DNA from: Escherichia coli
GTDB taxonomy: Bacteria; Pseudomonadota; Gammaproteobacteria; Enterobacterales; Enterobacteriaceae
Length of the DNA stretch: 64,000 nt
NCBI RefSeq assembly: GCF_050920415.1
Contig: NZ_CP169309.1
Strand: one strand, 5' to 3'
Notes under the pieces: model-generated
The model's input: the letters and a program-made list of their open reading frames with translations, nothing else
Databases searched by the model: none
Told to the model about the DNA's origin: nothing
Shown: positions 1 through 64,000 of the stretch, one piece after another
Numbering within the stretch: position 1 is the first letter of the stretch
Layout of the letters: every line of letters begins with the position of its first letter
Program-made: the position numbers and the translations under genes

Positions 1-313
1 GGCTGCGACCATTGGCCCCAACATCAGCGAAGTCACATCGCCGACGCCGCCGGTCGAGTGTTTATCAACAATCGGGCCATTCAGATGCAGGCTTTTCCAG
101 TCGAGAACGGTTCCTGAATCTCGCATCGCCATCGTCAGCGAGACACGCTCCGGCATTGTCATATCGTGGAAGAAAATGGTCATCGCGAGGGCGGCAATCT
201 GCCCTTCGGAGATAGTGTTGTCGCGAATACCGTTGATAAAGAAGCGAATTTCTTCATCGCTCAGCGCATGACCATCACGTTTTTTACGAATAATTTCTTG
301 TGCGAGAAACAAG
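1..313 (-). CDS. deoA: thymidine phosphorylase, 5' part (partial, runs off window start)
   Basis: Minus-strand translation from a TTG at 311-313 gives [31 protein letters not shown]..., matching DeoA; downstream of deoC in the deo operon order. Confidence 0.8.
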
Positions 314-404
314 GTAACCTCCCGTGGAATAAGTTTGAAGGCGTTGTTGCCAGATGGCGGATGTTGTTATTGCCTGATGCTGACCGCTTCTTATCCTGCC
401 TACA

Positions 405-460
405 CGGCAATCGTCCCGTAGGCCGGATAAGGCGTTCGCGCCGCATCCGGCATCCACCCT
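405..460. repeat. REP (repetitive extragenic palindrome) element
   Basis: gccggataaggcgttcgcgccgcatccggca palindromic unit between deoC stop and deoA start. Confidence 0.5.
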
Positions 461-475
461 CTGGCAAAAGGCAGC

Positions 476-1255
476 TTAGTAGCTGCTGGCGCTCTTACCG
501 TCGCCGTGGCCCAGCGCTTTCAGCAGGCTTGCCAGCAGGCTGGAAGCACCAAAGCGGTAGTGACGCGCATCAGCCCAGTCAGCACCGAACAGTTCATCTG
601 CGATGGCAAGATATTTCTGCGCATCTTCCGCAGTACGCACGCCGCCCGCCGGTTTGAAACCAACGGTTTTTTCTACGCCCATGTCGCGAATCACTTCCAT
701 CATGATGCGCGCGCTTTCCGGCGTCGCATTCACAGCCACTTTACCGGTAGAGGTTTTGATGAAATCAGCACCCGCTTTGATGGATATTTCAGACGCTTTG
801 CGGATCAGCGCTTCGTCTTTCAGTTCGCCGGTTTCGATGATCACTTTCAGCAGTACATTCGCTGCCGCGCAAGCCTCTTTACAGGCTTTCACCAGGTCAA
901 AACCTACCTGCTCGTTACCCGCCATCAGCGCACGGTACGGGAACACCACATCAACTTCATCGGCACCGTAGGCGATTGCCGCGCGGGTTTCGGCCAGCGC
1001 GATTTCGATATCGTCGTTACCGTGTGGGAAGTTGGTTACCGTAGCGATACGGATTTCCGGGGTACCCTGCTCTTTCAGCGTTTTGCGAGCAATTGGGATA
1101 AAGCGAGGATAGATACAGATAGCGGCGGTATTGCCGACCGGAGTTTTGGCCTGATGACACAGGGCGATCACTTTCTCGTCGGTGTCGTCGTCATTCAGGG
1201 TGGTCAGGTCCATCAATTTCAGTGCACGCAGGCTGCTTGCTTTCAGATCAGTCAT
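476..1255 (-). CDS. deoC: deoxyribose-phosphate aldolase
   Basis: 259-aa product [52 protein letters not shown]... is the recognisable DeoC sequence; real start is M9 of the 267-aa ORF. Confidence 0.95.
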
Positions 1256-1513
1256 TTCATTCTCCTGGCTTGTCGCCAATAAAATTCACCTTGCGAGTTT
1301 GTTAGTATTCTAACATCGACTCCGCAACACACTTCGATATACATCACAATTAAGGAAATCTACTTACAAAATTGCATTACTGTAATGCGATCTGGTTCAA
1401 ATAATTCACTTTCAAATGAATGCGTCAGTGGTGGCAAACGCATCAGGATCAAAGTGAACATCACGAAACTTCTTACAATGGCGCATCACCTTCGGCATAA
1501 AAAGGAACAGAAG

Positions 1514-3064
1514 ATGCCCACTTCTCATGAAAATGCACTGCAACAACGTTGCCAGCAAATTGTCACCAGCTCAGTACTTAGCCCGGAGCAGAAGCGCCAT
1601 TTTCTGGCGCTGGAAGCAGAAAACAATCTGCCTTACCCACAGCTTCCTGCCGAAGCCCGCCGCGCGCTGGATGAAGGTGTAATCTGCGATATGTTTGAAG
1701 GTCATGCGCCGTATAAACCGCGCTATGTCTTACCCGATTACGCCCGTTTTTTGGCCAACGGTTCCGAATGGCTGGAGCTGGAAGGCGCAAAAGATCTTGA
1801 TGACGCACTCTCTCTGCTGACCATTCTTTACCACCACGTTCCTTCGGTCACATCGATGCCGGTCTACCTGGGGCAACTGGATGCGTTGTTGCAACCGTAT
1901 GTTAGAATTCTAACACAAGACGAGATCGATATTCGAATAAAACGTTTCTGGCGTTACCTCGACAGAACCCTGCCAGACGCCTTTATGCACGCCAATATTG
2001 GCCCATCTGATTCACCCATTACCCGTGCGATTTTACGCGCAGACGCAGAGCTGAAGCAGGTTTCACCGAACCTGACTTTTATCTACGATCCTGAAATCAC
2101 CCCTGATGACCTGCTGCTGGAAGTGGCGAAAAACATCTGTGAATGTAGCAAACCGCACATCGCCAACGGTCCCGTGCATGATAAAATTTTCACAAAAGGG
2201 AGCTACGGGATTGTGAGCTGTTACAACTCACTGCCGTTAGCGGGTGGTGGCAGTACGCTGGTACGCCTCAACCTGAAAGCCATTGCCGAGCGCAGTGAAT
2301 CGCTGGATGACTTCTTTACGCGCACTCTACCGCACTACTGCCAGCAGCAAATCGCCATCATCGATGCGCGGTGTGAATTCCTCTATCAACAATCACACTT
2401 CTTTGAGAATAGCTTCCTGGTGAAAGAAGGGCTGATTAACCCTGAACGTTTTGTGCCAATGTTTGGCATGTATGGGCTGGCGGAAGCGGTTAACTTGCTG
2501 TGTGAAAAAGAAGGAATTGCCGCACGTTACGGTAAAGAAGCCGCCGCAAATGAAGTGGGTTATCGCATTAGCGCGCAACTGGCGGAGTTTGTCGCCAATA
2601 CCCCCGTGAAATATGGCTGGCAAAAACGCGCCATGTTACACGCACAGTCGGGGATAAGTTCCGATATCGGCACCACGCCGGGCGCGCGTTTGCCGTATGG
2701 CGATGAGCCAGATCCGATCACCCATCTGCAAACTGTCGCCCCGCATCATGCTTATTATTATTCCGGCATCAGCGACATTTTGACGCTCGACGAAACCATC
2801 AAACGTAATCCGCAGGCGCTGGTACAGCTTTGCCTCGGTGCCTTTAAAGCCGGAATGCGTGAATTTACCGCCAATGTCAGCGGTAACGATCTGGTTCGCG
2901 TTACCGGTTATATGGTGCGTTTGTCGGATTTAGAAAAATATCGTGCCGAAGGTTCACGTACCAATACCACCTGGCTGGGAGAAGAAGCCGCACGCAACAC
3001 TCGTATTCTGGAACGCCAGCCGCGCGTTATAAGCCATGAACAGCAGATGCGCTTTAGTCAGTAA
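1514..3064 (+). CDS. yjjI: glycyl-radical-enzyme-like protein YjjI (PFL-like)
   Basis: 516-aa product starting [15 protein letters not shown]; synteny with yjjW activase. Confidence 0.85.
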
Positions 3065-3899
3065 GATTATCCCCTTCTCCTGCGTTGACGGGCCAGGCAG
3101 TCGTCTGGCTCTGTTTTTACAGGGCTGCAATCTGCGCTGCAAAAACTGTCACAATCCGTGGACGATGGGGCGCTGTAATGATTGCGGTAAGTGCGTGCCA
3201 CAGTGTCCGCATCAGGCGTTGCAGATTATTAACAGCAAAGTAGTGTGGAACGCAGCCGTCTGCGAGCAGTGTGATACCTGTCTGAAGATGTGTCCGCAAC
3301 ATGCCACGCCGATGGCGCAATCCATGAGCGTGGATGAGGTGCTTAGACATATCCGCAAAGCGGTGCTGTTTATCGAAGGGATAACGGTAAGCGGCGGCGA
3401 AGCCACGACCCAGCTGCCGTTTGTGGTGGCGCTGTTTACTGCCATCAAAAACGATCCGCAACTGTGCCATCTCACCTGTCTGGTGGACAGTAACGGCATG
3501 TTGAGCGAAACCGGCTGGGAAAAATTACTCCCAGTGTGCGACGGCGCGATGCTCGACCTCAAAGCGTGGGGTGGCGCGTGCCATCAACAGCTAACCGGAC
3601 GCGATAATCAGCAGATCAAGCGCAGCATTAGTCTGCTTGCCGAGCGCGGCAAACTGGCAGAACTGCGTTTGCTGGTAATCCCAGGCCACGTGGATTATTT
3701 GCAGCATATCGATGAGCTGGCGGCGTTTATCAAGGGTCTTGGCGATGTTCCGGTACGCCTGAACGCGTTTCATGCTCACGGCGTGTATGGCGAGGCGCAA
3801 AGCTGGGCGAGCGCCACGCCGGAAGACGTTGAGCAATTGGCTGATGCGTTACGGGAGCACGGGGTGAGCCGATTAATATTTCCGGCGCTGTATTTGTGA
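3036..3899 (+). CDS. yjjW: glycyl-radical enzyme activating protein (radical SAM, ferredoxin-type Cys clusters)
   Basis: CKNCHNPW radical-SAM Cys motif plus two CxxCxxC clusters; overlaps yjjI end. Confidence 0.85.
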
Positions 3900-3900
3900 C

Positions 3901-4125
3901 ATGGCGGATGCAGCCTACGGTTCGGCACAGACCTGTAGGCATGATAAGACGCGTCAGCGTCGCATCAGGCATTGTGCGTCGACTGCCGGATGCGGTGTGA
4001 CGCCTTATCCGGCTTACGGTTCGGCACAGACTTGTAGGCATGATAAGACGCGTCAGCGTCGCATCAGGCATTGTGCGTCGACTGCCGGATGCGGTGTGAA
4101 CGCCTTATCCGGCTTACGAAGGGCA
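3901..4125. repeat. tandem BIME/REP cluster (two ~108-bp direct copies)
   Basis: gcctacggttcggcacagacctgtaggcatgataagacgcgtcagcgtcgcatcaggcattgtgcgtcgactgccggatgcggtgtgacgccttatccggcttacg repeated twice. Confidence 0.7.
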
Positions 4126-4127
4126 GA

Positions 4128-4910
4128 CTACCCACGAACGTTAAACACCGCATACGTGTTATTAAGCAACACTTCGGCAATCTCATCCGCGGGTTCCGGG
4201 CGTAACTCGCACAGCACGGCAAACACACGGGCGGCCTGTTCAGGGCGATTAGGCTGCCCCTGAAAACCATTGAGCGGCATATCTGGTGCGTCGGTCTCCA
4301 GCAACATCGATGCCAGCGGCAGCTTTGCGATGACATCGCGGGTTTTACTGGCGCGTGGATAGGTGATAGTACCGCCTACGCCAATTTTGTAGCCCAGCTG
4401 CACAAACCGTTCGGCCTGTTGCAGGCTGCCAGAAAAACCATGAACCACACCAGTGCGTGGCAAATTTTGGCGTTTAAGATGCATCGCCAGTTTGTCGTGC
4501 GTGCGCCGTGAATGAAGGATCACCGGCAGATCGTAGCGTTTCGCCAGTTTCAGTTGTTCATCAAGCAACCACTGCTGCCTCTCAAATTGCGGATCGTCAC
4601 CAAAGAGATCCAGGCCGATCTCCCCCACCGCCACCACCTTCGTCGGACGTCTTCCCAACGCCTGCTGTAACTGATCCAGCGATGCATCGTTATGTTTTTC
4701 CAACATCCCCGGATGGAACCCTAAAGCGGCATACAGCGGTTGATAATTTTCCGCTAACGCCTGCACGCGGGCAAAATTTGCCGCCTCGGTGGCCGGAACA
4801 ATGATCTTGCCTACGCCCGCTTGTGCCGCGCGTTGCAGGCTGGCCTCTTCATCGCCACTAAACGGCGGGAAATCAAAATGGCAGTGGGTGTCGATAAAAC
4901 GGCAAATCAA
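4128..4910 (-). CDS. yjjV: TatD-family metal-dependent DNase
   Basis: MICRFIDTHCHFDFPPF... HxH motif typical of TatD hydrolases; 260 aa. Confidence 0.85.
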   Translation of the reverse strand: MICRFIDTHCHFDFPPFSGDEEASLQRAAQAGVGKIIVPATEAANFARVQALAENYQPLYAALGFHPGMLEKHNDASLDQLQQALGRRPTKVVAVGEIGLDLFGDDPQFERQQWLLDEQLKLAKRYDLPVILHSRRTHDKLAMHLKRQNLPRTGVVHGFSGSLQQAERFVQLGYKIGVGGTITYPRASKTRDVIAKLPLASMLLETDAPDMPLNGFQGQPNRPEQAARVFAVLCELRPEPADEIAEVLLNNTYAVFNVRG

Positions 4911-5980
4911 GCCAAATCCTCATTGTTAAATGTCGGGTCGTTCGCCTGTGGAGCGTCTATCACCTCGGTAACCAGCGTATCGTTGGCGACGGGTGCAGGC
5001 GGAATAACGATCGACTCCGGCGTCACCACCGGCACCAGATGGCGGCTCAGCGGCGCTTTTTCAGTCAATAACTTACCGACCGTTGCCAGAAAATAACGCC
5101 CGCATAAACGCCCAAGTTTATAGTCTTCACGCAGCGCCGGAATCCGACTGCCGAGCGCGATACTATGTAATGGCTTCGGCGGATAAATTTCGAATATCCT
5201 CAACTGGCCCGGTGGTTTCTCAATAAATTGCTGAATCTCACGATAGCTGGTTTCATGATGCTGCACCAGATTGACCAGCGGCTGCAGGCTACTGTCACCC
5301 AGCCAGCGTTCCATGCGTTTGAACCACTGCGGCGTATAGTACATTTGTGACGGCACAGTGCGGATAACGACCAACGTTTTTGCGCCCTGCCTTGCCGCCT
5401 CTTTAACCGGGATCGCATCACTGATCCCGCCATCCAGGTAATTAATGCCTTCCAGCGACACTCCGCTACGATAAAAGCCAGGTATTGCACTGGAGGCGCG
5501 AATCACATCCAGCCAGTTTTGTTTGGTTGGTAAAAAGTAATTCGGCGCGTAGTCATCCTGACGACAGGCGCACATATAAAACGATTTGCCGCTGTCAAAT
5601 AGCCGCGCTGCGGTGTCCATTTGCAACGGCATCTGGCTTGCGGTGGCCTCCACCAGCCAGTCGAGATCGATAAGATTTCCTCCACGGACAAAGCGCAATG
5701 GATCGAAAAATTCGCGTTTTGTGGTATAGCGCATGATGACTTTGCGCGCGTAACCGGGCTGATTGCAGATATACGCCGAGAGGTTCTGCGCCCCGGCAGA
5801 TGTGCCGAGATAAAGATCGAAAGGATTAAACTGCGCGCGCATAAACTCATCCAGCACGCCAGCTGTGAAAATTCCACGCTGCCCGCCGCCTTCGCACACC
5901 AGAGCTATTCGTCCAGGCTGGAACGGCCTTAGCGACAACGGCGCAATATTACCAAGCGTTACAGGTATTCGCTGCCCCAC
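4907..5980 (-). CDS. yjjU: patatin-like phospholipase
   Basis: GGGQRG and GTSAG patatin motifs; GTG start giving MGQRIPVTL; 357 aa. Confidence 0.8.
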   Translation of the reverse strand: MGQRIPVTLGNIAPLSLRPFQPGRIALVCEGGGQRGIFTAGVLDEFMRAQFNPFDLYLGTSAGAQNLSAYICNQPGYARKVIMRYTTKREFFDPLRFVRGGNLIDLDWLVEATASQMPLQMDTAARLFDSGKSFYMCACRQDDYAPNYFLPTKQNWLDVIRASSAIPGFYRSGVSLEGINYLDGGISDAIPVKEAARQGAKTLVVIRTVPSQMYYTPQWFKRMERWLGDSSLQPLVNLVQHHETSYREIQQFIEKPPGQLRIFEIYPPKPLHSIALGSRIPALREDYKLGRLCGRYFLATVGKLLTEKAPLSRHLVPVVTPESIVIPPAPVANDTLVTEVIDAPQANDPTFNNEDLA

Positions 5981-6101
5981 CTCTGCCTTCCTGTTTTTGT
6001 TGTGAAAGAATGACAAAGTAACGCAATTTATTATTCGCTAAAACCGCAAAAGCCAGTCCGCTGGACTGGCTTTGGATAAAATTTTCTTAATGGTCTGAAA
6101 T

Positions 6102-6263
6102 CTAGGGTCGTTTTCGGCCCATGAACAAACTCACCAGGAACAGAATAATCCCGACGACAAAGACAATTTTAGCTGCGCCTGCAGCAGTACCGGCCAGACC
6201 ACCAAACCCAAGTGCGGCGGCGATTAACGCGATAACCAGAAATATGATGCCCCAACGAAACAT
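6102..6263 (-). CDS. ytjA: DUF1328 small membrane protein
   Basis: [53 protein letters not shown], 53 aa. Confidence 0.7.
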
Positions 6264-6391
6264 ATAAGCGTCTCCTTTACCATAGTTAATGTCACCGCTT
6301 GATATGAGCGTGAAAATCACTCAATGCGATATTTTTAGTGTGGTGCACATCGCGCCTCCCGACAAAGTTCGGGAGGACGAATTACGACGAA

Positions 6392-6997
6392 TTACTTAGT
6401 TTTCAGATCATTTTTAACGCTTTTCACACCATCTACCGCTTTGGCGATACTTTCAGCACGGTCACTTTGTGCCTGAGAATCTACGGTACCGGAGAGCTGA
6501 ACCACGCCATCGGTGGTTTCAACTTTCACTTTACGTGAAGGGACGATATCGTCCGCCAGCAGCTTAGCTTTGATTTCACTGGTGGTGGCGGTGTCACCCG
6601 CGTAGCCCTTCACAGAGCCTTCTTTAGCGTCGCGAACGTGCAGTTTGTCGCTGACAGAGGTCACGCCTTCAACGCCTTTCGCCACTTTCACTGCCTCTTC
6701 GGCCTGGGCCTGGCTTTCAACGAAACCGCTCAGGGTCACGACTTTTTGATCGGTTTTGACAGAGATATCGGTGCTCTTGATGTTGTCATGATCCACCAGG
6801 GCCGCCTTCACTTTCGCGGTGATAGCGCTGTCATCCATGAAATTACCGACTTTATTCATAGAGCTATCGACTTTTTGCCCTGCGCTTTCATTGGTTGTCT
6901 GCGCGTTGTTTTCTGCGTAGGCAGAGCCGGTCGCGACGGCAGAGGTCAACATTACAGCCAGCAGAGTTTTCGAAATCTTCAGTCTTGTCATAGTCAT
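6392..6997 (-). CDS. osmY: periplasmic osmotically inducible protein Y (two BON domains)
   Basis: [28 protein letters not shown] signal peptide followed by BON repeats; 201 aa. Confidence 0.9.
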
Positions 6998-7389
6998 CGA
7001 TTTATTCCTGTATGTTTGCTCGTAATTTGAGCCTGGCAACACGAGGTTGCATTGCTGAATAGGGAGAGACTTCACCCTCTACAGAAGTCAACGGTCTCCA
7101 TCACAAAATCGATGGGTGATGAATAACGACCATTACAGCCTCTGAATCAGTTATTAATATCGGTAGAATGACAATCGACGGCTTTAGATACTGATATCTA
7201 CGCATTGAACGGTATTTAACGCCGTCAGAAATGTCATTACTTTGTTAAATATAGATCACAATTTTGAAACCGCTCGGGATATCAGCGAAAACATAAGCAA
7301 AAGTGAATGTTTTAAGAACATTCCGTAAGCGGCTAATAAGGAAGGGAAATTGACAGGGCGCAGCGGCTACCGCGCCCTGGAGGCAAGAA

Positions 7390-8976
7390 TTAATGCTCGC
7401 GAGTCTGGTGGAACTGAACGTCCGGATAACGTTCCTGTGCCAGGCGCAGGTTGACCATGCTGGTAGCGATGTAAGCGAGGTTATCGCCGCCATCAAGCGC
7501 CAGTTGGCTTTCGTTCTTACGCTTGAACTCTTCGAATTTCTTCGCGTCCGCACATTCTACCCAGCGTGCAGTGGCAACGTTGACTGACTCATACACTGCT
7601 TCAACGTTGTATTCGCTCTTCAGGCGCGCTACCACCACATCAAACTGCAGCACACCAACCGCACCAACGATCAGGTCGTTGTTGGAGATCGGACGGAACA
7701 CCTGCACCGCGCCCTCTTCGGAAAGCTGTACCAGCCCTTTGAGCAGCTGTTTTTGCTTCAGCGGATCTTTCAGGCGGATACGACGGAACAGTTCCGGCGC
7801 AAAGTTCGGGATACCGGTGAACTTCATCATCTCACCCTGGGTAAAGGTGTCGCCGATCTGAATAGTGCCGTGGTTGTGCAGACCAAGGATGTCGCCCGGA
7901 TACGCTTCTTCAACATGCGAACGGTCGCCCGCCATAAAGGTCAGCGCGTCGGAGATCACCACATCTTTCGCGGTGCGCACCTGGCGCAGCTTCATACCTT
8001 TTTCATATTTACCAGATACCACACGCATAAACGCCACGCGGTCGCGGTGTTTCGGGTCCATGTTGGCCTGAATTTTAAATACGAAGCCGGTAAATTTATC
8101 TTCGCTCGCCTCTACGATACGGGTATCAGTCTGACGCGGCATCGGCGCAGGTGCCCACTCTACCAGGCCATCCAGCATATGATCGACGCCGAAGTTACCC
8201 AGCGCAGTACCAAAGAACACTGGAGTAATTTCGCCCGCAAGGAACAATTCTTTGTCGAACTCGTTAGACGCGCCTTTCACCAGTTCCAGTTCGTCACGCA
8301 GCTGCTGTGCCAGATCTTCACCAACCGCAGCATCGAGATCCGGGTTATTCAGCCCTTTAACAATACGGACTTCCTGAATGGTGTGACCTTTACCGCTCTG
8401 ATAGAGATAGGTTTCGTCTTTATAAAGGTGGTAAACGCCTTTAAACAGCTTGCCGCAGCCAATCGGCCAGGTGATCGGCGCACAGCCGATTTTCAGCTCG
8501 TTCTCAACTTCATCGAGCAGCTCCATCGGATCGCGGATATCACGGTCAAGTTTGTTCATAAAGGTGAGGATCGGCGTATCGCGCAGACGGGTAACTTCCA
8601 TCAGCTTACGGGTACGATCTTCAACACCTTTTGCGGCGTCGATAACCATCAGGCAGCAGTCCACCGCCGTCAGGGTACGATAGGTATCTTCCGAGAAGTC
8701 TTCGTGCCCGGGGGTGTCGAGCAGGTTAACCAGGCAGTCGTGATACGGAAACTGCATCACAGACGTGGTAATGGAGATCCCACGCTGCTTTTCCATCTCC
8801 ATCCAGTCCGACTTAGCGTGCTGGTTGGAACCACGGCCTTTTACTGTACCGGCAGTCTGAATGGCCTGTCCGAACAGCAGCACCTTCTCGGTGATGGTCG
8901 TTTTACCGGCGTCCGGGTGAGAAATAATTGCAAAGGTTCTTCTTTTCGCTACCTCTGCGGCCAAAAGGCTTGTCAT
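7390..8976 (-). CDS. prfC: peptide chain release factor 3 (hybrid: first ~21 codons supplied by prophage DNA)
   Basis: GTPase motifs [12 protein letters not shown] and DTPGHEDF; N-terminus [15 protein letters not shown] instead of K-12 [16 protein letters not shown]; the att core lies inside codons ~17-22. Confidence 0.9.
8915..8928. repeat. attL core (gggtgagaaataat)
   Basis: Identical to 56500-56513; joining the outer host flanks gives the uninterrupted K-12 prfC 5' sequence. Confidence 0.65.
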
Positions 8977-8992
8977 AATTGTTGTCTCTTTG

Positions 8993-9110
8993 ATTATGTA
9001 CAATCATATGTACAAAGAAAAATTCATGCCGCTGATTGTACATTTTGGAGGTATCAGAGCATAGCAGAACATGATCAGTAGGTGTATTTGTAGCCAAAGA
9101 ACATTTGTAC
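8993..9110. repeat. Int arm-type-like tgtaca repeats (P' arm)
   Basis: ttatgtacaatcatatgtacaaag, ttgtacatttt, tttgtacatgc; same motif clustered at 56276-56340 next to int. Confidence 0.4.
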
Positions 9111-9136
9111 ATGCAGCAATCTTTACTCTATTGACA

Positions 9137-9180
9137 CTGTTTATTCATACAGTAAAAAATAGTGCTGTATACAAATACAG
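9137..9180 (+). promoter_or_regulatory. two LexA (SOS) boxes overlapping the dinI-like promoter
   Basis: ctgtttattcatacag and ctgtatacaaatacag (CTGT-N8-ACAG); ttgaca -35 at 9131. Confidence 0.65.
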
Positions 9181-9195
9181 TATAGAGGGATTTTT

Positions 9196-9444
9196 ATGCG
9201 TATTGAGATCTGCATAGCCAAAGAGAAAATGACTAAAATGCCAAGCGGTGCTGTTGATGCGTTAAAGGAAGAATTAACTCGGCGCATCAGTAAGCGTTAT
9301 GACGATGTAGAAGTAATCGTAAAAGCCACCAGCAATGACGGGCTTTCTGTTACACGCACCGCAGATAAGGATTCTGCAAAAACATTTGTTCAGGAGACTC
9401 TGAAAGATACTTGGGAGTCTGCTGACGAGTGGTTTGTTCACTAA
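9196..9444 (+). CDS. dinI: DinI-family DNA-damage-inducible protein (phage copy)
   Basis: [31 protein letters not shown]...[11 protein letters not shown] aligns with E. coli DinI along its length. Confidence 0.85.
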
Positions 9445-9696
9445 TAGACACGTAAAATCGGTAACGGCTGGAAATAATTCAATACTCGCACTATCGGAAG
9501 TTCACCAGCCAGCCGCAGCACGTTCTTGCATACGACGTGCCTGCGGTTTCAACTCCCGCCAGCTCCACCACTTTTGATAGGACTGCAACCGGACAGCGGC
9601 AATAAAAACAGCCACTTACGGACACTGACCAGACAGTAAGCGGACTTAAAAAAGACAAAAATATACACGCAAAATGCACGTGCATTTCAAAAAAGC

Positions 9697-9730
9697 CTCT
9701 GATTGTGAAGTCAGAGGCTTTTCTATTTGT
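9697..9730 (+). terminator. rho-independent terminator
   Basis: aagcctctgattgtgaagtcagaggctttt stem-loop plus T tract. Confidence 0.5.
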
Positions 9731-9768
9731 AACTAAGAGTAACAATTCAACATAACGCAACCTACCAA

Positions 9769-10341
9769 TTACGTCACGTCAAACGCTCTGATTGAACGCA
9801 AATCATCCAGATTATTCAGTTGTTCCTTCATCTCGCGCTGGCGTTCGTGGATTTTAAAGCCCTCCGCCACCATGGCCACCATCATGGCATCGTTCAGCGC
9901 AATAAGTTTCTCCCTGGTCAGTATGACGTTGTTATTATCCGCATCAGTCCAGAAAAAACCATCCGGAAGCAGCCCGGCCTGCGCTGTTGCAACCACGGGC
10001 GCAAGGCGTGACTGCGAGGTTTTTCCGCCATCAAAACGACGGCCATCAAACGTGAAAATAAACTCAACGTTTTCCTGACTGTCGCGCCATGCCTCAATTT
10101 CCCGCCTTTTGGCATCCTTTGCCGCTGCAATAAGTTCCGGCGTGACGGTGAACGGGGCGATTTCGCCCCATTTCCCGCTTTGCAGCTCCTGCCAGACATG
10201 CTGGCCTGTCGGGGCCATATCATCCTGTATGGCGGTATACAGGACGAACTCCGTTTCACCTTCAAATAACACCTCGCAGTCAACCGCACCATTTTCAAGA
10301 TAATGCGCGTTTCTGATGCCTTTCACCGCTCTGATTTTCAT
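9769..10341 (-). CDS. tfa: tail fiber assembly protein (Tfa)
   Basis: 190 aa, directly downstream of stf; lambda Tfa-like. Confidence 0.8.
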   Translation of the reverse strand: MKIRAVKGIRNAHYLENGAVDCEVLFEGETEFVLYTAIQDDMAPTGQHVWQELQSGKWGEIAPFTVTPELIAAAKDAKRREIEAWRDSQENVEFIFTFDGRRFDGGKTSQSRLAPVVATAQAGLLPDGFFWTDADNNNVILTREKLIALNDAMMVAMVAEGFKIHERQREMKEQLNNLDDLRSIRAFDVT

Positions 10342-10355
10342 GTCTTATTTCCTTA

Positions 10356-12452
10356 TTACTCAATGCGTACAAAAAGACCGATATAGCCACGCGTTGTATC
10401 GTGACTAATGCGGGTCCCCGAAAGCGCCGTGTAACGACCGGGGAAGTTGTATTCACCAGCACCGCCAATCACAACCTGCGGTGAGGATGCGTATGTCCCT
10501 GTATCGCTAACCCGTGCACTCATAGCCAGAGGGCCAAGACGGGAACCCGGCACAATATCACCGAGCCCCAGAGACGCATCTGCACCAAAACTCTCCCCCT
10601 GATATGCCGCCATAATCGGCACACCAACGGCCGGGTATTTATAATATGAGCCTGAGCCCGCCATCCTGGACAGCAGGTACGCCAGTGAATCTCCGTCGTA
10701 TACAACTACCCGCGATGACATGTTCCAGCTGTTATCGCTGTCGTTGTACCGGTACTGCATATAGTGAATACAGTGTTCACCCTGATAATACTGGTTGTAG
10801 CACATCAGGGTTTTAAATTTGCGGACTGTGTCGGATTCACTGTTGGCGTACGGTGACCACATCACATCAATAATGCCGTTAAATTGCGTGGTACCGGTAA
10901 GCAGTTGCGAGGAGTCTGTAATACTGACCGCATACCGCCCCGGCGTGACTTTCTTCAACCACTCAACGAAATCAGACAGCCCCTCAAACGCCAGAGCGTC
11001 AGTGCTGGTGAATGCCTGTCCAAACCCATACATCCCGGACAGGGCCAGCCTGCCCGGTGTGCGGTCACGGATATCACTCTGGGGTTCCATCGTCGCAGCC
11101 GCGTTCAGCTCAAGCTCCGTGCGCATGGCTTCAGCCGTGTCATGCGCCAGTAATGCGCGGCCCTTCTCTGACAGCAGAGACAGTGAGGCATTCCCGTCTG
11201 TATTGAAGTACAGAAGATTATCTGCCCGTTGCGTCAGTGCGCTGATTGCCGTTAAGACGTCATTAAGCGGTTGTTTGCCTGCCAGCGCGTTTGTGATTGT
11301 CGTCGCAAAGTTCGGGTCATTGCCCAGCGCCGCAGCCAGTTCGTTCAGGGTGTCCAGAACTTCCGGTGACGAATCAACCAGCGCAGCAAGCAGTTTGCGC
11401 ACAAACGCCGCGTTCGCTGCTTCCAGACCGGCGGCATCATCCTGTGGGGTTGGGGTGGTTGGGGTGCCGGTGAAGGCCGGGCTGTCCAGTGGCGCTTTTG
11501 TTTTCGTCTCCTCCATGACGGTTTTGACAGCCTTTGGCGTGGCAGCCAGTTCCTCGCTGTCGTTATCCGTGTCACTACAGAGTTGCACCAGACCTTTTTC
11601 TGTCGTGGAGGCATTTGTTGCATTCAGGTCATCAACTATCTGCTGCGTCTCATCCCTGTACTGTTTCGCTTCCTGCGCATTGTCTGCACCTGCATCCTGG
11701 CTGGCTTTAGCCTGTCGGGCGTATTCGGCGGCACTGTTTTTGTGCCCCAGCGCCGCATTTGCCGACAGTTCTGAACTGGTCGCTGCTGATGATGCGGCAT
11801 TATGATAAAGGCGGGCGCGTTCGGCGGCATCGACTGATTCGTCCCGCGCTGTGCCTGATGACTGTGCGCTGTTTTCTGCCTCACCCGCAAAACGTTCCGC
11901 ATCATCACGGGCCGTTGCGGTTGTCGTCACATCCTGTGCCGTCTGCTGTGCGTTTCCGGCTGCAGCTTCGGCGCTCTGCTGTGTCTGATTTTTTAGCTCT
12001 TCTGCCTCATCCTTACTAACCGCCGCAGATGTTGCTGCATTGATTGCATCATCAGCAGCTGTTTCTGCTCTCTCCCTGTCACTGACCACCTGCTCAGACA
12101 AGCGAACAACGGTATTTACCATTTCCTCAAAACGCTTCATTACCTCAGGGCGTAAATCACCCTCCTTTGGTGCATCCAGAAAAGCATTCAGCGTATCCGG
12201 CTCATCTGTCGGTGCAACATAAATTTCCCCCGCCTTTACAGGAGGATGCCCTGAGCGGGACAAAAATACATCATAAAATCCCGGCTCAGCATTAATAGTA
12301 TACCCGCCATCACTTCCCGTAAGACAGGTTGCCACAATATTAACCACAACTGTCGGACTGGTTCTTCTGGCTCGCAATTCAATCGCACAGTTTACGACAG
12401 GCTCACCTGCTCCGTCCTTCAGGACACCTGAAATCTTTACTGCCATATTCAC
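10356..12452 (-). CDS. stf: side tail fiber protein (Stf)
   Basis: N-terminus MAVKISGVLKDGAGEPVVNCAIELRARRTSPTVVVN... as lambda Stf; Ala/Ser-rich coiled region; conserved ...NALAGKQP... block. Confidence 0.85.
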   Translation of the reverse strand: MNMAVKISGVLKDGAGEPVVNCAIELRARRTSPTVVVNIVATCLTGSDGGYTINAEPGFYDVFLSRSGHPPVKAGEIYVAPTDEPDTLNAFLDAPKEGDLRPEVMKRFEEMVNTVVRLSEQVVSDRERAETAADDAINAATSAAVSKDEAEELKNQTQQSAEAAAGNAQQTAQDVTTTATARDDAERFAGEAENSAQSSGTARDESVDAAERARLYHNAASSAATSSELSANAALGHKNSAAEYARQAKASQDAGADNAQEAKQYRDETQQIVDDLNATNASTTEKGLVQLCSDTDNDSEELAATPKAVKTVMEETKTKAPLDSPAFTGTPTTPTPQDDAAGLEAANAAFVRKLLAALVDSSPEVLDTLNELAAALGNDPNFATTITNALAGKQPLNDVLTAISALTQRADNLLYFNTDGNASLSLLSEKGRALLAHDTAEAMRTELELNAAATMEPQSDIRDRTPGRLALSGMYGFGQAFTSTDALAFEGLSDFVEWLKKVTPGRYAVSITDSSQLLTGTTQFNGIIDVMWSPYANSESDTVRKFKTLMCYNQYYQGEHCIHYMQYRYNDSDNSWNMSSRVVVYDGDSLAYLLSRMAGSGSYYKYPAVGVPIMAAYQGESFGADASLGLGDIVPGSRLGPLAMSARVSDTGTYASSPQVVIGGAGEYNFPGRYTALSGTRISHDTTRGYIGLFVRIE

Positions 12453-12511
12453 CCCACAAAAAAGCCCGCCTGAACCCGGCGGGCTGTCATAACACTGTGT
12501 TACCTGGCTAA

Positions 12512-13111
12512 TCAGAACTTATAACCGACACCCACGATGAAACCGTCAGTGCGCCAGTCGCCACTGCCGGAGCCTTCATAAGCAATATCAATAGCCACGG
12601 ATTCGGTCGGGTTAAACTGCACGCCAGCTCCCCACGCCAGAGACGTGTTGCTGTGGCGACCGTCATCACTTCCGGTCAGCACATCGTGCGTTTTCCCCTT
12701 ATTGTCAGTTACGCGGAGATAATCCCCGGAGAAAGTCGACACACGGCTGTAAGCCACACCCGCCATCGCATACGCGCTGAACCATTCATTCACGCGCACA
12801 GACGGCCCCGCCATTACGCTGAACCAGCGGTTACGAACGGAATCTTCATGCCAGCGGGTATCGCTGTAACGGGTCAGCTGGCGATTCTTGTCTCCTGCAT
12901 AGCTGAATGACGTCACCATACCCAGTGTGTCCGTAAACTCATAACGGTATTTCACGTTAATCCCGTTCAGATCATCGCTGCCGGGAACGTTCGTCGAGAC
13001 ATGAAGATACCCCGCGCTCAGCGTGGACTGATGTTCAGACGCCCATGCAGGCGCACCGGATAAGGCCAGACAAATGGCTGCGGACAAAATGGCGGCATAA
13101 AGTTTACGCAT
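12512..13111 (-). CDS. lom: Lom/Ail-family outer membrane protein
   Basis: C-terminus DIAYEGSGSGDWRTDGFIVGVGYKF identical to lambda Lom; signal peptide. Confidence 0.85.
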   Translation of the reverse strand: MRKLYAAILSAAICLALSGAPAWASEHQSTLSAGYLHVSTNVPGSDDLNGINVKYRYEFTDTLGMVTSFSYAGDKNRQLTRYSDTRWHEDSVRNRWFSVMAGPSVRVNEWFSAYAMAGVAYSRVSTFSGDYLRVTDNKGKTHDVLTGSDDGRHSNTSLAWGAGVQFNPTESVAIDIAYEGSGSGDWRTDGFIVGVGYKF

Positions 13112-13177
13112 AATTACCTCTCGCTTTTCTGCAATAAAAAAGGCGTCATTTCTGACGCCCGTTATGGGTTATAAAAT

Positions 13178-16100
13178 TCAGCTGATACTGATACCTGCTG
13201 TGGATTTCTTCATCACCACAACCAGCAGATCGCTGATACTGGTTGTTGGTGTCCAGTTATTCGCTCCTGATGAAGATACGGTGAATGTCAGTGTCAGCGT
13301 CCCCTGTCCGGCAGGCATATCTATAACTGAGGAAAATACGCCCTGAGCATCCGTCGTGGACTGATTAAAAATCTCCTGACCATTGCGGGTCACTCTTAAC
13401 CGGCAGGTTGAATACCAGTATGACTGTTGGTTATTACTGTTGAAATTCTCATGCTTACCACCACGGAACAACACTGGCGGTATCATGACCTGCCGGTCAA
13501 ATTTCTGATCATCACTGATTCTTACCGTGATGGTGCCACTGGCATAACTGTTCGTGCGGGGGAAAGACTTGCTGACCGTTTTGACAATATCGCCTTCAAT
13601 CTGGTTGGCTGACAGTTTCCCCTTAATCTGACAGTTCTCATTTATCGTGACGTTGTTGAGCGTCCCGGAGTTCGCATTCACGTTACCGCTGATATCGGCA
13701 TTTTTAGCGGTCAGCTTTCCGTCCGGTGTCAGGGAAAATGCAGGAGGATTACCGCCGCTGGTAATGGTGGGAGCCGTCAGATATTTCAGGAACACTTCAT
13801 TCATGAATATCTGATCACCCTGACCAACAAACATCGGTTTTGTGTTGCCATTTGCAGGATTAATCATCGCAATCCTGTCTGCCGCCAGCAGCACCTGACT
13901 CTGCATGCCGTCGGGGGTGTTCTCAATACCGGCACCGATACCCGCAATATAAAGGCGACCATCCTGCATCTGCTGCAGTTTCACGGCCCACATACTGTTC
14001 AGGTTATTACTGGTGTCCGTCTGAACCTTTTGTATCTGCTGGATGGTGGCCTCCTGATCTCCCAGCTTCTGGTCCGTTGTCGTCATGATTTCACTGCTTT
14101 TTTGATCCACATACTGGCGAACCTGCGCTATCTGGCGTGCATTCTCCTCATTACTCTGACTGACCGTCTGCGTGAGTTCGCTGCTGACGTTATCCACTCT
14201 CTGGCTCACCTGTGATATACCCAGTGACAGCTCATCATTTTTTTTCGCAACCAGCTGTGTGAGGCTGTTTTCTGTCTCCCCGATTTTTTGGGTCACTTCA
14301 GCAATATCACTCTCTATCTGCTGATTGATCTCATCCTCCAGTTGCTCAACTTCACTGCGCAATGCCGAGGCATTAATACGATCGTTCAGCTCCTGCCCCA
14401 GCAGGGTGCTGTTTATTTTCCCTTCAAAAAAATTGAGATACACCTCAGCATCATTAACCGGCTGGCCAACAGCTTCCACAAACGCTGATTTACCGACGAT
14501 GTTCACACTGCGGATATAAAAGTAATAATCATGGCCCGGCCTGATATTAATACTGGCAGCTGTCCAGTACATCGCCGTACCAAGATAGCGGGCTGTGGTT
14601 TCAACCTGCCGGATATCCGTAATCTGATTTTCCGAGAACCAGAACTCAAACTGCACCGTCGGGTCATACACCGCAAGACGCGGGACTGCCGTTATCTGAA
14701 AATACCCCGGTATCAGTTCAATCTGTGACGGCGCTGCCGGGGCGTTAATCCGGAATGAGGTGGTGGCGGGTTCCCCCTGCTGGCCATAACTGTTTATCGC
14801 CCGCACCGTCAGGGTGTATTCCCCCAGTGGCAGACCACTGAAACGGTGCGCCGTGTCTGCAGTGATGGCGTTGGTCACCAGACGGCTGTCTTCACCGCTT
14901 CCACGGTTCAGGCGCAGACTGAAGCGCACACCCTTCACCACCCGCGGCGTGTCCCATTTCGCCTGCGCCAGATACTGGCCATCATCCGCGCTCACCTCCA
15001 CCGTGAGGTGCTGCACTGCCGGAGGAGTGACGCTGTTCAGGGAGCCGGACAGCGGCTCAAAGGTGGCCCCGTTATCCACAATGGCTTCTTTTTCCGGTAC
15101 GTGCTGCACCGCCGTGATGGCAAAGGTGCCGTCCGTGTTTTCCCGGATGGCCACACAGCGGAACAGGCGACGTCGAAGGCCGGGAATTTTCAGCCCCCAT
15201 ACCCCGTATGTCGCCACGCCATCAGGCAGGGCGCTGACCTGTATCCGGTCAGGAGCAGGCTGTGCCGTGATGTCCACACTCACCGGCTTACCGCTGCCAT
15301 TAATCAGGTTCACCGTGGCGGTACCGGTCTCCGGAAGCGTCACCTCCCGGTCCAGCGTCAGGGTGAGACTGGCGGCATCGATGTTCAGAATGCGCCCGCC
15401 GGTCAGGGTCCCGGCGTAGTCGTTATCACAGACTTCAATGATGTCACCGGGCGTGTGGCGCAGCCCCTGTGATCCGAGCGTGAAATCCACCGTCTGCGTT
15501 TCCAGCAGTTCGGTCTTTATCACCCACAGTCCGGCACGGTGAGCCTGACCGCGACTGGTACAGCCGAACGCATCCATCTTCAGCAGATTACGTCCGTAGC
15601 GCAGTATGGCTTCCGGGTCTTCCACCAGTTCAGTGGAGGTCTGCCAACCGTTCTGCGGGTCGGTGTAATTCACCTCCACCGCCGTGTGCCGGTCCTTCAG
15701 GGCGCTGAAGCTGTAGCGGAAGCCCACACCGTTATCATCCACCACCACATCGCTGTTGGTGTAGGGCCACACCACATCCGACGGGCGGTCCTGCACGAAC
15801 GTCAGCGTCTGCCCGTTCCATACCGGCATACAGCGCATCGCCGAGCAGAAATCACTGAGCACATCCCACGCCTTACGCTGTTGTGACAGGTACGCATTAA
15901 ACGTCATCCGCGGTTCGGTCCCCCCGAAGCCATCCGGCACCGGCTGGTCGCAGTACTGCGCAATGGCATACAGAGCCCATTTGTCCACGTCTGCGGCCCC
16001 CAGACGTTTCCCCATCCCGTAGCGCGGGTGGGTCAGCATGTCCCACAGGCACCAGGCCGGGTTGTTGCTCCAGGCCGGTTTCATACACCCGTCCCAGATA

Positions 16101-16873
16101 CCGCTGTAAGTACGTTTTTCCGGGTCATAGTTTGACGGCACCTGAATGATGCGACCGCGGATATGGTAGTTCACAGTTATCTGCTGACCGCCAAACTGCT
16201 CCGCATCCACCTGCAGGCCCACAATGGCCGTGTTCGGGTAGCACTGTTCCACATCGATGATTTCGGTGTATGACGACCACAGCGTTCTGTTCTGCAGCTG
16301 GTCCGTGGTGCTGTCAGCCGTCTCCCTGACCATCCGGATGTTAAAGGGGCGCTCAGGCAGATTATTCAGAATCACCGACGTCAGGTACTGCGAGGTGGTC
16401 TTACCGTTAATGGTGACATCCTTTTCCGTCACCCAGCTACCGTTACGCTGCAGCTGAATCAGCAGACGAACAGAAGCCGGATTACGGTCGCCCCTGGAGG
16501 TGGTCTCCACCAGTGACTGTACCCCGAAGGTGACCCGCAGGCGGTCAATGTTCGCGGACGTGATGGTACGCGTCACCGGCTTTGCCTTCGTCACTTCCAC
16601 ACCCAGCGCAGTTTCAGCCCCGGAGGACTCAAAACCTTCCGGCGGGGTCTGCTCCTGCTCCCCGGCGCGCCAGACGGCGGTCACACCGTGTATCACGGGA
16701 TTGCCGTCCGTGTCCGTCAGCGGGGTTTTATTCACCAGGATACTCTGCAGTCCCTTCACCGGGCCTTCTATCGGTCCCTCTCCAATCGCATCAATCACGC
16801 TCATCATCTGCGTGGACTTAAGATTGTCCTTTGCCTCAACTGGCGTGTGCGCCTTGCCGCCACCTTTTCCCAT
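13178..16873 (-). CDS. J: host-specificity / central tail fiber protein J
   Basis: [39 protein letters not shown]... collinear with lambda J; ~1231 aa. Confidence 0.9.
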
Positions 16874-17116
16874 TGCCTCACCCTTTACTGTGATAACTGT
16901 TACGCACAAAAGAACAGGCCCCCCGGGGATGCCTGTATCATAATGACTGAATAAAAATTCTGAGTTTATTCACATTTCCGGAAACTGACGGTTGCAGGAA
17001 TAACTCCACATTTTTACAGTTCTTCAGCCTGATAAAGGCAATTGGTCAAAACTTAACTAATCAAGGTGACTATTCATTTCTCCCGTAATATTCGTGAGTA
17101 TTACGGGAGATTTTTT

Positions 17117-17761
17117 TTATCCTCTGCCGATAACCACCACTTTCCCGTCACCACCTTCATCACGGGTACTGATGTCCTGGGATATCCGTCGGGAACCAAC
17201 CAGCATTTCACCGTATGGCACCGGCACCGGATTACCCTGAGCAATCATATTGTCCAGCGAGGAAAAGTAGGTGTTCTGTCTGCCGTTATCCGTTGTCCGG
17301 TAATCCGGTGTTTTTGCCTTCGGGGCCAGCATCTGTGCCACCCCACCCAGCGCCATTGCAGTCCCCATGGCAAACATAATATTGCTGGCTGCAATACCGA
17401 TACCCGGCATCCAGATAGCTGCCGCAGCCAGCGCAACGCCAAGAACCGCCTGAAACACACCCCCACTTTTGGCTCCTTCAGTCCGGGGTACCAGATGAAT
17501 GACATCCCCCGGGCTCAGTGGCTCATGCAGTCGGGTCGATATCTGGTCCGGCGCAGTATCCTCACCGGCAATACGTACCCGGTACCAGCCTTCGGTCATC
17601 TGACGGCGGAATCCCGGCAGCTGCAGAGACAGCGCCCGGATGGCTTCCGCTGCCGTGTTCACATACAGGCTGAGGCGGCGGCCAAATCGTTGTAAATCCC
17701 CGTGAAGGCAGATGCGGACCAGTGGCGGTGATGCCAGACAGAATGCGTTCGTCGTTGCCAT
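17117..17761 (-). CDS. I: tail assembly protein I
   Basis: 214 aa, lambda I-like, position between K and J. Confidence 0.85.
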   Translation of the reverse strand: MATTNAFCLASPPLVRICLHGDLQRFGRRLSLYVNTAAEAIRALSLQLPGFRRQMTEGWYRVRIAGEDTAPDQISTRLHEPLSPGDVIHLVPRTEGAKSGGVFQAVLGVALAAAAIWMPGIGIAASNIMFAMGTAMALGGVAQMLAPKAKTPDYRTTDNGRQNTYFSSLDNMIAQGNPVPVPYGEMLVGSRRISQDISTRDEGGDGKVVVIGRG

Positions 17762-18402
17762 TTTTCAGAATACCTCTCCCGTTTACTCAGTTGTTCAGGT
17801 ATATGGTGAAGCAGTTCACCGTTACCGCAGTAAATGGCGGCGTGATTGGCCACCGATGCGCCAAAGCAGCACAGCAGGATATCGCCCGGCTGTGCAGAGG
17901 GCAGGGGCACCCGGTAAAAGCCCGTGGCCTCCATATTGTCCAGGTACAGGTTCTGGCCGTTGCGCCACCACTCATCCTCGCGCGCAAAATCCGGCAGCGT
18001 TATCCCTGCCAGATGGTATGCATCCCGGAACAGGGTGTAACAGTCCGTCACACCATGTTCAAAGCGCCGTCCGGTCAGGTGCGGCACACAGCGGAACTTG
18101 TGAATCGCCCCCCGGCAGACCAGCCACCAGGACAGGGCACTTTTCACCTGCAGCCGCCGGTCCGCCTCGCTCAGCCAGGGCAGACCACCGGGATGACTGT
18201 GGACCAGTGCCACAATCTCCCCCTGCATCTCTGCCCGCAGCCAGTCCTCCGGTGCAATACGAAAATATGCCTCAGGCTCTGCGGAGGTATTCACGCAGGG
18301 AAGATACCTGTCTCCCTCCGGCGTTCTCACCACGAAGCCGCACGACTCCGCAGGCGCACACCGCCGGGCATGCGCCAGAATCGCTGATTCAGTCTGTGTC
18401 AT
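17659..18402 (-). CDS. K: tail assembly protein K (NlpC/P60 and JAB/MPN)
   Basis: MTQTESAILAHARRCAPAESCGFVV... as lambda K; the 334-aa ORF is an upstream read-through. Confidence 0.85.
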   Translation of the reverse strand: MTQTESAILAHARRCAPAESCGFVVRTPEGDRYLPCVNTSAEPEAYFRIAPEDWLRAEMQGEIVALVHSHPGGLPWLSEADRRLQVKSALSWWLVCRGAIHKFRCVPHLTGRRFEHGVTDCYTLFRDAYHLAGITLPDFAREDEWWRNGQNLYLDNMEATGFYRVPLPSAQPGDILLCCFGASVANHAAIYCGNGELLHHIPEQLSKRERYSEKWQRRTHSVWHHRHWSASAFTGIYNDLAAASACM

Positions 18403-18412
18403 AAAATGGGAT

Positions 18413-19111
18413 TTACTGCGAAAGTTTATTAATGGAAAGGAAACCGCCAAAATTAGCGACCATGCCGCGCATCTCACACCCGCGCATGCACTTGCTGCAT
18501 TTGTCCTTACGGATATCTGTGGTGGGTTTATCGAACTCATCCGCCACTGCCGGACCGTTATACCCGCATTCATCTCCCCGGTAATCCCACATACAGGTAT
18601 TCGCCAGCATAATGCGACCGGGAAACAACGCCCCGTCCGTCTCGGTCGGAGTGGCCAGCACAAACGAGGCCGTCATGGCCGTCAGCTCTGACATCTGCTC
18701 CACCACCCAGCGGTCGCTCAGCTCCTGCTCCGGGTCCGCCTCCGGATTGCCCGCAACGAAATTCACCGCATCCAGAAAACGCGCATACACCCGGCGGCGG
18801 ACCACCGTTGCCCCCACCAGACTCTGCAGGTCCTCCGCCATCCCGGTGACAAGGCCAAACAGATTGGACACCGTCAGCGACGGTCTGGCACTGCTGCCCT
18901 TCCCGTTCATCTCAAAGCCGCTGCCGTCAATCGGGTATGCCTGATATTCCCGCCCCTGCCAGGTCACCGGCTCCCCTTTTTCATTCAGCTCATTGCAGAA
19001 AAAATACCGCTCACCGCCCTGCACCGTCAGGTCGATTTCCCAGAGTACCACCCGCGGTGACTGCTCTGATTTAACCGACTCGTTAAGACTTTCTTCGTGG
19101 ATATCCTGCAT
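18413..19111 (-). CDS. L: minor tail protein L
   Basis: MQDIHEESLNE...FGGFLSINKLSQ, lambda L. Confidence 0.9.
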   Translation of the reverse strand: MQDIHEESLNESVKSEQSPRVVLWEIDLTVQGGERYFFCNELNEKGEPVTWQGREYQAYPIDGSGFEMNGKGSSARPSLTVSNLFGLVTGMAEDLQSLVGATVVRRRVYARFLDAVNFVAGNPEADPEQELSDRWVVEQMSELTAMTASFVLATPTETDGALFPGRIMLANTCMWDYRGDECGYNGPAVADEFDKPTTDIRKDKCSKCMRGCEMRGMVANFGGFLSINKLSQ

Positions 19112-19440
19112 CAGTTCACCACCTGCTTAAACTCCGCGCTGAACTCAACGCGCAACATCCCGACCCGCGCAGACCACCCGGCACAGGTCACCTTTATCTG
19201 CCGGTATGCATAAGGCGGTGTCCACAGAAACGCCTTCCAGCCACCGTGCTCTGCCAGGAACGCCTCCAGATGCCGGGCCTCCTCCCGGGTCACGGAAAGC
19301 ATCACCCTGTATGTTTTCAGGTCAGCATTCAGTCCCGCCGCCATGCGCTGCGAATACCCGTCACCAAAACGCACTTCACGCACCGATGACTGCGAGTTCA
19401 CCTCCATATCCGGCTTCACTTTCCAGTGAAATGTTTTCAT
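19111..19440 (-). CDS. M: minor tail protein M
   Basis: 109 aa, lambda M position and similarity. Confidence 0.85.
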   Translation of the reverse strand: MKTFHWKVKPDMEVNSQSSVREVRFGDGYSQRMAAGLNADLKTYRVMLSVTREEARHLEAFLAEHGGWKAFLWTPPYAYRQIKVTCAGWSARVGMLRVEFSAEFKQVVN

Positions 19441-21947
19441 CGCCCGCTCCCTGATAACATACCGCCATCACGTAACTGCAGCCGGAGCTCATCCTGCGCC
19501 CCCTTACGGGCCATGTCATACACCGCTTTCATCAGCTGCGGCCCCGCCTGTCCGTTGATACCGTCGTTCTGAATCACCACGTGATTGTTCTGATTAAAAT
19601 TAATGCCTTCCACCCGCCGCATCTGCGCCGGACTTCCGGCACCACCCACATAACCACCTTCCGCATAGCCATGCATCAGGCGGTACAGGTTGCCGACGCC
19701 AATCCGGCTGGTCGCCTCCTTCGTGAAGACAAACTCCCCGCGGTGAACAATCCCCGCAGGCTCGTATTTGCCGCCAGTACCTGTAAAACCACCACCGGCA
19801 AACCCAATGGCACTACCGATACTCCCGACAATCCCCACCATTGCCTGCTTAAGCAGAATTTCTGTCATCATGGACAGCACGGAGCGGGTGAAGCTGCGCC
19901 AGTTCTGTTCACTGCCGGTCAGCATCGCCGCCATATTCTGCGCAATACCATCAAAGGTCTGCGTGGCCGCGCTTTTAACCTGCGAAAAACTGTCCATGGC
20001 ACTTTCCGCCCACTCACCCCAGCCGGATTTCAGCCCGACCATCCAGCTTCCACGAAGCTGCTCCTCCGCAGACCAGGTGTTCTTCAGTGCAGATGTGGCC
20101 TTCGCCAGCGCATCCGGATTATCACCGTACACGTCACGAAGGCGCTGCTCTTCCGACTCCCGCTGCGCCTGACGGTCGGTGAGGCCGCGGGCTTTTGCGC
20201 TGATGGCGGCCTGCTTCGCGCTCTGCTGCTGTTCAAACCGCGCCGCCTGCTGTGCCAGCTCATTCAGCCGTTTCTGGTGTTCAACCTTGTCGCCCAGGTC
20301 AGCCAGCTGGCGTTTGTACTCCAGCGTCTCTTTCTCATGGGCCAGCAGCGATTTTTCCTGCCCGGATAACTGCCGTTTCGTGGCGGCCTCTTTCAGGACC
20401 GCATACTGATTTTCCGCTTTCCATAAATCACGGCGCTGCTGGCTGATTTTCTCATTCGCACCGGCATGCTTCTCCAGCGTCCTGAGCTCAGTTTCAAGCG
20501 CCAGCATGGCTGCATGCGCCCGGTCTTCCTGACGCTCCCCGGCTGACACTTTGACACCTGACGACTTCGGTTTTTTCAGCGTCGATTCATAATCCTTTTT
20601 CGCCGCCGCCATCAGCGTGTTGTAATCCGCCTGCAGGATTTTCCCGTCTTTCAGGGCATTATTCAGCTCTTCCTGCCGGTCAGTATATTTCTCCAGTGGC
20701 GTCAGCAGGCGCTCATACGCCTTCTGCGCCTCTCCGGTATACTTCAGCTGTGACGCCTCACGCTCAGCCCGGTCCCTTGCCACCAGTTCACCGGCTTTTT
20801 CCATATCCGACTGCAGCGTGGCTGCCGCCAGCCCCAGACGGGCATTTTCACGGTCATCCCATGCACCCTGAAGGTTGGCACGGAAAGAGGAGGTCTTTCC
20901 CCGGCGCTGACTCCGGCTCTGGTACCACTGCCATTTTTTATCCGCCTCATCAAATGCCTTCTGCGCACTGGCGAGCATATCCGCTGAGGATTCAGGACGA
21001 CCGATATCCAGGATGGCATCCCACATCAATTTGAATGCCTTCCCGGTTTTATCCGCCCAGGTTTCCAGCGTCCCCATGTTTTCTTTCAGGCGACGGGTCT
21101 GCTCATCAAAGCCTTTTGTGGCGATATCGTTCGCCGCCTGTAAGGCCCCTGCCTCATCACCCGAACGCTGCAGCTGCGTAACATACGCAATCTGCTCTGC
21201 CGTCACGTTACGGAACTGGCGCGCCATAGCCATCAGTCCCGACGTCGGGTCGGTGGTCAGCTTTCCAAAAGCCTCTGCAACCTTGTCCACTTCCACACCG
21301 GATGCAGAAGCAAAACGCGCCACACTCTGGTTGATGGCATCAAACTGTTCACCACCACGCACACCGGCATTCACCAGGGCTGCCAGTGACTCACTCGCCT
21401 GGTTAAACGTCAGCCCTGCTGCCTGTCCGGCTCTGGAGAGCGTCAGCATGCGAGCGGCAGTCAGTCCGGACTGATTACCGGAAAGAACCAGGGTTTTATT
21501 AAACGCTGAAAGCATGGAATCCCCCTGGTACCAGGCATACGCCAGCGCACCTGTCGCCACCGCCAGCGAGGTGACCCCGACCATCGGCAGGGTGATCGCA
21601 CCGGCAAGCCCCCTGAACATGGGGAGCATCCCGCCGAAGGCGTCCTTCACCTGACCGCCCTGTTGCAGCAGAATAAGCCAGGGATTCTGACCACCGGCAA
21701 GCTGCGTGGCGATATCCGTAAACTGTGCAGGCAGGGTACGCATGGCCGCTTTATACTGCCCGACGGAAATCCCGGCTTTTTGTGCAGCCAGCGCCTGACG
21801 GCTCAGGCCCTGTTCAACAGCACTGGCGGTTTTTCTGGCGTCGGTATCCAGTCCTGAAAAATGACGCCTTACCCGGCTTATCTGCTCATCGAAACGGACC
21901 GCATCCAGACTCAGGTCAATAACAAGATCACCAACCGGCTGGGACAT
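19437..21947 (-). CDS. H: tail tape measure protein H
   Basis: 836 aa, coiled-coil rich, lambda H. Confidence 0.9.
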   Translation of the reverse strand: MSQPVGDLVIDLSLDAVRFDEQISRVRRHFSGLDTDARKTASAVEQGLSRQALAAQKAGISVGQYKAAMRTLPAQFTDIATQLAGGQNPWLILLQQGGQVKDAFGGMLPMFRGLAGAITLPMVGVTSLAVATGALAYAWYQGDSMLSAFNKTLVLSGNQSGLTAARMLTLSRAGQAAGLTFNQASESLAALVNAGVRGGEQFDAINQSVARFASASGVEVDKVAEAFGKLTTDPTSGLMAMARQFRNVTAEQIAYVTQLQRSGDEAGALQAANDIATKGFDEQTRRLKENMGTLETWADKTGKAFKLMWDAILDIGRPESSADMLASAQKAFDEADKKWQWYQSRSQRRGKTSSFRANLQGAWDDRENARLGLAAATLQSDMEKAGELVARDRAEREASQLKYTGEAQKAYERLLTPLEKYTDRQEELNNALKDGKILQADYNTLMAAAKKDYESTLKKPKSSGVKVSAGERQEDRAHAAMLALETELRTLEKHAGANEKISQQRRDLWKAENQYAVLKEAATKRQLSGQEKSLLAHEKETLEYKRQLADLGDKVEHQKRLNELAQQAARFEQQQSAKQAAISAKARGLTDRQAQRESEEQRLRDVYGDNPDALAKATSALKNTWSAEEQLRGSWMVGLKSGWGEWAESAMDSFSQVKSAATQTFDGIAQNMAAMLTGSEQNWRSFTRSVLSMMTEILLKQAMVGIVGSIGSAIGFAGGGFTGTGGKYEPAGIVHRGEFVFTKEATSRIGVGNLYRLMHGYAEGGYVGGAGSPAQMRRVEGINFNQNNHVVIQNDGINGQAGPQLMKAVYDMARKGAQDELRLQLRDGGMLSGSGR

Positions 21948-22799
21948 ATCTCACACCTCCAGGAATCCCCGCTGAAGCCATCATTAATGCGACATCATCC
22001 TCACTGACATCCACCACATCCGCAGAAGGTGAAATATCGCCCCCTCCTTCCCCACCAAACCGGATGCCTCCGGCAAGTCCTGCCGCTTTCTGCATCAGCA
22101 TTTTTTCCTCATCCGCCATCTCCGTCTGCTCTTCCTCACGCCGGGGGGCAAGCAGACTGAAGTCCGAGGGATACATATCCGGATCGCAAAAAAACAGGCT
22201 GAGTACGGTGTACGTCAGCCCGGAAAAATGCATATCCAGTTGGGTATCGTGAAAATAATGCGTGCGGTAAAAATGTCGCCAGTCGGCATATTCGGTGGAT
22301 GTCATCCCGGCAAGCATGGCGCGCCAGTCAGGCCTCCCCATCTCACGCGCCAGTCTGAGGGCAAAATTCAGCTCGCCGTCGAAGACTTTCCCGCAGAAAA
22401 ATCATCATCAGTAAGCGCATTATTTTTCTCCACTTCGGTGATATCCGTATCCACATGAACAGGCTCACTCATCCCGGACAGACGCAACACCACGTCTTCC
22501 GCCCGGGCAATGGCATCAGCAGGCCAGGTGGTCAGGACTTCCTGCTCAATCTGCATCACAGCCTCATTCATTGACGGTGACTCCGTTTTCTGCGGATGGT
22601 TATGCCACAGGGACATCGCCACCAGAAACGCCCCGGTTCTGACAAGGTCTTCCACGCTCACCTGCAGGTTGCCGCTGGCTTCAGACTCTTCTGCCCGCCG
22701 TTTCAGGAGGGCAAGATGCTCTATACGCTGCAGCGCAGACAGTTCGGAAAGGGTGACGGACACACCGTTATATTCAAATTCTTCTGTTTTCAGAAACAT
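21928..22799 (-). CDS. G/T: tail assembly chaperones G and G-T (programmed -1 frameshift)
   Basis: G = 22368-22799 (MFLKTEEFEYNGVSVTLSELSALQRIEHLAL...); slippery GCG GGA AAG at 22387-22395 (minus strand) links the -1 frame ORF 21928-22341. Confidence 0.85.
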
Positions 22800-22812
22800 G
22801 TATTACCTCCGT

Positions 22813-23565
22813 TTACCCTGCAGCGCCCGCTTCAGTAACGGTGACTTCAGCTACCGTGGCAAACTGACCATTACCGGAAATCACGGGGATACTCACTTTT
22901 CCAGCCTTAACCCCCGTCACAGTGATCACCATATCTTTCACAGCAATGGTTCCCGTTGACGGATCGGCGGAAACCGCTCTGAACGTCTTGTCGGTTGCAC
23001 TTTCCGGCTCAAAAGAAACAGTCAGGGTGGTTGCTTTCCCTTTTTCCACAGTACCGGATGTCGGCGTCACCTTAATTGCAGTGACCGGCGTAATTTCGCT
23101 GCGTTCTTCCGCCACGGAGGGTTTGCCCACGTTGGTAACTTTCACTGTTCGGGTGATCACTTCTTTCGCCGTCACGGCCTTACCGATACTGCTGACCCAG
23201 CCACGAAACACATCCACCGTGCCATTCGGAAAACGGATTTTATAGGCCCGGACATCGCCGCTTTCAAACCAGCCTATAAGCCCTTTCTGGCCTTCCTCTC
23301 CCGGTTTCCAGGCCAGCGTAAAACTGGTATCACCCGCAGATTTCTGTCCCTGCCCGGTCGCGGTCCAGTCCGCGTCTTCATCATCCAGGTAGTTATCATC
23401 GTAGGATTCTGCCGTCATCTCGCCGGGTGTCAGATCCTTCACCTTAGCCAGTCGCTGCCAGTCATCGTCTGACAACGGGTTTGCATAAGCATCACCCGTG
23501 CCGGTGTAAACCCACAGTGTGGTACCGGCACCTTTTACCGGCGCCAGGGGATTTGGTGTTGCCAT
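22813..23565 (-). CDS. V: major tail protein V
   Basis: 250 aa, lambda V with C-terminal Ig-like domain. Confidence 0.9.
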
Positions 23566-23572
23566 ATCGTCC

Positions 23573-23968
23573 TCACATCTCGTATGTAATGGAATAAGTC
23601 AGATCTGCAGAACTCCACAATGCCATATCGTCATCACGACGATAGTCATAGCCCTGCGTAACCATCGTGGTAATCATGCCTGCCAGTGCAGGGATCGCCG
23701 CCATCGCCGGGTAAATCCGGCTTTCCATCCACTGATCAAGCTCTGAATCCGGTACCTGTGCCGGTAAAAACACCTCAATATGCAGTGTGGCCCGCCAGGT
23801 ATCTGCATCCAGCTCTTCACCGGTATACTCTGCATCCGTCAGATAAACCGCGACCGCGGGAAAATCCTCTTCGTCAAAAACAACGGGGCGACCATCAAAC
23901 AGCGTCGCCCCGTGTTCATGCTGCTCCAGTGCATCCAGCACTGCCCCGCGGATATCAGTATGTTTCAT
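23573..23968 (-). CDS. U: tail terminator protein U
   Basis: 131 aa, lambda U. Confidence 0.85.
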
Positions 23969-24498
23969 CGTTTTATCGCAATCCTCAGTTGTTGTTTCAG
24001 CGCGTATGCCAGTTCTTCTGGCAGGCGTTCACGCCGGATACGGTCAACGTTCTCATCAAACGCCTGTTTCAGCGGGGCCGCCATCGGGATTTTCACCACA
24101 TCAATGGGGTAACGGTTTTTCCCGGCCACACGCTGCATGACATGCCAGCGACCGTTTTTTAATCGCTGGATAAATGCCCGCTGATACCGATGCTGACCAG
24201 CTTTAAGTATGCTGTTCGGACGACGGCCCAGCCTCCTGATCCCCAGCTTAATCACAGGAAGATCACCGCGGTTAACGATAATTTTTGCATTCGGATTTCT
24301 GACCGTCGCCCTTTTCAGCCTGGCCCTTTCCTTTACCAGTTTCCGGCGTACCTTTGTCTCACGGGCAACCTGTGACGCCGACTGATTTATTGCCGTTGTG
24401 GCCACACGGTTAATGGCCATTGCTGAAGCAGCAGGAATGGCGTTTTTACGAACCCGGCTCAGATTATCAATCGCCTGATCAAGCCCTTTTATCGCCAT
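23965..24498 (-). CDS. Z: tail completion protein Z
   Basis: 177 aa, position and similarity to lambda Z. Confidence 0.8.
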   Translation of the reverse strand: MAIKGLDQAIDNLSRVRKNAIPAASAMAINRVATTAINQSASQVARETKVRRKLVKERARLKRATVRNPNAKIIVNRGDLPVIKLGIRRLGRRPNSILKAGQHRYQRAFIQRLKNGRWHVMQRVAGKNRYPIDVVKIPMAAPLKQAFDENVDRIRRERLPEELAYALKQQLRIAIKR

Positions 24499-24513
24499 AA
24501 TTTCACCCTGCGT

Positions 24514-24867
24514 TTATCGTCGCCGGTTAACTGCGGGTGGTTGCCCACGGTTGAGCCAGATATAACAGCTGCCCCCGTCATCCGGAGAAACACGATCCGC
24601 CCAGAACATCTCGCCGTTAATGGTCAGCGTGTCTCCACGCCGCAGTTGCCGCACATCATCAGTCCGGACAAACAGGGACGGGCTGGAGCCTTCAACGCGC
24701 ACGCCCTGTCCGGCATAGCTGATATTTTCAGGGTCATCAAAAACACCACGTATCACAGCACCGGACTGCTCACCGGATGTCATGGTGGCTGACGTTCCCA
24801 TGTACCCGCGTATCGTTTCATCGGCGCGGGCAATGGCAGCATCGAACAGGTTATCGAAATCAGCCAC
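24514..24867 (-). CDS. FII: head-tail connector FII
   Basis: 117 aa lambda FII. Confidence 0.8.
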   Translation of the reverse strand: MADFDNLFDAAIARADETIRGYMGTSATMTSGEQSGAVIRGVFDDPENISYAGQGVRVEGSSPSLFVRTDDVRQLRRGDTLTINGEMFWADRVSPDDGGSCYIWLNRGQPPAVNRRR

Positions 24868-24878
24868 AGTGCCTCCCG

Positions 24879-25277
24879 TTATTGCATTCTGGCCAGGCCA
24901 CGTTCTGTCATTTCGGCTGCCACACCGGCAGAGACACGAAACGCCGTTCCCGGCAGCACAAATGCCACAGGTTCATCCCGCGTGGCGTGAAGTGCATCGG
25001 TATGCAGCGTCACCAGTGCCACAACCGTGACCAGAGCAGCCGTATCCTGAATCACGGTATCCGGCTGCGCTGATACCACCTCATTTTCATGCCCGGTCAG
25101 CGCATTTTCCGGGCTGACAGACGTGTCCTGACCGGCTGCGTCATCCGTGTCATCAAGCTCCTCTTCCAGCTCTGCCACACGGAGCGCCAGTTCTTCTTTC
25201 GTCCCCGTCAGGCTGACATCACGGTTCAGTTGCTCACCCAGCGACCGGAGACGGGCAATCAGTTCATCTTTCGTCAT
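24879..25277 (-). CDS. FI: DNA packaging protein FI
   Basis: MTKDELIARLRSLGEQLNRDVSLTGTKEELALRVAELEEELDD... lambda FI; start is M14 of the listed ORF. Confidence 0.85.
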   Translation of the reverse strand: MTKDELIARLRSLGEQLNRDVSLTGTKEELALRVAELEEELDDTDDAAGQDTSVSPENALTGHENEVVSAQPDTVIQDTAALVTVVALVTLHTDALHATRDEPVAFVLPGTAFRVSAGVAAEMTERGLARMQ

Positions 25278-25318
25278 GGACTCCTCCACAGAGAGAAAAT
25301 GGCCCCGAAGGGCCATGA

Positions 25319-26344
25319 TTACGCCAGTTGAACGGATACGAACTCATCAGGATCAGCCAGCAGCATCAGCGGTGCTGACTGAATCATGGTGAACTCTCGC
25401 GCCGGATCGCCGGATGTCTTCCAGTTTTTCGGATAACGGGGAGACGCATTAATACCCTCACTCAATGCATCCGCATCCTGAATACAGCCATAGGTGCGCA
25501 GACCGCGTGCATGAGTGTTACCCAGCACCATCGTGTTGTCCGGCAGGAAGTTCTTTTTGACGCCGTTTTCCACGTACTGTCCGGAATACACGACGATGGC
25601 CACATCGCCATACATTCCCTTATAAGACACCGCTTTGCCCAGGTCTTTTACCGCTGTCTCCAGTTCGGAATGAGAGCCGCGACGGGTATCCAGCTTCTCC
25701 CTGACGGCTTTGAAGGAACGGAACTGCGCCCAGCCTTTCGGATCAAACACGATGATATTCACCACACCGCTGGCGTTCAGCGCGTAGGCTTCGATATCGT
25801 CGGTCGGGTCATATGTGGACTTGTCACGCTTGCTCCACTCCGTGCCGCCGGACTGCGTGATGTTGTTCGCCGCACTGCGGCCCATATCCACCTCAACCGG
25901 ATCGAAGGCTTCACCGGTCATGGTGTATTTGCCCTTGAGCACGGCAGAAACGGCCTGCATCTCTTCGACCTGAGCAATGGCCAGCTCTTCGTCTCGCATG
26001 TTCTGCATGATGATGCGACGGCGGCGGTAAGCCGGGTCCGCCAGATTCTGCGGATCTTCATCCGGCAGGCGACGCAGGGTCATCTGCGGATTCACCTCAT
26101 GCTTGGGCTTGACATATCCCGGTGTAAATTCAGAGGTGGAGCCGCCACGGGAGCGGATAACCTCACCGGAAACAATCGGCGAAACGTACAGCGCCATGTT
26201 TACCAGTCCCGGAATTTGTGAGAGATAGACTTTCTCCGTGGTGAAGGGATAGCTCTCACGGAAAAAGAGACGCAGAAACAGCGGATCAAACTTAAATTTC
26301 TGCTCATTTGCCGCCAGCAGTTGGGCGGTTGTGTACATCGACAT
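25319..26344 (-). CDS. E: major capsid protein E
   Basis: 341 aa lambda E. Confidence 0.9.
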   Translation of the reverse strand: MSMYTTAQLLAANEQKFKFDPLFLRLFFRESYPFTTEKVYLSQIPGLVNMALYVSPIVSGEVIRSRGGSTSEFTPGYVKPKHEVNPQMTLRRLPDEDPQNLADPAYRRRRIIMQNMRDEELAIAQVEEMQAVSAVLKGKYTMTGEAFDPVEVDMGRSAANNITQSGGTEWSKRDKSTYDPTDDIEAYALNASGVVNIIVFDPKGWAQFRSFKAVREKLDTRRGSHSELETAVKDLGKAVSYKGMYGDVAIVVYSGQYVENGVKKNFLPDNTMVLGNTHARGLRTYGCIQDADALSEGINASPRYPKNWKTSGDPAREFTMIQSAPLMLLADPDEFVSVQLA

Positions 26345-26398
26345 AAAAAAATCCCGTAAAAAAGCCGCACAGGCGGCCTTTAGTGATGAAGGGTCAGG

Positions 26399-26737
26399 TT
26401 AAACGATGCTGATTGCCGTTCTGGCAAACGCGGTCCGTTTTTTCGTCTCGTCGCTGGCAGCCTCCGGCCAGAGCACATCCTCATAACGGAACGTGCCGGA
26501 CTTGTAGAACGTCAGTGTGGTGCTGGTCTGGTCAGCAGCAACCGCAAGAATGCCAACGGCAGCACCGTCGGTGGTGCCATCCCACGCAACCAGTTTACGG
26601 GTGGAGGTGTCCAGCATCAGCGGGGTCATTGCAGGCGCTTTCGCACTCAATCCGCCGGGCGCGGTTGCGGTATGAGCCGGGTCACTGTTGCCCAGCGGCT
26701 GGTAATGGGTAAAGGTTTCTTTGCTCGTCATAAACAT
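26399..26737 (-). CDS. D: head decoration protein D
   Basis: 112 aa lambda D. Confidence 0.85.
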
Positions 26738-26740
26738 CCC

Positions 26741-28040
26741 TTACACTGGTGTGTTCAGCAAATCGTTAACGGCATCAGATGCCGGGTTACCTGCAGCCAG
26801 CGGTGCCGGTGCCCCCTGCATCAGACGATCCAGCGCAGTGTCACTGCGCGCCTGTGCACTCTGTGGTGCTGCGGCCAGAATGCGGCGGGCCGTTTCCACG
26901 GTCATACCGGGGGTTTCTGCCAGCACGCGAGCCTGTTCTTCGCGTCCGTGAGCCTCCTCACAGTTGAGGATCCCCATAATGCGGCTGTTTTCTGCCGCAA
27001 CCGCTGCGGTGATCTGCGCGTTCACGTCCGGCTGCGCCGCGCTGGCGTTCTCGCCCTCCTTCGCTGGCTCCACGCTGGTGATGTCAGCCTGCGAAGCAGT
27101 GGCTGAAACAGTTGTTGATTGAGTCTCTTTGGTCATTCGCCCTCCTGAGAGACGGGATTTACGTGCATCCAGTGCATCACGCATGACGGTGATCGCATCG
27201 GTGCTGTTAACAAGTTCATCAGCCAGTCCGGCATCAATGGCCTCCTGACCGCTGTACACTGCAGCCTCGGTATCCAGCACAGCCTGCACGGACAGGCCGG
27301 TATATGCCGACACCTTCTGTGCAAACATCCGGCGGGTTGCATCCATCCGGGACTGCAGTGTTTCCCGGACATCATCCGGTAGATGGCTGTAGGGGTTGCC
27401 ATCCACCTTATGGCTGCCGCTGTAAATCAGCGTGATTTCCACGCCCTGTTTCTCCAGCGCAGCGCCGTAATTACTGTGAGCCATCATGACGCCGATGGAG
27501 CCTGTCCGGGCGGTCTGCGTGACCAGACGTCGGGAGGCGGCGCTGGCAAGCAACTGACCTGCACTGCAGTTCATGTCGTTGGCCAGCGCCCATACCGGCT
27601 TTATGTCACGCACACGGGCGATGATGTCAGCGCAGTCAAATGCCCCTGCCACCATCCCGCCTGGCGTATCCATATCGAGCAGAATGCCGGCCACCATCGG
27701 GTCGCTGGCAGCCTGTTGCAGACGGGCGATAATGCCGTTGTAACCGGTCATCCCCGAATACGGCTGCAGCGCCCGCGTCCGGCTGACCAGCGTGCCGGAC
27801 ACCGGCAGCACGGCGATGCCGTTCATGACCTGATAACTGCGGGCCTGTCGTGGTCCGTCATCATCACCGGATAACGCCAGCGTCGCGGGTGCCTCTCCGG
27901 CAGCCAGGCTGTCACCGGACACCGCATCCGTCAGGCGGCTGATCCCAAGCTGGCCAGCAAGCGCACAAAAGAAAACCCGCGCATAGGCGGGTTCAAGCAT
28001 CAGCGGCTCATTAAAGGCCATGCTGGCAATATGCGGGAGA

Positions 28041-28060
<20 letters not shown>
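26741..28060 (-). CDS. C: head protease/scaffold C (Nu3 scaffold nested in its 3' part)
   Basis: GTG start giving (M)TAELRNLPHIASMAFNEPLMLEPAYARVFF... lambda C; ClpP/S49-like peptidase motifs. Confidence 0.8.
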
Positions 28061-31741
<3,681 letters not shown>

Positions 31742-31767
<26 letters not shown>

Positions 31768-32287
31768 TCAGCAACCCCGGTATCAGTTCATCCAGCGCAG
31801 CTGCTTTGTTCATGGCTTTGATGATATCCCGTTTCAGGAAATCAACATGTCGGTTTTCCAGTTCCGGAAAACGCCGCTGCAACGACAGGGGGATCCCGTC
31901 GAGAATACTGGCAATTTCACCTGCGATCCGCGACAGCACGAAAGTACAGAATGCGGTTTCCACCACTTCAGCGGAGTCTCTGGCATTCTTCAGTTCCTGT
32001 GCGTCGGCCTGCGCACGCGTAAGTCGATGGCGTTCGTACTCAATAGTCCCTGGCTGGAGATCTGCCTCGCTGGCCTGCCGCAGTTCTTCAACCTCCCGGC
32101 GCAGCTTTTCGTTCTCAATTTCAGCATCCCTTTCGGCATACCATTTTATAACGGCGGCAGAGTCATAAAGCACCTCATTACCCTTGCCACCGCCTCGCAG
32201 AACGGGCATTCCCTGTTCCTGCCAGTTCTGAATGGTACGGATACTCGCACCGAAAATGTCAGCCAGCTGCTTTTTGTTGACTTCCAT
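31742..32287 (-). CDS. Nu1: terminase small subunit Nu1
   Basis: MEVNKKQLADIFGASIRTIQNWQEQGMPV... lambda Nu1 wHTH. Confidence 0.9.
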
Positions 32288-32289
32288 TG

Positions 32290-32480
32290 TTCATTCCACG
32301 GCCAAAAACAGAGAAAGGAAACGACAGAGGCCCAAAAGCTCGTTTTCAGCACCTGTCGTTTCCTTTCTTTTCAGGGGGTATTTTAAATAAAAACATTAAG
32401 TTACGACGAAGAAGAACGGAAATGCCTTAAACCGGAAAATTTTCATAAATAGCGAAAACCCGCGAGGTCGCCGCCCCGTA
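32290..32480. other. cos region (cosB/cosN); 12-nt cohesive-end sequence at 32465-32476
   Basis: Reverse complement of lambda cos: aggtcgccgccc = RC of GGGCGGCGACCT; adjacent Nu1-side sequence aaacgacagaggc... matches lambda cosB. Confidence 0.75.
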
Positions 32481-32675
32481 ACAGGCCGGATCGCCAGAAA
32501 GGACCCTAAAATGATAATAATTATCAATTAAATAAAAGTTATCTCAACCGACAAGTTCACCATGAAAGAGGACAAATAATGAGTTCGGTCTCAATGCATT
32601 AATTGATCTGCATCAAATTTAAGTAAAAACATCTTTGGACAATACAGAACACTGCCGTGAATATGGAAAAAGACA

Positions 32676-32888
32676 ATGTCATCGAAGAACAAAACCAGCA
32701 AAACAACAACCCGTAACATCCGTTTTCCCAATCACATGATTGAGCAGATCAATATCGCCCTTGAGCATAAAGGCTCCGGCAACTTTTCGGCATGGGTTAT
32801 TGAAGCCTGTCGCCGGAGGCTGGCAGCAGACATAAAATGTGCCCGTCAGTTAACTGTAACAAAGAATGATACACCGTCTGCTCTGTGA
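32676..32888 (+). CDS. DUF3950 (YlcI/YnfO-family) prophage protein
   Basis: TRNIRFPNHMIEQINIALEHKGSGNFSAWVIEACRRRL matches DLP12 YlcI family. Confidence 0.7.
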   Translation: MSSKNKTSKTTTRNIRFPNHMIEQINIALEHKGSGNFSAWVIEACRRRLAADIKCARQLTVTKNDTPSAL

Positions 32889-33032
32889 TAACTGTTCATA
32901 TAACCATTTCTTTATATTGCTGAATTTACAAAAAGTCGCAGTTATTAGTCGTATTTATTCCGAATTGAAATCATCCGTCATATAAAATAAAAAAGAATAA
33001 CAATAATAATCTTCTACCCTTATCAGTACCTT

Positions 33033-33062
33033 TACTGCTGTGCTCCAACACAGCAGTTTTTT
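33033..33062 (+). terminator. rho-independent terminator
   Basis: ctgctgtgctccaacacagcag plus ttttttt. Confidence 0.5.
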
Positions 33063-33675
33063 TGATTATGCTCACATATTTTTCATCCCCACCGCACTGC
33101 ACATTATAACTGTTGCTTTTCAATTCAGGCTTTGTGCAGGTATGTCTGAATCTCCTCCGGGAGAGGTCTTCATCGTTATCAGCCCCAAAACACACCAGCG
33201 ACACTGACAAAGAGCCTGCGAGTGCAGTTGCCCCGTTTTCATTTTATGATGTATTCACCCAGTCAAATAATGAGCAAATTCAATCCATGTCAGACGGCAG
33301 AGAATCATAAAATTTAACCATCGTGCTTACATAAACAATCCGATAAAGACTTAACATACTTAAAATCGCATATTGCATAAGAATAAATAATAAGTCATCA
33401 AAAAACATCGGGCAAAACTACCGCAACTCCAGTTAAAAAGACAATATATTAATCCAGCGACCTCATTTATTATTCAGAAATGCTTAATAATAAGATATTT
33501 CCTGTTATTCCTTTATGGAGATGGGTAACTGCTCCATGCCAGTCTTGTTGAATGGCTCAAAAAATAAGAGAATAATTCATAACATATATTGTAATTCAGG
33601 CTCGGTTATTTCGAATTGAATACTTGCATTAAAATCTGATAAAAAATTCGTCATAACAACAACATTCTCTTCTGC

Positions 33676-33708
33676 ATGTGCCATAACCTGCCGTAACAAC
33701 CCGGCAGG
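33676..33708 (+). terminator. rho-independent terminator (ends a possible small RNA)
   Basis: cctgccgtaacaacccggcagg plus ttttttt; no upstream CDS within 700 bp. Confidence 0.55.
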
Positions 33709-33922
33709 TTTTTTTATTGAATAAATTTCCGGTTTCTTCCACCATCGCACCGGCCAGGCGACTATGAGGGGACAACGCCGCGCTCCGTTAACGCAGTAAA
33801 CCCCGGTGTGTATCGTTTTTGATTATCCCCGCACACTCGCGCAGAGGAGTCTCCCTGTCGGGCTACGGTCTCTGTTAATACGGGAATACGGCGACAATAC
33901 CGCGCATGGATAATAAGGTCGC

Positions 33923-34147
33923 TCAACACACTGGCTGTAATGCAGCCGATACCATGCGGCATTTAGCGGCATTCATCGTACACTCAACGGTTAGCTCTTC
34001 ATTCGTGGCATTCACCTGAAAGATCCGGGAGTGTAATTGCGTACATTTACCACTGAACGAACCTTCAACAAGAACACGACCACGCTGCAAAATACGGAAC
34101 AGAATTGTTCCCTGAAAAGGCTTTACGGTTACCAGTAATTTCTTCAT
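33923..34147 (-). CDS. hypothetical protein downstream of Rz
   Basis: ORF MKKLLVTVKPFQGTILFRILQRG..., same strand directly after Rz; no recognised family. Confidence 0.35.
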   Translation of the reverse strand: MKKLLVTVKPFQGTILFRILQRGRVLVEGSFSGKCTQLHSRIFQVNATNEELTVECTMNAAKCRMVSAALQPVC

Positions 34148-34170
34148 GCATTCTCCGGATAACAAAAATA

Positions 34171-34638
34171 CTAGTTAATACACTGAGTGCGGATATATTC
34201 CTGCGCCCCTTCCAGCTGCTTCTGCATCATCATCAACCGCTCTCTGAGAGTGAAATAATCCCGTTCAACTGTGTCTGCCAGTCGGGGGCCGGTTGCATTA
34301 TCCACGCCGGAGGTGCCGGTGGCTTCACGCACGGTACCGGAGCAGGTGGCGTTGATCCGCAGGCGCTTACGACCAGCGGCAACATCAGCACGCAGAGTTT
34401 CATTTTCAGCTCTCGCATCGGCTAATTCCCTCGAGTATCTGGCATCAAGTGCAGCGACATCACGCTGGCGTATCTGCATATCAGTAATTGTCGCGTTCGC
34501 CAGCTCCAGCTCTCTGACTTTTTTATCGCGCTGCGCTTTGTAGGTGATGGCGTTATCGCGGTAATGATTCAGCCCCAGACCAAGCGCACCACAGGCTACC
34601 AGCAGGACAATAATCACCACACACAGAACACGGTTCAT
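34171..34638 (-). CDS. Rz: i-spanin Rz
   Basis: N-terminal [22 protein letters not shown], coiled-coil periplasmic domain; lambda Rz-like. Confidence 0.85.
34233..34418 (-). CDS. Rz1: o-spanin Rz1 (embedded in +1 frame of Rz)
   Basis: [22 protein letters not shown] lipobox, Pro-rich ...[27 protein letters not shown] as lambda Rz1. Confidence 0.8.
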
Positions 34639-34766
34639 ATCCCCCTCACCCCATCATCCCCGACGAAGACAACATCATCCAGCCTAAGAGCAACCAGCAT
34701 TAGTGAAAATGAAATGCCGACGATTACACAGAGGATCTTCGCCAGCGTTATGAGCTTGTCTGACAT
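34635..34766 (-). CDS. 43-aa single-TM peptide, translationally coupled to Rz (ATGA overlap)
   Basis: [43 protein letters not shown]; gagga RBS; stop overlaps Rz start. Confidence 0.45.
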
Positions 34767-34778
34767 GCTTAATCCTCT

Positions 34779-35039
34779 TCACGATTTCAACGCAATGACC
34801 AGTTTTGCCAGCCCATACAGCATCGGAGACACAGCAATACCGACCGCCACCCACTTAATAGCAAAAGCCAGCGCTCTGCTGATGTCATCAGTTACAGGCG
34901 CTTTCAGTTCAAGGCCGTTTTTCATAGTCAACCTCAACAGAATTCGTTTATACTTTTCCATGTTCTCCCTTGCCTTATCCAAGGTCAGAAACACAAAACC
35001 CCGCTTGCTGCCAACAAACGGGGTTTTACTTTTATTCAC
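34779..35039 (-). CDS. 86-aa C-terminally membrane-anchored protein between endolysin and Rz
   Basis: C-terminal TM AFAIKWVAVGIAVSPMLYGLAKLVIAL; same strand within the lysis cassette. Confidence 0.45.
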   Translation of the reverse strand: MNKSKTPFVGSKRGFVFLTLDKARENMEKYKRILLRLTMKNGLELKAPVTDDISRALAFAIKWVAVGIAVSPMLYGLAKLVIALKS

Positions 35040-35116
35040 TTAGGTTTTGCCAGTTCGCAGGATTTCGTGTTATCCGTCCGCGTTGGTCAACGTCATTTTT
35101 CAGCAAAATATTCTGC

Positions 35117-35650
35117 TTATCTGTCGATTCCCCAGCACGCCAGCGCGCTCTCCTGGTCACGACGGGATATCTGACCGTAACAGTTGTTTGAGCGGATACG
35201 GCAGTCTCTGCCACCGTCCTTAATCCACCAGCGAATCGCTTCACACGCTCCCCTGCGATCGCCTGCATTAATTCGTTTATAAAACGTCGACGGGAAACAC
35301 TTACCGGGGCCAATGTTATACGGGCAGAATGACGCGATCCCCGCTTTCTGGGGTTCAGTCAGTGGCACTTTGATGTTTTTCGCCACCCATGCCAGCGCCT
35401 TATCACGTTCAATGGCGTTAACCCGGTCGCATTTTTCCTTTGACAGCTTCATGCCAGGAATAACAGGCTTACCATCCACCCGGGTGGCTCCACGGCAGAT
35501 GGTCCAGATCCCCGCACCATCACGGTATGCCGTGGTGTGGTTACCTTCCTTTTCATCCAGAAACTGGTCGAGGATTTCAGGCGCAGGCGCACCTGCGGCA
35601 ATCAGCGCCAGAACGGCAGCCGACAGACCGTATTTGATTTTGGTGTTCAT
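35117..35650 (-). CDS. R: SAR endolysin (GH24 T4-lysozyme family, signal-anchor-release type)
   Basis: N-terminal Gly/Ala-rich TM YGLSAAVLALIAAGAPA; catalytic E-x8-D-x5-T (EGNHTTAYRDGAGIWT). Confidence 0.85.
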   Translation of the reverse strand: MNTKIKYGLSAAVLALIAAGAPAPEILDQFLDEKEGNHTTAYRDGAGIWTICRGATRVDGKPVIPGMKLSKEKCDRVNAIERDKALAWVAKNIKVPLTEPQKAGIASFCPYNIGPGKCFPSTFYKRINAGDRRGACEAIRWWIKDGGRDCRIRSNNCYGQISRRDQESALACWGIDR

Positions 35651-35778
35651 GGATATTTATCAGGATTTATCGGTTCCGAATCCCTGGATATGTTAAGTCT
35701 TCAGCCTGCCAGTGGTGGGCACTGGTGTTTTACCTGATGGCTGAAATATATCTGACAATTCCCGTCGAGGATTTAGCA

Positions 35779-36093
35779 ATGTATAACGATGAACATAAAT
35801 ATACCGCCTGCATGCAGGCCATGAATGAACAATTTAAATCAGCATTCCTTAAACTCATTCAGCAAAACCACAAAGCAGTAAAATCCATTCAGGCTGAGCC
35901 GTATGGACACCTCACACCACCAACTCTCGACATTATGTCCAGAATATTAACACCAGCCATGCTTCTACGTCTGAAAGACAATATAAATGACTGGTTAAAC
36001 GAAGAATTAAACTACCTTGAATGTGAGTGGGATCATCATTACGCCAAATCACAAAAAGAACGCATCTTCCGTCGATTATCCGGCAACAGATAA
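35779..36093 (+). CDS. hypothetical protein (inserted gene inside the lysis cassette, convergent)
   Basis: Low-GC ORF MYNDEHKYTACMQAMNEQFKS... with agga RBS; possible upstream in-frame ATG at 35725. Confidence 0.4.
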   Translation: MYNDEHKYTACMQAMNEQFKSAFLKLIQQNHKAVKSIQAEPYGHLTPPTLDIMSRILTPAMLLRLKDNINDWLNEELNYLECEWDHHYAKSQKERIFRRLSGNR

Positions 36094-36102
36094 CGAGCCA
36101 GC

Positions 36103-44395: not shown

Positions 44396-45077
44396 GCCGC
44401 CATCTCCCTGACCAGTTTTTCCGCCTGCTGGCGAACCTGCGCCAGAAACGCCTCACCACATGCCTCAAGTTCATCGCGCCCGATGTAGCTGATTGCCGGT
44501 CCCTTCCAGGTCTGTCGAAAACAGCAATAGCACCAGCGAAGAAAGCGCCTGTCGGCACCTGCTTCTCATCTTTCGGGATAAACCAGGCAGGCAGTTCAAA
44601 ACCAATACGCCCGCGAATAAAAGCAATATGATCTGCATCTTCCGGCCACCACACTTCGCTGGTGGCAGCTTTGATCAGGAAAACATAGCGCCCGCCTTTA
44701 TCACGCATGGCACTGGCATGTTTCATGATGTAACGCATGCCGGTGATGTATTGCCCCTCATGCTGACTGGCGCGGCTGTATGGGGGATTACCAAAGGCAG
44801 CACCTTTAAGCTCCGCAAGACGTTCTGACCAGTCATGCGCCAGCGCGTTGTCTTCCGCCGTGTAATACGCGGTACATTTGGCGTTATCACCGTCAGTAAA
44901 CAGATCCAGGACAAACGGGCCAAACAGGGTGTTAATTCCCCAGAAAATGTTACCCGGCGTGCGCCACTGATCGCCCACTTCCTTCAGTTCATGGGCTGGT
45001 TTGTTCCGCAGTTCCACCAGCGCCCGGCAATATTTATTACTCATTAAGCCCCCACGTAATTCCCTGACAGATACCAC
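44392..45077 (-). pseudogene. phage Dam-type N6-adenine methyltransferase with an apparent frameshift near 44470
   Basis: ...AAFGNPPYSRAS... (NPPY) in frame A. After ...AIAVFDRP frame A reads Arg/Trp-rich junk across the next gene. A protein-like C-terminus (TWKGPAISYIGRDELEACGEAFLAQVRQQAEKLVREMAA*) sits in another frame ending at 44392. Confidence 0.55.
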
Positions 45078-45532
45078 TCTTCACCCGATGCAGCGCGCTT
45101 GCTACTTTTCCGTAAGCACCGCTCACGACGCGCCAGAAAATTGTTTCGTTCTGGCAGGGAGTGGCTTTCACGGAATGCCGCCATCCACACGGTTGCAGCA
45201 CGACGAAATAAGCCCCTGGACTCCAGTTCTTCCGCCTGGCGGGTCAGGCACAAAATCACCCGTGGATCGTTAGTGCCGACATAGAAATTGCGCACAGGTC
45301 TGGTTTCACGAACTGGTTGTGGTTCCGGCTCCTGCGCTCTCTCAGTCAGGCGTGGGAAATGTCTGCGTGTATCTCCTTCACAACGGTGAGCCACACGCCC
45401 ACTCTGACGTAACTTGCTTGCTGACTGCAGAACGCGCTGTCGTGAGTAACCAGCAAAAGCATCCGCAATGTCTCCGGAAGTACACCCCGGATGGGCTTCA
45501 ATGAATTTCTGAACTTCATTCAAAAGACTCAT
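45044..45532 (-). CDS. PerC-family transcriptional-activator-like protein
   Basis: C-terminal ...AEELESRGLFRRAATVWMAAFRES...RRERCLRK resembles the PerC signature. Confidence 0.45.
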   Translation of the reverse strand: MSLLNEVQKFIEAHPGCTSGDIADAFAGYSRQRVLQSASKLRQSGRVAHRCEGDTRRHFPRLTERAQEPEPQPVRETRPVRNFYVGTNDPRVILCLTRQAEELESRGLFRRAATVWMAAFRESHSLPERNNFLARRERCLRKSSKRAASGEEWYLSGNYVGA

Positions 45533-46353
45533 AATCCCCCCCTGAATCCTGCCGGGATCTGGCTGTAGTCCACGTTGTCGTAACTGGCTTTGAAGTACGG
45601 GTCCTCGCGTCTGGCTGCAGATACCGCAGGAACTTCCCAGGATTCTTCGAAATGACGATCCGGACCAAAGAACGTGACAGCCTGTTTCACAAATTGTGTG
45701 CCGCTGTTACCCATCGCAGATACCCAGCCCGCGTAGCGTTTCACACCTTCCAGCATGGTTTCGGGGTTTACTCCCTCATTCAAACGGGCTTTCCAGGCTT
45801 TGAAGGCTGCAGATTTTGAATTGCCACCAGCACGTTTGGGATATGCCAGCCATGCCTGCTCAAACTCCGGAGAGTATTCCGGTCGGTTTGAACGAACTCG
45901 CACGGACTCATCAACTGATGCACCAACAGCTATTGGTTCATTGACTGGTTCTTTGACTGGTTCAAAAGAGTGACTGGTTCTGGGTGAATCTCCTGCACTA
46001 CCCCCTGGTGCAACTCCTGCACTACCTGGTGAATTTGCTGCACCAGATAGTGAATTATTTGCACTACCCCCTAGTGAATCTCCTGCACCATCCAGATGAA
46101 GGAGATAGATATTACTTGAGTTACCTTTTTCACCTTTCCGGGTGACTTTTTTTACCAGCCCGGACTCACAAAGGGCCGCAATATGATTCATCACAGAACG
46201 TTTGCTAATCTCGCACTGGTCAGCAATATGCTGGTAGCTGGGCCAGCACTCACCCTGATCGCTGGCATTATCAGCCAGCTTGATCAGAACCAGTTTTCGC
46301 AATGGATTACCCACTCGAATTTTCATCGCTTTAACCATCAGCTCCATACTCAT
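45529..46353 (-). CDS. O: replication initiator (lambda O-like, contains ori iterons)
   Basis: N-terminal wHTH replisome-organizer-like region; central low-complexity SANNSLSGAANSPGSAGVAPGGSAGDSP encoded by DNA iterons. Confidence 0.7.
   Translation of the reverse strand: MSMELMVKAMKIRVGNPLRKLVLIKLADNASDQGECWPSYQHIADQCEISKRSVMNHIAALCESGLVKKVTRKGEKGNSSNIYLLHLDGAGDSLGGSANNSLSGAANSPGSAGVAPGGSAGDSPRTSHSFEPVKEPVNEPIAVGASVDESVRVRSNRPEYSPEFEQAWLAYPKRAGGNSKSAAFKAWKARLNEGVNPETMLEGVKRYAGWVSAMGNSGTQFVKQAVTFFGPDRHFEESWEVPAVSAARREDPYFKASYDNVDYSQIPAGFRGGL
45960..46110. repeat. origin iterons inside the O-like gene
   Basis: Repeated cctgcactacc / tgaatctcctgcac units, 4-5 copies. Confidence 0.5.
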
Positions 46354-46574
46354 GCTGCACCTCCGAGATGCTTCATGTTTTTTCCGGAGCGAAAGGCTAT
46401 AAGCGGCATACTGACGCGGTAATTACGGCCCAGCGGTTCACAAATCACCTTCTGACATTCACGGTCAACCAGGCTAACACGTAGAACATGCCCTGCAGGC
46501 GTGGTGTACCACTGACCCGGTCGAGGACAACGGAAAGTCTGATTGGTAAACCGTTTGAAAATATTCCGGATCAT
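46350..46574 (-). CDS. hypothetical protein, ATGA-coupled to the O-like gene
   Basis: 74-aa ORF; overlaps neighbours by 4 nt on both sides. Confidence 0.4.
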   Translation of the reverse strand: MIRNIFKRFTNQTFRCPRPGQWYTTPAGHVLRVSLVDRECQKVICEPLGRNYRVSMPLIAFRSGKNMKHLGGAA

Positions 46575-47722
46575 TTGCGCCCCCTTACCTCGGAAGAGTT
46601 CAGCGACGAATGAATAAGACGGGCAAGAAATGCCGCATCGTTAATTCGGTCATACAGACTTACAGCCAGCGGTGATTCAGCTTTTTCCAGCATGGGATAA
46701 AGCTGCTGCAACCAGACCTGATGAATTGATGAAATGTAGGAATAGAGTACGCTGGCGTTATGTGCAACGTCGCTCGGTACAGCGGGCTTTGAAAGCTGTT
46801 TCTCCATCTGGTTAAAGGCATTGATGTATGCCTCTTTGAACTGGGCAGCACGTTTACCCGTGAAACCCATAGCAAGAAACGCAAAACCGTCGCGGGTTAT
46901 TTGATAGCAAGGTAGTTTGCGGCCTGTGCAATCGGTGTAATCACTCACCGAAAAATTGCGGGCAGTGAATGATGCGGAGCATTCAAGCGTGCGGATCTTT
47001 TTCAGTACATCGTCATGACGTTTGGAGAAGAAGTTGGCAACAGCCAGGGATGAAGTAACAGCCTGACCATCAACGATGGCAATTTCAGGTTGAGTGAGGG
47101 TTGGGATCGTAGCCATGATGGCAGCCTCTTTGGTGATTTTTAATAACTCACCACCAAGGCTTTCCACGACCTTATTGGTGGTGAGACGTACAGGGGTGGA
47201 AATACCGGTCACCAAAGAACCCGGCCCAACCGAAGTTGGCCCTGCACGCCCCACCATAATTTGGGCGTAATGCTGCTCATGACACAAAAAAACCGCAAGA
47301 GCGCGGTTGTGCGCTTTGGTGAATTCCGGGTTTCCACGCCCGGCACCCGCTTTATAAGGTGCCTGAACAGTGTAACGTCCCGGAATGGCAGAATCAATGT
47401 GCTGGTGGTCCTTCACACTCAACAAAATCACGCCTGAATTTCCACAAAGGGCTAAAGCACTCATGCGGGTAGTCTTTGCGAAGATAGATAACGCGCTGTG
47501 TTTCTGGCTCCCAACGAATAACATGAACATAAAGTCCTCTTCCGTCACGAAACCAGCGGTTAAGTTCCTGCACAACTCGCCCCCCACAGTCAGGTAAAGT
47601 TCTCTGTGGTTACTTACAGCCAGGAGATTTGGTAATCTGCATTCATGCCGTAACAACAGGTGTTCAGCGACGCTGACCACCAGCTGTTGCGACAAATGGT
47701 TATTTGCCGTTAAACTGTTCAT
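46571..47722 (-). CDS. Rha-family regulatory protein with ~200-aa N-terminal extension
   Basis: C-terminal ...IAIVDGQAVTSSLAVANFFSKRHDDVLKKIRTL... Rha domain; start ATG overlaps the stop of the CII-like gene (ATGA). Confidence 0.6.
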   Translation of the reverse strand: MNSLTANNHLSQQLVVSVAEHLLLRHECRLPNLLAVSNHRELYLTVGGELCRNLTAGFVTEEDFMFMLFVGSQKHSALSIFAKTTRMSALALCGNSGVILLSVKDHQHIDSAIPGRYTVQAPYKAGAGRGNPEFTKAHNRALAVFLCHEQHYAQIMVGRAGPTSVGPGSLVTGISTPVRLTTNKVVESLGGELLKITKEAAIMATIPTLTQPEIAIVDGQAVTSSLAVANFFSKRHDDVLKKIRTLECSASFTARNFSVSDYTDCTGRKLPCYQITRDGFAFLAMGFTGKRAAQFKEAYINAFNQMEKQLSKPAVPSDVAHNASVLYSYISSIHQVWLQQLYPMLEKAESPLAVSLYDRINDAAFLARLIHSSLNSSEVRGRK

Positions 47723-48282
47723 GCGTTAGTTTCTCCACAGACACAAAACGCCACGACGCCCGGAGCTGCACACTCGCGGGCGTCACTCTTTTCTGGAGCG
47801 CAAAAGATTTTGTAGACCAGTGCTGCATGCTCCTGGAGCTTCGAAATTGACAGATACAACTCATCATTAATTGCTGTCTGCTCGTGTGGCTCCACTACCC
47901 CATCTTCGATTGCCGAACGAATCTGCTTTGAGTAACTCCCGATCTGTTCGATGACTTCCAGCAGGCGCTGGTTTATATCGGCGTTCTCTACTTCCTCAAT
48001 TTCAGGAAGCGATACAAACACCCCACCAGCAGACTGTGCGACAGCATCCGCAATGTAGTGAGTGCCAGCCGCGCGCTGTAAAATCATTGCCCATCCCAGC
48101 GGGAAAATCTGATCGCCATCTGCACGAAGGCGGTTGAATAAAGCGTTCTCTGTTACATCCAGCCACTCAGCAGCTTCAGCGTAACCCCCCGGCAACGCCG
48201 CGATAGTTTTTCTGACAGCTTTCACGTACCACTCAGGCTGTTTTTCTACTTTCCAGTGATGCTTACCCACGGTTAGCCTCAT
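47719..48282 (-). CDS. CII-like regulatory protein (CP76-type)
   Basis: 187 aa, first gene after cro in the rightward operon; weak family recall only. Confidence 0.45.
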   Translation of the reverse strand: MRLTVGKHHWKVEKQPEWYVKAVRKTIAALPGGYAEAAEWLDVTENALFNRLRADGDQIFPLGWAMILQRAAGTHYIADAVAQSAGGVFVSLPEIEEVENADINQRLLEVIEQIGSYSKQIRSAIEDGVVEPHEQTAINDELYLSISKLQEHAALVYKIFCAPEKSDARECAAPGVVAFCVCGETNA

Positions 48283-48313
48283 CGTTCTGTGGTTAAAAAT
48301 TAAAGGTGTTCTG

Positions 48314-48514
48314 TTAATCTTTCGGATAGATATCCGGTCTTAAGTCAGATTTCGTAATTGCACCTGACGTGCATTGCTCAAGTTTTTTAGCCAGCACAAA
48401 ACTGGCTTTTTTATAACCATTGAAAACCAGCCGTAAGTAGCCTGGTGTTGAGCCAACTTTTCCGGCCAACTCGCCCTGCTGTTCTTTGGTTAAAGAGTCC
48501 CAATACGCTTTCAT
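48314..48514 (-). CDS. cro: Cro-like HTH repressor
   Basis: MKAYWDSLTKEQQGELAGKVGSTPGYLRLVFNGYKKASFVLAKKLEQCTSGAI... 66 aa; divergent from cI. Confidence 0.7.
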   Translation of the reverse strand: MKAYWDSLTKEQQGELAGKVGSTPGYLRLVFNGYKKASFVLAKKLEQCTSGAITKSDLRPDIYPKD

Positions 48515-48604
48515 ACAATATGTACCTCTTATATACATATTACATGATTGAAATGAACCTTCAAGATACTTGTACCCTATCGGTACAAAGGTTTTAATTT
48601 CGTT
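48515..48604. promoter_or_regulatory. OR/pR/pRM region with palindromic operators
   Basis: ATGTAcctcttataTACAT and TTGTACCctatcGGTACAA between cro and cI. Confidence 0.55.
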
Positions 48605-49279
48605 ATGAAAACAGTCCATGACATCCGGCGGTCTAACGCCAGAAAACTGAGAGATGGTGTTGGCGGGAATTCTTCCTTTGCCACCATGATTGATCGCGAA
48701 CCAACCCAGACCAGCAGGTTTATGGGAGATGGTGCTACTAAAAATATCGGTGACAGCATGGCACGGCACATCGAAAAATGTTTCGACCTGCCTGTCGGAT
48801 GGCTTGATCAAGAACACCAGACAACGAACATCACAAAAAAACCTGATGTTTCAATCACTAATAAACAAATAACGTTAGTCCCTGTCATATCATGGGTACA
48901 GGCCGGAGCATGGAAAGAAGTTGGCTATTCTGAGGTTGATTTGAGCACAACAGAAACATATCCCTGCCCTGTACCCTGTGGCGAAATGACTTATATATTG
49001 AGGGTGATTGGTGATTCAATGATTGATGAGTACCGTCCGGGGGACATGATTTTTGTCGATCCAGAAGTACCAGCCTGCCACGGCGATGACGTTATTGCAT
49101 TGATGCACGATACAGGTGAAACCACCTTCAAAAGGTTGATAGAAGACGGGACACAGCGTTATCTCAAAGCATTAAACCCCAACTGGCCTGAGCCTTACAT
49201 TAAGATAAACGGTAATTGCTCTATCATTGGTACAGTTATTTTCTCAGGAAAACCAAGAAGATACAAAATTAAAGCCTGA
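48605..49279 (+). CDS. cI: CI repressor (HTH plus S24 LexA-like peptidase domain)
   Basis: C-terminal GDSM...K autocleavage motifs (VIGDSMIDEYRPGDMIFVD...); 224 aa. Confidence 0.85.
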   Translation: MKTVHDIRRSNARKLRDGVGGNSSFATMIDREPTQTSRFMGDGATKNIGDSMARHIEKCFDLPVGWLDQEHQTTNITKKPDVSITNKQITLVPVISWVQAGAWKEVGYSEVDLSTTETYPCPVPCGEMTYILRVIGDSMIDEYRPGDMIFVDPEVPACHGDDVIALMHDTGETTFKRLIEDGTQRYLKALNPNWPEPYIKINGNCSIIGTVIFSGKPRRYKIKA

Positions 49280-49292
49280 TCAATGTCTATGA

Positions 49293-49315
49293 ACCTGCTT
49301 CGGCAGGTTTTTTTA
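49293..49315 (+). terminator. cI terminator
   Basis: acctgcttcggcaggt plus ttttttt. Confidence 0.55.
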
Positions 49316-49365
49316 TACTTGACAATGTACCATTAAGATACATAATGTACCTGCATAAGATATCG
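49316..49365 (+). promoter_or_regulatory. candidate pL/OL
   Basis: ttgaca-17-ataatg, overlapped by ATGTAccattaagaTACAT operator-like palindrome sharing half-sites with OR. Confidence 0.45.
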
Positions 49366-49474
49366 AACAGGCAGGACGCCCACGAAGTAGCCGTCCGGGG
49401 CATACGAAGACCGGAATGGTTCGTAAATAAAAAAGCGCCCAAGTGGACGCTTCACTTTTGAACTGGATTTATAA

Positions 49475-49684
49475 TCAATTATTTTCTTCATAAATGTTTT
49501 GTAATGTATTTATGAGATTTGGTATTTCTTTTATGGGAAAAGAATATATTGGACTTTCGATAATTTTATCAGATTCAAATGGTGGTTGTTTGCAGGACAG
49601 TTGAACTATAACTGAATTATGATCTTTAACTGGCACACAGTACCAACCACATACATCAAAAACAGGAGTATTTTGATTATCCAT
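49475..49684 (-). CDS. hypothetical small protein, low GC, rexAB-position inserted gene
   Basis: MDNQNTPVFDVCGWYCVPVKDHNSVIVQLSCKQPPFESDKIIESPIYSFPIKEIPNLINTLQNIYEENN with gagga RBS; ~30% GC island. Confidence 0.4.
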   Translation of the reverse strand: MDNQNTPVFDVCGWYCVPVKDHNSVIVQLSCKQPPFESDKIIESPIYSFPIKEIPNLINTLQNIYEENN

Positions 49685-49989
49685 TATGTCCTCGACAACT
49701 AAAAACACTGCGTACAAACCTCAAAAGCAGGGAGTTATTTATAAAATTTCATAAAGAATAATTACTGATAGCGACAATTCATTGTTCTTGAATTTTGAAA
49801 AATAGCAAGACAAAACAATGTAAACTTATTTAAGAAAAGTTCTTATTATGTAAACAAAACAACCAATTCGTTATATAGGAAAAACAAATAGTACGCAAGA
49901 AAATATTCAACAGGGGTATTACATTCAACCATAAGAGTAATCGTCTCTTTGGTAACTAATACCGAACATTTTATTGTAACACGTCGTAT

Positions 49990-50510
49990 GGCACATGCGT
50001 CGTTAGCGGTCTGGGGACGTTAAAGGGGACAATCCACTCCTTGCTCGGGCAAACAAACCAGGTAGCCGGAATGTGCAAGTCAATGATGATGCTGATAAGA
50101 CGCCTAACCAGCGTGGCGATCCGGTTTGACGCCTGGGAAGAGACCAGGGTGCAACGATGAGGGCATTTATGGAGCCGCGACAAAGTGTGGTGCCATAACT
50201 GGCTAAGTGCTCTCAGCGTTGTGGTAATCCGCGAAATGGCGCGGCGGTAAGTATGGCGGGGTTACTCTTTCCCCGTTGAGGACACCGGATTGTCAGGTTG
50301 ACCATACGCCTGAGTGACAACCCCACCACAACAGCCACTGCTTTGGCGGTACCAGCTTGTACCCTTGCTTCCGGCTGGTACCGTCCTTTTTACAAAACAG
50401 AGAAGAGCATCACCGGACGACGGGCTCATAACCCAATCCATCCGGGCGGCTGCCACCGCAGGTGTTCTTCTCTGTTTTGTGGAGAAACCAACCGGCCTTG
50501 CAGGGTCGAT
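49990..50510 (+). other. GC-rich structured noncoding leader of the early-left operon (no N gene)
   Basis: No ORF >=60 aa on + strand; hairpins ggtaccagc-16 nt-gctggtacc plus T tract (~50333-50372) and caaaacagagaaga...tcttctctgttttg (~50392-50480). Confidence 0.4.
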
Positions 50511-50528
50511 ATGATGAGGAGCAGCAAA

Positions 50529-50891
50529 ATGGCTAGCGAACGCAGTACTGATGTGCAGGCATTTATCGGGGAGCTGGACGGCGGCGTATTTGAAACCAAA
50601 ATCGGCGCAGTTCTCAGTGAAGTCGCTTCCGGTGTGATGAACACGAAAACCAAAGGTAAGGTCTCACTCAACCTGGAAATCGAACCATTTGATGAGAACC
50701 GTGTGAAAATCAAACACAAACTCTCATATGTTCGCCCGACTAACCGCGGGAAAATTTCCGAAGAAGACACCACCGAAACGCCGATGTATGTCAATCGCGG
50801 TGGTCGCCTGACTATTCTGCAGGAAGACCAGGGACAATTACTGACTCTTGCCGGTGAACCTGACGGAAAACTCCGCGCAGCAGGTCATTAA
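50529..50891 (+). CDS. YfdP-like prophage protein
   Basis: 120 aa MASERSTDVQAFIGELDGGVFETKIG...; aggag RBS; followed by yfdQ/yfdR homologues as in CPS-53. Confidence 0.55.
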   Translation: MASERSTDVQAFIGELDGGVFETKIGAVLSEVASGVMNTKTKGKVSLNLEIEPFDENRVKIKHKLSYVRPTNRGKISEEDTTETPMYVNRGGRLTILQEDQGQLLTLAGEPDGKLRAAGH

Positions 50892-50956
50892 TATCGTTCT
50901 TAATTAACTGATTATTTATCTCATCACTGAATATCTTTATATAGTGAGGACTTATT

Positions 50957-51781
50957 ATGTCTCAGAACTTAGACGCAACCGCAATTAATCAAATCCATGC
51001 CCTTATTTCTGCTCAGGGTGTTAATGAAATTATCAGTAAGATTGGTGCCGATGCTGTGGCATTGCCTGAGAATTTCCGCATTCATGATCTGGAAAAATTT
51101 AATTTAAATCGCTTCCGTTTCCGTGGTGCGCTTTCCACTGCCAGCATCGATGACTTTACCCGTTATTCTAAAGATCTTGCAGATGAAGGCACCCGCTGCT
51201 TTATCGATGCTGATAATATGCGTGCCGTCAGTGTGCTTAACCTGGGTACTATTGATGAACCAGGTCACGCAGATAACACCGCCACTCTCAAACTGAAAAA
51301 GACAGCACCGTTCTCTGCCCTGTTGTATGTTAACGGCGAGCGTAACTCCCAGAAGTCACTGGCAGAATGGATTGAAGACTGGGCCGACTATCTTGTGGGC
51401 TTTGATGCTAATGGTGACACCATTCAGGCAACAAAAGCGGCTGCGGCGGTCCGTAAAATCACGATTGAAGCAAACCAGACCGCTGATTTTGAAGATAATG
51501 ACTTCAGCGGCAAACGCTCCCTGATGGAGTCTGTCGAAGCGAAGACCAAAGACATTATGCCAGTGGCATTTGAATTTAAATGCGTTCCGTTTGAAGGTCT
51601 GAAAGAACGTCCGTTTAAATTACGCCTCAGCATTATCACTGGCGATCGTCCTGTACTGGTTCTGCGCATTATTCAGCTGGAAGCGGTGCAGGAAGATATG
51701 GCTAACGAATTTCGTGATCTGCTTGTTGAGAAATTCAAGGACAGCAAAGTAGAAACCTTTATTGGTACTTTCACCGCCTGA
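50957..51781 (+). CDS. YfdQ-like prophage protein
   Basis: 274 aa [26 protein letters not shown]... Confidence 0.65.
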
Positions 51782-51908
51782 TTTCATTACTGCAAATGCC
51801 CCTGCGGGGGCATTTATGGAAACGTAATTTACTCAATAATCGCCGGATGGTGAGGGATTCTTTTTACCAGAATTCAGCGCGGTGCAGCGCATATACGTGG
51901 AGAACAAA

Positions 51909-52445
51909 ATGTCATTTATCAAAACTTTTTCTGGGAAGCATTTTTATTATGACAGGATAAATAAAGACGACATCGATATTAACGATATCGCGGTTTCCCT
52001 TTCAAATATCTGTCGCTTTGCCGGTCATCTTTCGCACTTCTACAGCGTCGCCCAACATGCGGTTCTTTGCAGCCAGCTGGTGCCGCAGGAATTTGCTTTT
52101 GAAGCGTTAATGCATGATGCAACAGAAGCGTATTGCCAGGACATTCCCGCACCACTGAAACGCCTTCTTCCTGACTATAAACGGATGGAAGAAAAAATAG
52201 ACGCCGTAATCCGTGAGAAATACGGGTTACCCCCGGTTATGAGTACACCCGTGAAATATGCCGATCTCATCATGCTGGCAACCGAACGCCGCGATCTCGG
52301 GCTTGATGATGGCTCTTTCTGGCCTGTACTGGAAGGCATCCCGGCAACAGAGATGTTCAACGTGATTCCACTGGCACCGGGCCATGCCTACGGGATGTTT
52401 ATGGAACGTTTTAACGATTTATCGGAGTTACGCAAATGCGCATGA
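51909..52445 (+). CDS. HD-domain phosphohydrolase (YfdR-like)
   Basis: MSFIKTFSGKHFYYD...HAVLCSQLVPQEFAFEALMHDATEAY... H...HD motif; 178 aa. Confidence 0.75.
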   Translation: MSFIKTFSGKHFYYDRINKDDIDINDIAVSLSNICRFAGHLSHFYSVAQHAVLCSQLVPQEFAFEALMHDATEAYCQDIPAPLKRLLPDYKRMEEKIDAVIREKYGLPPVMSTPVKYADLIMLATERRDLGLDDGSFWPVLEGIPATEMFNVIPLAPGHAYGMFMERFNDLSELRKCA

Positions 52446-52687
52446 ATGTTTTCGAAATGGAAGGGTTTCTTCGCGGGAAATGTGTACCGCGAGATCTGAA
52501 AGTGAACGAAACAAATGCTGAGTACCTGGTACGTAAATTCGACGCGCTTGAAGCTAAATGTGCGGCACTGGAAAACAAAATAATACCAGTGTCAACTGAA
52601 CTGCCACCAGCAAATGAAAGTGTTCTGTTATTTGATGCTAATGGAGAAGGCTGGCTGATTGGCTGGCGTTCTCTCTGGTACACCTAG
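52436..52687 (+). CDS. hypothetical protein
   Basis: 83-aa ORF overlapping the previous stop. Confidence 0.4.
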   Translation: MRMNVFEMEGFLRGKCVPRDLKVNETNAEYLVRKFDALEAKCAALENKIIPVSTELPPANESVLLFDANGEGWLIGWRSLWYT

Positions 52688-52797
52688 GGACAAAAAGAAA
52701 CCGGAGAATGGCAGTGGACATTTCAGGTCGGGGACCTTGAAAACGTCAATATCACTCACTGGGCAGTAGTGCCAAAAGCACCGGAGGCTGGAGCATA

Positions 52798-53577
52798 ATG
52801 ACCACATTTACCAATAAAGAACTGATTAAAGAAATCAAAGAACGAATCAGCAGCCTAGAGGTTCGAGACGATATTGAGCGCCGTGCTTATGAAATTGCTC
52901 TGGCATCGCTAGAAGAGGAGCCGGTGGCGTGGCTGCATTCAGAAAATGGCTTAGGTATTCCGGCAATAACGAGGAGTAAAAACATTGCTGACAGTTGGTT
53001 ATCAAAGGGCTGGTATGTTCAGCCGCTATATATAGCCAAGCCAGTGCCGGTAGTGCCAGATGCTCGTCCGTCTTTAAATAATGGCATAGTCGGTTTTGAT
53101 GAAGGCTGGAACGCCTGCCGCGCCGCCATGCTTCATGGTGCCGAACCTGTAAACCAAACTTACAAGTCACCACACACGCAGTTTGAACAAGTTGCTGACC
53201 TCTACGAAATGCAATTTGATGACGGTCGCACTTGTGCCTTTCACACTGATGCGCAAAAGGCTGCGCAATGGCTTCAGGTGTGCGACGGAAACAGGGTTCA
53301 GGAATACGTTAAGCTGGAACGGCTGCAGAACGCGCTGTCTGGCAACTCTCCGGTAAGTCCAGGTGGTTGGATAAGCTGTAGTGAGCGAATGCCGAATGAT
53401 AAACAGTATGTTTGGTGTTGGGGGAAGTCTTACGGCTGGACTGAGTGCGATACCTTCGAAGGGTATTACGATTGGTCGAGAAACAAATGGTGGGCAGTTA
53501 CTGACAATGAGGAAGAACAGGCATCGAAAGTAACCCACTGGATGCCACTACCGGAGCCGCCGCAGGAGGTGAAGTAA
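52798..53577 (+). CDS. DUF551-domain protein
   Basis: C-terminal ...ISCSERMPNDKQYVWCWGK...THWMPLPEPP DUF551 signature. Confidence 0.6.
   Translation: MTTFTNKELIKEIKERISSLEVRDDIERRAYEIALASLEEEPVAWLHSENGLGIPAITRSKNIADSWLSKGWYVQPLYIAKPVPVVPDARPSLNNGIVGFDEGWNACRAAMLHGAEPVNQTYKSPHTQFEQVADLYEMQFDDGRTCAFHTDAQKAAQWLQVCDGNRVQEYVKLERLQNALSGNSPVSPGGWISCSERMPNDKQYVWCWGKSYGWTECDTFEGYYDWSRNKWWAVTDNEEEQASKVTHWMPLPEPPQEVK

Positions 53578-64000: not shown

Follow-up and report, generated by a model that had tools for sequence, protein, structure and literature searches.

LysA of phage P2 is an accessory lysis membrane protein and, like P1 LydB, LydC and LydD and S21 68/71, one of the small lysis-cassette membrane proteins that set the timing of lysis rather than execute it. 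Such accessory membrane proteins are already known from SAR-endolysin cassettes, namely LydB, LydC and LydD in phage P1 (PMC9025707) and gp25 in phage Mu (PMC9239132). The Mu releasin gp25 (DUF2730) is a small, membrane-tethered and mostly cytoplasmic protein encoded a few genes downstream of the SAR endolysin gene, and it affects the release of SAR endolysins, including 933W-type R (PMC9239132). Its helix is N-terminal, with N-out, C-in topology, and its cytoplasmic domain is anionic and approximately 72 residues long (PMC9239132). Here, we describe two genes, ORF1 and ORF2, which are located between the SAR endolysin gene R and the spanin genes Rz/Rz1 of an Escherichia coli prophage, within a 64,000-nucleotide stretch of contig NZ_CP169309.1 (hereafter the window). 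ORF1 and ORF2 are real genes that represent two families of very small inner-membrane proteins, found in a recombination-prone slot of lambdoid phages of E. coli and Salmonella. We tentatively favour the view that they are dispensable, late-expressed inner-membrane peptides that modulate lysis.

Gene content of the lysis cassette

The cassette is encoded on the minus strand of the window and comprises the following features:

34171..34638, minus strand: Rz, i-spanin of 155 aa (Pfam PF03245 (Phage_lysis), 8.1e-49; PHROG 13)
34233..34418, minus strand: Rz1, o-spanin lipoprotein, embedded in Rz (Pfam PF06085, 5.8e-21)
34635..34766, minus strand: ORF2, 43 aa, ATG start (ORF listing; PHROG 4906)
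34779..34961, minus strand: ORF1, 60 aa, MEKYKRILLRLTMKNGLELKAPVTDDISRALAFAIKWVAVGIAVSPMLYGLAKLVIALKS (PHROG 1115; PGAP and phage annotation)
34986..35027, minus strand: terminator-like hairpin with a 15-bp stem, a 3-nt loop and a U-rich tail (computed fold)
35028..35116, minus strand: conserved non-coding stretch from the R stop to the hairpin (E. coli/Salmonella alignment)
35117..35650, minus strand: SAR-type endolysin R, 177 aa, N-terminus MNTKIKYGLSAAVLALIAAGAPAP (Pfam PF00959 (Phage_lysozyme), 2.7e-24)
36747..36962, minus strand: class II (phage-21-type) holin S with the dual start MYQMEK

The endolysin R has a weakly hydrophobic, Ala/Gly-rich N-terminal segment, which is typical of SAR endolysins, and carries the E-X8-D-X5-T catalytic motif (as defined in PMC9239132). 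S and R are not adjacent here but are separated by a plus-strand ORF and a PHROG 1085 gene, which is, besides the ORF2 allele described below, another frameshifted gene of this prophage. The non-coding stretch downstream of R contains the box CGGATAACAC(G/A)AAATC, which is invariant among the aligned E. coli and Salmonella loci. The two small ORFs that had been predicted between the SAR endolysin and Rz/Rz1 are both present, and their predicted membrane character is borne out by 19-residue hydrophobic windows above the usual transmembrane threshold, with Kyte-Doolittle values of 1.90 for ORF1 (peak at residues 38–56) and 2.51 for ORF2. Both ORFs hence combine at least one predicted transmembrane helix with a location in the lysis cassette between R and Rz, as is used to recognize holins, and ORF1, as the next gene after R, occupies a releasin-type position.

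ORF1 starts at the ATG at 34961, which is preceded by AAGGGAG, and a length of 60 aa is called by RefSeq PGAP as well as by phage annotators. In the original prediction it was an 86-aa tail-anchored protein with its own ribosome-binding site; the tail-anchored layout stands, whereas the length and the ribosome-binding site do not. The 86-aa reading (34779..35039, minus strand), whose frame is open in the window, begins at a GTG that lacks a Shine-Dalgarno sequence, its extra 26 codons coincide with the hairpin, and in phage PhiR12_1 a 1-nt indel disrupts this upstream 26-codon frame and leaves the 60-aa ORF unharmed, and this start was rejected. A further ATG in the same frame, at Met13, is preceded by a Shine-Dalgarno sequence of its own, GAGG. 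ORF1 is a member of a family, here termed A, that matches phrog_1115 (1.2e-46) and phrog_4493 (1.5e-29) and has a conserved non-membrane motif, MKNGLExDAP. Eight Lys/Arg residues are found on the N side of the helix versus one on the C side, the soluble part has a net charge of +4, four residues extend beyond the helix, and a long helix spanning residues 23–59 is predicted by AlphaFold2 (pLDDT 85–90).

ORF2 belongs to the widespread 43-aa family B (PHROG 4906), of which the window holds a rare allele. As predicted, its stop overlaps the Rz start (ATGA at 34635-34638), and it does so because, compared with normal family members, it lacks 11 nt, a deletion that shifts the frame and replaces the conserved tail. 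While the normal allele matches phrog_4906 over all 43 residues (2.1e-23), ORF2 does so over residues 1–28 only (1e-14). Normal B alleles all end in SGL(V/L)G and the stop codon, and pN/pS over the tail is 0.55 in the normal frame versus 0.89 in the frame used in the window. ORF2 has 14 residues beyond the helix. Having lost the conserved C-terminal tail, it is probably impaired or altered in the window, while ORF1 looks intact and constrained. An ORF2 homolog of E. coli O157:H7 Sakai, XECs191, is among the ribosome-profiling-positive intergenic ORFs, with RPKM values in LB of 30.0 (transcriptome) and 12.6 (translatome), and a location in the inner membrane with a single transmembrane helix is predicted for it (PMC5597208). 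The XECs191 protein corresponds to EDL933_1392, which is encoded directly before Rz (PMC4765031). Like ORF2, XECs191/EDL933_1392 belongs to PHROG 4906, lies directly upstream of Rz and has a single predicted helix; in contrast to the window's deletion allele with its different tail, it has a normal tail, ending in FFSTAWRVLTLSGLVG, and a short N-terminal extension.

No relationship of ORF1 or ORF2 to holins, the releasin, spanins, defence proteins or toxins was detectable. Pfam searches with both proteins gave no family at E <= 1 (holin, DUF2730, spanin and toxin families included), and for the eight small proteins tested there was no match in NCBIfam or in PADLOC, a database of anti-phage defence systems. 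In contrast to gp25, the helix of ORF1 is C-terminal and its cytoplasmic part is basic and approximately 30 residues long, with no match to PF10805, and the cassette of the window, unlike that of Mu, has a pinholin. Like S21 68/71, the dual-start pinholin/antiholin, ORF1 has two possible starts, the products of which would differ by a basic N-terminal segment; in contrast to the S21, Lyd and LysA proteins, to which there is no sequence relationship, ORF1 and ORF2 have one helix each. Regarding spanins, Rz and Rz1 are separately present, and ORF1 and ORF2 have no visible lipobox and, unlike i-spanins with their periplasmic coiled-coil domain, little sequence beyond the helix.

The dual start also bears on the idea that the two ORFs form a second holin/antiholin pair, either as the halves of a class-II-like two-helix holin or through co-assembly of the ORF1 helix with the pinholin. 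Both in-frame starts of ORF1 have a Shine-Dalgarno sequence, and the ORF1 helix can be aligned to TMD2 of the pinholin (BLASTP E = 0.002 in a single comparison; block-shuffle p = 0.004). However, this pairwise likeness, suggestive as it is, was rejected as homology, as a profile-profile comparison of family A with S21-type holins was not significant (hhalign probability 3.6 %, E = 0.012), and the Pfam holin families did not match. An 83-aa protein with a B N-terminus, an A C-terminus and two helices (P0091, locus L003) is encoded on one contig. However, this contig is a lone read assembly of 1.3 kb, and 1 nt sets it apart from the common unfused form, in which a stop is followed by a possible GTG restart, and the fusion was rejected as the general 'true' gene. 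In addition, the order in the window is A then B, the reverse of the fusion, and a cognate dual-start pinholin is already there. We regard a second holin pair as quite improbable, and a modulatory role in lysis remains the preferred reading.

A variable slot upstream of Rz

The small ORFs had been taken for an extra insertion into a normal S-R-Rz/Rz1 cassette. This does not hold for the 75 IMG/VR viral contigs or loci whose R is at least 94 % identical: in 74 of them, one to four tiny single-helix ORFs are located just before Rz, and the proposed check for similar peptides beside Rz elsewhere shows that in this lineage Rz is, as a rule, preceded by a small ORF. The ORFs are shuffled among approximately three families (PHROG 1115/4493, 4906 and 6632), and the stop of the last one usually lies 1–11 nt from the Rz ATG or overlaps it; in three of the 75 loci a methylase gene is found between the last small ORF and Rz. 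The slot also houses cargo in some loci, such as an antirepressor or DNA methyltransferases, and 17 spacer-length classes occur among these loci, with the presence and absence in collinear relatives by which morons are recognized. R is coupled directly to Rz in one locus with the same R and in the K-12 prophages DLP12 and Qin, and the slot is, judged from these arrangements, dispensable. No co-variation of its content with the holin or Rz type is visible among the sampled loci, all of which share one holin family. In Salmonella, the order R-A-Rz is found with a different holin family (PF16080), and phage FSL SP-016 has the same arrangement with a small ORF before Rz.

Of 5426 complete E. coli genomes, 1956 carry the ORFs, and 1272 match the A-B arrangement over at least 80 % of the query. 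Members of the ORF2 family occur in 276 phage records, among them those of most Stx1 and Stx2 phages, and are left unannotated in the majority of the records listed; intact A and B genes are found in PhiR12 phages (recorded hosts E. coli K-12 MG1655 and E. coli C). The ORF1 and ORF2 families are common rather than exceptional in Shiga-toxin-type phages, in most of which the slot is filled. A profile search of 1.84 billion representative proteins recovered 20 clusters only, all of the same narrow family, which is confined to temperate enterobacterial phages. A tblastn search of phages with family member F gave no match, and nothing relevant was found in a genome contig collection, since one genome per species is held there. 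In Salmonella prophages and in phage SEN34, relatives of A and E are also found beside genes for tail fibres, tail chaperones and the baseplate, in one case as a tandem pair, and this presence in tail modules makes a purely lysis-related reading weaker.

Small membrane morons such as HK97 gp15 prevent DNA entry, and morons usually bring their own promoter and terminator. Moron-type cargo is the main rival explanation: ORF1 and ORF2 would be mobile accessory genes of advantage to the lysogen or the infected cell, for instance through superinfection exclusion at the inner membrane, with no role in lysis, and the R-Rz gap would be a tolerated insertion site. Like gp15-type morons, they encode small membrane proteins, are patchily distributed among close relatives and lie inside late operons, including tail modules, and the antirepressor and methyltransferase genes in the same gap, the different contents of near-identical cassettes, the A and E relatives beside tail genes and the narrow distribution in temperate enterobacterial phages all agree with cargo, as do the ribosome footprints of XECs191 in the absence of induction. 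However, that signal is weak, comes from uninduced cultures and can be accounted for by spontaneous induction. In contrast to typical morons, ORF1 and ORF2 are tightly coupled to Rz, no promoter-like site is evident from the hairpin to ORF1 and no terminator 3' of ORF2, and PADLOC gave no match. On balance, we consider cargo without a lysis function unlikely.

Expression signals and selection

The hairpin lies just 3' of the endolysin gene and forms the left border of the variable slot. The original prediction had translated this hairpin as the N-terminus of the 86-aa ORF. The 96 nt around it fold at -31.1 kcal/mol (z = -3.1), and it is kept in the E. coli and Salmonella loci and missing only in the antirepressor class. 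A consensus scan of the R-Rz region, which is weak evidence, gave no promoter-like site on the coding strand, where only the terminator-like hairpin lies upstream, and no terminator was found after ORF2, so independent expression of ORF1 and ORF2 is not evident. The upstream hairpin and the lack of a coding-strand promoter-like site would fit expression late in the lytic cycle only. An Rfam scan of the R-Rz region gave no match, and a literature search for functional studies of R-Rz ORFs or of prophage sRNAs in the gap returned only the two ribosome-profiling catalogues.

The plus strand carries a promoter-like site at 34925-34954 (9 of 12 matches) inside ORF1, which raises the idea of a module resembling type I toxins. 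In such a module, ORF1 would be a small hydrophobic toxin, and an antisense RNA of approximately 75 nt, begun inside ORF1 and ended by the hairpin acting bidirectionally, would be complementary to the Shine-Dalgarno sequence and the ATG of ORF1 and control the ribosome-binding site of this gene. Hok-like toxins resemble ORF1 in size and hydrophobicity. However, promoter-like sites in the region are below chance expectation (2 found versus 4.6 expected), neither an Rfam family nor a toxin family of Pfam was matched, and other classes retain the hairpin without family A. We deem this explanation highly improbable. Also on the plus strand, a 159-aa antisense ORF (34564-35043) was rejected as a gene; it is not called by PGAP, its length follows the spacer class, and selection is strongest in the sense frame.

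The ORF1 family is under clear purifying selection, with pN/pS values for family A of 0.10–0.13 within E. coli and 0.20 versus Salmonella (22 synonymous and 13 non-synonymous changes). For ORF1, the sense frame has a value of 0.10 versus 0.21–3.4 for the antisense frames; the off-frames are at 0.8 or above, except for the register-matched antisense frame at 0.21, and the shifted coding-strand frames are near or above 1. Chance ORFs are ruled out by this selection in the called frame together with the occurrence in 1956 of the 5426 genomes. Family E has a pN/pS of 0.21 versus Salmonella, whereas the values of approximately 0.45–0.55 for families B and D reflect weaker selection.

These differences in constraint are relevant to a further explanation, according to which the ORFs are cis-acting leaders: translation up to the Rz start would matter, for ribosome delivery and perhaps for keeping the mRNA at the membrane, once the hairpin or cargo separates R from Rz, and the peptides would be largely incidental. 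The position of the last stop, 1–11 nt from the Rz ATG or overlapping it, agrees with this, and the conserved C-terminal codons double as the Rz Shine-Dalgarno sequence (ending in CGTTGGTGGTGA in D/E/F; GGGGTGA in B). Furthermore, unrelated families replace one another, B and D are weakly constrained, and even the frameshifted ORF2 of the window still terminates on the Rz start. However, the amino-acid sequences of A and E, including the MKNGLExDAP motif, are under strong selection, several loci contain two to four ORFs where coupling would need fewer, a methylase gene rather than a small ORF directly precedes Rz in three loci, and family members also occur away from Rz. We consider a role of the ORFs solely in cis improbable.

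A tentative role in lysis timing

According to the favoured reading, modulation of lysis, ORF1 and ORF2 would be transcribed only within the Q-antiterminated late operon and translated immediately before the i-spanin, coupled to Rz. ORF1 would be inserted N-in as a tail-anchored protein, with a short, basic, amphipathic helix in the cytoplasm, and ORF2 would be inserted in the inner membrane by its N-terminal helix. There, both may modulate the membrane steps of lysis in a dispensable manner. Their likeliest role would be to shift the timing of membrane depolarisation and of SAR endolysin release; assistance to the i-spanin seems less likely. The original prediction had named a holin/antiholin-like pair, a regulator of SAR-endolysin release and spanin accessory factors as candidate roles, any of which may apply. 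A broader hypothesis, which is possible yet doubtful, is that the mini-genes (A/D/F, B and C/E) are an unrecognised fourth component of the pinholin/SAR-endolysin cassettes of Shiga-toxin-type phages and encode small inner-membrane regulators, possibly with long and short isoforms from dual starts, that time SAR-endolysin release or spanin action. If true, they would therefore also time the release of phage and Shiga toxin.

ORF1 and ORF2 may adjust the moment at which the cell bursts. Burst size is controlled by lysis timing, as is toxin release in Shiga-toxin phages, and if the two proteins are lysis modulators, the three-part phage-21/933W cassette of holin, endolysin and spanin is incomplete. 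Otherwise, they still clearly exemplify very small membrane-protein genes that recombine and are under selection, of a kind that annotation pipelines mostly miss or assign a wrong start.

The R-Rz interval and the extent of ORF1

The minus-strand ORF listing and Pfam searches of the flanking genes place two small ORFs between the endolysin gene and Rz, as originally predicted, and the stop codon of the second (43 aa) indeed overlaps the Rz start, as ATGA.

Lysis genes and neighbouring ORFs
34171..34638, minus: i-spanin Rz (Pfam, 8.1e-49)
34233..34418, minus: o-spanin Rz1, embedded in Rz (Pfam, 5.8e-21)
34635..34766, minus: ORF2, 43 aa from ATG (ORF listing)
34779..35039, minus: 86-aa ORF from GTG, as first listed (ORF listing)
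35117..35650, minus: SAR endolysin R (Pfam Phage_lysozyme, 2.7e-24)
35725-36093, plus: PHROG 1853 ORF, between S and R
36103-36743, minus: frameshifted PHROG 1085 gene, between S and R
36747-36962, minus: holin S, dual start MYQMEK

Neither small ORF matches Pfam. On inspection, the endolysin N-terminus is Ala/Gly-rich, as in SAR endolysins, and the protein carries the E-X8-D-X5-T motif as defined in PMC9239132. S and R are not adjacent: 35651-36746 holds two other ORFs, of which the PHROG 1085 gene takes the position of the 'DUF1327 containing protein' of phage PhiR12_1 and of Qin YdfR. In related loci the S-R gap is 7 or roughly 400, 600 or 1100 nt long, variation that indicates a second mosaic hotspot. 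Just upstream of the holin lies a strong match to the sRNA family STnc100 (Rfam RF02076, 148.7 bits; 37260-37458, minus strand); prophage Pas sRNAs, according to published work, likewise map upstream of holin genes. TerB-family, DUF3927 and tRNA genes occupy 37524-38542 (minus); they fill the place between the tRNAs and S where Stx phages have their Shiga-toxin genes, and the prophage looks like an stx-negative relative of Stx prophages.

The first ORF had been taken to be 86 aa long, and each ORF to have a ribosome-binding site. However, the first 26 codons of that reading form a hairpin 3' of the endolysin stop (15-bp stem, 3-nt loop, U-rich tail; -31.1 kcal/mol and z = -3.1 for the surrounding 96 nt). 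No Shine-Dalgarno sequence precedes the GTG, whereas AAGGGAG precedes the ATG at 34961. A 1-nt insertion in PhiR12_1, which carries both genes intact, disrupts the long frame and spares a 60-aa ORF, the length called by PGAP and phage annotators alike. The GTG-started form was therefore rejected, and ORF1 is 34779..34961, 60 aa. Its second in-frame ATG (Met13) has GAGG six bases upstream and corresponds to the start codon of short family members, so ORF1 may be made in a long and a short isoform.

Hydropathy peaks at residues 38-56 of ORF1, with eight Lys/Arg before the peak and one after, and AlphaFold2 predicts two helices, a short N-terminal one of low confidence and a long one spanning residues 23-59 (pLDDT 85-90). 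These lines agree with the predicted tail anchor and fit an N-in protein whose cytoplasmic helix is basic and amphipathic. The ORF2 peak covers residues 11-29, and in the window allele an acidic tail follows the helix.

The non-coding stretch that separates the R stop from the hairpin (35028-35116) matches no Rfam family and has blocks that are identical in E. coli and Salmonella phages, most notably CGGATAACAC(G/A)AAATC, whose core GGATAACAC persists in a locus class with an antirepressor-like gene and no hairpin. Rfam finds no family anywhere in the R-Rz gap. A plus-strand promoter-like site, TAGTCA-18-TATACT (9-of-12 consensus match), lies within ORF1 codons 3-12 (34925-34954); with the bidirectional hairpin (together 34925-35036), it would yield an RNA of ~75 nt antisense to the ORF1 ribosome-binding site, a layout that recalls type I toxin-antitoxin systems. 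A type-I-toxin-like module with antisense RNA would nevertheless depend on this single weak site and is highly improbable.

A mosaic slot between R and Rz

We took 80 IMG/VR viral-contig loci with endolysins at least 94 % identical; the R end and Rz start could both be placed in 75. Tiny ORFs of the slot are labelled A to F (ORF1 is an A, ORF2 a B).

Slot contents in the 75 IMG/VR loci (content; spacer; loci)
None, direct R-Rz coupling; 0 nt; 1
E only; 301 nt; 18
F only; 339 nt; 2
C-B; 429 nt; 2
A-D; 441 nt; 1
A-B with deletion (window type); 481 nt; 2, plus the window itself
A-B; 490 nt; 12
Frameshifted A, then B; 503 nt; 1
C-B-A'-D; 645 nt; 20
189-aa antirepressor-like gene, then B; 991-1006 nt; 13
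A (frameshifted in one locus), B, 311-aa DNA methyltransferase; 1427-1429 nt; 2
Antirepressor-like gene, B, D, Dam-like methylase; 1901 nt; 1

The two ORFs had been regarded as an exceptional insertion into an S-R-Rz/Rz1 cassette, a view that does not hold for this lineage, as the slot is mosaic and small ORFs precede Rz in 74 of the 75 loci; direct coupling is also seen in the K-12 prophages DLP12 and Qin. Among the sampled loci, which all share one holin family, slot content shows no correspondence with Rz type. In shuffle tests A, D and F form one group and C and E another, with B alone; PHROG assigns these, in that order, to 1115/4493, 6632 and 4906, families without a known function. In the commonest class (645 nt; e.g. 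L028) B is followed after 2 nt by a 38-aa version of the A C-terminus that starts at GTG, and on one short contig (L003, 654-905) a 1-nt difference joins B to this C-terminus, giving an 83-aa two-helix protein.

Of 5426 complete E. coli genomes, 1956 contain the 521-nt region, with at least 80 % of it covered in 1272. Among phage records, tblastn finds B in 276, A in 14 and E in 46; the records with B, in which it is mostly unannotated, include most Stx1 and Stx2 phages. In Salmonella prophages the order SAR endolysin, hairpin, A, Rz recurs behind another holin family, PF16080. In Salmonella phage FSL SP-016 an E-like ORF stops 2 nt ahead of Rz, and an unannotated 36-aa hydrophobic ORF (MSKRDVSALCFLMAAAVAISGNDGWGWLIFAGIIIL; L099 1695-1805) shows ATGA coupling to the endolysin stop. 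Searching 1.84 billion representative proteins with a profile returned just 20 clusters, of short proteins with the common motif MKNGLExDAP and ending ...LKS or ...IRWW.

More divergent A-like genes adjoin tail-fibre/tail-chaperone genes in Salmonella prophages (L094 and L096, about 2800-3200), once as a tandem pair, and in the baseplate module of Salmonella phage SEN34 a PHROG 6632 member separates the spike gene from the wedge gene (L098 1962-2099). Such relatives in tail modules, and the cargo genes sharing the R-Rz slot, would suit moron-type cargo acting, for example, in exclusion, which we consider unlikely.

Coding evidence and the window allele of ORF2

Family A has a pN/pS of 0.10-0.13 within E. 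coli, where third codon positions account for 11 of the 16 variable sites in the helix segment (residues 23-60), and of 0.20 between the window and Salmonella (22 synonymous, 13 non-synonymous); family E gives 0.21 between E. coli and Salmonella. Shifted frames of A reach 0.8 or more, except the register-matched antisense frame (0.21). Families B and D are at 0.44-0.55 within E. coli, still lowest in the called frame. Stop/start geometry, and C-terminal codons that also serve as a Shine-Dalgarno sequence for Rz, would be expected of cis-acting leader ORFs for Rz translation, but selection on A and E argues against this explanation, which is left with a small chance. Ribosome profiling of O157:H7 Sakai reported 465 translated intergenic ORFs, among them XECs191, a predicted inner-membrane protein with one helix; its signal in uninduced LB cultures was weak (RPKM 30.0 transcriptome, 12.6 translatome; coverage 0.55) (PMC5597208). 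XECs191 is a B homologue, and its protein is EDL933_1392, directly followed by Rz (PMC4765031).

Normal B genes have 43 codons, ending ...FLSxAWxxLxxxGL(V/L)G, with the stop in GGGGTGA 7-11 nt ahead of Rz or of the next small ORF. Every other allele contains an 11-nt stretch (TTTTCTTTCCA or a close variant) that is missing from the window ORF2, whose new frame passes the usual stop and terminates on the Rz ATG. Of the loci sampled, L008 and L009 alone have the deletion as well; at 99 % or more, the region is matched by 23 E. coli genome records. In the tail of normal alleles pN/pS is 0.55 in the normal frame versus 0.89 in the window's, and ORF2 of the window is probably an impaired allele under every reading.

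Relation to known lysis proteins and possible role

The families are already catalogued, in PHROG, as RefSeq 'hypothetical protein' and as XECs191; no NCBIfam or PADLOC (anti-phage defence) family matched the slot's small proteins. In the literature searched we found neither a functional study of the ORF1/ORF2 families nor a description of the shuffled multi-family slot. Pairwise tests showed a resemblance between the ORF1 helix and pinholin TMD2, but homology was discounted at an hhalign probability of 3.6 %. A second holin/antiholin pair is without homology support and improbable. By analogy, the nearest functional counterpart is the Mu releasin gp25, a cytoplasmic protein tethered to the membrane, whose gene lies downstream of that of a SAR endolysin (PMC9239132), although helix position, topology, charge and family (DUF2730 for gp25) all differ. 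We rate the slot ORFs as a case of accessory small membrane proteins of lysis cassettes.

Protein-level selection, the finding that nearly every locus of this lineage has some such ORF ahead of Rz, close coupling to Rz, an upstream hairpin that resembles a terminator with no promoter-like site found there, and carrier-phage records naming laboratory E. coli strains as hosts lead us to favour, tentatively and at somewhat less than even confidence, the hypothesis that ORF1 and ORF2 encode dispensable inner-membrane peptides. Made late and translated immediately ahead of the i-spanin, these would modulate membrane steps of lysis, with the pinholin, the SAR domain or Rz as candidate target.

What the first reader, a model, noticed from the sequence alone, without database searches (positions are those of the whole stretch)
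49366..49970. Reverse-oriented low-GC small gene in the rexAB position between cI and the early-left operon
Lambdoid phages place superinfection-exclusion genes (rexAB, sieB and similar) just downstream of cI. Here a ~500-bp island at ~30% GC carries a 69-80-aa ORF on the opposite strand (49475-49684, RBS gagga). Its transcript would run antisense into the cI terminator/pL region. The product has no obvious family and could be an exclusion factor or a regulator of pL.
Basis: partly seen in the sequence, partly recalled or inferred. Interest (0 to 1): 0.55.

Follow-up and report, generated by a model that had tools for sequence, protein, structure and literature searches.

The report
Prophage cargo gene, distant BssS relative
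The small backwards-facing gene next to this E. coli prophage's repressor is real and is a short, very divergent relative of the biofilm regulator BssS; phages of gut bacteria repeatedly carry genes of this family in the same backwards orientation beside their immunity genes.

Summary
Window 49377-49970 is a 594-bp stretch missing from an otherwise collinear relative. Its AT-rich part (29% GC) carries a 69-aa ORF on the minus strand (49475-49684, RBS GAGGA). An intrinsic terminator follows at 49453-49432.

An ORF of this size is not rare by chance there (18% of simulations). Conservation shows it is a gene: dN/dS is 0.12-0.19 at near-saturated dS, with no indels against ~80%-identical copies elsewhere.

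The product does have a family. Pfam, NCBIfam and PADLOC miss it. A profile search of 1.8 billion proteins links it to phage-borne BssS-family proteins (E 7e-6; hhalign 97.9%), and those match PF13991 and canonical BssS. It lacks the family's C-terminal ~15 residues.

In 8 further prophage lineages the BssS-like gene faces against the phage genes beside it. In 7 it sits just beyond cI or cro; in one it lies in the late region. The window gene lies downstream of pL (49319-49346, with a repressor operator), so this is not the rexAB arrangement.

Best reading: a self-contained accessory gene expressed in lysogens that modulates host physiology. Exclusion or pL regulation is untested and has no positive support. 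It is a new member of a known kind, of modest interest.

The parts
48605..49279 (+). Context: cI-type repressor (YmfK/CohE type, HTH plus Peptidase_S24)
   Evidence: Pfam PF00717 E 1.3e-26 and phrog_4; annotated ymfK in the identical prophage
49291..49310 (+). Context: intrinsic terminator of cI
   Evidence: 8-bp stem followed by a T-run
49319..49346 (+). Context: pL-like promoter TTGACA-16-CATAAT, with repressor operator TGTACC-N5-GATACA at 49326-49342
   Evidence: 11 of 12 consensus matches. The operator pattern occurs only 3 times in 64 kb: twice between cro and cI, and once here (repeat D2).
49353..49431 (+). pL leader segment (49% GC over 49377-49474). It is absent from the empty-slot relative L005 from ~49377, but shared with e14 of K-12 up to ~49424 and with L007.
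   Evidence: Alignments; composition
49432..49453 (-). Intrinsic terminator facing the small gene (GAAGCGTCCACTTGGGCGCTTT followed by TTTATTT). It shields pL and cI from antisense read-through.
   Evidence: 9 pairs, 5 of them G-C, then a T-run on the minus strand. The same stem with a different loop occurs in L007, which carries different reverse-oriented cargo.
49475..49684 (-). 69-aa gene for a C-terminally short BssS-family protein (pI 4.4, 8.0 kDa)
   Evidence: dN/dS 0.12-0.19, no indels, 23 of 41 differences at third codon positions. Library-wide HMM hit to P0007 at E 7e-6; P0007 passes the PF13991 threshold. hhalign 97.9%. AF2 model with pLDDT 86.5.
49689..49693 (-). Ribosome-binding site GAGGA, 4 nt before the ATG
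   Evidence: Read directly from the sequence. The divergent copies have GGAGGG at the same place.
49685..49970 (-). AT-rich (29% GC) non-coding upstream region that should hold the gene's promoter. Candidates: TTGAAT(49928-49923)-17-TATTTT(49905-49900), and TTGCTA(49808-49803)-16-AACAAT(49786-49781).
   Evidence: My own PWM scan. The 49900-49970 segment is the best-conserved upstream part among island copies. The TTGCwA block is weakly conserved in the ~80%-identical non-phage copies. The 32-aa ORF at 49830-49928 is broken by single-base indels in L037, so it is not coding. The promoter is not demonstrated.

Best explanation
The island is a self-contained accessory ('moron') cassette in the cargo slot just downstream of pL in a YmfK/CohE-immunity lambdoid prophage of E. 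coli. It consists of an AT-rich promoter region, an RBS and a 69-aa gene, and it ends at an intrinsic terminator that protects pL and cI. The product is a small acidic cytoplasmic protein with a four-stranded beta-sheet packed against a C-terminal helix. It is a very divergent member of the BssS family, with a shortened C-terminus. Shown: the gene is real and under purifying selection; it belongs by remote homology to the phage-borne branch of the BssS family; and BssS-family genes in 8 further prophage lineages all face against the flanking phage genes. Seven of those lie next to cI or cro and one lies in the late region. Inferred: because the gene converges on pL, it can be transcribed freely while the repressor keeps pL off (lysogeny), and it is shut down by colliding transcription when pL fires (induction). 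By analogy with E. coli BssS (YceP), a stress- and biofilm-induced small protein whose loss alters biofilm formation, indole and AI-2 signalling and colonisation resistance, the protein most likely changes the lysogen's physiology. It would do so by binding a host partner rather than acting as an enzyme. The partner is unknown.
For: Insertion/deletion with sharp junctions against L005, and other cargo in the same slot. Low GC. Terminator. pL and its operator lie upstream of the island. The full island is in 29 of 5426 complete E. coli genomes. In the ~80%-identical copies in other loci, only the ORF and RBS are conserved. dN/dS is 0.12-0.19 at dS of about 0.9-1.0, and length is invariant. Profile search of 1.84 billion proteins: P0007 at E 7e-6 and P0010 at 3.4e-4. 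P0007 scores 31.6 bits on PF13991, above the 27-bit threshold. hhalign: window type against phage BssS type 97.9%, E 5e-13; phage type against canonical BssS 97%, E 8.7e-11. The only PHROG hit of the window ORF (phrog_10846, E 0.31, in register) is the family that phage BssS proteins hit at 1e-49 to 1e-57. G13, W14 and L61 are invariant across the whole family. Contexts: L035 from Atlantibacter has cI, terminator, pL, reversed bssS-like gene, then yfdP, exactly as here. L028 is the same with other early-left genes. L029/30, L010 and Salmonella phage F1055 also have it beyond cI. Klebsiella L033/34 and E. coli L039/40 have it reversed just beyond cro. Serratia L031/32 has it reversed between hicAB and the lysis genes. 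Non-phage copies sit at the end of an EtpA/HMW1C-type adhesin cluster with a LuxR-type regulator, which fits a surface or biofilm theme. Phenotypes of BssS: PMC3646849, which cites Domka et al. 2006. General principle that accessory loci are expressed in lysogens: abstract of PMC7067206.
Confidence: 0.6

Rival explanations
1. The protein is a superinfection-exclusion or anti-phage defence factor expressed from the prophage.
For: The gene occupies a variable cargo slot beside the immunity genes. From general knowledge, such slots in temperate phages often hold defence genes (rexAB, sieB, BstA of BTP1). Its orientation is compatible with expression in lysogens. The family is mostly phage-borne outside the canonical chromosomal bssS.
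Against: No PADLOC hit even at E 10. No membrane segment or enzymatic motif; it is an 8-kDa acidic soluble protein. Close homologues also sit in non-phage adhesin islands on plasmids and chromosomes. The only studied relative, BssS, has biofilm and signalling phenotypes, not phage ones (PMC3646849). No paper in the searched library links BssS to phage resistance.
Confidence: 0.2
2. The functional unit is the antisense transcription or RNA, not the protein. Transcription from the island opposes pL and damps leaky early-left expression, stabilising lysogeny.
For: The gene converges on pL. The same convergent geometry with pL or pR recurs in several lineages.
Against: Purifying selection acts on the protein, with a third-position bias. 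Between divergent copies only the ORF and RBS are conserved, not the flanks. The family also occurs where there is no pL or pR. A terminator stops the transcript about 85 nt short of pL. Relatives with an empty slot keep the same immunity genes.
Confidence: 0.08
3. It is an orphan immunity protein against a contact-dependent or other polymorphic toxin. This was suggested by the two-partner-secretion gene next to the homologues.
For: It is a small, AT-rich, ORFan-like gene. Homologues lie downstream of a 'two-partner secretion domain' protein.
Confidence: 0.03
4. It is a decaying, functionless passenger ORF.
For: It is rare (29 of 5426 genomes). Several database variants are frameshifted at the C-terminus (P0004, P0005, P0011, P0012). 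An ORF of this size is not unusual by chance.
Against: dN/dS is 0.12-0.19 across a dS of about 1, with exact length conservation in three lineages. The RBS is kept. Homology is detectable down to ~30% identity, with a confident common fold.
Confidence: 0.05

Closest known systems
Phage-borne 'bssS family protein' (phrog_10846; e.g. Salmonella phage F1055 gp37, and E. coli WP_001422786.1 as annotated by PGAP)
   Same: Homologous by hhalign at 97.9%, E 5e-13, with the same predicted beta4-alpha fold register. It has the same genomic habit: a single small gene facing against the early operons, just beyond cI or cro. In Atlantibacter L035 it sits between pL and yfdP, exactly as here.
   Different: Only 17-33% identical. 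The window type is 69 aa rather than 83-86 aa and lacks the conserved tail (R/K-x-S/G-D/G ... H). It has three conserved cysteines (C12, C16, C31) that the others lack. No curated HMM recognises it.
[quoted passage not shown]
   Same: Same family through the phage-type intermediates. It is a small acidic cytoplasmic protein with the invariant G-W motif and helix leucine.
   Different: The direct profile comparison is not significant, and identity is 13%. BssS is a core chromosomal gene next to dinI, not a prophage cargo gene. The function of BssS is known only from phenotypes (PMC3646849).
Lambdoid 'morons' (promoter-gene-terminator cassettes, e.g. lambda bor/lom and HK97 morons; from general knowledge)
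   Same: Presence/absence polymorphism between collinear genomes, deviant base composition, its own terminator, and an orientation that uncouples it from lytic transcription.
   Different: It lies in the pL leader rather than in the late region. Its promoter has not been shown.
lambda rexAB / sieB
   Same: Neighbourhood of the immunity region, and possibly expression in lysogens.
   Different: rexAB are co-oriented and co-transcribed with cI, upstream of oL/pL. This gene is on the opposite strand and downstream of pL. There is no sequence or model similarity.
e14 ymfJ/ymfI and the 'ECs1072 family' gene in the same slot of sister prophages
   Same: The same cargo slot downstream of the same pL. 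ymfI and the ECs1072-family gene are also reverse-oriented, and L007 shares the shielding terminator hairpin.
   Different: No DNA similarity beyond the shared hairpin in the slot alignment, and different lengths (113 aa and 144 aa); the proteins themselves were not compared with the 69-aa product.

Membership tests
BssS family (Pfam PF13991; NCBIfam NF008958; phrog_10846) | Scores above the curated threshold of the family HMM | tested here: not met
   No PF13991 hit at E<=1. No NCBIfam hit. phrog_10846 scores only E 0.31, though in the correct register.
BssS family (Pfam PF13991; NCBIfam NF008958; phrog_10846) | Statistically supported homology to recognised members (profile-profile or transitive) | tested here: met
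   HMM of the window type finds P0007 at E 7e-6 in 1.84e9 proteins. P0007 scores 31.6 bits on PF13991 against a 27-bit cutoff. hhalign to the phage BssS group is 97.9%, E 5e-13, and that group matches canonical BssS at 97%, E 8.7e-11. The direct comparison to canonical BssS is not significant.
BssS family (Pfam PF13991; NCBIfam NF008958; phrog_10846) | Family-wide invariant residues (G-W at the start of strand 1, leucine in the C-terminal helix) | tested here: met
   G13, W14 and L61 are invariant across the window type, the phage type and E. coli BssS.
BssS family (Pfam PF13991; NCBIfam NF008958; phrog_10846) | Length of about 83-86 aa with a conserved C-terminal tail (…S/G-G/D … H) | tested here: not met
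   The protein is 69 aa and the alignment ends about 15 residues before the family's C-terminus.
BssS family (Pfam PF13991; NCBIfam NF008958; phrog_10846) | Effect on biofilm, indole or AI-2 signalling | not testable with these tools
   This needs genetics. Phenotypes are known only for E. coli K-12 bssS (PMC3646849, citing Domka 2006).
Prophage moron / lysogenic-conversion cassette | Present or absent between otherwise collinear phage genomes, with deviant composition | tested here: met
   L005 lacks 49377-49970. GC is 29% against 39-57% in the flanks. Alternative cargo occupies the slot in L006, L007 and e14.
Prophage moron / lysogenic-conversion cassette | Its own terminator and its own promoter | tested here: inconclusive
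   The terminator is clear. There are only moderate promoter candidates.
Prophage moron / lysogenic-conversion cassette | Transcribed from the repressed prophage | not testable with these tools
   No transcript data are available; this is inferred from the geometry only.
rexAB / sieB-type exclusion genes | Co-oriented with cI, between cI and oL/pL (rex), or homologous to RexA/RexB/SieB | tested here: not met
   The gene is on the opposite strand and downstream of pL. No Pfam, PHROG or PADLOC similarity.
CdiI-type orphan immunity protein | Adjacent cognate toxin domain (CdiA-CT) or an orphan toxin fragment | tested here: not met
   The neighbouring TPS protein is an EtpA-like repeat adhesin with an HMW1C glycosyltransferase and no toxin module. 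There is no ORF upstream of the gene in the window.

The most novel reading that the evidence does not exclude
BssS proteins may be, at root, a family of phage-borne, lysogeny-expressed host modulators. They are planted antisense beside the cI/cro switch so that they are on only while the prophage is repressed. The core E. coli bssS, which sits next to the SOS gene dinI, would then be a domesticated copy. The short cysteine-bearing window type would be a new sub-branch whose target could bear on the prophage's own decision (induction, exclusion, or biofilm-linked induction control) rather than on 'biofilm' as such.
Probability: 0.15. Interest if true: 0.6.

Novelty: new member of a known kind. 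Interest (0 to 1): 0.35.

Why it matters
BssS is often cited as a biofilm regulator, yet it has no known mechanism and no solved structure. Three results here give a new handle on the family. A divergent, unannotated branch exists. The phage branch is catalogued only as an unknown-function PHROG or a generic 'bssS family protein'. In every prophage lineage looked at (this one and 8 others), the gene faces against the flanking phage genes, and in 8 of the 9 it sits next to cI or cro. This pattern suggests simple experiments in lysogens and a possible phage origin or phage-related role for BssS. For annotation, WP_021559686.1 and its relatives can be relabelled from 'hypothetical' to 'BssS-family (short form)'. 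The finding is otherwise an ordinary example of prophage cargo.

Tried and rejected
1. Direct family scans of the ORF (Pfam, NCBIfam, PADLOC, PHROGs) gave nothing significant.
2. tblastn against 50,697 phage records gave no match for the window protein.
3. The orphan CdiI/immunity idea came from the TPS neighbour of the homologues. I rejected it once the neighbour proved to be an EtpA/HMW1C adhesin cluster.
4. Locus survey in viral contigs: the 8-sequence alignment was too diverse to seed a search. The P0007-type alignment found nothing. The single protein found only 11 near-identical prophage copies.
6. I looked for repressor operators inside the island that would imply cI control of the gene; there are none.
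7. The 32-aa ORF at 49830-49928 (-) and the 80-aa TTG-start version of the gene were rejected. Indels in L037 break the former, and conservation and the RBS begin at the ATG.
8. ORF length as evidence was rejected, since 18% of simulations reach 69 aa.
9. The plasmid copy L037 is not an independent insertion of the cassette, because it shares the pL and leader flanks.
10. Literature searches for BssS with prophage, phage resistance, 'BssS family' or PF13991 found nothing that describes phage-borne BssS genes.

Full report
**1. What is at the coordinates**

The window holds a lambdoid immunity region of the e14 (YmfK/CohE) type:
- a cI-like repressor at 48605-49279 (+), with HTH and Peptidase_S24 domains;
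- a cro-like gene, ymfT, at 48314-48514 (-);
- a CII-like gene, ymfL, at 47719-48282 (-).

After cI comes an intrinsic terminator (49291-49310). A near-consensus promoter follows at 49319-49346 (+), TTGACA-16-CATAAT. Its spacer carries TGTACC-N5-GATACA. This palindrome type occurs only three times in the 64-kb window: twice between cro and cI, and once here. I take this promoter to be pL.

From about 49400 to 49970 the GC content drops to 27-32%. The minus strand carries a 69-aa ORF (49475-49684) with GAGGA 4 nt before the ATG. An intrinsic terminator follows on the same strand (49453-49432). A 55%-GC non-coding stretch (49980-50520) then leads to yfdP, yfdQ and yfdR on the plus strand.

However, the island lies inside the pL transcription unit, antisense to it. 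It does not lie between cI and pL, where lambda keeps rexAB.

**2. The island is a true insertion/deletion in a cargo slot**

A sister prophage (L005, strain UTAK-23) is collinear through cI, the terminator and pL. It resumes at 'TTGTAACACG-CGTATGGCAC' (window ~49971), and about 20 unrelated bases replace 49377-49970.

Other sisters hold different cargo in the same slot:
- e14 of K-12 has ymfJ and the reverse-oriented ymfI.
- L007 has a plus-strand ORF and a reverse-oriented 'ECs1072 family' gene.
- L006 has other ORFs.

The left edge depends on the comparator. It is 49377 against L005, about 49425 against e14, and about 49455 against L007. L007 even shares the terminator hairpin, with the same stem and a different loop. 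That hairpin is therefore a feature of the slot. Its T-run is on the minus strand, so it stops transcripts of reverse-oriented cargo before they reach pL and cI.

**3. Is the ORF a gene?**

Length alone does not show it. In 5000 first-order Markov simulations of the island, 18% contained an ORF of at least 69 aa. Comparison does show it.

- The full island occurs in 29 of 5426 complete E. coli genomes at 93.5-100% identity and in 11 IMG/VR prophage contigs.
- A further group of chromosomes and plasmids carries copies about 80% identical. In these, similarity covers only window 49471-49696, that is the ORF plus its RBS. At most a weak patchy resemblance extends about 110 nt upstream.
- Between the window copy and these copies, dS is 0.88-1.00 and dN is 0.12-0.17, giving dN/dS of 0.12-0.19. 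Of 41 differences, 23 are at third codon positions, and the length is exactly 69 codons in all three lineages.
- PGAP calls the same ORF (WP_021559686.1, hypothetical).

The 80-aa TTG-start form and the 32-aa upstream ORF are not supported.

**4. What the protein is**

Pfam, NCBIfam and PADLOC give nothing. PHROGs gives one sub-threshold hit, to phrog_10846 at E 0.31. The word-indexed protein search found only close E. coli variants.

A profile search that read all 1.84 billion representatives found two 84-85-aa proteins: P0007 (E 7e-6) and P0010 (E 3.4e-4). P0007 passes Pfam's own threshold for PF13991, the BssS family (31.6 bits against 27).

The profile-profile comparisons are:
- window type against nine phage-borne BssS-family proteins: 97.9% probability, E 5e-13 over 62 columns;
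- those nine against sixteen canonical BssS proteins: 97.0%, E 8.7e-11;
- window type against canonical BssS directly: not significant, E 0.09.

phrog_10846 turns out to be the phage BssS family. P0014 and P0091 hit it at 1e-57 and 1e-49, and E. coli BssS hits it at 5e-5.

G13, W14 and L61 are invariant across all groups. The window type stops about 15 residues before the family's conserved C-terminal tail.

I file the protein as a remote, C-terminally short member of the BssS family. One defining feature (a direct HMM score) and one typical feature (the C-terminal tail) are not met.

**5. The genomic habit of the family**

Every prophage context I retrieved for BssS-family genes shows the gene facing against the phage genes around it.

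| Locus | Organism | Arrangement |
|---|---|---|
| L035 | Atlantibacter | cI, terminator, pL-like promoter, reversed bssS-like gene, yfdP, yfdQ (the window's architecture) |
| L028 | E. coli | the same arrangement, with RdgC-type early-left genes |
| L029/L030 | not determined (Logan read-archive assemblies) | convergent with the repressor |
| L010 | metagenomic assembly | beyond cI |
| L016 | Salmonella phage F1055 | beyond cI |
| L033/34 | Klebsiella | reversed, between cro and the early-right replication genes |
| L039/40 | E. coli | reversed, between cro and the early-right Rha, ash and replication genes |
| L031/32 | Serratia | reversed, between hicAB and the lysis genes |

Thirteen complete E. 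coli genomes carry a copy that PGAP annotates as 'bssS family protein'; the two examined (L039, L040) have the cro-side arrangement.

Outside phages, the window-type gene sits at the end of an EtpA-like adhesin cluster, on IncF plasmids and on chromosomes. That cluster comprises a TPS repeat protein, an HMW1C-type glycosyltransferase, DUF2919 and a GerE regulator. The canonical bssS is a core gene next to dinI.

**6. Most likely mechanism**

Shown: a real gene, in the BssS family by remote homology, forming a discrete cassette in a cargo slot, antisense within the pL unit, and followed by a shielding terminator.

Inferred:
- With pL repressed in the lysogen, nothing opposes transcription of the gene. 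When pL fires, convergent transcription should suppress it. This gives lysogen-specific expression without a dedicated regulator. The recurrence of the same geometry next to pL or pR in several lineages fits this reading. It also fits the general observation that accessory loci are the expressed part of prophages (abstract of PMC7067206).
- The product probably acts as BssS does, as a small binding protein that shifts host behaviour. For E. coli BssS the reported phenotypes are biofilm formation, indole and AI-2 signalling, stress induction and colonisation resistance in mice (PMC3646849). The mechanism of BssS is not known, so this step is weak.

The promoter has not been identified. The simple scan finds none on the minus strand upstream of the ORF. 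My PWM scan gives two candidates:
- TTGAAT-17-TATTTT (49928-49900), in the best-conserved upstream segment;
- TTGCTA-16-AACAAT (49808-49781), partly conserved in the divergent copies.

**7. Rivals**

- Exclusion or defence cannot be excluded, because the slot is of the right kind. But there is no positive evidence, and the gene also lives in non-phage adhesin islands.
- A purely RNA-level or antisense role is contradicted by protein-level selection, by conservation limited to the ORF, and by the terminator.
- An orphan immunity role is rejected, because the neighbouring cluster has no toxin module.
- A dead passenger gene is unlikely, given dN/dS and homology retained to about 30% identity. 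Still, several database variants are frameshifted at the C-terminus.

**8. Novelty and score**

The BssS family and the phage 'bssS family protein' are already catalogued (Pfam, NCBIfam, and PHROG as 'unknown function'), and morons are a textbook concept. Two things are new here. One is the assignment of this unannotated 69-aa ORFan group to the family. The other is the consistent antisense orientation of BssS-family genes in prophages, mostly beside the immunity genes. The literature searches did not turn up that pattern.

This is a new member of a known kind. It is useful for annotation and gives a lead on BssS biology, but a specialist would not find it surprising. Interest is 0.35.

Noticed in passing
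window 47174-47362 (-), inside the annotated ORF 46571-47722 (-): Rfam finds a C4 antisense RNA (RF01695, 83.6 bits, 47174-47261) and isrK (RF01394, 67 bits, 47286-47362), plus a weak c4 target a1b1 hit. All lie within the N-terminal half of the 383-aa 'Rha family' ORF that PGAP annotates. The real Rha/Ant-type protein probably starts at an internal Met (the 'MATIPTL…' stretch). The upstream part is then a P1/P7-like c4-type RNA immunity module on top of the cI/cro switch, and the annotation over-extends the ORF.
   Followed up: partly
window 49975-50528 (+): A 55%-GC stretch of about 550 nt lies between the island and yfdP, with no annotated gene and no Rfam hit. It folds unusually well as RNA (z -3.97 on the plus strand, -3.02 on the minus strand). 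It contains a terminator-like hairpin followed by a T-run (GGCGGTACCAGC…GCTGGTACCGTC-CTTTTT, 50346-50392) and then a hairpin of about 25 bp (about 50393-50480). Early-left transcription may therefore need antitermination, perhaps RNA-based. Covariation was not tested.
   Followed up: partly
window 50218-50324 and 49981-50224: Pieces of that leader are widespread mosaic modules. Window 50218-50324 matches at about 92% an unannotated stretch about 250 nt upstream of dicB in Qin-type prophages, including BL21 and K-12 derivatives (L008 2501-2607). Window 49981-50224 matches at about 83% a stretch abutting a phage tRNA-Arg between portal and terminase genes in other prophages (L009).
   Followed up: partly
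slot downstream of pL: L005, L006, L007 and L041 compared with window 49377-49970: The position just after pL in YmfK-immunity prophages is a cargo hot spot. It is empty in L005, holds ymfJ/ymfI in e14, holds a reverse-oriented ECs1072-family gene in L007, and holds other ORFs in L006. The minus-strand terminator hairpin (window 49432-49453) is shared between the window and L007 despite their different cargo.
   Followed up: partly
L002-L004 and L012-L014 (E. coli plasmids and chromosomes): An EtpA-like two-partner-secretion adhesin cluster carries the ~80%-identical homologue at its 3' end. In it, the 636-aa HMW1C-type glycosyltransferase is annotated as 'cobalt ABC transporter permease', which looks like a misannotation. 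The same segment of about 10 kb is present on both the chromosome and an IncF plasmid of strain TUM1881.
   Followed up: no
L037 (plasmid p1054c, 197 kb, strain GPEC1054): A copy of the pL-island-leader segment (93.5% identical) lies on a large plasmid. It sits directly after artAB-like AB5 toxin genes and a disrupted holin, and next to an excisionase and an IS3 element. This looks like a rearranged prophage or phage-plasmid fragment.
   Followed up: no
L015 (E. coli K-12 1120701-1121487): Canonical bssS lies immediately downstream of, and co-oriented with, the SOS gene dinI. From general knowledge, dinI-like genes are common prophage cargo, so this pair could be a domesticated phage remnant. 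This was not tested.
   Followed up: no
window 38290-38543 (-) and 59618-59940 (+): tRNA-Arg(tct) and tRNA-Met lie inside the prophage region. Three tandem tRNA-Leu(cag) genes lie to the right of the prophage.
   Followed up: no

Follow-up and report, generated by a model that had tools for sequence, protein, structure and literature searches.

The question raised by this locus is how early-left transcription is controlled in a lambdoid prophage in which no N gene is recognised between pL and the first early-left gene. In our window (the whole 64,000-nt stretch of Escherichia coli DNA that was analysed, from contig NZ_CP169309.1 of assembly GCF_050920415.1), a cI-like repressor gene with a Peptidase_S24 match (48605-49279) is followed by its terminator (49291-49310) and by a pL-like sigma-70 promoter on the + strand (49319-49346; TTGACA at 49319, a 16-nt spacer and CATAAT ending at 49346), which agrees with the consensus at 11 of 12 positions in a consensus scan; the order of these three elements in the preliminary description is thereby borne out. 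The identical promoter sequence is present in phage Ayreon, where it is annotated as a promoter. At the far end, a small hairpin (50493-50508, + strand) lies 5' of the yfdP-like first early-left gene (50529-50891, + strand; phrog_204 match, E = 1e-49), which RefSeq genomes annotate as YfdP and whose ATG at 50529 is preceded by the Shine-Dalgarno sequence GAGGAG (50516-50521, + strand). The region in between probably serves as the untranslated leader of the early-left (pL) operon in a lambdoid prophage that lacks N and belongs to the cdtI/Ayreon/mEp460/SfV type, and we think that the locus would most likely yield a DicF-like small RNA and control read-through into the early genes, rather than encode N.

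Lambda-type N/nut systems have an Arg-rich N-like protein as the first pL gene, whereas the window has no such ORF: the longest + strand ORF between 49350 and 50297 encodes 39 aa, and none of the + strand ORFs of that interval specifies an Arg-rich N-like peptide. Since none of the ORFs from pL to the yfdP-like gene has a match in Pfam or in a PHROG family of known function, the earlier statement that there is no N gene is correct as far as ORF scanning, Pfam and PHROG can tell. The accompanying statement that for about 1 kb no ORF reaches 60 aa holds for 49350-50297. From 50298 onward we observed two + strand ORFs, namely a 66-aa GTG ORF (50314-50514) and one that extends the yfdP frame to a TTG start; both lack a coding signature.

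The leader's conserved block (49974-50528) could still be a decayed or unrecognised protein-coding region. Some annotations place hypothetical proteins here on either strand (cdtI, mEp460, Ayreon, SfIV), the ORF at 50262-50456 (- strand) matches phrog_3651 (E = 5e-37), the ORF at 50314-50514 (+ strand) matches phrog_33599 (E = 1e-17), and stop-free stretches are common in the 3'-most part of the block (module C, below) of relatives. However, both PHROG families are of unknown function and were made from called ORFs, both ORFs lack a Pfam match, and stop codons are scarce in GC-rich sequence by composition alone, so that a test for stop-free frames was uninformative. Alignment with a degraded gene in relatives, which the preliminary description named as a finding that would speak against an RNA, is not what we see: variable columns are distributed evenly across the three codon positions, length differences among relatives are not multiples of three, entire cassettes are swapped, and substitutions in helices are compensatory. 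We therefore regard a coding origin as very improbable; the ORF calls in these phages, together with the PHROG families built on them, probably overlie RNA genes.

The block, which is GC-rich and non-coding, has strong structure on the + strand, and its conservation begins at 49974 rather than at the 49990 first given. Its GC content is 0.54-0.58 over 50025-50550, compared with 0.24-0.38 in the preceding AT-rich insert, and folding of the whole block beats every shuffle (z = -4.4 on the + strand, -3.15 on the - strand), with z = -5.9 for its 3' part (50325-50531). The GC-rich structured leader reported upstream of the yfdP-like gene is thus real, and the homologous leaders that were to be sought in other genomes do exist: the 557-nt block is about 98% conserved in cdtI/Ayreon/2H10/mEp460/Stx2c-type phages and in more than 1,100 E. 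coli genomes. Judged by sequence, it is a mosaic, parts of which are common to P1, phiV10-like phages and Qin. We consider it likely that the leader is a chain of independently conserved structured-RNA modules, with no gene remnant, which we term 0, A, B and C. Compensatory base changes occur in all four of these modules, none of which has codon periodicity in its variable columns, and many G-U pairs in modules B and C are compatible with a + strand RNA only. An Rfam search, proposed earlier as a check, gave no match in the leader, whether run over the whole window at gathering thresholds or over 49250-50650 at E up to 10, and none of the modules is in Rfam; a text search of the literature for the module sequences returned nothing relevant.

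The block starts about 620 nt after pL, and between the two lie roughly 615 nt (49353-49967), which consist of module 0 (49355-49428) and an AT-rich inserted moron on the - strand (49432-49967) with a terminator (49453-49432) and an 80-aa ORF (49475-49717) that has no PHROG or Pfam match. The moron sits within the pL leader, outside the RNA element, and splits pL and module 0 from the conserved block. Because this insert with its facing terminator intervenes, transcription from pL into the block is not assured in this window, and a consensus scan found no good internal promoter. Ayreon lacks both module 0 and the moron, and its block starts about 35 nt after the predicted pL start.

The best clue to function comes from the 3' half, whose organisation probably parallels that of the dicF region in the dicB operon of Qin. 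Module B (50217-50332, + strand) is a 4-way-junction RNA closed by a helix of GUUGUGGU (50217-50224) with ACCACAAC (50325-50332), and contains three hairpins and a possible pseudoknot, GUAUGG:CCAUAC. In its alignment 97.1% of cells are paired, compared with at most 57% when partners are slid, and eight pairs are compensatory, compared with 1.7 in shuffles (0 of 500 as high). Its homologues are a domain upstream of DicF in Qin and the 'dicF-like region' of P1, and in both Qin and Evi it lies 25 nt upstream of the Rfam DicF match. The corresponding place in the window is occupied by a small RNA candidate (about 50333-50391, + strand) with its own predicted terminator: a single-stranded 5' part, AGCCACUGCUUUGGCGG, is followed by a 12-bp stem (50345-50356 with 50374-50385, loop of 17 nt) and U5 (50387-50391), where a 9-bp hairpin at 50333-50372 had been described. 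This hairpin is present in both the minimum-free-energy and the centroid fold; a simple terminator scan does not call it, owing to the 17-nt loop. A hairpin with a T5 tract lies within 60-110 nt 3' of module B in 91 of 92 distinct relatives, and at least six different small-RNA types are found in that position. These counts, and the homology of the stretch from module B to the terminator with Qin dicF, support the processed small RNA and the attenuator that the preliminary description had listed as options.

Module C (50387-50486, + strand) follows, as a long stem enclosing a 3-way junction. The stem, put at 14 bp previously, has 20 bp (50392-50411 with 50461-50480) and can be extended to about 25 bp if the U tract pairs; the junction holds a CCGGA/UCCGG helix, an apical hairpin, GGGCUCAUAACCC (50422-50434), and a variable hairpin (50446-50459). 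Here 95.9% of cells are paired, compared with at most 54% when slid, and nine pairs and 26 cells are compensatory, compared with 4.7 and 7.0 in shuffles (0 of 500 as high). A hairpin with a T tract is found directly 5' of module C in 200 of 211 distinct contexts, among which the first genes on its 3' side vary.

DicF arises by Rho-independent termination and RNase E cleavage at its 5' end, and a 72-nt form is generated when RNase III cuts the full-length transcript (PMC5069750, PMC9438474). Phage genome databases yielded neither DicF nor DicB in an earlier study (PMC5069750). Like the Qin locus of E. coli K-12 (ydfABC-dicF-dicB), the window has a repressor-controlled early-left-type operon, a 4-way-junction domain just upstream (module B, more than 90% identical), a small RNA ending in a predicted Rho-independent terminator and, immediately 5' of the ribosome binding site of the gene that follows, a long stem with hairpins inside it; this stem, in module C, matches in position and shape the one that follows DicF in Qin. 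The genomic place of DicF, in an early-left-type operon just 3' of module B, is thus that of the window RNA, for whose 3' end a conserved hairpin with U5 and then a 20-25-bp stem are predicted. An alignment with Qin, Evi and CEC03102 reveals UUUGGCGGUA(U/C)CAG and CCG(C/U)CCUUUUUA as flanks common with DicF. The two loci differ in that Qin DicF has the 5' seed UUUCUGGUGACG, which in that alignment is absent from the window, whose small RNA has another hairpin; the long stem holds module C in the window and unrelated sequence in Qin; the downstream gene is yfdP-like rather than dicB; and upstream there is module A in place of the ydfABC genes. The Rfam DicF model (RF00039) detects DicF in both Qin and Evi; in the window it gives no match, either at the gathering threshold or with E relaxed to 10. 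The window therefore retains the DicF flanks around a different small-RNA body and, given the Rfam mismatch and the missing seed, we define this RNA as a positional relative and not as a demonstrated member of the DicF family. We also observed that the 3' end of the published 72-nt RNase III-made DicF would fall within the Qin stem.

From these comparisons we favour, with moderate confidence, a leader that combines a DicF-type small RNA, an attenuator and an RNase III site. By homology with dicF, loss of repressor would allow polymerase from pL to transcribe module 0, in this prophage the inserted antisense moron, and modules A and B, and part of transcription would end at the intrinsic terminator (50345-50391). 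The terminated RNA may then be trimmed at its 5' end, as RNase E does for DicF, to give a small RNA of about 50-60 nt of the Hfq-binding type, with a seed differing from that of DicF. In RNA that reads through, the U tract of the terminator and the next 20 nt would pair with 50461-50486 to form a long duplex. Long RNA duplexes are typical RNase III substrates, and module C is accordingly a candidate RNase III site in the modelled fold; a cut there would free a small-RNA precursor, comparable to the 72-nt DicF species, and would also form the 5' end of the yfdP-like mRNA, fixing its stability and translation. As the proposed terminator would stop part of transcription, it would at the same time attenuate early-left expression. 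The dense G-rich folds of modules A and B probably shield the ribosome-free RNA from Rho and RNase, and may guide processing. We stress that this model gives no account of the functions of modules 0, A and B or of the initiator-tRNA-like loop in module C.

A partial precedent is the leader of lambda N, which has nutL and an RNase III-sensitive stem before N, cleavage of the duplex tuning N translation. Like it, the window has an extended, structured pL leader in which a large duplex lies just 5' of the ribosome binding site of the first early-left gene; unlike it, there is no N gene, and inspection of the leader by eye recognised no boxB hairpin. A boxA-like UGCUCUU is seen only in the 3' arm of module C, in 12 of 19 relatives (UGUUCUU in the window), and it covaries with its pairing partner, so that what is conserved is the pairing and not a boxA sequence. 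Nus-dependent, rrn-like antitermination through boxA/boxC in this arm was set aside on these grounds, the match being in addition imperfect in the window.

The preliminary description also raised a put-like cis-antiterminator. The context is suggestive, in that this is an N-less lambdoid phage with structured RNA following pL, and a 9-mer common to putL and module A, CAUGCGUCG, was spotted by eye. We built a covariance model of put from 13 putL-type sequences only. Although this model recovers HK022 putL (103 bits), HK022 putR (41.9 bits) and the annotated HK639 putL-like RNA (79.7 bits), its best score in the window is 11.7 bits, at an unrelated place, and within the leader it reaches 7.2 bits; the put signature pattern (two stem-loops with GAACGGC, GUCGGG and AGGAUGA motifs) has no match in the window either. 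With its controls recovered and the leader empty, it is hardly credible that the leader holds a member of the HK022/HK639 put RNA family.

Positionally, the best put-like candidate would be an RNA outside the coordinates first described, module 0, which directly follows pL. It is a 74-nt RNA (49355-49428, + strand) that starts about 8 nt after the predicted pL start and folds into a closing helix, a hairpin with the 16-nt loop GACGCCCACGAAGUAG and a second hairpin with the loop GGCAUAYGAA. The 16-mer is identical in every collected copy of module 0, having itself served as the search key. Copies lie no more than about 10-30 nt from pL-type promoters, which represent many immunity types; 90.3% of cells are paired (at most 43% with slid partners), and 90 cells are compensatory, compared with 30.4 in shuffles (0 of 500 as high). 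A covariance model of module 0 scores 84.1 bits at the window copy, finds a single match per locus at 44 loci, with no pR-side copy, and has no match in HK022, P1, Qin, Ayreon or HK639. Like HK022/HK639 put, then, module 0 is a two-hairpin RNA, some 70 nt long, that lies at the very 5' end of the pL transcript in an N-less lambdoid phage and has terminators downstream. Unlike put, it has no detectable sequence or structure relation to that family; it is in single copy, where HK022 has putL and putR; and the 520-nt block is not at the transcript start in the window. Module 0 thus takes the place of putL while being unrelated to put.

These features could point to a new kind of RNA-based processive antitermination, with polymerase modified in cis in place of N or put, an idea that we find possible but doubtful. 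The candidate RNA for it would be module 0, or module A where it directly follows pL in phages without module 0, and read-through would then cover the moron terminator, the small-RNA terminator and later terminators. Besides the missing N-like ORF, the place, two hairpins and strong covariation of module 0 favour it, as do the intrinsic terminators that separate module 0 from the first early gene in the window, ST64B and many relatives, among them convergent moron terminators immediately 3' of module 0. A ribosome-free leader of more than 1 kb, moreover, would normally attract Rho. Set against this are the absence of kinship with put, the lone copy without a pR-side partner, and the cdtI-type phages, Ayreon and mEp460, which carry A, B, the small RNA and C without module 0; efficient antitermination would also oppose the production of a small RNA by termination. 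Antitermination and the small-RNA model can nevertheless coexist.

Module A (49974-50216, + strand) is a structured RNA with a long-range helix, in which GCACAUGCG..UUAGCGGUCUG pairs with CCAGGUAGCCGGAAUGUGC, and variable hairpins, whose sequences at alignment columns 141-155 and 173-189 are swapped with compensation. Its core (to about 50150) recurs in the P1/P7 ban operon, where it comes just after tRNA-Ile, and in phiV10-like phages, where it comes just before tRNA-Arg; these homologues have compensatory changes, and the P1 ban leader, like the window, also has a module B homologue and a terminator. Both loci, again like the window, belong to early or repressor-controlled transcripts. They differ from it in the order and partners of the modules, in having true tRNAs beside or in place of modules, and in lacking modules C and 0.

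An association with tRNAs recurs in the apical hairpin of module C. The 13-mer at 50422-50434, GGGCTCATAACCC, which occurs once in the window, matches exactly the anticodon stem-loop encoded by the 77-nt tRNA-Met gene, of which E. coli genomes have a median of 4 copies, and has the features of an initiator tRNA anticodon arm, three G-C pairs and the loop CUCAUAA. We therefore weighed a third reading, that the modules are autonomous structured RNAs with a trans function of their own, in tRNA biology or in countering host defences, the tip of module C mimicking the initiator-tRNA anticodon arm and binding or decoying a tRNA-fMet-recognising factor (a VapC-type anticodon nuclease, MetRS, or the 30S P site with IF3). 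Such functions have been proposed for other ornate phage RNAs beside tRNAs. Of 120 relatives sampled with no constraint on the 13-mer, 89 retain it, and 119 of 120 keep CUCAU when only the flanks are fixed; the GAC-hairpin-AAUCC motif recurs in Raoultella and Pantoea contexts on a different, compensated supporting helix; module A adjoins true tRNAs in P1 and phiV10-like phages and, in some relatives, has tRNA T-arm-like pieces nested inside it; and the GUUGUGG...CCACAAC frame of module B holds other inserts in relatives or a true tRNA-Arg. However, the equivalent of tRNA position 37, a purine in tRNAs, is U in 28 of the 120 relatives, so mimicry in the strict sense does not extend to all of them; ARAGORN detects neither a tRNA nor a tmRNA at 49974-50528 or in the corresponding modules of relatives; and the tRNA matches of Rfam in the window all lie outside the leader. 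GOLLD and ROOL are large ornate non-coding RNAs of phages and prophages, often beside or around tRNA genes and of unknown function. Although the leader resembles them as an ornate non-coding (pro)phage RNA associated with tRNAs, their Rfam models have no match at E up to 10, and it differs in host range, in being modular and in being tied to a small-RNA terminator and an mRNA leader. A trans function, the decoy role of module C and the proposed partners each seem to us quite unlikely.

Joining the latter two readings, one could imagine modules 0 and C as novel types of regulatory device. Module 0, at the 5' end of the pL transcript, would resemble put in action without being related to it and make polymerase resistant to terminators, and module C would be an initiator-tRNA mimic beside the ribosome binding site of the first gene, sensing or decoying tRNA-fMet-recognising factors. 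Both would belong to a series of four RNA families not described before (0, A, B and C), arranged around DicF-like small RNAs with interchangeable seeds in a sizeable group of N-less temperate Enterobacterales phages. This combination is unlikely in our estimation.

DicF has been regarded as an oddity of defective prophages, while the type of locus to which it belongs is in fact widespread in active temperate phages and in many enterobacterial genera. The upstream domain and downstream stem are constant, the small-RNA body varies between phages, and cassettes that include real tRNAs are exchanged inside a fixed helical frame. The production of host-directed small RNAs by these phages early after induction, the transcription of N-less lambdoid phages through a terminator-studded, ribosome-free leader of more than 1 kb, and the role of an initiator-tRNA anticodon arm inside an mRNA leader can now be put to experimental test.

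Some further candidates were rejected. Pairing of the module C loop with a start codon (CUCAU with AUGAG) suits some downstream genes and not others, and non-enterobacterial matches to an 18-mer of module C are unrelated coding sequence or chance. A preprint on the Pas small RNA deals with other loci. An anti-small RNA of the AgvB/AsxR type was ruled out, those RNAs being located in the pR' moron region and not in the early-left leader (PMC4104026). The consensus for GcvB targets, CACAACA, is found at 50326-50332, within the 3' strand of the helix that closes module B; the conservation of that helix, CACAACA included, is explained by pairing.

Downstream of the cI-like repressor gene of the prophage (48605-49279, + strand; Peptidase_S24 in Pfam, phrog_4 in PHROG) come a hairpin terminator (49291-49310, +) and then a near-consensus pL-like promoter, in which TTGACA at 49319 is separated by a 16-nt spacer from CATAAT ending at 49346 (+). 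The first early-left gene is a yfdP-like gene (+), whose ATG lies at 50529 with GAGGAG upstream of it. No N-like gene was found between this promoter and the yfdP-like gene, the longest + strand ORF 5' of 50298 being 39 aa. The final 557 nt of the leader (49974-50530), hereafter the block, have a GC content of 0.54-0.58, versus 0.24-0.38 immediately upstream, and their folding beats all shuffles (z = -4.4 for the + strand and -3.15 for the - strand; z = -5.9 for the 3' part by itself). From the GC contrast, the folding z scores and the ORF scan, we conclude that the GC-rich, structured leader without an N gene noted in the preliminary description is real; its hairpins are larger than stated there, with stems of 12 bp and 20-25 bp.

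Over 1,100 complete E. coli genomes carry the full-length block. Phages cdtI, Ayreon, 2H10 and the Stx2c phages match it at 97.8-98.5% identity, and phiSTEC1575-Stx2k and PhiR63_1 at 87.5-88% over the full length; mEp460 matches it as two pieces (98%). In Ayreon the block starts ~35 nt past the predicted pL start, and in the window ~615 nt are inserted between pL and the block. Sensitive searches divided the block into parts that have different relatives. Module A (49974-50216) also occurs in the P1/P7 ban operon, right after tRNA-Ile, and in phiV10-like phages, right before tRNA-Arg, and module B (50217-50332) in the K-12 Qin prophage, between ydfC and dicB. The 3' part (50333-50486) comprises a small-RNA candidate (~50333-50391) and module C (50387-50486); SfIV and SfII share it back to ~50343, and ST64B and a Klebsiella phage from ~50381, in all cases 5' of the first early-left gene.

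Among 18 module B sequences, 97.1% of cells are paired (at most 57% with slid partners) and 8 pairs are compensatory against 1.7 in shuffled alignments, with none of 500 shuffles as high. The corresponding figures for module C (19 sequences) are 95.9% (at most 54% slid) and 9 compensatory pairs with 26 compensatory cells (4.7 and 7.0 shuffled; 0/500), and those for module 0, an RNA directly 3' of pL (28 sequences), are 90.3% (at most 43% slid) and 90 compensatory cells (30.4 shuffled; 0/500). Module B folds into a four-way junction with a possible pseudoknot and module C into a three-way junction inside a 20-bp stem; in module A, a long-range helix is invariant and hairpins exchange sequence with compensation. 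G-U pairs are numerous on the + strand and would become A-C on the other; therefore, the RNA is the + strand transcript. Variable columns are evenly distributed across all three codon positions and indel lengths among relatives are not multiples of three, and we consider it very unlikely that the block is the remnant of a gene. Two ORFs over the RNA modules do match PHROG families, phrog_3651 (50262-50456, -) and phrog_33599 (50314-50514, +), but both families are of unknown function and neither ORF has Pfam support; the ORFs are probably calls overlying RNA, and the two families were probably built from such spurious calls.

In Qin, the module B homologue, which aligns at >90% identity, stops 25 nt 5' of the Rfam match to DicF, the small RNA of the dicB operon. 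A scan of viral contigs revealed a stable hairpin and T5 within a 60-110 nt interval 3' of module B in 91 of 92 distinct contexts, and the small-RNA bodies found there can be sorted into six or more types, including 45 that carry the DicF seed and 25 like that of the window. From the module B homology and the conserved trailing hairpin and T5, we infer that the first hairpin of the preliminary description is the terminator of a putative small RNA in the DicF position, with a seed different from that of DicF. Downstream of module B, the DicF 5' seed is missing from the window but UUUGGCGGUA(U/C)CAG is retained, and the hairpin that comes next differs from that of DicF but shares the ending CCG(C/U)CCUUUUUA. 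The annotated 'dicF-like region' of P1 provides a third variant of module B and terminator, with compensatory changes (GUAUGG/CCAUAC to GCAUGG/CCAUGC and UUGUCA/UGACAA to UUGCCA/UGGCAA). Far from that region, right after module A of the ban leader, P1 carries AUUUUCUGGUGAUGA (2685-2740), which resembles the DicF 5' seed UUUCUGGUGACG. The leader is probably a DicF-type locus; judged from sequence, this is the most likely of the readings. The small RNA would be produced by termination and processing, the terminator would attenuate read-through into the early genes, cleavage of the long stem would release the first early mRNA, and the modules farther upstream would lend stability and organisation to the long untranslated RNA.

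A stable hairpin and T tract lie directly 5' of module C in 200 of 211 distinct contexts, and the genes 3' of it vary, relatives having different first genes. Module C occurs in prophages of Escherichia, Shigella, Citrobacter, Enterobacter, Kosakonia, Mixta, Buttiauxella, Leclercia, Phytobacter, Pseudescherichia, Pseudocitrobacter and Erwinia. The 5' arm of its long stem begins with the U tract of the terminator; likewise, DicF in Qin is directly followed by a ~21-bp stem with hairpins inside it, which extends as far as the dicB ribosome binding site. The 72-nt form of DicF is made by RNase III (PMC5069750), and its 3' end would fall within the 5' arm of the Qin stem. By analogy with Qin, the long stem of the window is a possible target of RNase III.

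The apical hairpin of module C, GGGCUCAUAACCC (50422-50434, +), is 100% identical to the anticodon stem-loop of a tRNA-Met gene whose median copy number per E. coli genome is four. From their sequence, we take these genes to be the initiator genes. In a search fixing the flanks only, the 13-mer is kept in 89 of 120 relatives and CUCAU in 119, and 28 of the 120 have U where tRNAs have a purine; in Raoultella and Pantoea the motif recurs on a different, compensated helix. This initiator-tRNA-like tip is the strongest pointer to something new. The GUUGUGG...CCACAAC helix closing module B forms a constant frame for exchangeable cassettes. Module B itself fills it in the window, cdtI and Ayreon; mEp460 has a different insert there, and a P1-like element and a Klebsiella phage have another. 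The true tRNA-Arg of phiV10-like phages starts at the equivalent junction. Hairpins resembling a tRNA T-arm (GGUUCGAUUCC type) lie inside the 3' hairpin of module A in Klebsiella phage Kp4866-6 (1190-1275) and in the relative L316, where ARAGORN finds no tRNA at the site. That the modules have an autonomous tRNA-related function is an improbable reading, albeit one compatible with a DicF-type locus.

Comparison with ST64B revealed module 0, a conserved 74-nt two-hairpin RNA (49355-49428, +) that was missing from the leader elements first listed. It lies 3' of pL-type promoters of many immunity types, in ST64B, SfV, SfII, SfIV, ZF40 and Yersinia YeP phages and likewise in Pantoea, Citrobacter, Klebsiella and Aeromonas phages. 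Three versions of its closing helix occur, each fully compensated, and its model gives exactly one match per locus at 44 loci and none in HK022, P1, Qin, Ayreon, mEp460 or HK639; the element is absent from Rfam. The terminator of a convergent moron often follows immediately, the window included. The AT-rich moron of the window (49432-49967, -) separates modules 0 and A and encodes an 80-aa ORF (49475-49717, -) with no match in PHROG or Pfam; its own terminator faces pL, and many other phages have a similar facing terminator 3' of module 0. The pL leader of ST64B (943-1650) is ~700 nt of non-coding RNA ahead of sb37, ordered as module 0, an sRNA-like terminator unit, a GUUGUGG/CCACAAC-frame cassette, a second such unit and module C with the loop CUCAUUA. 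Module 0-like sequence is also present in two large Providencia phages, PSTCR5 and vB_PreS_PR1, the latter with two copies in an annotated repeat region (terminal repeats), distant from any lambdoid pL context.

A cis-antiterminator like put of HK022 had been one of the options suggested for the leader. We gathered putL/putR pairs by a signature scan and used putL-type sequences alone for a covariance model, whose structure follows the numbering of a cryo-EM paper (PMC9378689). With this model, HK022 putR scores 41.9 bits and the annotated HK639 putL-like RNA 79.7 bits, and there is no match in the window; we therefore reject membership of the put family and regard a put element in the leader as extremely unlikely. 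Module 0 is the best positional analogue of putL, but its sequence is unrelated and it lacks a copy on the pR side. A rather unlikely but more tenable alternative, which would be compatible with the DicF-type reading, is that a new element brings about RNA-based antitermination.

Elsewhere in the window, Rfam matches to C4 antisense RNA (83.6 bits) and isrK (67 bits) at 47174-47362 (-) lie within a 383-aa ORF (46571-47722) that relatives annotate as Rha/antirepressor. The true start of this protein is probably downstream of these matches, and the prophage seems to control its antirepressor by a C4 RNA of the P1/P7 type. An STnc100 sRNA (148.7 bits) and, close to it, phage-borne genes for tRNA-Arg(tct) and tRNA-Met(cat) occupy 37260-37458 and 38290-38543 (-); a degenerate tRNA-like stretch separates the two tRNA genes, and the anticodon arm of the tRNA-Met(cat) is ileX-like. 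Finally, naRNA4 repeats and three tandem tRNA-Leu(cag) genes (3938-4114, 59396-59478 and 59618-59940) indicate that host chromosome flanks the prophage on both sides.
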